Source: Basidiobolus meristosporus CBS 931.73 (Eukaryota; Fungi; Basidiobolomycota). From it: a stretch of 64,000 bases of DNA. Where the stretch lies: the NCBI GenBank assembly GCA_002104905.1, contig MCFE01000457.1:7871-71870 (forward strand), given 5' to 3'. The notes under the pieces are model-generated. The model saw only the letters and a list, made by a program, of their open reading frames with translations, had not been told where the DNA came from and ran no database searches. The position numbers were made by a program, and so were the translations under genes. The first letter of the stretch is position 1; every line of letters starts with the position of its first letter. Of the stretch, positions 1 to 64,000 are shown piece after piece.

Positions 1-862
1 GCAAGAGAATCTGATGAATGGTGGGCACGGCAGTGTACCAGGTGCATCCAGTCTCAATGAACTCCTTCCAGAAGACGGTGGCGGAGAATTTGGGAGGAAT
101 CACCACTGTGCCACCGGACTTCAGCGATGCCAGCAGCCCGCAGACCAATCCGTGGACGTGGAAAAGAGGCATGACAAGGTAGGTAGTGTCTGTGTTGCGC
201 AGATCGTAGGTGTTGATGATATTGCCCATGGTTCTGGTGATGTTTTGATGGGAAAGAGGGACACCTAATTAATCAATCCGGCCCATTTTAGTTCATGCCC
301 AGCCAAAATTGGCCATAAATTAATGATACCAACCTTTAGGTCTTCCGGTGGTTCCTGAAGTATGCAAGAGCAGAGCAACATCCTCCGGGGCAGCCTTCAA
401 GCCAGCCAGGTTGATCCCCTTTACCTGGGAACCTGCGGTTTGGCGAAGCACAATGCGGTTCTGTGCACTAGACCAGCCAATCTCATAGACAGCAACGTTG
501 AACTTGGCTGCGGCCAACACGGCGGGCTTCTGTTCCTTGGTCCACCCTTCGTGAACGAGAAGCACCTTGCTCTTGGAATCCTCAAGGTAGAAGGAGAACT
601 CGGCTTCAGAGTAGCTGGGATTCAAGGGAGCAGAGACGAGCTTGGCCCCGGTAATACCGAAAAAGGCTACCACAAATTCCAAGGAGTTGATAAGTGCCAT
701 GGAAACGGTATCTCCTGGCTGTAGACCAGCCCCGCTGAGTTGCTCTTGGAAGGAGCGCACAGCCTCGACAACCTCAGGGTACGATAGGGTTGGTCCACCT
801 GAGGGGATGATGATGGCTGGAGAAGAGGTTTTGGTGTGCAGTGCTTGGGTTAAGGTGGCCAT
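1..862 (-). CDS. PCS60: Peroxisomal oxalate/acyl-CoA ligase (Pcs60/AAE3-like AMP-binding enzyme); 3' end lies outside the window
   Basis: ATG at 862. Exon 862-334, intron 333-265 (GTTGGT...ATTAG), exon from 264. Splicing gives LLHTSGTTGRPKG|VPLSHQNI...YLVMPLFHVHGL...TWYTAVPTIHQILL, which carries the AMP-binding signature and Pcs60/AAE3-type motifs. Confidence 0.85.
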
Positions 863-2011
863 TGTCAAAAACGGGAGCCTCGTTACAAGGTGAACTCTAA
901 AGGATCGAGGCCAGAAAACCCCCGACTTAAATAGAATGGATAGCGCCCGAGGTCACGTGGAGTTAGTCATGGAATCGCTCTACGATATAGCGATAGATGG
1001 GAGGGCATTCACGATCAACAATTCTAGCATCTCAGATTTGGGTGCTGATGAAGTATCACCGCTCAATAGAATGAATCACGTCAGCTCGAGTAGAATGAGG
1101 TCAAGCGGCTTCAGTAACACACATTTCTAATTTTACACTGGCATCCCAGAACGATCACAGCGGTGGAGAATGCGAAGCGGTCCACCGATAAATATAGAAA
1201 ATTTGAGCATATGAGGCGAGTGGATTTGCAGCAGACAAATGCCATCTGCCTTCGATGCGTCCGCCCTGCCGCGAGCGCAATGCACGGCCGATTCAAGCTT
1301 ACAGGGCTGTCGCGCACGACCCCAAGACAAGACTCCATGGATGGCTGGGTAACTTTGGCCCAGCGAGTTTTTCCCACATCACATATGCGGCTCGGAGGAG
1401 CTGGTGTGTGGTGACGGGAGGGGAAAAGGAGGGTCCCTGAATTCGTCCAAACTGGCACTCTATTGGTGCTGGCTCAGCAGTGTAGGACAGATGTGAGCAA
1501 TACGCTCACATTAGATCTTGCTGTCATATCGATTGATCAATCGACCGTGATCATCCTAGCGATAGTCAGAAATCACCATCGCAATAACACCTAGTGAATT
1601 TGGCCCCTTTTCTGCCATGTGTTTCAAATCTGTGATGTGAACACTAGTCGACAATCATGCGAAACCCTAGAGGGCAGAATGTTTCCAGCTCATCTGTGCA
1701 GCTCTTTATCACAGCATCCATCGTTCGTGGATGTAACATCATGTGCTCGAGATCGGAGCGCACAGAGGTAATGGGTTGGTGGCGATGTCCAGAGAATGAG
1801 TCCGCCGCTGGGTAGGCATCATCAACCCACCATATCACATGACTTGGCTTGCTTTGCCTCAACTTTAACTTCAGTCTACTAGACATCCCATCTGTGCTGC
1901 CCAAGGGGTATCTGGACCCAGCATACTATTGCTTTGCAAGCGTGCAGAAAATTATTCACTGTCCATCAGGTCCCTATTGGCTTTTAATGAATCTATGCAT
2001 ACACCGGCAAG

Positions 2012-3098
2012 CTATCTGTTGTAAACCGACTGCTCCACTGACCAGTTCGGCGACAGGTACCTCGGCTGCACACATTGAAGAAAGTGCTTACGCCAAGATA
2101 TGATGAAAGCCTCCAGGTCAAGCCATCTTTCGTGCCCCTCTTCAGTCACCATGGCGTGTTTCATCAATTGTTCGACTACAATCTCCCCGTGTTCCTTAAA
2201 ATGCTGGGACTTCTCTCGATCAGGCAGCTCCACTGCCTGGTTCAGAATATCATTGTCCAGGGCTACGGATTCAGGATGGGACTGGCGCCACCAGTTCAAG
2301 ACAATACTCTCCAACTCCTCGACTCTGCCAGCCGGTATTTTGGTTCGGTTTTTAATCAATGCGCTAGCAGCTCGGCTGACAGATCGGTGTTCCGGATGCA
2401 GAATCCAGCCGGTACCCTCCAGTGGTGCTGAGTGGTTTTCCACCAAGGCCTTCTTGTACTGTATGGAGAATCTCTCGTACCCATCGTGACAAGCTGTGCA
2501 CACTGGAAGCAGATCGAAGCTCTAAAAAGCACTTTCGGTGAGTAAGGCGAAGACGGTAACAAGGGAAGGAGGTTGGCTACGAACCGAGCGGGATTTAATA
2601 CACTCTGGCATATACTTACGATACATCTCAGGCACTGGAAGGAGCTCGATTAGCGACCCGAAGCTAGAAATGTAAGCCAGGTAAAAGGGCTTACCGATGT
2701 GATGTAGGGTAAGTTGGTCGTGTCTGCCGCAGCCTACGCATCTGTTTGGTTGGTCTTCCAAGTAAAATTTATCCTCCGCTCTTCCACTACCTTTGGTTTC
2801 GAAGTTCAGCTGGATGGAATTCGCGTCGACATACTTGGCAAGTCCCCGGGAGTGATACCAATCCAGACGTTTCCTAAGGTACGGTTAGGCACTGAAGCAA
2901 TGGTTTGGGTAGCTGTTTCGCTTACTTGCTGCAACGAAAGAGTAATTTCCCCTCTATCGAAAACACCTTTCCATTCTCGTAGATATCTCGTTGTCGGGGC
3001 GCTAGTTTGGTAGGTTTTCTCGAATTGACCGCGCTCATGGTGGAGAAGTAAGCACAACGAGGGCCTGACCAAAGTACCCGGGTTAACCACCTATTCAT
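2012..3098 (-). CDS. EXD2 C-terminal-like HNH/zinc-binding protein lacking the 3'-5' exonuclease domain
   Basis: Four exons: 3098-2926, 2873-2695, 2634-2585, 2521-2012, joined by GT-AG introns of 52, 60 and 63 nt. Spliced product reads ...YENGKVFSIEGKLLFRCSKKRLDWYHSRGLA...LNFETKG...FYLEDQPNRCVGCG..LTLHHIVPEMYRKYMP..IKSRSSFDLLPVCTACHD.... The start could alternatively be the ATG at 3038. Confidence 0.75.
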
Positions 3099-4489
3099 CC
3101 GAAGGCTCAATCTATCCTGGGCTTATCCCTCTCTGCGCTGATATGGGGATCATTCGAATTTGGTTGAAGCCGATCCGATCGTCTCGGTTTTTTTCCTCCC
3201 TTCTCGATCTAGCCTCATTCTCCAGCAAATCTCCTGGGGCAAAGGCAGTTGGTCAGCTCTGGGGGGGGGTCTAACTCATGACCCTGAGCAATCAGAACAG
3301 ATTTCCTGTGGCTTCTACCCCGTATTGTACTCCACCAGCATTCCCGCCGAGACTCACACGTGGAATCCTCCAGTAAAGCCTGCAAGTTCCACGGATATTC
3401 CTGGGAGCTTTTAATTCTTTGAGACATGCGTGGAGCGGGGGCGAGGGGTTGGAGCGACTAGGCAGGAAGGTTTTTTCGTAATGGTTCAGGACTTGCCTGC
3501 GACCCAGTCGATTATCATAATTGTGATCATGTTTGCATACACTGAGCCAGAAACTTTGTACCTGAGCGTTGAGAAGAAACGATATCCAATTTGCCAAGCA
3601 TGCCTCCACAACTCGGTATGATATGATTCTCCACTTGTGGCACCAAACAGTTTGCAAGGTTGGCCACAGTGCAATTGGGTTACTTGGGCAAGGTGTGGTA
3701 CGTAAGGCGACTGTCCAAGGCCATATTGGACCAATTTTCCATGACTTGGAAACACACATGATAGGGTTGTGTTACAGAGATCAAGGCTGTACCAAAGATA
3801 TGGGATCATTATACAATGGCTGGCTGTGAGGGGATTGGCTTTTTGCTATTCAGTAGGCTTGATGCAAACTAACCTCAAGGGCAGGGTTGAACAGAGGTAC
3901 TCCACATACCTTCTGAGCACTGGTGATGAAGAAGCATAAGGCTCCCCCTTGAGGCGTTGCTTGATATGAAATCATCATCGGTGGGATCTTAACTGGTAAG
4001 CCACTCGCCGCCTCCACATTATCTCCACACAGGAAACCAACCTCTCTGACCAGAGTTTCGTAGAAGATCTAGACACATGGACCAGATCCTCCCGCTGACG
4101 AAGGTATCAAGCTTATCCCGATATCTGGCGCTTGTATGCGCCAGATGGCCAGCTTGCATTGATGGGTTGCAATCAATGGGCAACAGGCGGGACCCCATTG
4201 AATACACGAGATTGAGAAAATCCACATTTTATCACTGATCCAGAGACAGGGTTGACAAGCGATTTGTTCGGGCGGGGAGAAGGGGCCAGGAGTAGTGAAT
4301 GAGTGGGTACTGGGGGGGAAAGAAAAGCTAGGGGTAGGCTGAAGGTATCCTCGCTAGTAGATCTGCAAACGTAACCAAGCATACAATGAAAGATCATACA
4401 TGAACCGATCAATATATCCGTATGAGAAATGCTCGAGCAATCGCTAGCACCAGCACCAGTGCTAGGCGGAGGATTCGGGGGGGGGGGGG

Positions 4490-5806
4490 TTATTGATTGA
4501 ATTTCCTGACCCAGAGCGCGTTCTCAAGCTCCAAGAGGCGTACCTTACGCTCATCAAAGCCGTACATACGGATCGACTCGAGGTCCAGGGCCGCTGGAAC
4601 GTTCACTTTCCGCAGGTCGCGATTCAGGGGGCCGGGAAGATCCAAAAGCTGGGCATAGTCGGGCTGGTCCACTCCGATCAGGCTGTCGATCACCTCGTTC
4701 AACCGCAGGGTGGAATTCAGCGAGTTGAGCAGCTCCTCGACTGGCTCGTCGACCAGCCATCGTTTATCCAGGTCCACCGCACGTCGGCTTCTGCCGGTGG
4801 AGTACCGATAGCACAGCGAGGTGGTGTCGATCACATCCCCCACTGTGTATCCGAATGGGTCCAAAGGATCGTTCAGGGTGGCTTGGCGGTCATTGACGGG
4901 ATTGAACCCGCTGTAGTCCATGGCTATCCTCGGGTTCTCTTCTTGCCAGTCGGCCCAGATCTTGTCGATGAAGGCGTGGTGCATCCAGAAGAGCGGGCTG
5001 AAATACAATGGGGATGGTGGGTAAGTGACGGAGCACACATGCACATGCGAGCAAATCAACCGGCCTGAAGGCCACTGATTCACCCGACCGATTATCAGCG
5101 GGTCACTTACTCGTTCGGGCTGGACATCACCCTGAAATCTCCGCCAATACCGAAGTGAACGTTGGCATGTGGCCCCGGTTCAATGTAACCGCGAAGCTCG
5201 TCATAGCTACGAGAGCGACGAATGATGTTGTTGATGGATTGGGCCGACCAGAAGGAGGAGATCGACTGGCCATTGTCCCATCGTCGAGCCAGGCAGTGGT
5301 ATCTAGGGTATGGGGCCTGCCAGCCTCCAAACGGCCCGTCTAGCAGACAGCTCGCACGGTTACCGCTGCCATTCCCGCCTAGCCAACTCCATAGCTCGCT
5401 GCTCTCCGGACTCCATGCATCGATGGTCCAGTCCTAGCGGGAAATCATGAATGTGGGCGGCCTGAAGGCTCGGGGGCTGCTTACCACTTACCCAGTACGG
5501 CAACATCATGTTGGGATCGATCGAGCGTAGGGCGTTCTCAAACTGGTAGATGAAGAACCGATGCCAGGGGAAGAAGGGCGGGGTGGAGTGGGCGTGGGGG
5601 ACGTAGGATAGGTGAACGTTGACGAGTTGGTCGTAGAGGCCGGTCTGCTTCAGAGTGTTCACCGCGGTAATGAAGTTCGTCCTTTCCTCCGCGGTGAGCT
5701 GGCGAAACTCCCTTCGCTCGTTGATCTCGCCACACCCTTGTCCATGGGACAGGGGGATGCTGGTGGCCACGAGCAAGGATAACATCCACTTTTTCATCAG
5801 TCGCAT
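4490..5806 (-). CDS. Secreted tyrosinase / type-3 di-copper protein
   Basis: Exons 5806-5492, 5433-5111, 4997-4490 (introns 58 and 113 nt). Signal-peptide-like N-terminus (MKKWMLSLLVATSIPLSHG). CuA ligands VH...HAHSTPPFFPWHR and LPYW|DW; CuB ligands GPHANVH...SPND|PLFWMHHAFIDKIW. Confidence 0.92.
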
Positions 5807-6600
5807 CGTTCACGAAATGTCGTAGGAAAAGCGAGGGCGCAACAGAAAGGTGGCAGCTGTATCAAGGGTTCTCTTGGGTGGGTGGGCTCGGGAATCGAAG
5901 ATGCGCAATACTGGCGATACCCAACCACCCTGTCAGCGTTTATATTGGTTGTATGGGGACGCCGCGAAGTTCCGAACACTTCCCTCGTTTGTTGGTTGCC
6001 GAGGATGGGGTGCATGTCGACTCGCAGGCCCCCAAGGCATCCCGTAACTATCTCCAAAGGGTAGCCTCCCCACTGGCCCATCCGGCATCGACAAAGTTTG
6101 AAACCATGCAGCCGCTCTCTAATCCCGCTTCATCTCGCATCCCTGGAAAACTCTCCAAGCGCCCAAACATCCAGCAAACAAGCGGGCCTCCATGAGCCTG
6201 CCCAGCCTTGGCCCAAGAAACCCGCTGTTACAATGAAGATGCTGGCTAGCTCGGCAATGATCCGTCGGCCACGTGAAGGAGCATGCAAGGACTGTTGACT
6301 CGCACAGATCGAGCTTCCAATGGCACGACGAGTCGCGGTAGAATCAACGGTTTATTCTATCAACTTTTACAGGTGGCCAAGCGTGTTTTTAGAAGATCTG
6401 GGTAGGTATGATACAGAGCTCAATGGAAACAACGGAATAACGCATAAACTGATAAGGAATACATGGATTGCTTCAAGGGCTAGACTCAGGTGAAGAGGCG
6501 GTACAAAGGGATAGGTGAAGAGTTCTAATACATTATTTACAGATTAACATATGTCGATATAGGCAGGCTAAAGTTACAATTTTCACAGAGGACGCTCCTC

Positions 6601-8952
6601 TTATTTCGGCAAAATCTTCAGTGATTTATCGGCCTTGAACTCGCCCGCAGCTGGATGTGCTACTTGGTCATCGTACTCCGGGGTTTGCTTCGGCTCGATA
6701 CGCACTTCCTCGCAGCGGTCGGCACTTCGCAGGCTCTCTTCGCTCAGCTTGATCTTCAAGAGGCTTTCGGAGATCGTGGATGTAATCGAAGGCCGGCGGA
6801 ATTCCCGCCTTGCAAACGCTTCAGCAGCGGAGAACGGAGTCAGAACATTTCCATTGACGTCCATGGGTGGAGAGATGATGGCGGGCTCGATTACGTCCAT
6901 GATACGCTCCTTGGTGGGCGAGAGGTTCAGGGCGGGAATGTACTTCGGCTCCCCCGGGCCTTCGCACATAACTTTGAGGCGCTCGCTGCCGTCGGGGACG
7001 CGGTGGGAGAAGACTACCCGGATGTTTTTGTACAGGTAGATGCGTTTCTTCGAGGGCGAGCAAAACTGCAGATGAATTGCGTAACGCAGAGTTCGGCTTT
7101 CGCTGGGTGATTCTGGCACTGAATAAGATTTCTGGCGTAAAAATGTCTTCGAATTCTCTGGCATATCCGAAAAATCATACGGAATGAGGAAAAACTTCAC
7201 GGCGGTTTTGTTGGGGTTTTTGATGACCACTTGCAGTTGGCCCTTGGGGGGGATTCTGTACCCGTGCGGGAACCTTTTGTCATTGACATTCTGGAGCTCC
7301 CCGCCCTCGAGATCCACCGTGCCCACATAAGGGGATGGTGAATCGGAGTTCCCATGCTGATAGAAATAAGCTGGAAAGTCTAGGTTGAGGTGCGGCGGGC
7401 ACTTCAGCGAGGGCTTGCACTTGCCTTTACCAAGAACCCCAATTTGAACGGCGAAGTTGATGGGTTTCGAAGGAAGGGTGGACATTCTTCCGCTCAAGAT
7501 GGATTCTTCATAGCTCCCTACCAGTGAGCCAAACAATTCCGAAGGGTTCAAGCATGAGAGGCTAGATCTGCGGCCCCCGTATCTCGGAGGCATCATTGCT
7601 CCCATCATGCTGGGCTGATACAGAGGGCTGTTTCTAGGAACCGAGTGCTTAAAAGGGGACAGAGGGGATGGTGAGGGTGGAGTCAGATTAATTTGGCAAT
7701 TGTATGGCTTAAGGATGGTAGGCTCTACTGTGGAACTTGCGACCGGTTGATTCAAAGCAAATCGTCTATTCTCTTCGCGGACGATGGAGGAATGGCTCTC
7801 GGCAAACGGGTGGGTAAAGGTATGGTGAGGAGAGTCGCCAATGGGTGAAGCAGCCGGAATGCTCACTGGACGCGAAAGTCTGAACGACGGGGGCGCTCCC
7901 ATCCGATCTTCCTCCGTGTTCCATTTCGTGAATCGAGTCTCGTTGAGCTCTTCGACATCTTCCTTGCTTCCGCTGGCATGTTCCGTTTCTTCTTTAAGAA
8001 TAGCTAATTTTTGTGTTGTGGTGTGATGCAAACTTTTTGACATATATCCTCCTTGCAAACTATCCAGTGCCGATGATTTGCGTTTGAGTTGAGGCGTCTG
8101 CTGGCCAGCTTCGTAAGTGTGTCTGACAGGGTCCGCGAAGTCGCCAAGAGCAGACTCTGATACATCGTGATCTACGCGTTCAGGATCCTTTGTGAAATCA
8201 GTCAGAACAAGGCCGATTGAAAGTAGCAGATGTGGGCAAGTGTACCTCTTTGACGTATTCGAGATGCGTTTCGGTTGGAACCTGACCTTCGCCTGCTTTG
8301 ATCTTTTCCAACTCCTCAGTGCAGTACGATACACACACATTCAGCTTTCCAAAAGCAGTAGAAGCCCCGTTGAATTGGTTGCTGGTAAGACTCAGTTCGC
8401 TCGGGAAACACTTTGTTGAGCACACGCTGCCGTAAGCTGCAATATCATAACCCAACTCTTCTTTCGGGATCTGGTTCGTGCCGATAACAGAATGAAGGGG
8501 CAGGAATCGTATCTGAGAATAGATGGATTGCAAAAGTAGGACGAGCTGTGTGGTGTCTAATTTACTACGCTCGTTCAGCTTTCGCTCGCTGGGTGAAAGG
8601 ACATCAAGGATTAGTGGGGTTTGCGATGACAAGGTTGCATCCGTTCGACCACTCACCAACTCTCAAACGAGATGGACCAACATTCGAGCAGGGCATTATT
8701 GGGCTTGCTAAAAATGTGGATATGGATAGGGGCACCATTTTTCCAGGCGTTAAGGGCGCTATCGAACGAATGCTCAGGTTGCTAAGGGAACTAGGGTTCA
8801 GCAAGTTGTACTAGGACATGAACACGCCCAGGCAAACAACGAACCTGTGTACTAATTCTTGCTCTTAGAATGATTTGACTAATTTTTGTAACAAATTCCA
8901 TTTCAAATTTCGTGTCCAAATGTTGACTGCTAGCTATAGGCAGCAAAGGCAT
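6601..8952 (-). CDS. ATOS/FAM214-family protein (DUF4210 plus C-terminal 'chromosome segregation' domain) with a HORMA-like N-terminus
   Basis: Exons 8952-8845, 8781-8657, 8588-8246, 8187-6601 (GT-AG introns of 63, 68, 58 nt) give one open frame. It contains LVGSYEESILSGRMS, FAVQIGVLG..CPPHLNLDFPAYFY..PSPYVGTVDL, GYRIPPKGQLQVVIKNPNKTAVKFFLIPYDFSDMP..KTFLRQK and LRYAIHLQF..YLYKNIRVVFS. The start codon is uncertain. Confidence 0.85.
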
Positions 8953-11900
8953 TAGTAAGAGCAGTCCAGAAAACAAGGAGCAGACTACCCTGGGGGTACT
9001 GACTTGACACAACTTCAAGGGCACTTGGCATATTTTGAGTTTAACTGGCGAGTCGAAACAGACAGTGGTGGACGAATTGAAGTTGAAACGAACGAGTTGT
9101 CTTTTTTTACCAGTAGCAGTGAACCAGATGCAACTTCTTTGGGGGGTGAGAAAGTCGACGACGAGACTGACAATGCTTTGGAAAGAACTTTTCTCAATGA
9201 ACTCTAGGTGCACACAGTTCACTCAGCTACTTATTTTCTAAGTCAAAGTGAAGGGCAGTCTGTGATGGAGCCATGCTCTTTTTATAGCCAAGGCGCCCAC
9301 AGGTTTCGCATGAAAACTGGTCAAATTTTGAAGTAGATTACGATTTACACCAAACCCATTGAAATATACGGCATGCATGGGATCTTACGTCTGTAGAATG
9401 ATTCATGATTTAATGAGGGAAATGAATCATTTTCCAATCGTAAGTTCCAATTAGAACGCACCCCAGATCTCGTTGGAAATGGCAAAAAACCTTTTCCATA
9501 TGATTTGTATCGTGAGTTAATAAATTTTCTTTTGGGTCACCAAGCTCCTGATGACTTGACAATGTCACTTCACCAAACCAATCAACCCCCATATTTCCAG
9601 ATTAAACCCGCGCTAGACTGGCTGTCCATTGGCTCTGGATGAGGTTAAGGCGAATTAATTCAGTCATGTACAGATTAATGAGACTATATATATATTAGAC
9701 TAGCTCCTACGTTGCAGCCTGTGTTTCTCTGATGGATATTACGTGTAACCGGACGAGGTTGGAAACAATAGCAAACCTGTTGAAGCACACACTCTAATCC
9801 TTGTGCTTGCCTCTGCTGCCCCTACCTCTCGCTGCCTCACCCCTTAGCTTGCCATAGTCGTCGGGGTGGCCAGAAATGCTCATGCTTCGACGGCAGAGGG
9901 TGGCGGATATGGCAGGCGTAGTCGCATTTCCAGATCCATCATCGTCCACTTCGATGGGTGATAAGCCAGACTCGGCGTCATCCCTCACATGACCAGGAAG
10001 CTTGTAACAGACTCAAGACATGGTGACAAATAAGGTGCGGGCCATCGCTTGCTTGTACCGTGCAGATTTATGTGGTGCCAAACGCAAGCATCCTGCCGTA
10101 CAGGCAGCGCAGATGTGGTGGCACCTGCTTGACACACTTTGTTCACTTGATTAAGAAAGAGGTCAGGTTGCCACCATATTGGATGGAATTTCTTGGCCAC
10201 CTTGTCACTTGTGTGATACGCTGGCTGGTAATTGGGACAAATGGAATGGGTTTCTGCTGCTTCGATTAAATGATCGCTCTTGAATTTTTCTCACATTTCC
10301 CCGTATTTCCCAATCCTGATTCCTCTACGTATAGCCCCACGGTGCCCATGTGCCTACAGTATAGCTATGAGGTGTCAATGGTACTGTCGTGGTGCCCAAT
10401 GACGAGATCCAGGTGAAGACTGTTCTGTCTACGGGAGAGACAGCCACCGTGCTCTTCTGGAGAAGAGGACACGGTCACCGTCGCTACCCCGCCCCGGTGG
10501 CTAGCCATGCTGGCGGTGCCGTCCATGGTCAGAAAGCGCACTCGTAAGCCTCCAAGCCTGTGTTTTTGGTTTGATCATGCTTGTTCGGGTCTTTGGTGTA
10601 GCAGGAGTATCTCGATCTGTACCACTCGCTGTGGTAAATTTCCCACCTATTTCCATTTGTAGGTCACAAGACTGCAGCGGTGCACTGTATGGAGGGGGTT
10701 TGGAACGACCAATGTGGTATGCTAGGCTAGATCCTAACTCCAACGGCTTCCACCTTTTCTTCGCTATGCTACACGCGCGCTATGCTGGAAACCACCCTCC
10801 TATGCGGCCAGGGCCCCATTCTAGAACGTTCATGGCAATCGATGGATAAGATCAAGGGGCCGCATCCGCATTTAGCATGCGGTGATCTTTGAGTTCCTAC
10901 TAGAAATGGGCCTGCATAATCGTGGACTCGGGCTTGGAAACAGCAGTAATGGGATGCAGGCTCTTAAGGGCCATTTCTCCTTTGGTAAGTAAGACTAACA
11001 GGTCTAGGAGGCCAGCTGCAGCTCGCCAAACTGTGGAACATTCGCCGGTCAGCCAAAGAGCGCAGAGCTTAAATTTTTACACATGCGCCACACAGCAGGC
11101 ATGCGGTGGCGCCGGAGAGGTGTTTCAAGGGGGCCGTGTTTCATCGAATCGCAGGCCATGGGAATGCCAACTTCGCATGCCGAAACACATGCCCATTTGG
11201 TCCATATCGATCTGCCTTGGCTATGTGGTAGATCCAGACTCCACCCATTAATCGATGGCTAGGCCGGAAGGTTACGGCTTCCATCAGATCCATGTAAACA
11301 GCTTCGCTCAGGTTAGGCTCCGTTATTTGCCGTAGTTGGCTGGGCGATTTCTACCCCATTTCAGAGCTCATCGGATGGCAGCGGTTGAATCATGTGGATC
11401 CATGGTCTCAGAAGTCTGGCCCGCCCAATGGGAAGTAGGCAATCATATGACTCGGAGTTTAATGACATCTCTACCGCCGTCAAGATACAAATGAGACGGA
11501 GAGAAACCCCGATACCAGGCTTCCTTGGACAAGTGATGATCATTTGATGCGTGCATCACTGCGTCCAATGGCTAGGTGCCAATGCCAGGACACGGGAGAC
11601 GGGAGGTAAATTGGAGCTGGAGTAGCAGTGCCCAGAAAAGGTGCCTCCCGTTTGCTTATTCGACCGCCAAATCATCATCACCAGCCCCTAGCCAGTTGGC
11701 TGCTCACCAGATCATCAATTGATGAGCAATGTCTGTCAGGATTACTCAGCTCTCCAAGAATGGCGCCATTAAGCAATCATAATCTCAGTGATCGGTAACT
11801 TGTCTGGAGGATTGACTCGGGGTAGCCTGGGGGTGGCCCTCGCGGGAGACACCCGCGGGCTGAGCTGGCTTTGGGCGGATGGCTCGTGGCGGAGAAGGGG

Positions 11901-12626
11901 CGCAGTCACGGTGGTCGGGTGGATTTCTGTTGCCTTCCTTGATGCGGAGGCGACGATCGTTATGGCGAGGGGCGCGAATCAGTCCAGACGACTCGCAGTA
12001 AAACCTCCCGAATCCAAGTCTTATGGCACAAGGCGGTGGGAGTCGAGCCCAGATCAGGGAATTCAATCGGTTTCATCGAAGGCCAGAGCAGCTGAAGGAT
12101 AGATCTAGGGGTAGCGTTTTCCAAGATGAAGACGTACGCGGATCGCTACCAAACCGGCAGCATTCGCCTTGACGCTTGCAAGCTCGTCATAGCATCGAGT
12201 TGTTTGAGGTGATGCTTCAATCGAATCCAGTTTGGTCTCCAGGAGGTCTGACATGGCACGGAATCTCCCATGTCTCATGTATGATAGGAATGTGTACGAT
12301 TGTGGTCTTTGTCTCATGAATCATGCAGCATTCTTGAATCCGCCCACGCTCAACCACTCACCTTCCCCCGTAATTATCCCACTATGTTGCCTAGAGGTTT
12401 GCGGACAAATCCCAGTTATTACGTGGATGCGAGCGCTTCGCTATTGCGTAGACGCCCAATAAATAGGGGCATGCCAATCCCTAGCCTAGCAGGCGTCATT
12501 GCTTTAGTACCTAGAGTTCACGTTAGAACAAGTGGAGGCTGCCATCGCTACTTCCCAATCACTGGCTTTGTCTCCTATCTCTCAACTTGCTTTCTAGTCT
12601 CCACCGTCGAACACCTTTTGCTAGAA

Positions 12627-13022
12627 ATGCAGGAAAGCCAAGTTCTCTATCGCGCCTCACGTTCCCCACTATATGTCGATGAGGAAATACACGACGATGA
12701 CTCCAACTCTACCCCACGACTCTCACCCAGTGCTAGATATCGACAGAGCTACGAAGAAGCGCAGCATACTGTCTTTGGTCATAGCAAAAGCCTTTTACTT
12801 AGGCGTAGAAACCCTTCCCAGAAGGATGTGGTCACAAACACCAGTAATCCCACGCGGTCAACGCCCCGAACAAACGAAGAACACAACCCACCCACCGGGG
12901 AGTATTCTAGAGTGTGGGTGAACAGTAATTCCCCGCCCGCATCTGCCCCCAAGTTCGGGGTGGTCATGGATGTGTTTTCGGTGTTGATGATAGTTACGGT
13001 CGGATTCGTGATGGTTTTCTAG
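12627..13022 (+). CDS. Hypothetical small tail-anchored membrane protein (131 aa)
   Basis: ATG at 12627. A low-complexity S/T/P/R-rich body ends in one hydrophobic segment (VVMDVFSVLMIVTVGFVMVF-stop). No family recognised. Confidence 0.4.
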   Translation: MQESQVLYRASRSPLYVDEEIHDDDSNSTPRLSPSARYRQSYEEAQHTVFGHSKSLLLRRRNPSQKDVVTNTSNPTRSTPRTNEEHNPPTGEYSRVWVNSNSPPASAPKFGVVMDVFSVLMIVTVGFVMVF

Positions 13023-13229
13023 ACGTACTTGATGCTAACTCGTATATATTCTCAACGGTGTATTATTGGAACTTGCTAATCAAATTAAAATTTTTCTTAC
13101 CCATCGGACGCCTGAGGCTCTCGTACTTTGCCACGTCCTAATGGTTGACCAACGTGGTGGCCTGGTAGGGTGATGCATGGTGCGTTCCCTTTGCCCTAGT
13201 TCGTTCCCCAGGCTCATACACCACCTATG

Positions 13230-15060
13230 GAATCACGCCGTATCCAATGTCCAAGGTGTATGTCGCATATACTCGTTATACCAGAGTTGGAATGCGCCAC
13301 CATCTCCATCATTTCTAAATTTATCGAGCGTAGTGGTCATGCAATATCTGCTAGACGGGCTTATATCAAGATGGATGTGCATATAGAAGTAGGCATAGTG
13401 GCGTGATTCGATAGTACAGACAGCATACATCCACCTGCACTCGAGTGTTTCCCAGTTCCACATTTGGTGCGACCCCAGGACAGGCGAGCCCAGCTTCCGG
13501 CAGTCCAACCCAACTGACCTGAGTGAGTGGTCGTGGTGCCGTTGGATATGTGCTCTTGTTTGAGTCAGCGCGTCGAACCCCCATAGCTGGCAGGGACTGG
13601 CCTTCGGAAACGAAGCCGAATCTGTTCTGCCAACGGGCAGGATCATGAAAGATTCCCAAAGCTTGTGCCAGCCTTCGGGACGTGTCTCCACGACTCTAGT
13701 TGCTCCTTAATATGGCATCAGGGAACCAGCTGAGGTATAAATGGCCACTCCACCTGAGAGTGAGCACAAGTCATGCGTAAATAGCCTCCCGAGTGCAGGT
13801 AATCTGCACCCGCTGGTGCCCGAGGCCCGTATCGATGTATCGTGAAATCTCAAGTTGGTGTGTACAAACTTCTGGCCATCCTTCGGGATGGGTTACTGAT
13901 GGTACACGAGCGGCTGGTTTCACAGGATTCATCTGGTGACATTGACAAGGCTCTCCAGACATGACCCTCACCACACAAAGTTGGTGGCGGTATACCAGGG
14001 CGGCCCCTGCTCTAACCAGCTTACCTGGAGTATTGAGGAGGCTTGGAGGTATGTTGACCATAAAAAGCCAACATGTGTATACTTTACCTCATATCCCACT
14101 GCTTTAGTGCATCACAAACATCAGGGGCTCAATTCGTAGTGGCGCACTCAGTTGCTGCGAGTCGTCGCCATCAAAGGTTTGAGGCATGGGCTTGAGTGTG
14201 CTCTATCTCTCATTGCAGCTGTTGCAACCAACAACGGGCATGCTGGGGGTGCCTTGAGTGTGCAATGGATGCACCTGCGCAAGGGACGTGGATTTCAAAG
14301 TCTGAGATCCCATGCTCAGATTCTATGCCATCCTTGTGTGGCAGCCAATGGAGCTGTGCTTCTTGCTCAACCCTAACATGTATCTCCATCTCATGCCAAG
14401 CCGTATAACTAACCATTCCCAAGAATGTCTTATACTGCGCTATGGCCTTGCCGGTCACTTTAACCGCCTGGAGAAGAGGGCTATCCCGGCCAATAGCCAG
14501 AAGCCTATTGTGCACCTATTTTCCTAACCAAGGACGACACATCACAAGGAGTTGTTATGAATAACCGCATCAAATCGAACCTACCAATCGCCCAGGGAGC
14601 AATGGCATGATGCTGATGACAGTTCCAGACGATTCCATGATTTGTATCGGACCTGTCCATGGATGTAACCATTGATGTATAGGTGGTTCTGAGGTCGTCA
14701 TGATTTTTGCTCTTCACAGCACTTTGACAGAAGAGGCTTGAATGACCGGACTTCCGGGAGTTCTCCACTTCACTCATCCCAACGTCCTCACCATCGTTCT
14801 GATTGGTAAACAGAATCCACCACCAATGACCGGTGCAGAATCTCTAGTCACTTAAAGGTCTGGCAGGTTCATTGCCACTTCCTGCCAATTGATTTCCCGA
14901 TTGTGGCCATACAACCGGTCGAGTCGCTGGAAGTTCACTGGCACTTGGATGCTCCATGTTGTGTACGGGATCTAATTGTGGAGGCTGGGAACATCAATGG
15001 AAATGATCTCTGCTGGTATGTTGTGGAGGATGCCGGGAATGGGGGTTGGATCTAATCAAT
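13230..15060 (-). mobile_element. Very old Ty3/Gypsy pol relic (protease, RNase H and integrase traces)
   Basis: Fragmentary motifs occur in pol order on the minus strand: LYGHNREINW (protease tail), KTFLGMVSY, FEIHVPCAG (RNase H end), CQCHQMNP (integrase Zn finger) and KASPCQLWG (integrase core end). Many stops and frameshifts. Confidence 0.4.
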
Positions 15061-15131
15061 CAGTATCCGTGAATCTGTGGGTATGAATTTGTTTGACTGC
15101 CAGATTATCCATCTACTGCATGTTTATACTA

Positions 15132-15660
15132 TGGCAAATTTCGTATTTCCACCTAAATATTCGCTTGACTTAGTCACTTAGATCATGGCCTACAAATCTT
15201 AGAGAATTCTGGCCAAATCCCTTGTTTGGATTTACTTGGAGTATTTTCACCAAAACATCTGGTACCCAGAACATGAAAAATCTCAAAGTTGTCCAAACAG
15301 CCCCAAGATTTGCATATACATTCTTGGGATCTTCCTAGACATATTAGATGTGCTTGTTTTGCCAAGACCATGTAAAAGTATAGTTATTACTTCAGTAAAT
15401 CACCAAGTGAAAGCCATATAATCTACTTGTTCTCCCAATCACTTACAATATCTCCAAAACTCTTGCAACAGGTTATGAGCCCCAAGCTGTCACTCTCTGG
15501 GATGCTCACTACTGTTATTACTGGAGTTTTCCCCTCTGCTGAATAGCTGGATAGATCTAACTACCAGGCCTCAAATGTAAAGATGAAGGTGATGTCACAG
15601 GAATGAGGCATTTGGGATATTGTCATGGGACAAGAATACCCTCTTAAAGTTGTAAGTGAA
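15132..15660 (+). mobile_element. Ty1/Copia 5' LTR (15132-15470), PBS and start of gag; truncated
   Basis: The LTR ends in CAACA and matches the 17384-17729 LTR in the opposite orientation. It is followed by GGTTATGAGCCC (copia-type half-tRNA PBS) and a gag-like NY...KMKVM...IWDIVMG. Confidence 0.7.
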
Positions 15661-15669
15661 GCAGCTTTA

Positions 15670-16850
15670 AAGTGCTAGACAAAAGAACAAAGTACATTTG
15701 ACCAAATTTCCCTTGATGCTAAAGAAAAACTGCTAATATACTGCTCAATAGTTAAAACTGCATACACTGCTTGGAAGGAATTCAAGAACACCCAACAGCC
15801 ATGTTCTCCATGAGAAATAACTGTGATGGCCCCATCAAAAGGCTGCCACAGAATTGAATCCTGAGAAAAAGAAGCACTGGTACTGTTGGCATACAATGTG
15901 ATTATCAATGGAAAAGGGTTGTATCTCAGATTTCCCAAAAAACTGGGTCAAGCTTCCACCTCAATGACCCAATAGCTGCTTATCCTTGGCTCTCTGCCAT
16001 ATCTCTTACTGCCTGATGCTAAAAACCCAATCACCTCCTATCTTTGTACCTATTTACTGGCTATTTCCTGTTTTTCACTATCCACATATACTCACTCTAC
16101 TAGTGCCCCAATTATTGATGCATAAGGATTGGTTTATTTCTGCTTGATCCTCAGATATAGCACAATTCAAGATTATGCTGGCCTATACAAGTCAGTATGC
16201 TCAACATCAACAGTGAGCCCATCACCACGCTTGCCAAGTAACTCCATGAAAGTCCACTATTCAACTAGTACCTCTACCTCAGCATTCTTTGTCCATTACC
16301 TTGGCAGGAGCCCTGAGGCTATATTGCATTGCTTCATTGCTAGCTTACAAACATCCTGATCTTCAGCAAGCAGTCTGAGATCTAACATTTCATATACCAA
16401 TCTTTTCAATAAATACTTGCAGTATTCAAGAGCAATTTCTTTAACTTTACTATTGAAGAAGTGCTGCACCTTTGGTGTGCATATTACTGCTCCAAATGTT
16501 GCTCATGAGCATGTTGCTAAGCTCTGCTTAACATCACTGCCTTGTTTACCTGAGATCTCCACTGTGTTTACTTCAGAGGATGTAGGGGCTGCTGTAAAAG
16601 AAGTGCCAATATCTGCAGGCCCATCTACCTCTCTGGAGTGTAGTTTAACTGGCTACTTGTTGACCACTTGTGAAAGCCACCAGTGTCTTGCTAGCAATTC
16701 CTCTTGGTAATTGTTAGATTTAGACTGTTCTTTGTGGACATGGTGATATAGAGAAAAATGTAGCTTTAGTCCTTCACCTCTCTGCCTCTGCCTTAACCAG
16801 ACTTTGTTTACTTCTCTATTTTTACCAATGGCAGAATATTCACTCCCCAT
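15670..16850 (-). pseudogene. Decayed C-terminal part of the CACTA-associated accessory ORF
   Basis: Translation QHFFNSKVKEIALEYCKYLLKR...LAEDQDV...DLYR...LWQPFDGAI aligns with QHFFKSSAQGNTLEYCKDLLQR...VAEDQDM...DLYR...HPFDGII at 59.5-58.8 kb. Confidence 0.65.
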
Positions 16851-17383
16851 GAAAAGTATTTTGGTGCTGCAGGTATGTTGTCTTCAAGAGAACAGTGTAA
16901 TAAAAACTCTTGAATGGTTTAACCAAACCAAAGAGACATGGAAGTGCAGAGTCTTAGAATTATCAGACAGTGGCAGAAGTATTTCAAGAAAGGATATGGT
17001 CTTACAAGAGATTTAAATAAAGAAGGGCTTAACCTTAAATGTAACAGAGTTGATTTGCTATGTAGGCCAGGCTTGGTGTCCCTAAGATTGTGAGATATTG
17101 TTGTGCATCAACATTTAAAACTTTCTAATTTTACTCTGTTGCAAAATCTAGTGCCCTATTGATTTTCCCTAACCCAAACATAACTAATCCCAGTTATGGT
17201 TTGCTTTATCACTTCTCAGAATCTATTTTTAGCTGTCACACCTGATCACTTCTCATGTGGCCATTTTGTTAACAACTTATCTGCCATGCCTTCCCAGGTG
17301 ATTAGTCATCTGAGATCTATTTAACCACTTAGCAGTTGCCAAGACATCAGCTGTTTAATGATGTAACTTTCATATATCTTATG

Positions 17384-20300
17384 TGTTGTAAGAGTCTTGG
17401 AGATATTGGAAGTAACTGGGAGGACTTGTAGATTATGTGGTTTTTGCTCAACAATTTATTGAATATAAAAGTAGTATTTATACTTTTACATGGTCTTGCC
17501 ATAACAAACACGTAGAATAAATTAAGAAAGGTCCCAAGAACATGTGTGCAAAGTTTGGGGCTGTTTGGACAACTTAGAGAATTTTTATATTCTGGGTACC
17601 TGGTATTTAGGTGAAAATATTCTAAGTAAATCCCAACAAGGAACTTGGTCAGTATTCTCTTGGATTTGAAGGTAATGATCTAAGTGACAAATTTAGGTGA
17701 ATGTTTAGGTGGAATTACAAATTATTACAACTCTCCTACTCAGCCAAATGTTCACAATGACTAGTCATAATTTTGACCTAAGATATTCAAACTTGTCTCT
17801 AGCTAATGGTGTGGTAAATATGTCTGCAATCATTTCATCTGAAGGACAGCAAACAAAGCTAACTAAGTTATTCTCTATAGCTTCACATATGAAATGATGT
17901 CTAATATCTATGTGCTTAGTTCTAGCATGAAAAGCTGGATTTCTGCCTAATTGTATAAATCCCTGATTATCTTGAAATAAAGTGATAGGTGCTTATGACA
18001 TAGACCTAAATCTGTAAAAAGCTTTCTTAACCACATTGTTTCTTTTGTAGCTTCACAGGCTGCCATATACTCTGCCTCTGTGGCTGAAAGTGCTACAGTT
18101 GGTTGCTTTCTTGAATTCCATGAAATTGCTCCTTGACAGTAAAGAAAGGTGTATCCTGTGGTGGATCTTCTGTCTTCCAAATTTTGTCCCCAAGCAGCAT
18201 CAGAGTATCCCACAAGGTCCTGTTCTGAATCCTTTTAAGTGTATCTTAAACAGGTATCAGCAGCTCTTTTCAGGTATCTAAAAATCTGCTTAACTGCTGC
18301 AATATGATCAGATCCATAGTTCTGACTATGTTGGCTTACAACTCCCACAGGATATGAGATATCTGGATGTGTTCCAAGCATGAAATACATCCAACTGCTG
18401 ACCATAGATTGGTAAGGAAAGTCAGGGCTTTCAGATGGAACCAAGCTCTCTTGATTTGATTGAGTTTTGACCAAGTTAATGTTTGTCTCCATTGGGGTAG
18501 CTGCCAGTTTACAGTCTTCCATTTGGTACCTCTTCTGTATATCTTGAATATACTTAGACTGGTTTAGGGTGCTAGTCTGGGTACTTCTGTTTATGGAGAA
18601 CTTAATCCCTAAGTAGCAAATGAGTTCTCCTAGATTGGACATCTTGAGCTCCTTAGATAGGCTGGATTTAGTCTTTTCCAGTGTTTCTAGGTTATTGGTG
18701 GCTATAATAAGATCATCCCCATATAGAGCTAATAGAACTGGATTTGCTCTATCTGGCTTATAGTATATACTATAGTCAGCCTTGCTCCTTTTGAAACTCA
18801 AAGATTACAAATAAGAATCTATCTTGCAATTCCAGGCTCTTGGTGATTGTTTAAGACCATACAGAGACTTTTTAAGCTTGCAGACCAAATGAGGGCTATC
18901 TTGGTCAACAAACCCATCAGGCTGGTCCATATACACATCCTCATCAAGTTCTCCATTCAAGAATGCAGTTTTACATCCATTTGATGAATAAAAAACTTAT
19001 ATTTGGCTGCAATAGCCAATATTAATCTGATGGAATTAAACTTGGCTACCAGTTCAAAGGTCTCAGTATAGTCAAGTCCTTTTGTTTGAGAGTATCCTTG
19101 GGCCACAAGTCTGGCTTTGTATCTTTCAATTGTACCATCAGCTTTGTATTTTGTCTTAAAAACCCATCTGCATCCATTGGTAATTTGATTAAGTCCCAAG
19201 TTTGATTTTACACCAGGGCCTGATATTCATCAGTCATTGCAGATCTCCAAAACTTTGTCCAAGGGCTATTTAGGGCCTCTTTTACAGTCTGGGGCTCATC
19301 AATAGGGACTGAATAGGCATAGGCCAAGTTTGTAACCTCATTGATGTAGTAATTTGGGCTATTTCTTGTGCAATTGGATCTCCAGGCATTTGATACTGGA
19401 ATGAGCACTTCTGGGAAATTCATGGACACTGATTCAAGCTGACCCATGGTAGTTGAATCCTCTGGAGTGAAAATTTTCATTGTTTTGCTCTGATTCAATC
19501 CTGACAATTGGTGGACTTGAGATTAGATTTTTGTCATCATTTGATGTCATTTTTTGTGAGCATTTTGAATTTTTATCAAACAACACATCCCTGGACTTGA
19601 TTTGACTCTTTGCTTTGGTATTGTAGAGTCTGTATGCTTTACTCTCATTGCAGTAACCCAAAAATATGCATTTTACACTTATTGGCTGAAATTTTTACTG
19701 ATTTCCAGGCAGTTACTTGGCATACGCTGTACAATCAAATATTCCAAGATGCTCTGCACTTGGTCTGTACCTATACCATGCTTCAAATGGAGTAGAATTA
19801 CAAAGTATTCTTTTATAACTCCTATTCTTAAGGTATACAGCAGTGGCAACTGATTCTGTCCAAAATTCATAGGATAATTTTAATCATGGATCATGTATCT
19901 TGCCATATCAATTATTGATCAGTTAGCACATTCTATTACTCCATTTTGCTGTGGGGAGTATGGTACAGTAGTCTCTTGCTTTATCCCTTGAATTTTGCAG
20001 AAGTGGATGAAGAGTTTTGAGGTATATTCTTCACCATTGTAGGAGCGTATTTTCTTGATTTTTTCACCAGTTTCTCTCTCCACCGTGACTTTGAGCACCC
20101 TGAGCTTAGACAGAGGTTCTTCCTTTCTCTCCATGAAGTAGACCCACATGTATCTTGTATAATCATCAATACAAGTGATTAAATACTTCATCCCACCTAA
20201 GGATAAATTTTGCATAGGTCCACACAGATCTGAGTGAATTAGATCTAAATTTTTTTTAGTATTGGTTAGCCCAGAGCTCTTGAACAGTTGTCTGGCTTGT

Positions 20301-20747
20301 TTCCCATATATGCAGGCTTCACAGTGCTCCAAATTAGCTGGGGGATAATTTACTCCGGAAATTAGTTGATCTTTGATCATTTTACACAAATAATCAAAAT
20401 TGATATGCCCAAATCTCCTGTGCCAAAGCATTGGTGTTTCTTCATTTAGGTTACTTATACTGGCTTCCAGATATGATGGGATATAAGTCAACTTGTATAG
20501 ACTCTGAACTCTGATACCCAAAGCCACATGGGCATCATATTGATCAGTGATCTTGCATCCAGAATTGTCAAACCTGAAACTGAGTCCTTCTGCTGTGACC
20601 TTGCTTACAGATAATAGGTTCTTGGCTATTTCTGGTATATAGAGTACTTCTTTAAAGGTCAGTGTATGGCTTCCTTCACTGCTTCTTAGGTTTACTTGGA
20701 TAGTTCCTTCCCCCACTGCGTCAAGTGTTCTATCATCACCCATGAAC
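17384..20747 (-). mobile_element. Ty1/Copia element, 5'-truncated (integrase, RT, RNase H, PPT, 3' LTR 17384-17729)
   Basis: WHRRFGH..CEACIYGKQ, IHSDLCGPM, IDDYTRY and QQNGVIE (integrase); WVFKTK..RYKARLVAQGYSQ and QMDVK..LYGDDLII (RT); GYSDAAW..STTGY..SWNSRKQPTVALSATEAEY (RNase H). PPT GAGTAGGAGAG lies before the LTR. Confidence 0.9.
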
Positions 20748-21231
20748 ATACTGCTTTCTCCACCTGGGATATTGATTGCCCTACACATATTATCTGTTCA
20801 TCCTGTTTCTGGACTATTTCCTGATATCTCTGGGCCATTGCATCTATCCTATCAGCCACTGCACCTAATTGCTACATTAATGCTTTGGTATGAGCTGACA
20901 ACATAATTGCTAATATGGGTAGTGGTGATGTTATCATGGCCAATTGCTGATCTTCAACTGAGGGTACTGCATTTGCTACATTCTCATCTGCCTGAGCATA
21001 ATAGTCAGCTTGTGGCTCCGCAGAGATTATCAATTGCCTACTTGACTGTGAGCCTGAGGAGTCTGCATTATTACCTTCAATGACCATACTGTCCACAGGG
21101 CCTTTTTTGGGTGTAGCCCTGCTTGTTGTACTGAATGTCAAAGCCAGCTGTTGTCTAACCATTCTTCTGTTGCCATCAGTGGTGGGGTATAGTTGAGACC
21201 CAGACAACTTTGCTTTATTCTTTGGCAGCAT
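20748..21231 (-). pseudogene. 5' fragment of the CACTA accessory ORF, divergent from the transposase and truncated against the Copia element
   Basis: MLPKNKAKLSGSQ...MLSAHTKALM is homologous to the copies starting at 61131 and ~55770. Confidence 0.7.
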
Positions 21232-21453
21232 ATATGTGGAAGTGAGTCAAACCAAAGGGAATATGGTCTTACATATACGTGTGTATGTGGTACCACAACT
21301 CTATTTGTAATGCTTACTATAGCCATTCATAATTGAATCTTACATTTATGTAGGTGCAATGTCTCAAATACAAGACTTTCTTAAACTCACATGAGTATTG
21401 ATCAAAAAGTGATGTAATAGTGTTACATTATTGAAGGTCAAAATGTTTGCCCC

Positions 21454-24330
21454 ATGGACAAACCTACTCAGACTCAACACCGTAAGAGAAGAGAAAAAAG
21501 ACCATGTGGCTATTGTGGCCAGCCTCTCTGCCATGCAGCACACAGACAGGACTTGTTCCATCATTCCAGCTGATCATAGTGCCCAATAGTGCCATAGCAT
21601 GCCAGATGGTGCCTGATCATGCCATAGAGTACCAGATGGTGCCATACAGTGCCAATTTGGGATCAAAATTGACATGCATATGACCCTAAAATATCAAATT
21701 ATTAACAAAATATACAGCACTCTCTGGCACTATGATCAATGGCACAATGGAACAAGTCTACAGCATAGGAAGTATTACAAGGTTCATGGCCAGTGTTTTG
21801 CCACTCAAGTCATATTTGACCATTCATTGGTCACTACCATAGCAACATTATCTTGCCAGCCAGTTGATACTACTATATTGGCACCTGGCTGTCTTTGTCA
21901 CCTTGTGCAAACTGAGTCAGGTGAATTTGTGATGCCTTTAGGCTCACCTCAGCCTTCTGAATATGGCACACAGAGTGATAGTGCTGACAAAGAAGGTTCA
22001 CTAATGGATTTTGAGCTTATCTCCCCTAACAACAGTACCAAATATAAGCCTGGTCAAATCCCTATATGCAAAAAGACAACACACGTTGAAACAAATGCTG
22101 AGGATACTTTATTGAGCCAAGTAAGCACAGTAATCCATGTACTGGTGAATGATGTAGTGTTGTGGCTAGAGAAGTGGCGCCTTTCCACTAATATCAGTAA
22201 AGGGGATTTTGAGGATTTAATACTACTTCTTGCCAAAATCATGCCAGCTTGCAACTTACCATGTACATGGTATAGGTGGATAACCATAATGGGGTTGGCA
22301 ACATATGATGCAGAGACTGTCCTGGATCCAGCATGTGTTAACAGTTGCATGGCATTCACATCCAAAAATGCTACCATTACACCGTTTCCAAATTGTCAGG
22401 AATCCACCACCATTGAGGGAAAACATTGTTTACACTTGAGATATATTCCGGTTATACCCCATCTGAGGAAGCTGATGCAGTCCAATAAATATTGCAAAGC
22501 TATACAGTACCACACTCAGTATCTATCAAGCGCAAACATATCTAATATATTTGATGACAAACATTACAAACAGCTAAGAAGCAAGGGCTACTTTGAAGGT
22601 ATGTATGACTATGCACTTGCTTCAGCACTTGATGGATTCTCATTAAATAAGTACTCTACCAGCAAATCCTGCTGGCTACTGATTCTCATCAATCTGAATC
22701 TGCCCACCATCTTATGGTACCAGAGCAATAATCTTATGGTAGTCTCACTGGTATCTGGGCCTAAATCACCATCCAACCTGAATAGCTCCTGGTATCCATT
22801 GCTGGATGAATTTTGTCTGCTTTCCAGCAGGATAACAGTGAATGGCTGTCATGTAAAAGCACATATTATTATCTGCATTGGAGATACCCCAACCATCAGC
22901 AAGATAGCAGGTTTTTCTGGGCACAATGGATGGTGTTGCTGTCAAATGTGTGAGATCCAGGGGATTTACTCCATAACTCACACACCTTATCATTAGCCAA
23001 ACACTAGCCCTAGGAACATCATCCTTCTACAGAGAGAATGTACAGAAATCAACATGCAATTGCAGCAAAGTTGGCAAGCTATAAGCCATTGGCTGGAATA
23101 TGGAATCAATTGGAAACAGGAGAAACTTAAGATAAAAGGTATCTGTCGGAGCAAAAGCTTTCCACTGGGTGCAATGCATTTGCTTTTCAACAATATCCCT
23201 ACACTGATGACCAAGTTGTACATGGGGCATTTCAAGCTAAATGAGCCCTTTGAGATGCCAGAGAAATGGGAAAGAATTGGCAAGATATTACAGAGTATCT
23301 GCCACCCTAAGTACTTCTCACAAGCTGCAATCAACATTCCTACACATATGCAACAATATAAATGCAAAGACTGGATGAGTTGGATATGCATTTATTCAAG
23401 TGGGGTTCTGAAGCGATTTCTACCAAATGTACATTGGATGCATTGGAAGTCAAATGTGGACATTGTAGGAATATTTATCCAGAAGTGGATCATCAATGCC
23501 AACTTGACACTTCTAGACTATAGCCTAGCTAGGGGCTTTGCCATCATATCTACCACCATCATGTCAGTTGAGTAGTAAATCAACTGCACTAAGCTATTTT
23601 TTGGAGCCTCCCTCACAAAGTGGTGTTTTATATATAGGTACTTAGTTTTGGCTTGATTATTACATTTCTTAGATAGTGAAATACAACTTTGATTATCCTA
23701 GTAACCACATGTTGACTCATCTAAGTCAAGACCCAAGTCTTTACATAGTTTTTGTAACCATAGAGCCACCTTAGTTGCTTGATAAGCAGTCATATACTCT
23801 TCTTTGGTTGTAGAGTGTGGTATAATTGGTTATGTATTGCAATTCCAACTAACAGCTGCTCTAGCATATGCAACTACATACCCAGAGGTAGAGTGTCTGT
23901 CAATCAGACCCTACCTCAATCTGAAAACTATAGCCATTGCATCTTTGCCTATCAGCTGCTCCACAGTAATACAGAATCATAATTAAGATACCATGTAAAT
24001 ATCTGAAGATATTCCTAATAGCTGCAATTTGAATACAAACACAATTACAGATGAGTTGAGTTACTATTCTTACTGTCACTGAACTATAGGGTCATGTATA
24101 AACCAAAAAGTACATCAGGATCCTGGCCACTGATTGATATAAAAAGTCTTGGTCCATATTCAGGCTGCTATCACCCAAAACGTACTCAATTATATGTGAA
24201 TGTTAATTTTTAATTTTGAAGCATCCAATAGTGTCTTTGAGGTACTTGGACTGATTCAGCACAATTTTCTGCATAAATATGTCAAATTTGACTTTAACTA
24301 GAAGAAAATAGCTCAATTTTTCAAGATCTT
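21454..24330 (+). mobile_element. CACTA/EnSpm (Tnp2/Transposase_21) transposase pseudogene
   Basis: ATG at 21454, then CGYC...H, ALASALDGF, WLLILINLNLP, GPKSP, IGDTPTISKIAGFSGHNG..CCQMC and LGAMHLLFNN. Interrupted by a MITE and by in-frame stops. The element termini were not found and the 3' boundary is approximate. Confidence 0.85.
21549..21759. mobile_element. 211-bp MITE of the PHIS family
   Basis: Termini GGACTTGTTCC...GGAACAAGTCT with a 3-bp ACA duplication. It is absent from the homologous CACTA copy at ~56080. Internal ATAGTGCC-type subterminal repeats. Confidence 0.85.
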
Positions 24331-24381
24331 TGATTTAAAACTTGCTCAAAAAGTCCTATTTTTTCAGTTAATGTGCATCTA

Positions 24382-26715
24382 TAGTAATGGAGACTATTTC
24401 ATTACTACAATATCTCAAAACCAATATTGCACTCATTTCTTTACTTTGCTTTTGCTATTATAAACAAAAATGAATGATCAAGAAGTTCCAACTGTTATGG
24501 ACAAAAGCTCAAGACCCAGACAAGCAATCCACCTAAGAGCATTATGTCATACAGATTACTCAGTAACCATCAAGCTTTCAGGATGTACTGGCTTATTCAG
24601 AATCAGGATCAATAACTATGCTCAACTTGCTCAGCTACTGGCTCAACTATTACAGAAAAATCTGAAACCTGAATGGCATGAAGAACAGGCATATGCTATG
24701 TTGGTATTGCTTGAGTTATTATCAAAGCCACATGTTTTAGTAGCTATAAGCCTCAATGCAATTGATACATAACCAATCATTGTATCAGTATATAGCTATG
24801 GAACTGGGTTTGGAGGGAACATAATTCAAGTTTCAATAGATCATCACTGACAACCTTGCAAATATTGCAGTAGAATTTCATAGGAAATGAGCTTAACTAT
24901 CCATCTATCATGAAAGAAGCATTGGGAGTACCTTATGCACTCAAAAAGCTAAAGCTATACTTGTTAGAAGTACACTTCATGCTAGTAGTTGATGTCAAGC
25001 CATTATTAGGGATGTTGAATAAGGTAGAGCTTTTGCCTGCTCTGATTCTAGCAGAGTAGATATGATAAACCCAGATATTTGACTTAATGCTACAACACAT
25101 GTCAGGAGCAAATCACAAGGGACCTGGTGCTTTATCTAGAAAGCAGCCAAATGCACCATAATCAGCTGATATTGATGAGATTGATGAATTTCTTGAAAAT
25201 ACAAGTCTTGAATTCTCACTCAGAAATGTAATACAAAGCAATTATCAGCAAATCAAGGAATATCTCACACCACTCAAAACTCCTGCCAGCATTCCAACAA
25301 ATCAACACACAAATTATAAAATAAAGGCTTTGTGGTTTACACTGCATGACAGCACAATTTTCAGAAAAAGCAAATATGGAGTTCCTCAATGGTATGTACA
25401 TGACAAGCATGATCAGAGGAAATCATTCATAAATTGGATGAGCCTGAATCAGGATATCATACAGGAATTATGTCAATATATGCAAAAATCTCCTTACAGT
25501 TGTTATGATCTGTTATGTTGTATTATGATTAGTTTGGGGCTTGTTCTACAATGTAGAGGCTAATCAACAATATACAACAACTTCCAGTATGCCAATACTG
25601 AAATATTTGTTGGGAGTCTGATATACCAATAGATGATATAACTATCACTAATTTCCTCAATCTTAGGCACAAAATATACTGTAGGCAGTGTCTATCACTT
25701 CTGCAGCAGTGTTCTGACCTTGTGTTGACTAATGGGCTTATTTGCTTTTATAGTAACTTTTCCTCATTTGGAAGTCAATTTCCTCTCTGAGAGAATATTT
25801 CCTAATATGGAAGTTCTGAACTCCCCTTTAACCTAAAGGGGTGTGTTGTAGAAGTCTCTAAAGGGGTCTTTAGACCTAAGGGGGTGTCTAAAGGGGTCTC
25901 TTTGGAGTAAAGGGGCCTCTTGTAGTGGTCTCTAAAGTGGATTTTACACTAAAGGGGTGCCTAAAGGGGCTTCTTTAGAGTAAAGGGGTTTCTTATAGGG
26001 GTCTCTGAAGGGGTCTTTAGAGTAAAGGGGTTTCTTAGAGGGGACTTTTCCAACAGAAAAGCGGTAGTTTCTTGTAGAACTTAGATTGGACTCTTGTGAG
26101 CTTTGCAGTCTCCTTAATGATGTAGTACCAATCAAAGTCAGAATACTCAACAGTGCAAGTGATGAGGGAAAGTCTTATAACTTTTAAACTTGTAATTGTA
26201 GTGTGGAGATTCTGGAAAGAGAGGCTCTCCCTTTATTTTTCAGCTGGGGAAGTCATATATATGAAAATTCTGAAGGATCAAAGTTTTTGGGTGATTGCAC
26301 AAGCAATACACGTGATACAGAGCTAAAATTGTGCATTGGCACAGATTGGACATAGGTGCAGTACCTGTCAAAATATCATGTGACTTGATTGGCTGGTTTG
26401 AAAGTTACATGCAATCAAAGTCACCATAGTAATCCTAGCAATAAGCTATAGTGTATATAATAATTGGACTCTTTTGGTCATAACTCCATTAGTACTGCTT
26501 CAACTGAGCTGTAATTTGAAACATGTGTTAACTACTATGTGTTCTGTATGAAATAATATTCTTGAGTTGATTGCTTGTTAGGATCTGGAGCATTTGTCCT
26601 CCAAAGTTGGAAATTCTTGATCTTTCACTTGTGTGTTACAATAACAAAAAGCAAAATAAAGAAATGAGTGCAATATTGGTTTAGAGATATTATAGTAATG
26701 GAATATTTTCCATTA
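24382..26715. mobile_element. Fragments of a second Ty3/Gypsy family in both orientations
   Basis: Plus strand: RNase H-like PIIVSVYSYGTGFGG and LNYPSIMKEALGVPYALKKLK..VDVKPLLGMLNK. Minus strand: gag/protease traces at 26.1-25.6 kb. Inverted ~180-bp LTR-like ends at 24382-24560 and 26540-26715. Confidence 0.55.
25830..26045. repeat. Irregular minisatellite built on TAAAGGGG units
   Basis: About ten (C/G)TAAAGGGG or TA(A/G)GGGG motifs at 11-30 bp spacing. Confidence 0.8.
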
Positions 26716-29562
26716 CCACAGATCTACTGCTTGAATGTTTAAGTTAGAGCAGTTTTTAGTCAAATCAATTAGTTATATGCTTAGCCTATCAGTATATCAT
26801 TATTATCTATCAAATCCGTAGATTAGTCAGCAAGTAAATCAGCAAATCCTTACCAGACAGGAATAGATATATTAAGTAGGATCTTATTGGGTGATGATGA
26901 TGAAATCAAATGAGTCATCAGCCATAGCTTACATCAGGAAATACAATTAGTCAGCAATTGATCTGGCAAAATGCATATAAGGAGTTGCTGGAACCTCAAT
27001 AAAAATTAGTTCAAGTTCTAGTGCGTACAATACTAGCTAAACGCCCTATTCCTCTACAACTCTTATACCAAGACTTGTAACATTAGTAGTAGCAAAAACC
27101 ATAAACCTCCCTCCTAAAGAAAGAAGGAGCCTCCCTCAAGATGTCCAAAAGTCAATAATGAAAGAATGCTATGCAGCAAATCTTGGCCCAACAGCAACAA
27201 GGAATGACTACCATGGCCCAAAGCCAGCAAAATCTGTCAAGAGCTACTTTAGTGTGAAGGTAAACCAGTACCATGGTAGAGTCAATAAAAACCTGCAAAC
27301 TTGGCTCTAACAAATTGAAAAAACTTTGAAGTCTAAGGGAATTGCTCCAGAAGGCAAGTAACATTATGCAGCCTGTTACCTGGCCAATGCAGCTTTACAG
27401 TGGTACCACAACAAGATTACGTCAGCCACCATAATGGGATGCTCTACAATCTCTACCTGGGATGAGTTTGTGTTGGAAACTCAGGATGCTTTTGAACCTC
27501 CACACTAGCAGACACTACCAAGAGGAAAGTTGAAGACATTCAGACAGAATGGAGTGGTTCAAGAGTACATCTATGAGTATAGATGTCTACTGGGACAAAT
27601 TGAAAGAATGGACCTCCTGGATCAAGTGTAATACTTTATTGATGGGTTGAAAGAAAGAACTTGCAGCAAGTGAATTATGAAAGACCCCAGACTATTGAAG
27701 AAGCCATCAAGATTGCCATTGACTATGACTCAGCTATGTTTGGAGTTGGGAAGCCCACAATTACCAACCAGAGAGGCTACAATCACTATGAAAGCAGATG
27801 ATCAGAAGCAGTGCCAATGAAAATAGATGCTATGCAGAGGAATTCTACCTCATAAGAGTGTAAGAAGAAAGGAATTTGCTTCAATTGCCACCAGAAGGGA
27901 CATATTGCAAAGTACTGCCCTTAGAGAGAAATGGACACAAGCCATCAAGAACCTTCAACCATATTGAAGCTCTTGAACATAGTAACATGGAGGATGAAGT
28001 TGAACAAGACTGAGAACTCACCTTCTATATGACAGAAGAATACCTATCCCAGATGACCTCAAACTCAGGAAAGCTGCTATATTTGAATGGAGTAATCAAT
28101 GGAGTACCTGCCAAGAACATGATTGACTCAGGAGCATTGCATGAGTACATGTCAGAGCAATTTGCTTTGAAAGCTGGAATCAACTTGGAACCCACCAAAT
28201 CAACTTCAGTCTCAACAGCTGATGGGAATTCTTATATAATCAACCATATTACTCAGCCAGTAAAGATGCAGATCAATGATATGAAGAAGACCTACAGGCC
28301 TATATATTTGGGAACTGCAAGTTTGACCTCGTACTTGGAAAAACCTGGCTATTTGTTGCAATCCATCAATCAACTGGAGAACCCATGCTACTCATATCCA
28401 GAGCAAATAACGTAAAAACACTTTCGCAACCGATAAACTTTATATGTTTATGTACAATCTTTATTTTGCGACAACCATTCAGTAAACTTTTTTTTCTTTT
28501 TTAAAAAAATTTGTCAAACATTTTCCCTCTTATTTTTCATTTGACATATCCCAAACCCACTCCTACGCCCATTTCCCACATGTCTATTTTTATGACTCTT
28601 CTCCCTTGAGCTATTACCAGTAAGACTGGATTTCAAACTGGTTAATTCCAGTGTGTGTGAAGCAAGTGAACTTAGCAAGACACAGCTCTGTAGAGCACTT
28701 AGAAAAGGAACCCAGATGTTCCTCATGGTGGTATCACAAGATGATTCCTCTACTGCAGTACCCCAGAAGGTCCAGGCTCTTTTAGAGGAATATTCAGACA
28801 TATTTCCAGATGAACCTGTAGGCCTACCACCAGTTAGAGATGTTGATCATGCCATTGACACAGGAGATAGCCCTTTATTGAGTAAGACACCTTACAGAAT
28901 GAGTCCATTGGAATTGGAAGAAATGAAGAGACAAATAGATCAGTTATTGGAGTAAGGATATATCAGACCCATCAAGTCACCATGGGGAGCACCAGTATGT
29001 TTTGTGAATTAGAAGAATGGAATACTTAGGATGTGCATTGACTACAGAGCCCTCAACACAGTTACCATGAAGAATAAGTACCCCATACCTTGGGTTGATG
29101 AACTTCTAGACCAACTCAACAGAGCCACTGTGGTGGTGTATAGGTCCAATGGAGAGATATGTCCAACACTTCTCAAGTGTTTTGTGTGTGGGGTATTCAC
29201 TGGGTGCAATAGCCTCTGGCAAAAGCTTGCTAGGAATACTTGGGTTCTGTCTCTAATCTAATGGTATGGGGAATAAAGCTACAAGCTTGTCAAGGGAAAG
29301 CTATTGAGCTACAATCCCCAACTTGGTTGGCTTCTTAACAAAAGTATGTGCTGGGTTCAGCGTCCTTTGAGTTGACTATAGACTTGTTCCGTTGGATAGT
29401 GCCGCATAGTGCCAGCCTGTTTATAGTGCCGGATTGATCCGGCACCCTACGGCACTATCTGGCACTATAATTTCTACCATGATGCCAGTGGTATGATACA
29501 GTTACTGGTAATTTTACTCAATCTTACTTATGTTGCTCAGAATAGTGCTTTCCTTGCTTTAT

Positions 29563-30447
29563 TTACTCTTCATAATGCTCCAGACACATTTCTCTCAGTG
29601 GATGTCTTCTTGTATGAACGTACTGTGCATTAATAAGTATCTTAACTATTTTACCTATTCTGCTGTTTTCTCCTATATATGACTTTCCTCTGTATTTACC
29701 TGCCAATATGCTGAATCTCTTCAGATATCCAAATGTGTGCTCTACCCTTACTCTGAAATGATTAAATATCTCATTGTAGAGCTTCTGCTTCCTGCTAAGT
29801 ACACCATTCCTTGGCTTCCTATAAGCCGTAATACATCCTAATCTCTGACAATCCTCTCCTATATAAGCTAAGTCTGCCATACATTTCTCCCCTCTACTGA
29901 ATTCAGGATGATTCTCTACCCAGAGTGCTTTGTCATGCCTACTTCCAGCAAATGGCCCACTAAACCAGATGATGTTACCCTCAATGTCAGACAGTGCTTG
30001 AAACTTCACACAGTGTGCCTTGTACTTGCCAGAATAAAAGTGTCTCTGCCCTCTAGAAGGTCTGTTAATCCTCACTGGGAAGGTATCCAAAATACTCCTG
30101 ATATGGAACCTGTTGCTGAACACTCTGGGATATGGAAGTCTATTGGAGCTTCTGAACCTAGTATTCCAAGCTTGCTCTAAGTCATTCATACCCTCTGCAA
30201 GGTGGTTCTCCATTGCTGTCAGCTGGGAATGAAAGCTTCTAGGACTTTTGTTGCCATGGATGGTGGGATGAAACCTTGTAGGGCAATAGTTCTTGTAATA
30301 GCAGAGAAGCTTGACAAGAGATCTCCTTGAGTAGATTGGGGTTGATGGTCCACAGTACTTGGAATAGATCTCCTCTAGTGTGTCAAAAGGAAATCCAGTG
30401 GTAGTGATGGGATTGATAAGAAAAGACCATTCAGATGAGTAAGTCAT
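29563..30447 (-). CDS. DDE_Tnp_4 (IS5/PIF-Harbinger/ISL2EU-type) transposase, 294 aa, intronless
   Basis: Catalytic triad ILDTF / MADLAY / RVEHTFGYLKRF, plus FYSGKYKAHCVKFQ and GPFAGSRHD. The ORF is uninterrupted. Confidence 0.9.
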   Translation of the reverse strand: MTYSSEWSFLINPITTTGFPFDTLEEIYSKYCGPSTPIYSRRSLVKLLCYYKNYCPTRFHPTIHGNKSPRSFHSQLTAMENHLAEGMNDLEQAWNTRFRSSNRLPYPRVFSNRFHIRSILDTFPVRINRPSRGQRHFYSGKYKAHCVKFQALSDIEGNIIWFSGPFAGSRHDKALWVENHPEFSRGEKCMADLAYIGEDCQRLGCITAYRKPRNGVLSRKQKLYNEIFNHFRVRVEHTFGYLKRFSILAGKYRGKSYIGENSRIGKIVKILINAQYVHTRRHPLREMCLEHYEE

Positions 30448-30806
30448 ATTAAAATTGGTAGATGATCGTATAAAGGCGGTTTGAATTGATTTGGCGCGAT
30501 CCGCCTTATTTATCTGATTTTTAATACATTATGGTTAAATCTCCATCAATTGCCACGTATCGCATCATTATGTCGCAAAAATCATCCGCAAACAATGCCT
30601 TGATACTTTTATTGATGCTTTAATCATAGGTCTATAATCAAATAGGAAATCTGCGATTGATGTGATCTGATCCGTGTCAACGCAATCCGAGATGCATCAT
30701 GCATAATATATGGAGATTTCAACAATCACATTAGTTTTCATATATATTTCATATAAGACCAGGTTGATGTCAATATACTGCTGTATAAGTATCCAAATCC
30801 GTTGCT

Positions 30807-32054
30807 ATGGTCCCCATACCAAGCCTCAACTCATCTTTAGTACAACCCAGACAAAACCCATCCCCCAGCTCACAAGCGCGGTCCGGACCGGAAAAGTCAA
30901 TGTTGGATCCGTTCAAATTCTCGCCAAATGATTTTAGTATGGCCCAAGTGTCTATGATGAGCCTTCATACAGATATTTGGGCACTACTGATTAATCTAGC
31001 AGAACTAGATACCTCAGAGAGTCGACAAAGATGGAAGAATTTGAGTAGAAAGCTGTGGCATGAGTTCTACATCAAGATGCCAGCCAATGTATGTAAAAAG
31101 ATATATAACAAGACAAGTATTGAAATCAAGAATGAGCTGAGAGTGAGGGGATTTGACGAAGAAGCCGCGCGGGAGCAATTTCGCGCGCAATTTGCACAGT
31201 ACAGGCCGGACGCGTCCGTTCGTGCCTCAACTTTGGGAATCAAAGAGATTTTGAATGAGTTTTTGCCTCAAATGACTAATGTACTACGTGATATATTAGT
31301 AGAGCTAAGTGGCTTCCAAAAGCAATATACACAGGACTCATCCAGGCAACAGCTCCAAAGTATCAGACAGAGGGTAAGTGAATACCTTGAGGAATCAGAT
31401 GGTGAGCTTCAGGAGGAAGAATACAGACCGCGAGCAACATCATCCAGATTGCGCCAGCACGCCTCGCTGGATTCCCTACCATCTCTTGCAACCACAGCGC
31501 GCCGGCGCACATCAGTCCAGAGTACGCCAACACCCTTTACCGGAACGCCCCACCTCGAGTCAACGCGTGTTGGGTCAACGCGCGCGCTTCAGAGCAAAAC
31601 TACAAGAACTCGCCAAACTGCTCATTTAGACACAAGTCCATTGGAGCGGACCAAGTCGCGTCAACTTGCAGCATCACATCGAACTCAGCCAAGGGCCATC
31701 TCAACGCGTCAAGGAGCGCCTGCGCGTGCTGTTTTGCCTGACCATCAGCAAGTTACTTCTGGTGAACTGACTGATGATGACCAACATGAAGTGCCTCAAC
31801 CACCAGAGCCCTTGGCAAGTAAAAGAACACGTCAGCGCGTGGCACTAAAGGCCGGTTCAGTTGGTTCAGTTGGAGTGATTCAGCGCGGCCAAGCTGCAGC
31901 ATTGCACTCATCAACTAGGAGGCAAAATACTGACTACGAATACACAAGTAGCCAAGATGATAGTCAGCCAGGAAGTAGTATAGGTGTGCAAAGTGAGTCA
32001 CTACCAAATGCTTCAGTAGTAATCCCTATGAGAAAAAAACCCAGGAGAAGATGA
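30807..32054 (+). CDS. Transposon ORF2: putative Myb/SANT-like DNA-binding protein with a disordered tail and C-terminal NLS
   Basis: Uninterrupted 415 codons. N-terminal DIWALLI...RWKNLSRKLWHEF...NVCKKIYNK, a helical middle, an S/T/R/Q-rich tail, and a PMRKKPRRR end. The true start may be ATG 30807, 30900 or 30939. Confidence 0.75.
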   Translation: MVPIPSLNSSLVQPRQNPSPSSQARSGPEKSMLDPFKFSPNDFSMAQVSMMSLHTDIWALLINLAELDTSESRQRWKNLSRKLWHEFYIKMPANVCKKIYNKTSIEIKNELRVRGFDEEAAREQFRAQFAQYRPDASVRASTLGIKEILNEFLPQMTNVLRDILVELSGFQKQYTQDSSRQQLQSIRQRVSEYLEESDGELQEEEYRPRATSSRLRQHASLDSLPSLATTARRRTSVQSTPTPFTGTPHLESTRVGSTRALQSKTTRTRQTAHLDTSPLERTKSRQLAASHRTQPRAISTRQGAPARAVLPDHQQVTSGELTDDDQHEVPQPPEPLASKRTRQRVALKAGSVGSVGVIQRGQAAALHSSTRRQNTDYEYTSSQDDSQPGSSIGVQSESLPNASVVIPMRKKPRRR

Positions 32055-35000
32055 TGCGATCGCTTTGAATCGCTCACATTTGTAATGATCCCAACAACCC
32101 TTTTTTTTTGCGATCAGAATCGAGCCGGCGCAAATCAGTGATCATCAAATTTTTGATATAAGTAATATCAAGGTCGTCTCACATTTGAGACAGAACCCCT
32201 ATAAATAAACACCCTGCATATATATACGTCATCTGTAATACCAGTGCAGCTATTGGATCTGTTTCACACCTACACAATTGCTCGCGTGCTGGCTATGACA
32301 CCTTGTCCAATCACTAGGATCAGGGATTTACTTGCTCAATGAGCAAAATGGGATATTTGATGGCGAATCAGGTAGCTTTTTTGGTAGTCAATGAGCCAAT
32401 TGGGGGCTGCCAGCTTCAGGATACTTTTGGACCAATTAACCACTGAGATACCGTCCAATTGGAGTGAGGGTAACCAAAATGGTAAGTATTAGTGTAGTTT
32501 ATAGTGTGATACACATTTATTTCCATTTGCATTAAAGAAACATATCCAAATACCGGATTTTACCTGCCATAATAGCAGTATCCGATCGCGCACGTGATGC
32601 AAACATTACGAGTTGGCGCAATCATCCGTTCCAACCTCATTGTGTCAGATTGTGCCATAGTGTGCAAGATCGTCCCACATAGTGCAAAATCGTCCAAGAA
32701 CAATCCTTCCTTCTGGTAGCTATAATATCGCGCCTGATCGTTCTTTGCAACCGCGGATCGCGCCGCACGCCCTGGCACGGTACGATGGAACAAGTCTTAT
32801 GTACTAAAGCTTCCAAAGTCAAAACAACTGTAAACTCCACCAGCAGGGACTTGATATGAATGCAGCTGTGGTCAATAGTTACAAAGACAGAAAAGTATCT
32901 TTGCCTGTACAAGAACAAACTTGAGAAAGAATCAAATATAATAAAAGATACCTACTCTGAGTATTCCTCACAAGTGGTGCCTCCAAGGTTGGTTGGCTGT
33001 CAGCATGGTTTCCTGGAAGTGTCCCGTGGTCTGGGGGTGGAAGTTTAGGTAGCAGCAGGTAGCAGTGATCACACCAATCAATAAGTTGGTATATTGATAA
33101 AAGGGATGATGATTTATTGTTGAGGGATTGCCCCCCATAAATACTTTCTTACTGGCTAAGTGATTACTAATCATGGTGTTCCAGAAGGTTCTGGATATCA
33201 ATAGAAATCTTAATGACATCAGAATGACCTAAGAATGTTCTAAGTAGGTGCTGGAAGGTTCTAGGAGGCACAGCACATCCAACCATTCAGGAGTCAGTAT
33301 TCTGAAACCTGTGTAACCCAGGGATACCATATATGGTATGGAAATGGTAGGGATGGTGATATGGGCTGATCATGTGTTACTGGTACTGGCGCAGGCACTT
33401 GCGTAATATAGAAGTACATACTGCTAGTAATCTTACATAAAGTAGGGGATAACTTATGCAATAAGGTAAGCAGGTGTGATAGTCAACCAGCTTATAGGAT
33501 AGTACTGATCAGTTAAGACAAATGGGATAAAAATGAAATACAGGTAGTAGAGAAGTAAGGAAGTAGAAAATATAGGAGTGAGCACATCTGTCAGTGAGTG
33601 TCACTGTGACCCCACTACACCGCTATATTCTGCAAGATTGACCTCATGTCAGGATACAACCAGATTAGGGTGAAGCCCAAAGACATCCCTAAGACAGCAT
33701 TCAGGACCAGATATGGATGTTACAAGAACTTAGTCATGAGTTTTGGCCTCACGAATGTCCCTGCAACATTCATGACCCTGATGCAGACTGTCTTCCAGGA
33801 GTACTCAGAAAGGTTTGTGATAATCTACCTAGATGACATATTGATATACAACAAGACAGAAGAGGATCAAATGGTGCATATTGAAGAGGTCTTGAAGAAG
33901 CTAAGTGAGAACAAGCTATAGGGCAAGCTAGCCAAGTGTGAATTCTTCAAGGAACATGTTGGATATCTGGGACACATAGTGACTAGCACAGGAGTGACCT
34001 TAGACCCTAAGAAGATTGAAGTTATCAAGAATCTGAAGCAGCCCCATTGCATACCAGAGCACAGATCATTCCTTGGAATGGTTTCCTATTATTGGACATT
34101 TGTCAAGTCCTTTGCAAGTATTGCAGCCCCTTTGACTGACATCCTCAAGAACAACAATACCTACAAGTGAGACATAGCTTGTGAGACTGCCTTTCAGATG
34201 CTAAAGAATGAGCTTGCTAAGCTGCCAAGCTTAAGAATACCTGACTTCAGAAAAGAGTTTACTCTGTGCACAGGGTGTTGAGCCAAGAACACAAGGGAAA
34301 GGACTACCCAGTTGCCTTTGAATCCAAGAAACTAAACTCAGCAGAACAAAACTATCCAGTGCATGAGAACAAGATGCTTGCTATAATACACTGCTTGAAG
34401 ACATGGAGATGCAACATTGAAGGAGTCCAATGCACCATGAAGATTGATCATGCCTCCCTCATATATATATATTTACTCAGAAGGTATTCTCTAGAAGAAT
34501 GACAAGATGGAGTGAATACATTCAGCAATTTGATTGGGAAATTTTCTACTGCCCTGGGAAAAACAACATGGTTGCTGATGCCTTATCAAGATTAGAACAA
34601 GTTGCACAACTCAGCTGGGTGCATGAATCAGACTGGCCTAGCCTATTACCAAGGCACTTGGAGGATCATGCTATTCCTGATGGGGTAGATGAGGAGATCA
34701 AGAATATAATCCAGGATGAAGCCAGCAAATTTGTGGTGCAGGATGAGACACTCTACCAAATTGTTGATGGAAGCCCTATTGCCTATTACCCTTATGTTGC
34801 TTGCATGAATTTAACAAATAAGCTACACAATAGATGTGGACATCTTGGAATTGAAGGAACCTATAGCCTTGTGAAAGCCAGAGCATGTAGGCCCAGAATG
34901 AAACAAGACCTTGAAAAAGTTAATGAAATATGCCCAAATTGCCAAATTAACCAAGACCAACCATAGAGAATTGCTGAACTCTTTCCCTTAGAGCCTGCAA

Positions 35001-37078
35001 GACCATTTGAAAGATGGTAAATTGACTTTATTGGAAGACTGCAAACTACCAGAAAATGCAACCATTGAATCCTGGCAGCAATTGGCCATGCCACCAAGTG
35101 ACCAGTGGCTAAAGCAGTACCTGTAGCCAGTGAACAAGAAGTTGCAAGTTTCATCTACCATAAGATCCTTATGAAGCTTGGATGCCCTGTAGAGATTCTA
35201 TCCAACAAAGGAGCAAACTTTATGGCAAAGATATTGCAAGTTTACCTGAAAATGCAGCACATCAGACACTTGAAAACCTTGGCATGTGACCCTAGAACTA
35301 ATGGAGTAACTAAGCAATTTAATAGGCTAATTGGAAATATGCTGACCAAGTATGCAAGTGGAGCTGTCAGTAGATGGGATGAGTATATAGACAAAGCACT
35401 CTTTGCATGCAGAGATAGAGTGCACAACACAACCCAACAATTGCCACTTTACTTAGTGTATGGATGTGAACCAGGATTCCAAGAGTTCTCACACAACCAA
35501 AGCTTACAGATGCCTTATAAGATGAACTCAGTCAGCCAAGTAAACACCAGCAGCTGGAACAAAGACATCAAGAGGCACAGGCCAAAGTATGTCAAAGTGC
35601 AGAAAAGACAAAGCAGAGATTTGGTAAGATTATATCACCAGAATCATTGACAGTAAGGAACTTTGTATTGCTGAGAAACAATGATTGGAAGAAGTTTGAG
35701 CCACAATTGACAGGACCTTTTAAAATCATCAGAGAATGTCCATTTGCAACTTACCAACTAGTGGACAAACTAGGGAATATCTAGGAAGATTTAGCTCATA
35801 GAGACAGACTCAAGCTTGAAAGACTTGCTGACAATCCTGAACCATCAAGATATTGAAATCACAAGCAAAGAGATTTAGGAGAACCCTCAACTTTAGTAGG
35901 GGAGAATGTGATGGTCTACTGCTTGAATGTTGAAGCTAAAACAGTTTTCAGTTAAATCAATTAGCCTGTCAGTATATCATTGTTATCTATCAAATCAGTA
36001 GCATTTGTCAGCACATGAAACAGCAGATCCTTATCAGACAAAATAAATATTAAGTAGGATCTTATTGGGTGATGATGATGTAATCAAATGAGTCATCAGC
36101 CTCAGCCTACATTAGGAAATACAATTAGTCAGCAATTGATCTGGCAAAATATATATAAGGAGCTGCTGGAACCTCAATTAATATCAGTTCAAGCTTTAGT
36201 GAGTACAATACTAGCTAAACACCCTATTCCTCTACAGCTCTCATACCAAGGCTTGTAACAAGGTAATATTAGCTAACATTGTACACCAACACAAATGAAT
36301 ATGTGGATTCATGAAATTCATGTAAAAGAAGTGAGAGTCAAGAGATACATGGGCTTTTCAATCTAAACTCTCCTCAAATGCATTGTCAATACTCTTGATC
36401 TACTTCTGACTTTTGCCATTGTATACACTATGCCCTATAATATCTACATAATACCTCAGAAAGATCCCTTTTTGTTTTTGGTTGCAACTCTGAAGATTTT
36501 CTCTCAGTGAAGTGATAAAGAAAATGACAACCAATGTTCTCAAAATGTGTGAAGTATGTGAAGCAGTGGTCTACTGAAGTATACCAGAGATTGAGGTGAA
36601 ATTTGCATACACCTTTAGAACAGTACTCTCCTAATTTGTCACTTTGAAATACCTTCAGTTTACACTCTGTTTATGCTTCTGCAATACTTTTGAGGAGCTT
36701 GAATATCTCTAAAGCCACATCCTTTGTCTTTAGGAAGTATATCCATGTATGCCTAGTCTTGTCATTAATAGAAATTATTATATATCTCTTGACTTTAAAG
36801 AACAGTGTTATTAGGGGTCTTCATATGCCAGAGTGCACAATAGCCAATGTTTTGTGGGGTTGGCACCTCCTGTGCTTCTCAAACATTGCCTATGTTATTT
36901 GCATATGAGCATCCCTTACAGACACTCAATTTGATCATTATTGAGTAACTAAAGCCTAAGACATGCTGATGTTGCACCAAATGACTAATTTTCTACTCCC
37001 TAGTGAGTTAAGCCTCCTATACCATATCTCCAAGTTAGATTCATCAGCCTCAGCAATGTAAACATACATAGGCACAAT

Positions 37079-38862
37079 GGATTTGTTCTTTTGGATAGTG
37101 CTGCATTGAGCCATGCATGCTAAATGATGCCATAGTGTGACAGGGAGGCCAAGTGGACCTATACCTGGCCACAGAGTGTGAAACTTAGTTGTTCATCTTC
37201 ATGCAAAGTGGCCCCTGTGTTTCACCCACTATGCAGGAGAAAACCCATATTTTTACCTTTTTTTTGGGATCAATGCTGTGCAGGATGTGTTGGAGCAGAG
37301 AAGGACTGGAGATATATATCTGATACTCAATATTCATGGCACTCTTAATCTAGCTCCTGCAGCTTGTAACATGTCACAAATTTGTATGGCACTATCTTGG
37401 TCCACTAGCACTATCTGACACTATATATAAATAATAAGCCTAAGGTATGACCTATACAAAGCACTTACCTTTGTGGTGCGTATAGGTCCAAGGGAGTGAT
37501 ATGTCCAACACTTCTCAAGTGTTTTGGGTGTGGGGTGTTCACTGGGTGCAATAACCTCTGGTAAAAGCTTGCTAGGAATACTTAGGTTCTGTCTCTAATC
37601 TAATGTGAAGGGGAATAAAGCCACAAGCTTGTCAAGGTAAAACTATTGAGTTACAATCCCCAACTTAGTTGGGGTCATAACAAAAGTATGTGCTGGGTTC
37701 AGCATCCTTTGAGTTGACAATGTACTAAAGCTTCCAAAGTCAAAACAACTGTAAACTCCACCAGCAGGGACTTGATATGAATGCAGCTGTGGTCAATAGT
37801 TACAAAAACAGAAAAGTATCTTTGCCTGTACAAGAACAAACTTGAGAAAGAATCAAATATAATAAAAGATACCTACTCTGAGTATTCCTCACAAGTAGTG
37901 CCTCCAAGGTCAGTTGGCTGTCAGCATGGTTTCCTGGGAGTGTCCTGTGGTCTGGGGTTGGAAGTTCAGGTAGCAGCAGGTAGCAGTGATCACACTAATC
38001 AGCAAGTTGGTATATTGATAAAAGGGATGATGATATATTGTTGAGGGATAGCCTCCCTTATATACTTTTCTTACTGGCTAAGTGATTACTAATCATGATG
38101 TTCCAGAAGGTTCCGGACATCAATAGAAATCTTAATGACATCAGAATGACCTAAGAATGTGCTAAGTAGGTGCTGGAAGGTTCTAGGAGGCACAGCACAT
38201 CCAACCAATCAGGAGTCAGTATTCTGAAACCTGTGTAACCCAGGGATACCATATGTGGTATGGAAATGGTAGGGATGGTGACTCAGGTTGATCAAGTGTC
38301 ACGGGTACTGGCGCGGGTACTTGCCTAATATAGAAGCACTCATAGCTATTAATCTACATAAAGTGAGGGGTAACTTATGCAATAAGGTAAGCAGGTGTGA
38401 TAGTCAACCGGCTTATGGGATAGTACTGATTGGGTAAGACAAATGGAATAAAACTAAAATAAATATAGTAGAGGTATAGGGAAGTAGAAAATGAGGGAAT
38501 GAGCACATCTGTCAGTGGGTGTCCCTGTCACCCCACTACACCATGCCAGATAGTGCTACACATTTTTGTGTCATGTTACAAGCTGCAGGAGCTAGATTAA
38601 GAGTGCCATGAGTTTTGAGTACCAGGTATATATCTCCAGTCTTTCTCTGTGCTAATACATCCTGGACAACATTGATTGCAAAAAAAAGGTCAAAATGAAT
38701 TTTCCCCAGAACAACAGGTGAAGCATATGGGCTGCATTGCATAAACATGATGAACTATGTTTCACACTCTGTGGCCAAATCTAAGTCTGCTATACTTCTC
38801 TGGTACAAAATGGTACCATCTGGCACCTATGTTTGATGTGGCACTTCCAATAGAACAAGTTT
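37079..38862. mobile_element. Non-autonomous PHIS-family element with ~330-bp terminal inverted repeats
   Basis: Ends GGATTTGTTCT...AGAACAAGTTT with an AAT duplication on both sides. The first ~26 bp match the left end of 29380-32797. 37180-37410 is the reverse complement of 38545-38770. Confidence 0.8.
37472..38540. mobile_element. 1.07-kb solo LTR (second copy)
   Basis: TGTGGTG...CCACTACA, flanked by CCTT/CCAT. Collinear with 29129-29379 plus 32801-33619. Confidence 0.8.
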
Positions 38863-39874
38863 AATGATCATGCATTGTAACTTGTATATATTTTGAACTC
38901 TGACTCCCAAAGCCAATTTTTGATCATTTTTACTCAAATGAAGTAGCTCAGCTCAGTACAGACAAATTTCGCTTCCTGAGTAGTTGCTTTACTCACTCAG
39001 AGTGGGTTTCTAGCTACTCCAGGTACATTGGGCTAATCAATTGGTTTGCTCTCTTTGCCCCTGAGTTGTCACTCTAGTTTGGCTGCAGAGACTCACAGGT
39101 AGAAGCTTCTGGTGCAGAGTTGTCTCCCAGATAAGCCTTTGTTCCAGGAGTGGTCTTTAAGTTGCTAGACTACTCCATTATACCAATATATGCTGTCATG
39201 CTCCAGAGTTAATATACCATTCATTTAAATATTTACTTACACTCTCTGGTGTGGTTATAAGCAGCTGTTCCTCTGTAGCTATAAGGTTTGCCTGCTCTAA
39301 TTTATGATCTTTGCCCCCCTTTTTCCATTTGCATTCTCTTACACAGTGTCCCAGCCTCTGATAGTAATTACAGCAACCAGGTTTTCTTTGGTTCTGTGGA
39401 ATTGCCTACATTTCTGCAAGCCTTTGAGAGCTGAATACAGCATAATATTCAATATTCTCTGCTTAGTTTTATGTCTGAGTTGTTTAGATAAAGTTTTTCA
39501 TTGATGTGGTCCAAGGTCAATTAACTTCTCTCCACTTAAAAGAGAGTATAAATGGCTTGTACTTCTCTGGTAGGCTTCACAGTAGGCAGAGTATCCATTT
39601 GTCATTATCTACACCAGCATTGATACCACAATATACATCTTGCATTTCCAAGGTCTCTAGTTCTTAACATTAAATGCCTCCTCTACAGCAAAGGGGTTTG
39701 GGTTTTGTTTGCTGGTAGATGTCATTTTTGGAAAAAATTCAGGGTAATTGGGTCTTGTGAGCTATTGCAATTTAAGATGTGTTTGTATTTTAGGGATCTA
39801 TCAAGAATTAGTAATAATATCTTACCAGCTATTGACAAAAATAAAAGTTTGTATTTTTACCTTGGTAGTAATAG

Positions 39875-40242
39875 TGTTACAAGTCTTGGTATAAGAGTTG
39901 TAGAGGAATAGGGAGTTTAGCTAGTATTGTATTCACTAAAACTTGAACTGATTTTTATTGAGGTTCCAGCAGCTCCTTATATACATTTTGCCAGATCAAT
40001 TGCTGACTAATTGTATTTCCTAATGTAGGTTGTGGCTGATGACTCATTTGATTGCATCATCATCACCCAATAAGATCCTACTTAATATATCTATTTCTGT
40101 CTGATAAGGATCTGCTGATTCATTTGCTGACTAATGCTACTGATTTCATAGATAATACTGATATACTGATAACCTAAACATATACTAATTGATTTGACTA
40201 AAAACTGATCTAACTTAAACATTTAAGCGGCAGATCATAACT
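39875..40242 (-). mobile_element. Gypsy family A solo LTR
   Basis: Reverse complement of the 61257-61624 LTR, with ATAG on both flanks. Confidence 0.88.
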
Positions 40243-43040
40243 ATAGTACAGCTGCACCACTAAACTAGGAGAGTTTCTCAATAGTTTGGAGCATTTTACT
40301 ACAGTCTCAGCATTTATATGTAATATTGGTCAGAGTGCTAATTTGGTCTTGACTTTACAGAGGTTATTAAAGGATCATGGGATCTCAAAGAAAGTGGCAA
40401 GGTTATGGCTGTAAAAGAGTCATACATTGACTAAGACTAGTCCAGATTTGTTGAGTGAAATTTAGCTGATGAATGGAACCAAAGAGGCTAATATCTTAAT
40501 AGATTGGTGCTACTATACTACAAGCACAAAGCCAGATGTTTATATCTCTACAATTACTCTATCTATTCTCCACTCTATCTTATATGTTGTTTAGAGAGTA
40601 TTAGGCCTTGCTCCACCTATTGGGGGCTTCCTCTGCAGCAGATGCATGTATAATTGTGAAGTCAAGTCAGGTTACAGGTACTATTGTATCCAATCTCATC
40701 TGGGATAGAACCTTTGGGTCTATCATGGATGCAACTGGTTGGCATGTAGCAAACTTCCAGGAAGTGGTGGAAAATATGTTGGACAGATGTACTGGTGATG
40801 ACACATATGCATCAAGCATTAAGAATCAAGGCAGTACCAATGAGTAGGACATCAGTTAAGTGATGCAAGGTTAGGTTGGACTCATCAAACAACTAACTTT
40901 ATTAGGGTAACTTAATCAGGATACACCAGGTTTTTCATAGGTATATGCCATTTATACACCATCCATTGTGGAGCTCATACATACCAGCACCAGAGCACAC
41001 CCCTAAGAGGGACTATAATCCAGCAGGAAGAATGAATACATTTGCACAGTACCAAAATGTTATTTGCAGATACCCAGGAGATACTCATGGCAAAAGTGGT
41101 GGCAACCAAGCATATGTTTGCCTGTTTTGGTATTTTCTGGTCATGCAAGGCACATGGTAACTATGCGCATTTTGCACTGAAAAGCCTTTAAGATGAGGTG
41201 ATAGAAGTGTGCAAATTGTAGTTGGTTTAAGTATGCAGAGATGTTGGTAAGCAGGCAGTCTTAGTCTTTTTGATCTAAACCATGTGTAAAAGCCTGTAGT
41301 AGCGGTGCATAATCAAATAAAAAGGAGTGACTCTTCTGTAAAATATATTAATGGCACAAGGGGAGGTAGAAACAGGAAATATTATTTGGTAAGCTGACAC
41401 AGTTGTATCACTCAGAACTAATTGCAGGCTGCCATTGTTATGATCTACTGCTTGTATGTCTAAGTTAGCTCTGTTTTTAGTCAAATCAATTAGTTCTATG
41501 TTTAGCTTATAGTATTTCAATATTATCTATCAAATCAGTAGCATTAGTCAGCAAATAAATCAGCAGATCCTCCTCAGACAGAAATATGTATATTAAGTTG
41601 AACTTTGTAGGGTGATGATGATGCAATCAGATGAGTTGTCAGCCACAGCCTACATTAGGAAATTCAATTAGTCAGCAATTCATCTGGCAAAGTGTATATA
41701 AGGAGCAGCTGGCACCTCAATAACAATCAGTTCAAGCTTTAGTGAATACAATACTAGCTAAACTCACTATTCCTCTACAACTCTTTTGCCAATACTTGTA
41801 GCATTGGTAGCAGCAATAATCAGAAACTTCCCTCAAGATGTCCAAAAATCAAGAATGGAAGAATGTTATGCAAAAAATCCTGGCCCAGCAGCAACAAGGA
41901 ATGATTACCATGGCCAAAAGCCAGCAAAACCCTGTCAAGAGCAACTTTAGTGCTAAGGTCAGCTGGTACCACAGTAGAGTCAGTGAATACCTGGGAACTT
42001 GGCTCTTCCAGATTGAAAAAGCTTTCTAGACTGAGGGAACTGCTGCAGAAAGCAAGTTACATTATGCAGCCACTTACCTGGCAGATGCAGCTTTACAGTG
42101 GTACCACAACAAGATCAGGTTAGCCACCATAATGGGATGCTCTACAATCTATTCCTGGGATGAGTTGGGGTTGGAAATCCAGGATGCCTTTGAGCCCCCA
42201 CACCAACAGACACTACTAAGAAGAAAGCTGAAGACACTTAGACAGAAAGGAATGGTCCATGAGTACATCTATGAATATAGATGTCTACTTGGACAAATTG
42301 AAAGAATGGACCCTCTGGATTAAGTTGAATACTTTATTGATAGGTTGAAAGAAAGAGCTTGTAAGGAAGTGAATTATCAAAGACCTCAGACTAATGAAGA
42401 AGCCATCAAGATTGCCATTGACTATGACTCAGCTATGTTCGGAGTTGGGAAGCCCACAGTGACTAATCAGAGAGGCTAAAATCACTTTGAAAGAAGACAA
42501 TCAGAAGCAGTGCCAATGGAAATAGATGCGATGCAGAAGAATTCTACCTTATATGAATGTAAGAAGAAAGGACTTTGCTTCAACTGCCACCAGAAGGGAC
42601 ATATTGCAAAGTACTGCCCTCAGAAAAGAAACGGACACCAGCCATCAAGAAACTCTAACCATATTGAGGCCATGGAGCATAGTACCATGGAGGATGAACT
42701 TGAAGAAGACTCAGAAATTACCTTCTATATCACAGAAGAATAACTATCCCAGATGACCTCAACCTCAGGAAAGCTATTATACTTGAATGGAGTAATCAAT
42801 GGAGTACCTGACAAGAACATGATTGACTCAGGAGCATTGCATGAGTACATGTCAGAGTAATTTGCTTTGAAAGATGGAATCAACTTGGAACCCACCAAAT
42901 CAACTTCAGTCTCAACAGCTGATGGGAACTCTCACATATTAATCTGTATTACTCAGCCAGTAAGGATGAAGATATTGGAGCAAGGATATATCAGACCCAG
43001 CAAGTCACCTTGAGGAGCACCAGTACTTTTTGTGAAGAAG

Positions 43041-46000
43041 TATTACAAGTCTTGGTATAAGAGTTGTAGAGGAATAGGGGGTTTATCTAGTATTGTATTC
43101 ACTAAAACTTGAACTGATCTTTATTGAGGTTCCAGCAGCTCCTTATATACATTTTGCCAGATTAATTTCTTACTGATTGTATTTCCTAATGTGGGCTGTG
43201 GCTGCTGACTCATATGATTGCATCATCATCACCCAATAAGATCCTACCTAATATTTATCTTGTCTGATAAGGATCTGCTGATTCATTTGCTGACTTATGC
43301 TACTAATTTGATAGATGATACTGATATAGTGATAAGCTAAACATGTACCTAATTGATTTGACTAAAAACAGATCTAACTTAAACATTCAAGCAGCATATC
43401 ATAACATTCTCCCCTACTAAAGTTGAGAGGGTTCTCGTAAGTAGCTTTTCTTCTGATACCAATATCTTGATGCTTCAGTATTATTAGCAAGTCCTGCAAG
43501 CTTGAGTCTGTCCCTATGCACTAAGTCTTCCTGGATATTGCCTTGTTTGTCCACTAGTTGGTAAGTTGCAAATGGACATTTTCTGATGATCATAAAAGGT
43601 CCTGTTCATTGTGGATCAAACTTCTTCTGAGTCTTGTTTCTTTGCTATACAAAGTTCCCAACTGTCAATGCTTCTGGTGTTATATTCTTATCAAATCACC
43701 ACTTCATCTTTTCTGCACTTTGAGAGACTTTAGTTTGTGCCTCTTGACATTTTTGTTCCAGTTGCTGGTGTCTACTTGGCTGACTGAGTTCATCTTATAA
43801 GGCGTCTGTAAGCTTTGGTTGTGTGAGATCTCCTGGAATCATTGGTTCACATCCATATACTGAGCAAAATGGAATTTGTTGGGTAATATTGTGTACTCTG
43901 ACTTGGCATGCAAAGAGTTCTTGGTCTATATACTCATCCCTTCTATTGACAACTCTGTTTACATACTAGGTCAGTATTTTTTGAAATAATCCTTTGAACT
44001 GTTCAGTGACTCCAATTAGTCTTGGGGTGATCTGCCAATGTTTTCAAGTGTTTGATCTGCTGCATTTCCAGGTAAGCTTCCAATGTGTTTGCCATAAAGC
44101 TTACACCTCTGTTGGCATCCAAACTTTGTAAGGATATCATGGTAGATGAAACTAGCAACCTCTTGTTGACTGGCTATAAGTACAGCTTTAGCCAGTGGCC
44201 ATTTAGTGGCATGGTCAATTGCTACTAGGAACCAACAGTTGCATTTCCTGGTAGTTGGCAGTCTCCTAATAAAGTCAAATCCCCATCTTTCCAACGGTCT
44301 TACTGGCTCCAAGGGAAAGAGTTCAGCAATTCTCTGTGGTTGGCCTTGGTTGATTTGGCAATTTGGGCATGTTTTCACTAGCTTCTCAATGTCTTGTTTC
44401 ATTCTGGGCCACCATGCTCTGTCTTTCACAAGGCTATAGGTTCCTTCAATTCCAAGATGTCCATATCCATTGTGTAGCTTACGTATTAAGTCCAGGCAAG
44501 TAACATAAGGGCAATAGGCAATACGGCTTCCATCAACAGCTTGGTAGAGTGTGTCATCCTGTACTACAAATTTGTTACCTTCATCCCAGATTATCTTCTT
44601 GATATCTTCATCCACCTCATTAGGAATGGCTTGGTCCTCCAAGTACTTTGGTAATAGGCTAGGCCAATCTGATTCATGCACCAAGTTGAGTTGTGCAACT
44701 TGTTCTTATCTTGATAAGACATCAGCAACTATGTTTTTTTTCCAGGGCAGTAGACAATCTCCAAATCAATTTCTGAATGTATTCACTCCATTCTGTCATT
44801 CTTCTAGAGAGTATCTGCTGGGTAAACATATACTTGAGGGAGGCATGATCAGTCTTAATGGTGCATTTGACTCCTTCAATATAGCATCTCCATGTCTTCA
44901 AACAGTGTGTTATAGTAAGCATCTCCTTCTCATACACTGGATAATTTTGTTCAGCTGAGTCCAACTTCTTGGATTTAAAGACAACAGGGCAGTTTTTCCC
45001 TTGTGTTCTTAGCTCAACACTCCACCAATTGCATAATCTGATGCATCTGTGCACAGAGTGAGCTCTTTTCTGAAATCAGGTATTCTTAAGCTTGGCAGCT
45101 TAGCAAGTTTATTCTTGAGCATCTGGAAGGCAGTCTCACAAGCTATGTCCACTTGTAGGTATTGTCTTTCTTGAGGATATCAGTTAAAGGGGCTGCAATA
45201 CTTGCAAAGGACTTGACAAATCTCCAATAATAGGAAACCATCTCAAGGAATGATCTGTGCTCTGATATGCTATGGGGCTGCTTCAGATTCTTGATAACTT
45301 CAACCTTTTTAAGGTCTAAGGTTACTCCTGTGCTAGTAATTGTGCATCCCAGATATTCAACATTTTCCTTGAGGAATTCACACTTGGGTAGCTTGCCAGA
45401 AAGCTTGTTCTCTCTTAGCTTCCTAGAGACCTTTTGAACATGACTAAGTTATCCTTTTCTGTCTTGCTGTATATCAATATATCATCTAGGTAGATTATGA
45501 CAAACTTGTCTAAGTACTCCTGAAAGACAGTCTGCATCCGGGTCATGAATGTTGCAGGGGCATTGGTGAGGCCAAAACTCATGACTAAGTACTTGTAATG
45601 TCCATATCTGGTCCTGAATGCTGTCTTAGGGATGTCTTCTGGATTCACCTTAATCTGATTGTATCCTGACATGAGGTCAATCTTGATGAAAATAGTGGCA
45701 CCATTGAGTTGGTCCAAGAACTTGTCAATCCAAGTTATGGGGAACTTATTCTTCACAGTAACTGATTTGAGGGCTCTGTAGTCAACGCACATTCTAAGTA
45801 TTCCATCCTTCTTCTTCACAAAAGTACTGGTGCTCCTCAAGGTGACTTGCTGGGTCTAATATATCCTTGCTCCAATAACTGATCTATTTGTCTCTTTGTT
45901 TCTTGCAATTCCAATGGACTCATTCTGTAAGGTGTCTTATTCACTGGAGGGCCATCTCCTGTTTCAATGGCATAATCCACATCTCTGACTGGTGGTAGGC

Positions 46001-48425
46001 TTACAAGCTCATCTGGAAATACATCAGAATACTCCTTCAAAAGAGTCTGGACCTTCTGTGGTACTGGAGTAGAGGAGTCCTCCTGTAATACCGCCATGAG
46101 GAACATCTGGGTACCTTTTCTAAGTGCTCTACAGAGCTGGGTCTTGCTAAGTTCACTTGTCTCACACACACTGGAATTGACCAAGTTGAAATCCAGCCTG
46201 GCAGGTAATAGTGCCTTTTCTTAGTGTTTTACCAAGCTGTGTCTTGCTAAGTTCACTTGTTTCACACACACTGGAATTGACCAAGTTACAATCCAGTCTG
46301 GCAGGTAATAGCTTGTAGGTCTTGTTGTCCTTCTGGATACAAGTAGCAAAGGTTCTCCAGTTGATTGATGGACTACAACAAAATAGCCAGGTTTTCCCAA
46401 GTACAAGGTCAAACTTGCAGTTCCCAAATATATAGGCCTGTGGATCTTCTTCATAGTCATCGATCTTCATCCTTACTGACTGAGTAAAATGGTTGATTAT
46501 ATGAGAGTTACCATCAGCTGTTGAGATTAAAGTTGATTTGGTGGGTTCCAAGTGGATTCCAGCTTTCAAAGCAAATTGCTCTGACATGTACTCATGCAAT
46601 GCTCCTGAGTCAATCATGTTCTTGTCCAGTACTCCATTGATTACTCCATTTAAGTATAATAGCTTTCCTGAGGTTGAGGTCATCTGGGATAGTTATTCTT
46701 CTGTGATATAGAAGGTGATTTCTGAGTCTTCTTCAAGTTCATCCTCCATGGTACTATGCACATGGCCTCAATATGGTTAGAGTTTCTTGATGGCTGGTGT
46801 CCATTTCTTCTCTGAGGGCAGTACTTTGCAATATATCCCTTCTGGTGGCAGTTGAAGCAAAGTCCTTTCTACTTACATTCATATAAGGTAGAATTCTTCT
46901 GCACAGCATCTATTTCCATTGGCACTGCTTCTGATTGTCTTCTTTCAAAGTGATTTTAGCCTCTCTGATTAGTCACTGTGGGCTTCCCAACTCCAAACAT
47001 AGCTGAGTCATTGTCAATGGCAATCTTGATGGCTTCTTCATTAGTCTGAGGTCTTTGATAATTCACTTCCTTACAAGCTCTTTCTTTCAACCTATCAATA
47101 CAGTATTCAACTTGATCCAGAGGGTCCATTCTTTCAATTTGTCCAAGTAGACATCTATATTCATTGATGTACTCATGGACCATTCCTTTCTGTCTAAGTG
47201 TCTTCAACTTTCTTCTTAGTAGTGTCTGTTGGTATGGGGGCTCAAAGGAATCCTGAATTTCAAGCCCTAACTCATCCCAGGTAGAGATTATAGAGCATCC
47301 CATCATGGTGGCAGGTCTGATCTTGCAGTAGTACCATTGTAAAGCTGCATCTGTCATGTAAGATGCTGCATAATGTAACTTGCTTTCTGGAGCAATTCCC
47401 GCAGCCTTGAAAGCTTCTTCAGTATGGAAGGGCCAAGTTCCCAGGTTTTCATTGACTCTACCATGGTACTGGCTGACTTTGACACTGAAGTTGCTCTTGA
47501 CAAGGTTTTGCTGGCTTTGGGCCATGGTAGTTGTTTCTTGTGGCTGTTGGCTAAGGATCTGGAGTAACTGTTGCTGCTGGGCCAGGATTTGTTGCAAAGC
47601 ATTCTTCCATTCTTGATTTTTGGACATCTTAAGGGAGTCTTCTTCTTTCTTCAGGATGGATGTTTCTGGTTATTACTGCTACCAATGTTACAAGTCTTGT
47701 TATAACAGTTGTAGAGGAATAGGGAGTTTTGCTAGTATTGTATTCACTAAAACTTAAACTGAACTTTATTGACATTGCAGTAGCTCCTTATATACATTTT
47801 GCCATAATAATTGCTGACTAATTGTATTTCCTAATATAGGCTGTGACTGATGACTTATTTGATTGCATCATCATCACCCTACAAAATCCAACTTAATATA
47901 TCTATTTCTGTCTGATCAGGATCGGCTGATTCATTTGCTGACTAATGCTACTAATTTGATAGATGATACAAATGTTACAAGTCTTGGTATAGGAGTTGTA
48001 GAGGAATAGGGAGTTTAGCTAGTATTGTATTCACTAAAGCTTGAACTGATTTTTATTGAGGTTCCAGCAGCTCCTTATATACATTTTGCCAGATCAATTG
48101 CTAACTGATTGTATTACCTAATGTAGGTTGTGGCTGATGACTCATTTGATTGCATCATCATCACCCAATAGGATCCTACTTAATATATCTATTTCTGTCT
48201 GATAAGAATCTGCTGATTCATTTACTGACTAATGCTACTGATTTCATAGATAATACTGAAATACTGATACCTAAACATATACTAATTGATTTGACTAAAA
48301 ACTGATCTAACTTAAACATTCAAGCGGCAGATCATAACACTAATATAGTGATAAGTTAAGCATATAACTAATTGATATGACTAAAAACAGATCTAACATA
48401 AAAATTCAAACAGCAGATCATAACA
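43041..48425 (-). mobile_element. Gypsy family A copy A3, full-length and decayed, inserted antisense into the A2 RT
   Basis: 3' LTR 43041-43406 next to the PPT; pol; gag from 47627; PBS; 5' LTR 47686-48425. Perfect GAAG duplication at 43037-43040 and 48426-48429. Confidence 0.92.
47973..48339 (-). mobile_element. Gypsy family A solo LTR inserted inside the 5' LTR of A3
   Basis: A complete LTR splits the A3 LTR. Flanks CAAA/CTAA, where other LTR copies read CTGA. Confidence 0.85.
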
Positions 48426-50066
48426 GAAGTAGGATGGGACACTTGGGATGTGCATTGACTACGGAACTGTCAACTCTGTTACCATGAAGAATAAGCACCC
48501 CATACCTTGGATTGATGAGCTTTTAGACCAACTCATTAAAGCCAGTATTTTCAGCAAGATTGACCTCATGTCAGGATACAATCAGATTAAGGTGAAGCCA
48601 GAAGACATCCCTAAAAGAGCATTCAGGACCAGATATGAACATTACAAGTACTTAGTCATGCGTTTTAGCCTCACCAATGCCCCTGCAACATTCATGACCC
48701 TGATGCAGACTGTCTTCCAGGAGTACTTAGACAAGTTTGTCATAATCTACCTAGATGATATATTGATATACAGGAAGACAGAAGAGGATCACTTGTTGCA
48801 CATTAAAAAGTTCTTGAAATAACCAGGAGTGAAAAAGTTTTATGGCAAGCTACCCAAGTGTGGCTTCCTCAAGGAACATGTTGAATATCTGGGACACATA
48901 GTGACTTGCACAGGAGTAACCTTAGACCCTAAGAAGGTTGAAGTTATCAAGAATCTGAAGCAGCCCCATAGCATATCAGAGCACAGATCATTCCTTGGAA
49001 TGGTTTCCTATTATTGGAGATTTGTCAAGTCCTTTGCAAGTATTGCAGCCCCTTTAACTGATATCCTCAAGAAAGACAATACCTACAAGTGGACATAGCT
49101 TGTGAGACTGCCTTCCAGATGCTCAAGAATGAACTTGCTAAGCTGCCAAGCTTAAGAATACCTGATTTCAGAAAAGAGCTTACTCTATGCACAGATGCTT
49201 CAGATTATGCAATTGTTGAAGTGTTGAGCCAAGAACATGAGGGAACAGACTACCCAGTTGCCTTTGACTCCAAGAAACCAAACTCAGTAGTACAAAACTA
49301 TCCAGTGTAAGAGAAGGAGATGCTTGCTATAATATACTGTTTGAAGACATGGAGATGCTAAATTGAAGGAGTCAAATGCATTTTGAAGACTGAGCACGTC
49401 TCCCTCAACTATATATTTACTTAGGAGGTACTCTCTAGAAGAATGACACAATGAAGTGAATACATTCAGCAATTGATTTGGAGATTGTCTACTGCCCTGG
49501 AAAAAACAACACAATTGCTGATGCCTGACCAAGATTAGAACAAGTTGCACAACTCAACTTGGTGCATGAATCAGATTGGCCTAGCCTATTACCAAAGTAC
49601 TTGGAGGACCAAGCCATTCCTAATGAGGTGGATGAAGATATCAAGAAGATAATCTGGGATGAAGGTAACAAATTTGTAGTACAGGATGACACACTCTACC
49701 AAGCTGTTGATGTAAGCCGTATTGCCTATTGCCCTTATGTTACTTGCCTGGACTTAATACGTAAGCTACACAATGGATATGGACATCTTGGAATTGAAGG
49801 AACCTATAGCCTTGTGAAAGACAGAGCATGGTGGCCCAGAATGAAACAAGACATTGAGAAGCTAGTGAAAACATGCCCAAATTGCCAGATCAACCAAGGC
49901 CAACCACAGAGAATTGCTGAACTCTTTCCCTTGGAGCTAGTAAGACCATTGCAAAGATGGGGAATTGACTTTATTAGAAGACTGCCAACTACCAGGAAAT
50001 GCAACTGTTGAATCCTAGTAGCAATTGACCACACCACCAAATGGCCAGTTGCTAAAGCTGCCCCAA

Positions 50067-50435
50067 TATTACAAGTCTTGGTATAAGAGTTGTAGAGGAA
50101 TAGGGAGTTTAGCTAATATTGTATTCAATAAAGCTTGAACTGATCTTTATTGAGGTTCCAGCAGCTCCTTATACACATTTTGCCAGATCAATTGCTGACT
50201 AATTATATTACCTAATGTAGGTTGTGGCTGATGACTCATTTAATTGCATCATCATCACCCAATAAGATCCTACTTAATATATCTATTTCTGTCTGATACG
50301 GATCTGCTGATTCATTTGCGGACTAATGTTACTGATATAATAGATAATACTGATATACTGATAACCTAAACATATAACTAATTGATTTGACTAAAAACTG
50401 ATCTAACTTAAACATTCAAGCAGCAGATCATAACA
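50067..50435 (-). mobile_element. Gypsy family A solo LTR inserted in the A2 integrase
   Basis: A complete LTR interrupts ..WPVAKA|ASEQEVA... Flanks CCAA/CCTA. Confidence 0.85.
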
Positions 50436-51939
50436 CCTAGCCAGTGAACAAGAAGTTGCAATTTTCATCTACAATGAGATCCTTATAAAGTCTAGATGCC
50501 CTGTAGAGATTCTATACAATAGAGGCACATACTTTATGGCAAAGACATTGGAAGCTTACCTGGAAATGCAGCAGATCAAACACTTGAAAACATTGGCATA
50601 TCACTCCAGAACTAATGGAGTCACTGAACAGTTTAAAGGATTATTTGGAAAAATGCTGACCTAATATGCAAATGGAACTGTCAGTAGATGGGATGAGTAT
50701 ATAGACCAAGCACCCCTTGAGTGAACAGTAAGAGTACACAATACCACCCAACAATTGCCACTTTACTTAATGCATGGATGTGAACCAAGGATTGCAGGCA
50801 ATCTCTCACAGCCAAAGCTTACAGACACCTTAGAAGATGGACTCAGTCAGCCAAGTAGACACTAGCAACTGGAACAAAAACATCAAGAAGCACAGACCAA
50901 ACGCTCTTAAAGTGCAGCAAAGATGAAGCAGAGATTTGATATGATTATATCACCAGAAGCATTGACAGCTGGGAGCTTTGTATTGCTAAGAAACAACAAT
51001 CAGAAGAAGTTTGATCCCCAATGGACAGGACCCTTTGAGATCATCAGAGAATGTCCATTTGCAACTTACCAACAAGTGGGCAAACAAGGCAATATCCACA
51101 AAAACCTAGTGCATAGGGACAGACTCAAGCTTGCAAGACTTGCTGATAATACTCAACCATCAAGATATCCTTATTACAAGAAATGAGATTCAGGAGAACC
51201 CTCTCAACTTTTGAAGGGGAGGATGTTATGGTCTGCCACTTGAATGTTTAAGTTAGATCAGTTTTTAGTCAAATCAATTGGTATATGTTTAGGTTATCAG
51301 TATATCAGTATTATCTATCAAGTCAGTAAATTAGTCAGTAAATAAATCAACAGATCCTTACCAGACAGGAATAGATATATTAAGTAGGATCTTATTGGGT
51401 GATGATGATGCAATTAAATGAGTCATCAGCCACAGCCTACATCAGGAAATACAATTAGTCAGCAATTAATCTTGCAAAATGTATATAAGGAGCTGCTGGA
51501 ACCTCAATAACAATCAGTTCAGGTTTCAGTCAATACAATACTAGCAAAACTTCCCATTCATCTTCTACTTTCATACCAAGACTTGTAACACTATACTACT
51601 AATTTGTTACCAACAGGGGTTGGCAAAGGCACCATTAGAACACCCTGAAGTTTCTTGCCATAGAAGACCATTGGAAGCATTGGCCAGTTTGGCCTTCTCA
51701 AACAATGGTCAGCTGTGATATCTGTTTTGGCATATTAATGAGATGCATTAGAAGCAAAATGGAGAATTAGAATATGTACATGATATTCACTTATTGTTTT
51801 AGTTGGTTGCAGATCAGCATTTATACTTGTTGCAGCACTTTATAAGTGTAACTATTTTGTCATTACAAGGAAAGCCTCAGGAGTATATGTGCAAGGTTCC
51901 AGCTCATTTAGACACATTTCAGATTTTCTTGAAGTTCCA

Positions 51940-53805
51940 AACTTCACTAGATTCAGGACAACCCTCTCAATCTTAGTAGGGAAGAATGTTATGATCTGCT
52001 GCTTGAATATTTAAGTTAGATCTGTTTTTAGTCAAATCAATTAGTTATATGCTTAGCTTATCACAGTATCAGTATAATTCATCAAGTTAGTAGCATTAGT
52101 CAGCAAATGAATCCACAGATCCATATCAGACAGAGATAGATATAAGGTAGGATCTTATTGGGTGATGATGATTCAATCAAATGAGTCATGAGCCAAAGCC
52201 TAAATTGGCAAATACAATTAGTCACCAATTGATCTGGCAAAATGTATATAAGGAGCTGCTGGAACCTGAATAAAGATCAGTTCAGGTTTTAGTGAATACA
52301 ATACTAGCTAAACTTCCTATTCCTCTACAACTCTTGTACCAAGACTTGTAGCAATAGTATAATATATAAACAGTTACTTTAGTGTGAAGGTTAACTAGCA
52401 CCAATGTATAGTCAATGAACAGATGCAAACTTGGCTCTTTCAAGCTGAAGAAGCATTTATGATGAAGAAATTGCCCCAGGAGGCTAGCTGAATTATGCAA
52501 GACCTTACTTGTTGGTTGAAGCTTTGTAGAGGCACCGCAACAAGATCAGGTCAGCTACATTGATGGGACGCTGTTTCAACTCTACTGCATACATATATTT
52601 TGATAGGATTCAGGGTGCTTATGAGTCTCCACCCCAGCAGACACTACTAAGGCAGATGCTGAAGACACTTAGACAGAAAGAAATGGATTGAGAATTCATC
52701 TGTCAGTATAGGTGTCTACTTTGACAGATTGAAAGACTTGACCCTATGATTGAATTGAGTACTTGACTGATAGGGTGAAAGACGCAACTTGCAAGGAGGC
52801 AAATTATTAAAGACCTCACACTACTGAAGACAACATCAAGATTGCCATTGACTATGGCTCAGCTATACTTGTAGTTGGAATGCCAACAGTGACAAGCCAA
52901 AAGGCTACAATCACTACAACAGAGCACAATCACAATAAGTGCCAATGGATATAAATGCTATGCAGCAGAATTCCAAATGAGAAGAATGTAAGAAGTAAGT
53001 ACTTTGTTGCAATTGTTGCCAACATAGGCATATACCAAAATACTGCCCCCAGAGAAGAAATGGACATTAGTCAACAAGAACCTTCCACACTATGGAAGTC
53101 CAAAAGCAAAGAGAGGTGAAAGAAGAGTTGGAGGAGCACTCAAAGCTCACCTTCCATATGCTGTATGAATACTATTCCTTTATGAACTCAAGCTTGGGAA
53201 TACAATTGTACCTGAATGGAGTCATCAACGGAGTACCTGCCAAGATCATGATTGACTCAGGAGCATCGCATGAATACATGTCAGAGCAATTTGCTTTGAA
53301 AGCTGGAATCAACTCGGAACCTACCAAATCAACTTCAGTTTCCACAGCTGATGGGAACTCCCACATAATCAACCGTATTACCCAGCCAGTAAGAATGAAT
53401 ATCAATGACTATGAAGAAGACCTACAGGCTTATATATTTGGGAACTGCAAGTTTGACCTTGTACTTGGAAAAACCTGGCTATTTTGTTGTAATCCATCAA
53501 TCAACTGGAGAACCCATGCTACTCAGATTCAAGACTCAGGAGCATTACACAAGTATATGTCAGAGCGGTTTTCCTTGATAAGGAAAATTGACTTGGAAGA
53601 CACCAAATCAACATCAATCTCAATAGCCAATTGGAGCTCTCAGATAACTGATCCTATTATTTGGCCAGTAAGAATGCGGATCAAAGAGAATGAGGGAGAC
53701 CTAAAGGCCTACATGTTGGGGAAATTCAAATCCGCTATGGTATTTGGAAAAACATGACTATTTGACCATAGTCCATCAATCAATTGGAAAACCCATACAC
53801 TCAGA
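51940..53805 (+). mobile_element. Gypsy family A copy A4: PPT, LTR (51987-52353) and heavily decayed gag-protease with a duplicated protease segment
   Basis: The LTR matches family A. The downstream sequence aligns to gag with many substitutions. Two consecutive DSGA segments, at 53253 and 53533. Confidence 0.8.
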
Positions 53806-53809
53806 TTTA

Positions 53810-56712
53810 AAATGATAATCAGACCTATCAGCTACTACCTGTTGTACTGGATTTTAACTTGGTCAGCCCCAACATGTGTGACACAACTGAGGATAGTATA
53901 TCTCAGCTCTAGATCTGCAAAGCCACTGAGTGCAATGATGAAAAGTAAACTAATATTCAAGAGGCCACACAAAGTCATGTACATCATTGCCTTGAAGTGG
54001 GCATATAATGGGGCAACCAGAAATGCAAGACCAAGAAGAACAACAAGATAAATCATAGCTAGGACCAGTCATGTTTAGTTTTGAGAATATTAGTCTTAGT
54101 ATTGGATATTCTTATACAGAAAAATTGGCAAAGTTTTAAATGTTGATGTACAACAAGTAGCAAAGAGGCATCAGGTAACCCAATGACTGCTGATAAGGGA
54201 CAATCAGGTAGAAACTGATGCCCTCATGCAGTATTTTTTTAAGAGAAAATGTAGTTCAATACAATAAGTACTCAGTCAAGGTGGTACTTAAGCAGCCAAC
54301 ACTGATGAGAACCAGCAGCATGCTCAGTAACCCACCACAAATTCCACTAAAGGCATTGTGATAAGCTTTTGAGTTCTTAACATTGTTACTTTGTCTGTAA
54401 ATGGGATCTCCACTTTATCAACTATGGAGGATGTGGAGGCTGTGGTAGACACATTGCTTTTCTATGCAAACTCTTCTACCTTACTGGAGTGTGGCCCAAC
54501 AAGCTATGCTTCCAACTCTTGTAAAAACAGCTGTTTTCTTGTTGATAACTCTTCATGGCTATCAGAAATGCTATGACAGGCCCCTTAGGAATCCATTTGC
54601 TTTTATCACTGCCAGGTCCTCTACTGCTACCCTCACTGAGTGCCTCTTCAGCAGAACTACACTTTTTCCTTGGAAAATGCTGTGCTGATGCATCTGTGTC
54701 TGCCTGCTTTTCCCTTATTGACACCCTTCCAGCTACCTGATGTCACTTTGACACGTGTTTGGAGCTTTTGGCCCTACTTGTATTGGGCTCTTGAGGAAGC
54801 TGCTAATTTGTAGACATTGCACCCTTGTTCTTCTGCCTTTGATAGTTTCTGCTATTCTTAGGATACTGTCTTGGCATACCAATGCTGGCCCAAAATCTGT
54901 GTGCTAGCTTGAATTCAGGATAAAACTCATGGATCAAGTCAGGTGCATTCTGCTTGGCCTTGAATGCTTGTTGCTTCCATGATATGCCAGCCATAAGGCC
55001 TTGTCATGCTAGACTTCTAAAAACCTCATGAATAATAGCCCACTCTTCAGCATTCCACTCAACAGCCTATTAGATCTTCAGTGTCTTATGATTTTTTAAG
55101 CTTTAGTTATATCCTAAATTTTCTTCCTCCCATGCTGTAATAGGTTTCTCTGTAGTGTTATCTTTGGGCAATGCTATAGTTCTTCAAAGACTGTTCAATA
55201 TTCCTCTGCTGTTACAATGGGAAATGGCTCAATTCTAGTCTGTGACATTTAGCTACTTGAGTTCCTACTTTGCAGCAACAATACTGCTTTCTCTACCTGA
55301 GATGTTAATTGCTCTACATCTTGAGTCTGCTCATCCTGTTTCTGGACTACTTCCTGATCACCTGGGCCATTGCATCTATACTATCTGCCACTGCACCTAA
55401 TGGCCACATAAATGCTTTGGCATGAGCAGTCAATATACCTGCTAGTATTGGTGGTGGTGATGATATGACAGCCACGTGCTGGTCATCAACTGAAGGTGCT
55501 GCTTTTACTACATTCTCATCTGCCTCAGTATTATGGTCTGCTTGCAGCTATGCAGAGATTCCCAATTGCCTACTTGACTGACAGCATGAGGTATTCACAT
55601 TGTTACCTTCTGTGGGCACACCATCCACAGGAACTTTTTGGTTGTAGCCCTGCTTGTTGCACTGAAGGTCATAGCAAGCTGTTGTCCAACCCTTCTTCTG
55701 CTGCTGTCAATTGTGAAACTTTGTTGAGAACCTGAAAACTTTGTTTTATTTTTTGGTGGCATGTATATGGAAGTGAGTCAAACCAAAAGGGAAATGGTGT
55801 TATATATATTTGTATAGGTGATGCCACAACATTAATTATAATGCTTACTATGGCAAGTCATCACTGAATCTTCCATTTGTGTACGTGCAATGTCTCATGT
55901 ACAAGGCTGCCTCAATTTCTCATGAGTATTAATAAAAAAGTGATGTAATAGTGTTATGTTGTTGAGTGTCAAACTGTTTGCCCCATGGACAGGACTACTC
56001 TGATTCAATGCTGTATGAGAAGAAAAAAACACCATGTGGCTATTGTAGCAGGTATCCTGGCCATTACACATGCCAAAAGCACAGGAAGTATTTCAAGGAT
56101 CATGGCCAGTGTTTTGCTGAGCAAGTCACATTTGACTATTCACCAGTAAAAATTGTACCAATAATACTTTGATGGCCACTTGATGCCTCTTTGTCAGCAC
56201 CTGGCTGCACTTGTCACCTTGGGCAAACTGAGTCAGGTGAGTTTGTGACACCTCTAGGCTTACCCCAGCCATCTGAATATGGCACACAGAGTAATAGCTC
56301 TGAAGAAACCGGCTTATTAATAGATTGTGATCCTATCTTGTAATAAGAGCACCCTGCATGAGCCTGGCAAAATCCCATCATGGAATGAGACATTACCTGT
56401 GGAAAAAAATGCCAAGGATACTTAACAGAGTCAAGTAAACCCAGTAATCCATCCACTGGTGAATGATGAGTTGTTGTGGCTAGAGAAGTGGCATGTTTCC
56501 AGTAATATCAGTAATGAGGGCCATGAGGATCTACTACTACTTCTTGCTAAAATTATCCTGGGATACATCTTACTATGTATATGGAATAAACAGTCAACAA
56601 TCCTGTGGCTGGCAATGTATGACCCAGAAATTATCCTGATACCTGCATATGTCAGCAGTTGCATGGTACACACATCAGAAAATGCCACCATTGTATGGTG
56701 TCCAGCTGACAC
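53810..56712. mobile_element. Second CACTA copy: decayed accessory ORF (minus strand, from ~55770) and 5' part of the transposase (plus strand, from 55985)
   Basis: 55.3-56.7 kb is collinear with 20.75-22.4 kb (without the MITE) and with 59.5-61.25 kb. Confidence 0.75.
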
Positions 56713-56714
56713 TG

Positions 56715-57925
56715 TAAGATAGGCAGCAGACTTGGGTATATGAGAATCAGTGCCCAGCAGGATTTGCCAGTAGAGTACTTGTTTAATGAGAATCCATAAG
56801 TTTCTCAGGCAAAGGCATTCTCATACCTTTTAAGTAACCCATGCTTCTTAACTGTGTGTTATGTTTATCTTCAAATATATTGGATATGTTTGCATTTTTG
56901 TTTTTTTATACTGAGTACAGTACTTTATAGCTTTGCAATATTTGTTGGACTGCATAAGCTTCTTTGGACAGGCTATTACTGGAATATATCCAGTGTGGAA
57001 ACAATGCTTTTCCCCAATGGTAATGAATTCCTGACAAGTTGGACACCTTGCAATTGTAGCATTTGTGATGGGAATACCATGCAACTGTTAGCACACCTTG
57101 GTATCAGGATGGTGTCTGGATCATATTTTGCCAGCTGCACAATAGTTGTGCATTTATACCATGTACATGGTAAGCTGTATCCCAAGATAATTTTAGCAAG
57201 AAGTTTCAGTAGATCCTCAAGGCCCCCATTACTAATATTAGTAGAAATGCACCACTTCTCTAGCCACAACATCACATCAGTCACCAACAGCTGGATCATT
57301 GGGCTCATGTAGCTCTATATAATATCTTGGCATATTTTTCCACTGGTGTTGTTTCATTGCATATTGGGATTTTGCAGGGCTTATGCAGGGTACTTTTGTT
57401 AGGGGAGATAGGCTCACAGCCCATCAGTGAGCCTGCATCTTCATAGCTATCATTCTGTGTGCCATTATTAAAAGGCTGGGGTGAGCCTGTAGGCTTCATA
57501 AACACACCTGACTCAGTTTTTGCAAGGTAACCAGTGCTGCAAGGTGCTGTTATGGAGGTTTCAAGTGGCCAGCAAGATGTTGTTAGAACAGTATTGACTG
57601 ATGAATGGTCAGATACAACTTGTGTGGCAAACACTGGCTATAATCCTGGTAATACATCCAATGCGGACTGTGTGCTTCATGGCCAAGAGGCTTGTTAAAA
57701 AGCCACACAGTCTTTTTTCTCTTCACTTAAGGTGCTCAATCAAATTAGTCTTAGCAAACAGCTTAACACTCAGCAACATAATGCTATGTTATATGACTTC
57801 TTTGTCAATACTCATGTAGGCATAAGACAGTCTTATATTTAAGACATTGCACCTACATGAATGTAAGATTCAATTGTGAGCCACCACCGTAAGCATAATA
57901 TATAAAGTCACGGCACCACACAAAC
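56715..57925 (-). mobile_element. Third CACTA transposase 5' fragment, in the opposite orientation
   Basis: FATQVVSDHS..., VMLWLEKWCISTNIS..LEDLLKLLAKI and GFSLNKYSTGKSCW match the 21.7-22.7 kb transposase. Confidence 0.8.
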
Positions 57926-57929
57926 ATAC

Positions 57930-58805
57930 ATCTGGTAGGATACAGTTACTGGTAATTTTACTCAATCTTGCTTATATTGGTCAGAACAGTGCTTTCATTG
58001 AATTATGTACTCTTCATAATGCTTCAGACACATTTCTCTCAGTTGATGATTCACTCACAAGTCTATAGTCAAATAGGAAGTCTGCAATTGATGTGATCTA
58101 AACTGTGTTGATTCAATCCAAGAGGCATCATTCATAATACATAGAAAATTTTACAATCACATTGGTATTCATTAGTAGGTTATATAAAACCAGGTTGTTG
58201 CCTATGTTCTACTGTGTCAGTGTCTAGATCCCCCACTATGGTCCCTGTACAAACACAAAACCCATCTCTTAGCTCACAAGCATGGTCTGGTCTGGAAAAT
58301 TCAATGTTGTATCAGCTTGACTTGTTTCCAAATAATTTTAGTATTGGCTAAGAGTCTATGGAGAGCCTTCATATAGATATTTGGGTATTACCCATGAATC
58401 TAGCTGAGCCAGATAACAGCAAGTGTCAACAGAGATGAAGAAATCTGAGTAGGAAGCTTGGCCATGGGTTTTACATCATGATGTCAGCTGATGTATGGAA
58501 GAAGATATATAATAAGACAAGCATTGAAATCAACAATGAGCTGAGAGTGAGGGAATTTGATGAGGAAGCTGCACAAGAGCAACTCTGCATGCAATTTGTA
58601 GAGTACAGACCCAACAATTCCATCTGAGACTCAACTTTGGGAACCAACAATATCGTGAATAAGTTTTTACCTCAAATGACTAATATACTATTTGGTATAC
58701 TAGTGGAGTTAAGTGGCTTCTGGGAGCAATATAAGCAGGCCCCATCAAGGCAGCAGTTCCAAAGTATCAGACAGAGGGTAAGTCAATACCTTGGGGAATC
58801 AGAAG
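57930..58805. mobile_element. Decayed, internally deleted copy of the PHIS element
   Basis: 57930-58050 matches 29490-29600 (transposase 3' end). 58060-58805 matches 30630-31400 (promoter and ORF2 N-terminus). CpGs are lost. Confidence 0.85.
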
Positions 58806-58809
58806 CCCT

Positions 58810-61131
58810 ATGAAAAATTAATGAGATAATCCCATCAAAAGGGTGTCACAAAGTTAAAGTCCCATGACTAAGTGGTACTGATCTTGTTGGGGAATTGTCC
58901 AGAGACTGTGGAAAAATAATTGCACCCCAGATTTGACAAAAAACTCAGTCAAAATTTTTCATCACAACAATGTGTAAGTGGCTTTTGATTGGTGCCCTGC
59001 CAATTTGCTCACTTTCTGATCTCAGACACTTTATTTCCTCCTATGTTTGTGTGAATTGATAGGCTATTGCCTCTTTTTCACACTCCTTACTTCCTGAATA
59101 AACAATTTCTCTTACTTTCCATGCATACAAGTTGGTTTATTTCCATTGAGACTTCAGTTGTACCTCAATTGCCAATTGTATTGACCTATACAAGTCTCTA
59201 TACCCTACACTAACATTAAGGCCAACCCCACACTCAACAAGTAACTTCATTAAAATCCACCACTCAATAAGTATTTCTGCTGTAACACTCTGGTTCCATA
59301 ACTTTGGCAGGAACCCAATGGCTTTATGCCACTGTTCATTCACTGGTTCCCACATGTCCTGGTCTTCAGCCACCACTGTAAGGTCTAGCTCCTCATCTTC
59401 CTGTCTTTGCAATAAATCCTTGCAATATTCCAGTGTGTTTCCTTGCGCACTGCTCTTGAAGAAGTGCTGCAACCTCTTGGTGTGCCTATCAATGTTGCAA
59501 GGTTCCACTTAAGGCATTGTGATAGTCTTTTGAGCTCTTGACATTGTAGCCTTTTCTGTCAGTGGGATCTCCACTCTGTCAACAATGGAGGATGTGGAGG
59601 CTGTAGTAGACAAATTGCATTTTTCAGCAATCTCATCTAACTTGCTGGAGTGTAGCTCAACTGGCTGCGCTTCCAACTCTTGTGAAAACAGCTGTTTTCT
59701 TATTGGTAATTCTTCTTGGCTATAATGGGGTTCTGTCTGTTCCTGGCTTGCAGTGCTAATTGGCAAGAACTGCAGTCTTTTTTGCATGCCCCCCTGTCTC
59801 AGGCTTGGGTAGACATCTTTCCGTTTACCTTTTCCTTTATCACTGCCAGGTCTTTCACTGCTACTTTGTCTGAGTGCTTCTTGTAAAGAACCAAGTTTTC
59901 TCCTGGATAAATTCTGCTCTGATGCATCTGTTTTGGCCTGCTTGTCCCTTTCTGGCACTCTTCTGGCAGCCTGACATTTCTTTTTCAATTGTTTTGAGCT
60001 CTCAACCATAGTTGTGACAGGCTCCTGTAAGAGCAGCTGGTTTTTATTGCTGCCAGGTCCTTCACAATTACTTTGACTGGGTGCATTTTGAGTGGTACTA
60101 AGCTTTTTCATTTATAAATGTTGTGCTGGTGCATCCATGTCTGCCTGTTTGTAATGGGCTCTTGAAGAAGCCACTGGTTTTAGCCATGGCACCCTTGTTC
60201 TTCTGCCTTTGATGGCTTCTGCTACTCTTAAGATACTTTTTAGCATACCAATGCTGGCCCAAAATCCATTTGCCTGTTTGATTCCAGGATAATGCTCATG
60301 GAACAAGTCAAGTGCATTCTGCTTGGCCTTGAGCTCCTGATGGTCCCATGGTATGCCAGCCTTAAGGTGATGGTGTGCTAGACTTCTGACAGCCTCTTGT
60401 ATATTAGCGCACTCTTCATGATTGCACTCAAAGGCTTCATGGATCTGCAATTTTTAATTTTTAGGCTTTGGTATAAACACCACATTGTCTCCCTCCCATG
60501 CTGTGATAGGTTTTTCTGTGGGCTTTATCTCTGGACACTGTTGTTGTGCTTCAATGACTTTATGGTTATATTCTGCTGTTACATTAGGATATGGCTCAAT
60601 TTCTGGCTGTGACATTGAGCTACTTGAGTTCCTTCTTTGCAGCAAGGATACTGCTTTCTCTACAAGGGATATTGATTGCTCTACATGTATTATCTGCTCA
60701 TCCTATTTCTGGGCTATTTCCTGATTTCTCTTGGTCATTGCATCAATCCTATCAGCCACAGCACCTAATTGCTTCATTAATGCTTTGGTATGAGCTGACA
60801 ACATACTTGCTAATATGGGTGGAGGTGATGTTATCATGACCACTTGCTGATCTTCAACTGAGAGTACTGTGTTTGCTACACCTTTATATGCCTGAGCATA
60901 ATGGTCAGTCTGTGGCTCTGCAGAGGTTCTCAATTGCCTCCTTGACTGAGAGCCCAAAGGGTCTGCATTACTACCTTCAAAGGGCACACTGTCCACAGGT
61001 CATTTTTTGGATGTAGCCCCACTTGTTGCACTGAATGTCAAAGCAAGCTTTTGTCCATCTGTTCTTCTGTTGCCATCAACCATGAGGTTTGGTTGAGAAC
61101 CAGACAACTTTGCTTTATTTTTTGGTGGCAT
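58810..61131 (-). pseudogene. Most complete copy of the CACTA accessory ORF (about 770 codons in one frame, with premature stops)
   Basis: ATG at 61131 (MPPKNKAKLSGSQ). The five ORF-track fragments starting at 60996, 60645, 60450, 60111 and 59508 all lie in the same frame. Confidence 0.75.
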
Positions 61132-61256
61132 ATATATGGAAGTGAGTCAAACTAAAGGGGAAATAGTGTTGCATATACTTGTGTATGTGGTGTCACAACT
61201 TTATTTATAATGCTTACAATGGTGGGTCATCATTGAATGTTACATTCATGTAGGTG

Positions 61257-61624
61257 TGTTATGATCTGCCGCTTGAATGTTTAAGTTAGATCAGTTTTTA
61301 GTCAAATCAATTAGTATATGTTTAGGTTATCAGTATATCAGTATTATCTATGAAATCAGTAGCATTAGTCAGCAAATGAATCAGCAGATCCTTATCAGAC
61401 AGAAATAGATATATGAAGTAGGATCTTATTGGGTGATGATGATGCAATCAAATGAGTCATCAGCCACAACCTACATTAGGAAATACAATTAGTCAGCAAT
61501 TGATCTGGCAAAATGTATATAAGGAGCTGCTGGAACCTCAATAAAAATCAGTTCAAGTTTTAGTGAATACAATACTAGCTAAACTCCCTATTCCTCTACA
61601 ACTCTTATACCAAGACTTGTAACA
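61257..61624 (+). mobile_element. 5' LTR of the youngest Gypsy family A copy
   Basis: TGTTATG...TGTAACA, 368 bp, containing TATATAA and AATAAA motifs. Confidence 0.92.
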
Positions 61625-61625
61625 T

Positions 61626-61634
61626 TGGTAGCAG
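61626..61634 (+). promoter_or_regulatory. Primer-binding site TGGTAGCAG (complementary to a tRNA ending ...CUGCUACCA, initiator-Met type)
   Basis: It lies 1 nt after the LTR. The same motif follows the A2 and A3 5' LTRs. Confidence 0.7.
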
Positions 61635-61683
61635 CAATAATCAGAAACCTCCCTCCTGAAGAAAAGAAGAAACCACCCTTGAG

Positions 61684-64000
61684 ATGTCGGACAATCAAGA
61701 ATGGAAAAATGCCATGCAGCAAATCCTGGCCCAACAGCAACAGCTACTCCAGATCCTCAGCCAACAGCAACAAGGAATGACTACCATGGCTCAGAGCCAA
61801 CAAAGCCCTGTCAAGAGCAACTTTAGTGTGAAGGTCAACCGGTACCATGGCAGAGTCAATGAAAACCTGGGAACTTGGCTCTTTCAGATTGAAGAAGCTT
61901 TTAAAGCTAAAGGAATTGCTCCAGAGAGCAAGTTGCATTATGCAGCTTCTTACCTGGCAGATGCAGCTTTACAGTGGTACCACAACAAGATCAGGTCAGC
62001 TACTATGATGGGATGCTCAACAATCTCTACCTGGGATGAGTTTGTGTCGGAAATTCAGGATGCTTTTGAACCTCCACACCAGCAGACACTACTAAGAAGG
62101 AAGTTAAAGACACTCAGACAGAAAGGAATGGTGCAAGAATACATCTATGAGTACAGATGTCTACTTGGACAAATTGAAAGAATGGACCCCTTGGATCAAG
62201 TTGAATACTTTATTGATGGGTTGAAAGAAAGAACTCGCAAGGAAGTCAATTACCGAAGACCTCAGACTATTGAAGAAGCCATCAAGATTGCCATTGACTA
62301 TGACTCAGCTATGTTTGGAGTTGGGAAGCCTACAGTGACTAATCAGAAAGGCTATAATCATTATGAAAGAAGACAATCAGAAGCAGTACCAATGGAAATA
62401 GACGCTATGCAGCAGAATCCCTCCTCAGAAGAATGCAAGAAGAGAGGACTTTGCTTCAATTGCCACCAGCAGGGACATATTGCAAAGTACTGCCCTCAGA
62501 GAAGAAATGGACACCAGCCAACAAGAACCTTCTACCATATTGAGTCCCATGAACACAGTAATGTGGAAGATGAGCTTGAAGTAGACTCGGAACTCACCTT
62601 CCATATGACAGAAGAGTACTTGTCCCAAATGACTTCAAACTCAGGGAAGTTATTGTACTTGAATGGAGTAATCAATGGAGTACCTGCCAAGATCATGATT
62701 GACTCAGGAGCATCGCATGAATACATGTCAGAGCAATTTGCTTTGAAAGCTGGAATCAACTCGGAACCTACCAAATCAACTTCAGTTTCCACAGCTGATG
62801 GGAACTCCCACATAATCAACCGTATTACCCAGCCAGTAAGAATGAATATCTATGACTATGAAGAAGACCTACAGGCTTATATATTTGGGAACTGCAAGTT
62901 TGACCTTGTACTTGGAAAAACCTGGCTATTTTGTCGTAATCCATCAATCAACTGGAGAACCCATGCTACTCAGATTCAAAAAGACAACAAGACCTATGAG
63001 CTATTACCTGCCATGCTGGATTTCAACTTGGTCAATTCCAGTGTGTGTGAGACAAGTGAACTTAGCAAGACCCAGTTCTGTAGAGCACTTAGAAAAGGTA
63101 CCGAGATGTTCCTCATGGCGGTATTACAGGAGGATTCCTCTACCCCAGCACCCCAGCAGGTCCAGACTCTCTTGAAGAAATACTCAGACGTGTTTCCAGA
63201 TGAGCTTGTAAGCCTACCACCAGTCAGAGACGTGGATCATGCCATTGACACAGGAGATAGCCCTCCAGTGAGCAAGACACCTTACAGAATGAGTCCATTA
63301 GAATTGGAGGAAATGAAGAGACAAATTGATCAGCTATTGGAGCAAGGATACATTAGGCCCAGCAAGTCACCCTGGGGAGCACCAGTGCTTTTTGTGAAAA
63401 AGAAGGATGGAACACTTAGGATGTGCATTGACTACAGAGCCCTGAACTCAGTTACCGTCAAGAATAAGTACCCCATACCTCGGATTGATGAGCTTTTAGA
63501 CCAACTTAATGGAGCCACTATTTTCAGCAAGATTGACCTCATGTCAGGATACAACCAGATTAGGGTGAAACCAGAAGATATCCCTAAGACAGCATTCAGG
63601 ACCAGATATGGACATTACGAGTACTTAGTCATGAGTTTTGGCCTCACTAATGCCCCTGCAACATTCATGACGCTGATGCAGACTGTCTTTCAGGAGTACT
63701 TAGACAAGTTTGTGATAATCTACCTGGATGACATATTGATATACAGCAAGACAGAAAAGGATCACATGGTACACATTGAAAAGGTGTTGAAGAAACTAAG
63801 AGAGAACAAGCTATATGGCAAGCTAGCCAAGTGTGAATTCTTCAAGGAACACGTAGAATATCTGGGACACATAGTGACTAGCACAGGAGTAACCTTAGAC
63901 CCCAAGAAGGTGGAAGTAATCAAGAATTTGAAGCAGCCCCATAGCATATCAGAACTCAGATCCTTCCTTGGAATGGTTTCCTATTATCGGAGATTTGTCA
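61684..64000 (+). CDS. Intact single-frame Ty3/Gypsy gag-pol (gag, CCHC knuckle, protease, RT); runs off the window
   Basis: No stop found by eye from ATG 61684 to the window end (~772 codons). Contains [61 protein letters not shown] and YLDDILIYS. Confidence 0.93.

Follow-up and report, generated by a model that had tools for sequence, protein, structure and literature searches.

A two-gene PHIS transposon in Basidiobolus meristosporus that probably represents a new Pangu/Harbinger2 family

Anatomy and boundaries of the element

A transposon of 3418 bp, intact in structure and carrying two genes, occupies positions 29380-32797 of the window, the 64,000-nucleotide stretch of contig MCFE01000457.1 of Basidiobolus meristosporus CBS 931.73 that was analysed. 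The parts of this master element, its host unit and the related insertions found in the window are given below.

29377..29379, unstranded: left target-site duplication TAT; AAT stands at the matching spot of the paralogous empty site
29380..29390, + strand: left terminal inverted repeat AGACTTGTTCC, 11 bp, perfect match
29396..29468, unstranded: clustered subterminal repeats, with ATAGTGCC present three times and its inverted form twice, in part spaced at 10-bp steps
29563..30447, - strand: transposase gene, 294 aa, DDE_Tnp_4 (Pfam match, E=8.7e-24)
30448..30806, unstranded: intergenic region between the divergent genes, 359 bp, CpG observed/expected 1.33
30807..32054, + strand: ORF2, 415 aa, intact, divergent from the transposase gene
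32055..32786, unstranded: non-coding stretch on the right, where degenerate subterminal motifs occur near 32649 and 32679
32787..32797, - strand: right terminal inverted repeat, 11 bp, perfect match to AGACTTGTTCC
32798..32800, unstranded: right target-site duplication TAT
29130..33619, unstranded: host solo LTR with TG...CA ends and an approximate 5-bp duplication
21546..21762, unstranded: MITE of 211 bp (21549-21759), with ACA on both sides
37076..38865, unstranded: foldback non-autonomous element of 1.8 kb (37079-38862), with AAT on both sides
57933..58803, + strand: decayed copy, with an internal deletion, of an element related to the master

The boundaries of the element are fixed because a paralogous site, GAGTTGAC-AAT-GTACTAAAGC (37711-37731, + strand), is unoccupied. 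This site lies inside a solo LTR copy, within a paralogue of the host unit that extends over 1.07 kb at 91.9% identity. The earlier note had set the boundaries by this empty site and had described a perfect 11-bp terminal inverted repeat, clustered subterminal repeats, an intact DDE transposase and a divergent intact ORF2, all of which were recovered here. The three-tier nest that it had proposed (Gypsy, then solo LTR, then PHIS transposon) was likewise found, the host LTR splitting a Gypsy reverse-transcriptase ORF and itself bearing the transposon. Only one full-length copy is present within the window. A TGACTTGTTCC match at 60300 was judged to be due to chance, and a full-text literature search with the end sequence returned unrelated primers only.

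The subterminal motif is strongly concentrated in the family. Exact matches to ATAGTGCC or its complement number 10 in the window against 2.3 expected, and 9 of these 10 fall within the master element, the MITE or the foldback. With up to one mismatch allowed, the motif reaches 41 copies per kb at the left end; the MITE has 33 per kb, and the background 0.54 per kb. Such copies are often spaced at 10-bp steps. The repeats are putative protein-binding sites, and the 359-bp intergenic region may act as a bidirectional promoter.

The transposase and ORF2

DDE_Tnp_4 is the sole domain of the transposase, with neither THAP nor any other domain detected. The catalytic residues D121, D192 and E236, spaced by 70 and 43 residues, are invariant across 27 relatives, and the N-terminal helical region aligns with relatives that bear HTH_Tnp_4. 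The AF2 model has a pLDDT of 92, and its weak fold matches in the PDB are nearly all DDE transposases or integrases. A DDE_Tnp_4/IS5-like transposase with an intact D-D-E triad places the element in the PHIS superfamily (PIF/Harbinger-ISL2EU-Spy), as had been claimed earlier for an element with two intact genes. CpG is nearly absent from the transposase gene, while the remainder of the element is CpG-rich, and all 28 arginine codons of the gene are AGR. Such a composition might mean that, within an active transposon, this one gene has escaped cytosine methylation or has long been exposed to it.

Named relatives of the transposase were absent among 1693 matches. The best matches were metagenome/Logan sequences, the closest public (environmental) relative being 63% identical and the next about 40%. 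Transposons are usually masked out of protein sets, so a scarcity of named relatives is to be expected. Two of the metagenomic relatives, L001 and L005, have a divergent two-gene layout like that of the element, and in L005 a pair of terminal inverted repeats encloses both genes.

ORF2 yielded no known domain or homologue by Pfam, NCBIfam, word search or atlas. Its N-terminal half (about residues 45-203) is predicted to be helical, and its C-terminal half is predicted to be disordered and basic, terminating in a KKPRRR-type stretch. The single-sequence structure model has a pLDDT of 45, and a Foldseek search returned generic helical bundles only. Comparative sequence evidence indicates that ORF2 is a genuine component of the family, because a decayed second copy has ORF2 beside a transposase remnant and because the second ORFs of L001 and L005, in their equivalent divergent layout, are homologous to each other (E=2e-8). 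In that decayed copy, the 3' end of the transposase gene (90% identical) is fused directly to the putative promoter and the N-terminal half of ORF2, a part that is 76% identical and contains stop codons.

The two-gene layout and the DDE_Tnp_4 match would also suit a classical PIF/Harbinger element with a TWA target whose Myb/SANT partner had diverged past detection. The N-terminus of ORF2 is predicted to form three helices, and its W/F/Y spacing looks Myb-like by eye. Nevertheless, Pfam searches of ORF2 gave no Myb, SANT or MADF match at E up to 10, and its profile was not significantly related to the second ORFs of L001 and L005 (probability <1%), though these are positionally equivalent. Neither TAA nor TTA occurs among the three duplications in the window, and the empty site reads AAT. 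It is thus extremely improbable that the element is of the classical type.

Related insertions and target-site duplications

The family has its own MITEs, as the earlier note had stated, in that the 211-bp MITE and the foldback share the ends of the master. The MITE is bounded by GGACTTGTTCC and AGACTTGTTCC and holds seven copies of the subterminal motif. The foldback has one arm from 37079 to about 37397 and a second, in inverted orientation, at 38543-38862; the two share 77% identity across 315 bp. Its centre holds an inserted solo LTR at 37472-38542. A different reading of the insertion at 37079, as a short MITE flanked by AAG whose right end has decayed, was rejected, since the inverted arm past the solo LTR ends at 38862, with AAT on both sides. 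The master starts with AG, and both the MITE and the foldback start with GG on their left side.

Duplications of TAT, ACA and AAT, reported earlier for the three insertions, were each present on both sides of the master, the MITE and the foldback, respectively. They are non-canonical, as had also been said, with TWA at none of the three insertions. The duplication is 3 bp long because the extra base that a 2-bp reading would demand at the right end differs from one insertion to the next and always equals the base preceding the left repeat; a 2-bp duplication was rejected, the third base co-varying on both sides at all three insertions. Against an A-N-T target, AAT and the empty site conform, and TAT and ACA are each off by one base (n=3). 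Three insertion sites are too few to establish relaxed target choice. Flanks in the metagenomic relatives, each seen in a single copy, are mixed: an A-run and a T-run without duplication in L005, an ambiguous ATT or TA in L009, and no repeat in L006.

ISL2EU elements have a 2-bp AT duplication, a THAP domain in the transposase and a YqaJ second ORF. Spy elements lack a duplication, insert at AAA|TTT, carry a single ORF and space the D-D-E residues by 79-80 and 44-62 (PMC4122938). An element related to either, with an AT duplication or none and a transposase in the ISL2EU clade, would be consistent with the two duplications that finish in AT and with the Spy-like flanks of L005. Set against this are the 3-bp duplication at all three insertions, the two ORFs rather than one, the D-D-E spacing of 70 and 43, the lack of detectable THAP and YqaJ, and ends that are unlike the GGANNNNG consensus, which leaves an ISL2EU or Spy affinity very improbable.

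Probable assignment to Pangu/Harbinger2 and comparison with other systems

Judged from its sequence, the element is an autonomous cut-and-paste PHIS transposon and most likely a new family of the Pangu group, whose published description it matches; the specific family may be uncatalogued. Pangu was described within the PHIS superfamily by Han et al. (2015; PMC4482050) and corresponds to Harbinger2 in Repbase (PMC12730594). Its members occur in fungi and invertebrates, are associated with MITEs, average about 3487 bp in length and have ends of 11-40 bp that usually begin with AG or GG; they target 5'-ANT-3' with a 3-bp duplication, and they encode a transposase whose sole domain is DDE together with a second ORF without known motif (PMC4482050). 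The present element resembles them in its 3-bp duplication, its 11-bp ends with AG or, in the MITE and foldback, GG at the start, its length of 3418 bp, its DDE_Tnp_4-only transposase with a motif-less ORF2, and the MITEs that accompany it. It differs in that TAT and ACA depart from A-N-T by one base each (n=3) and in that its transposase lies near the short end of the published ORF1 range (216-537 aa, mostly >300; PMC4482050).

These differences bear on the suggestion of the earlier note that the element is a possibly undescribed lineage whose target choice is relaxed, which was not supported in that form, given an anatomy that matches Pangu/Harbinger2 (PMC4482050) and a deviation of only one base in two of three duplications. 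A separate PHIS sub-lineage, with a compact transposase, an orphan partner and a relaxed 3-bp target (W-N-W or none), is unlikely. It would accommodate the two duplications of three that are not A-N-T, the lack of named relatives among the 1693 matches, a transposase shorter than most Pangu ORF1 entries, and the mixed flank types of the single-copy metagenomic relatives. Yet all structural hallmarks of Pangu are present save two single bases, the three sites carry no statistical power, and the empty site is AAT. The fuller version, in which a sub-lineage apart from Pangu combines a minimal 294-aa transposase, an orphan helical/disordered partner that is not of Myb/SANT type, a loosened 3-bp target and a CpG-purged transposase gene, is quite unlikely.

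In the mechanism proposed here, the 294-aa transposase, with an RNase-H-like core (D121, D192, E236) and an N-terminal helix-turn-helix-like region, would recognise the 11-bp terminal repeats as well as the phased ATAGTGCC motifs and then excise the element. Reinsertion would proceed through 3-nt staggered cuts, giving the 3-bp duplication, with A-N-T-like sites preferred. By analogy with the second protein of PIF/Harbinger, the ORF2 product may serve as an accessory factor, either for DNA binding or for nuclear import. The MITE and the foldback, which have the same ends and motifs, could be mobilised in trans. Going by its intactness, the element may have been recently active, may still be so and might serve as a transposition tool; recent activity and use as a tool had been raised in the earlier note.

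Pangu/Harbinger2 elements are poorly studied, and Han et al. (2015) tallied two potentially active families only (PMC4482050). The copy described here is intact, its ends are defined, and it comes with an empty site and with MITE and foldback partners, which makes it a clean starting point. Questions arising from it are whether a motif-less second protein substitutes for the Myb partner of Harbinger, how the A-N-T target is read, and why CpG has been lost from the transposase gene alone. From the standpoint of genome annotation, the family is ordinary and well resolved.

Among other known systems, classical PIF/Harbinger elements (Harbinger3_DR, PIF, Ping/Pong) share with the element the transposase superfamily, two genes, a 3-bp duplication, short ends, subterminal binding-site repeats and MITE partners; they are set apart by their TWA target and by a Myb/SANT protein, of which ORF2 has no detectable trace. 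NuwaI and NuwaII combine a CWG or C|TNA|G target with a Myb/SANT second ORF, and the element has neither. Bacterial IS5 transposons, with which an A-N-T duplication is consistent according to Han et al. (PMC4482050), resemble the element in having a DDE transposase that is compact, at about 290 aa. Identity to them is only 27-34% over partial length, NCBIfam IS5 models score 53 bits against a cut-off of 140, and the present element has a second gene and resides in a eukaryotic genome.

Element boundaries and nested insertion

The family is represented in the window by a complete two-gene DNA transposon (the master element) and three other members. These features, together with the unit that hosts the master element, are as follows.

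29130-33619: 1.07-kb host unit carrying the master element, within a reverse-transcriptase ORF
29380-32797: master element, 3418 bp
29563-30447 (-): transposase ORF, 294 aa, DDE_Tnp_4 match (E=8.7e-24)
30807-32054 (+): ORF2, 415 aa, divergent from the transposase across a 359-bp spacer
21549-21759: MITE, 211 bp, with ends GGACTTGTTCC and AGACTTGTTCC and ACA on either side
37079-38862: foldback insertion, AAT on either side
57933-58803: decayed, internally deleted relative

The perfect 11-mer AGACTTGTTCC is present in inverted orientation at both ends of the master element, which is flanked on each side, immediately outside, by TAT. Its host unit has TG...CA ends, and a second copy of this unit (37472-38542, 91.9% identity) contains the paralogous empty site at 37711-37731, where the flanks GAGTTGAC-AAT-GTACTAAAGC are contiguous and hold no element. 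Therefore, the boundaries of the master element are fixed to a single base and the duplication is 3 bp. Given such divergence, the single-base difference (A vs T) between the paralogous sites is nothing unusual. For the 8-mer ATAGTGCC together with its complement, 10 exact matches were counted where 2.3 would be expected, nine of them within the three elements. With up to one mismatch, motif density rises from a background of 0.54 per kb to 41 per kb at the left end and 33 per kb across the MITE (seven copies), and many copies are separated by 10-bp steps. The perfect 11-bp termini, the boundary-fixing empty site and the clustered subterminal repeats claimed in the earlier note were thus all recovered, as were both intact, divergent ORFs.

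The duplications of the three insertions are TAT (master element), ACA (MITE) and AAT (foldback). A 2-bp duplication was ruled out, since in all three the third base outside the element changes in step on the left and the right. The relaxed target choice proposed earlier could not be sustained, as three sites are too few to establish it.

The foldback arms (37079 to ~37397 and 38543-38862) are inverted copies with 77% identity over 315 bp, and its centre is the LTR copy holding the empty site; without this LTR the insertion measures ~713 bp. Reading it as a short decayed MITE was ruled out by the inverted arms and the AAT on both sides. In the decayed relative, the transposase 3' end abuts the putative promoter and the ORF2 N-terminal half, the latter interrupted by stop codons. 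This remnant shows that ORF2 belongs to the family and is no one-copy passenger.

Other copies of the retroelement whose reverse-transcriptase ORF holds the host unit, near 63.5, 45.7 and 48.5 kb, continue unbroken across the site of insertion, overlapping by 5 bp, and Ty3-type gag, protease and integrase fragments are present in the window. Together these support the three-tier order claimed before, with a solo LTR inserted into Gypsy and the DNA transposon into the solo LTR. A 440-aa ORF (21674-22996, +) with a Transposase_21 match (tnp2, CACTA/Plavaka type) has its mechanical start inside the MITE, so the MITE inserted at the margin of a different DNA transposon. The window also carries a 579-aa Atos-like ORF (6601-8340, -) with DUF4210 and Chromosome_seg domains, whose look-alikes in the protein atlas are for the most part from Ascomycota; the host genome is therefore probably that of a fungus.

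Transposase and ORF2

No domain beyond DDE_Tnp_4 was found in the transposase. Bacterial IS5 models scored far under their cut-offs, and plasmid-borne IS5 elements showed only 27-34% identity over partial length. Searched exhaustively, 1.84 billion representatives yielded 1693 relatives at E<=0.001 (22 at E<=1e-30), all unnamed proteins on short metagenome or Logan contigs. The closest, likewise 294 aa, has 63% identity, and the next have ~40% over full length. Residues D121, D192 and E236 are unchanged in 27 aligned relatives. The model built from the relatives' alignment reached pLDDT 92; its PDB matches were weak, nearly all being DDE transposases/integrases (Tn5, ISCth4, Metnase, retroviral integrases). 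The N-terminal helices align with a cyanobacterial relative over its HTH_Tnp_4 region. Another relative (P0002, 367 aa, 37% identity) carries a ~60-residue C-terminal extension whose pattern by eye looks like a chromo or Tudor-type domain; if so, the extension may serve this PHIS transposase in chromatin targeting.

ORF2 had no match in Pfam, NCBIfam, the word search or the atlas. Its single-sequence model is poor (pLDDT 45); in it, residues 45-203 appear helical and the C-terminal half, which is basic, appears disordered. Foldseek returned generic helical bundles only. The metagenomic relatives L001 and L005 have the same layout, their second ORF being unannotatable and divergent from the transposase. 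These two ORFs have mutually homologous N-termini (E=2e-8), and in L005 a TIR pair with subterminal repeats encloses both genes. The second ORFs of L001 and L005 occupy a position equivalent to that of ORF2, with no significant sequence similarity to it. By analogy with the second protein of PIF/Harbinger elements, ORF2 is a putative accessory DNA-binding or nuclear-import protein.

The right non-coding arm (32200-32500) contains several CCAAT-type boxes, an ATG immediately followed by GTAAGT with no ORF found downstream, and, ~150 bp past the ORF2 stop, a TATAAATAAA stretch that may act as poly-A signal for ORF2.

CpG content and age

With the transposase ORF set aside, the master element has a CpG observed/expected of 0.6-1.3, against 0.06-0.10 in the flanking retroelement DNA. 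Together with the perfect ends and duplication and the intact ORFs, this CpG content indicates an insertion young relative to its surroundings, though not necessarily one that still moves. Within the element, depletion is confined to the transposase ORF, whose ends form the boundary of the mosaic: 2 CpG occur over its 885 bp (observed/expected 0.05), and 28/28 of its Arg codons are AGA or AGG. The spacer, ORF2 and right arm (30448-32797) stand at 0.8-1.3, with 56 CpG in ORF2 and CGN in 22 of its 42 Arg codons. In the decayed relative, the ORF2 segment is the more divergent one, and CpG decay accounts for this only in part: non-CpG divergence is 19% there vs 9.5% in the short transposase segment.

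Comparison with known PHIS groups

Six groups of the PIF/Harbinger-ISL2EU-Spy (PHIS) superfamily were defined by Han et al. 2015 (PMC4482050). The family here does not fit the tested defining features of the groups other than Pangu: classical PIF/Harbinger, with a TWA target and Myb/SANT partner (PMC4482050); ISL2EU, with a 2-bp AT duplication, THAP domain and YqaJ second ORF; Spy, which has one ORF and D(79-80)D spacing and inserts at AAA|TTT without duplication (PMC4122938); and NuwaI/NuwaII, whose targets read CWG or C|TNA|G and whose partner is a Myb protein. The L005 relative (JGI metagenome contig Ga0302300_1005303, 153-3206; 35% identity) has TIR arms of 21 nt that are 95% complementary and contain a 16-bp exact core, and its subterminal GGATGC repeats are clustered. 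Its left and right flanks are an A-run and a T-run, respectively, without direct repeat. These flanks resemble the AAA|TTT target of Spy, on an element with two divergent genes.

Pangu, which is Harbinger2 of Repbase (PMC12730594), has hosts including fungi and invertebrates (PMC4482050). Its duplication is 3 bp (A-N-T), its ends are 11-40 bp and usually start with AG or GG, its mean length is ~3487 bp, and it pairs a DDE-only transposase with a second ORF without known motif (PMC4482050). The family here likewise has a 3-bp duplication, 11-bp ends with an AG or GG start, a master element of similar length and the same kind of gene pair. Except for TAT and ACA, each one base off A-N-T, it is a match to Pangu on all features compared by group description.
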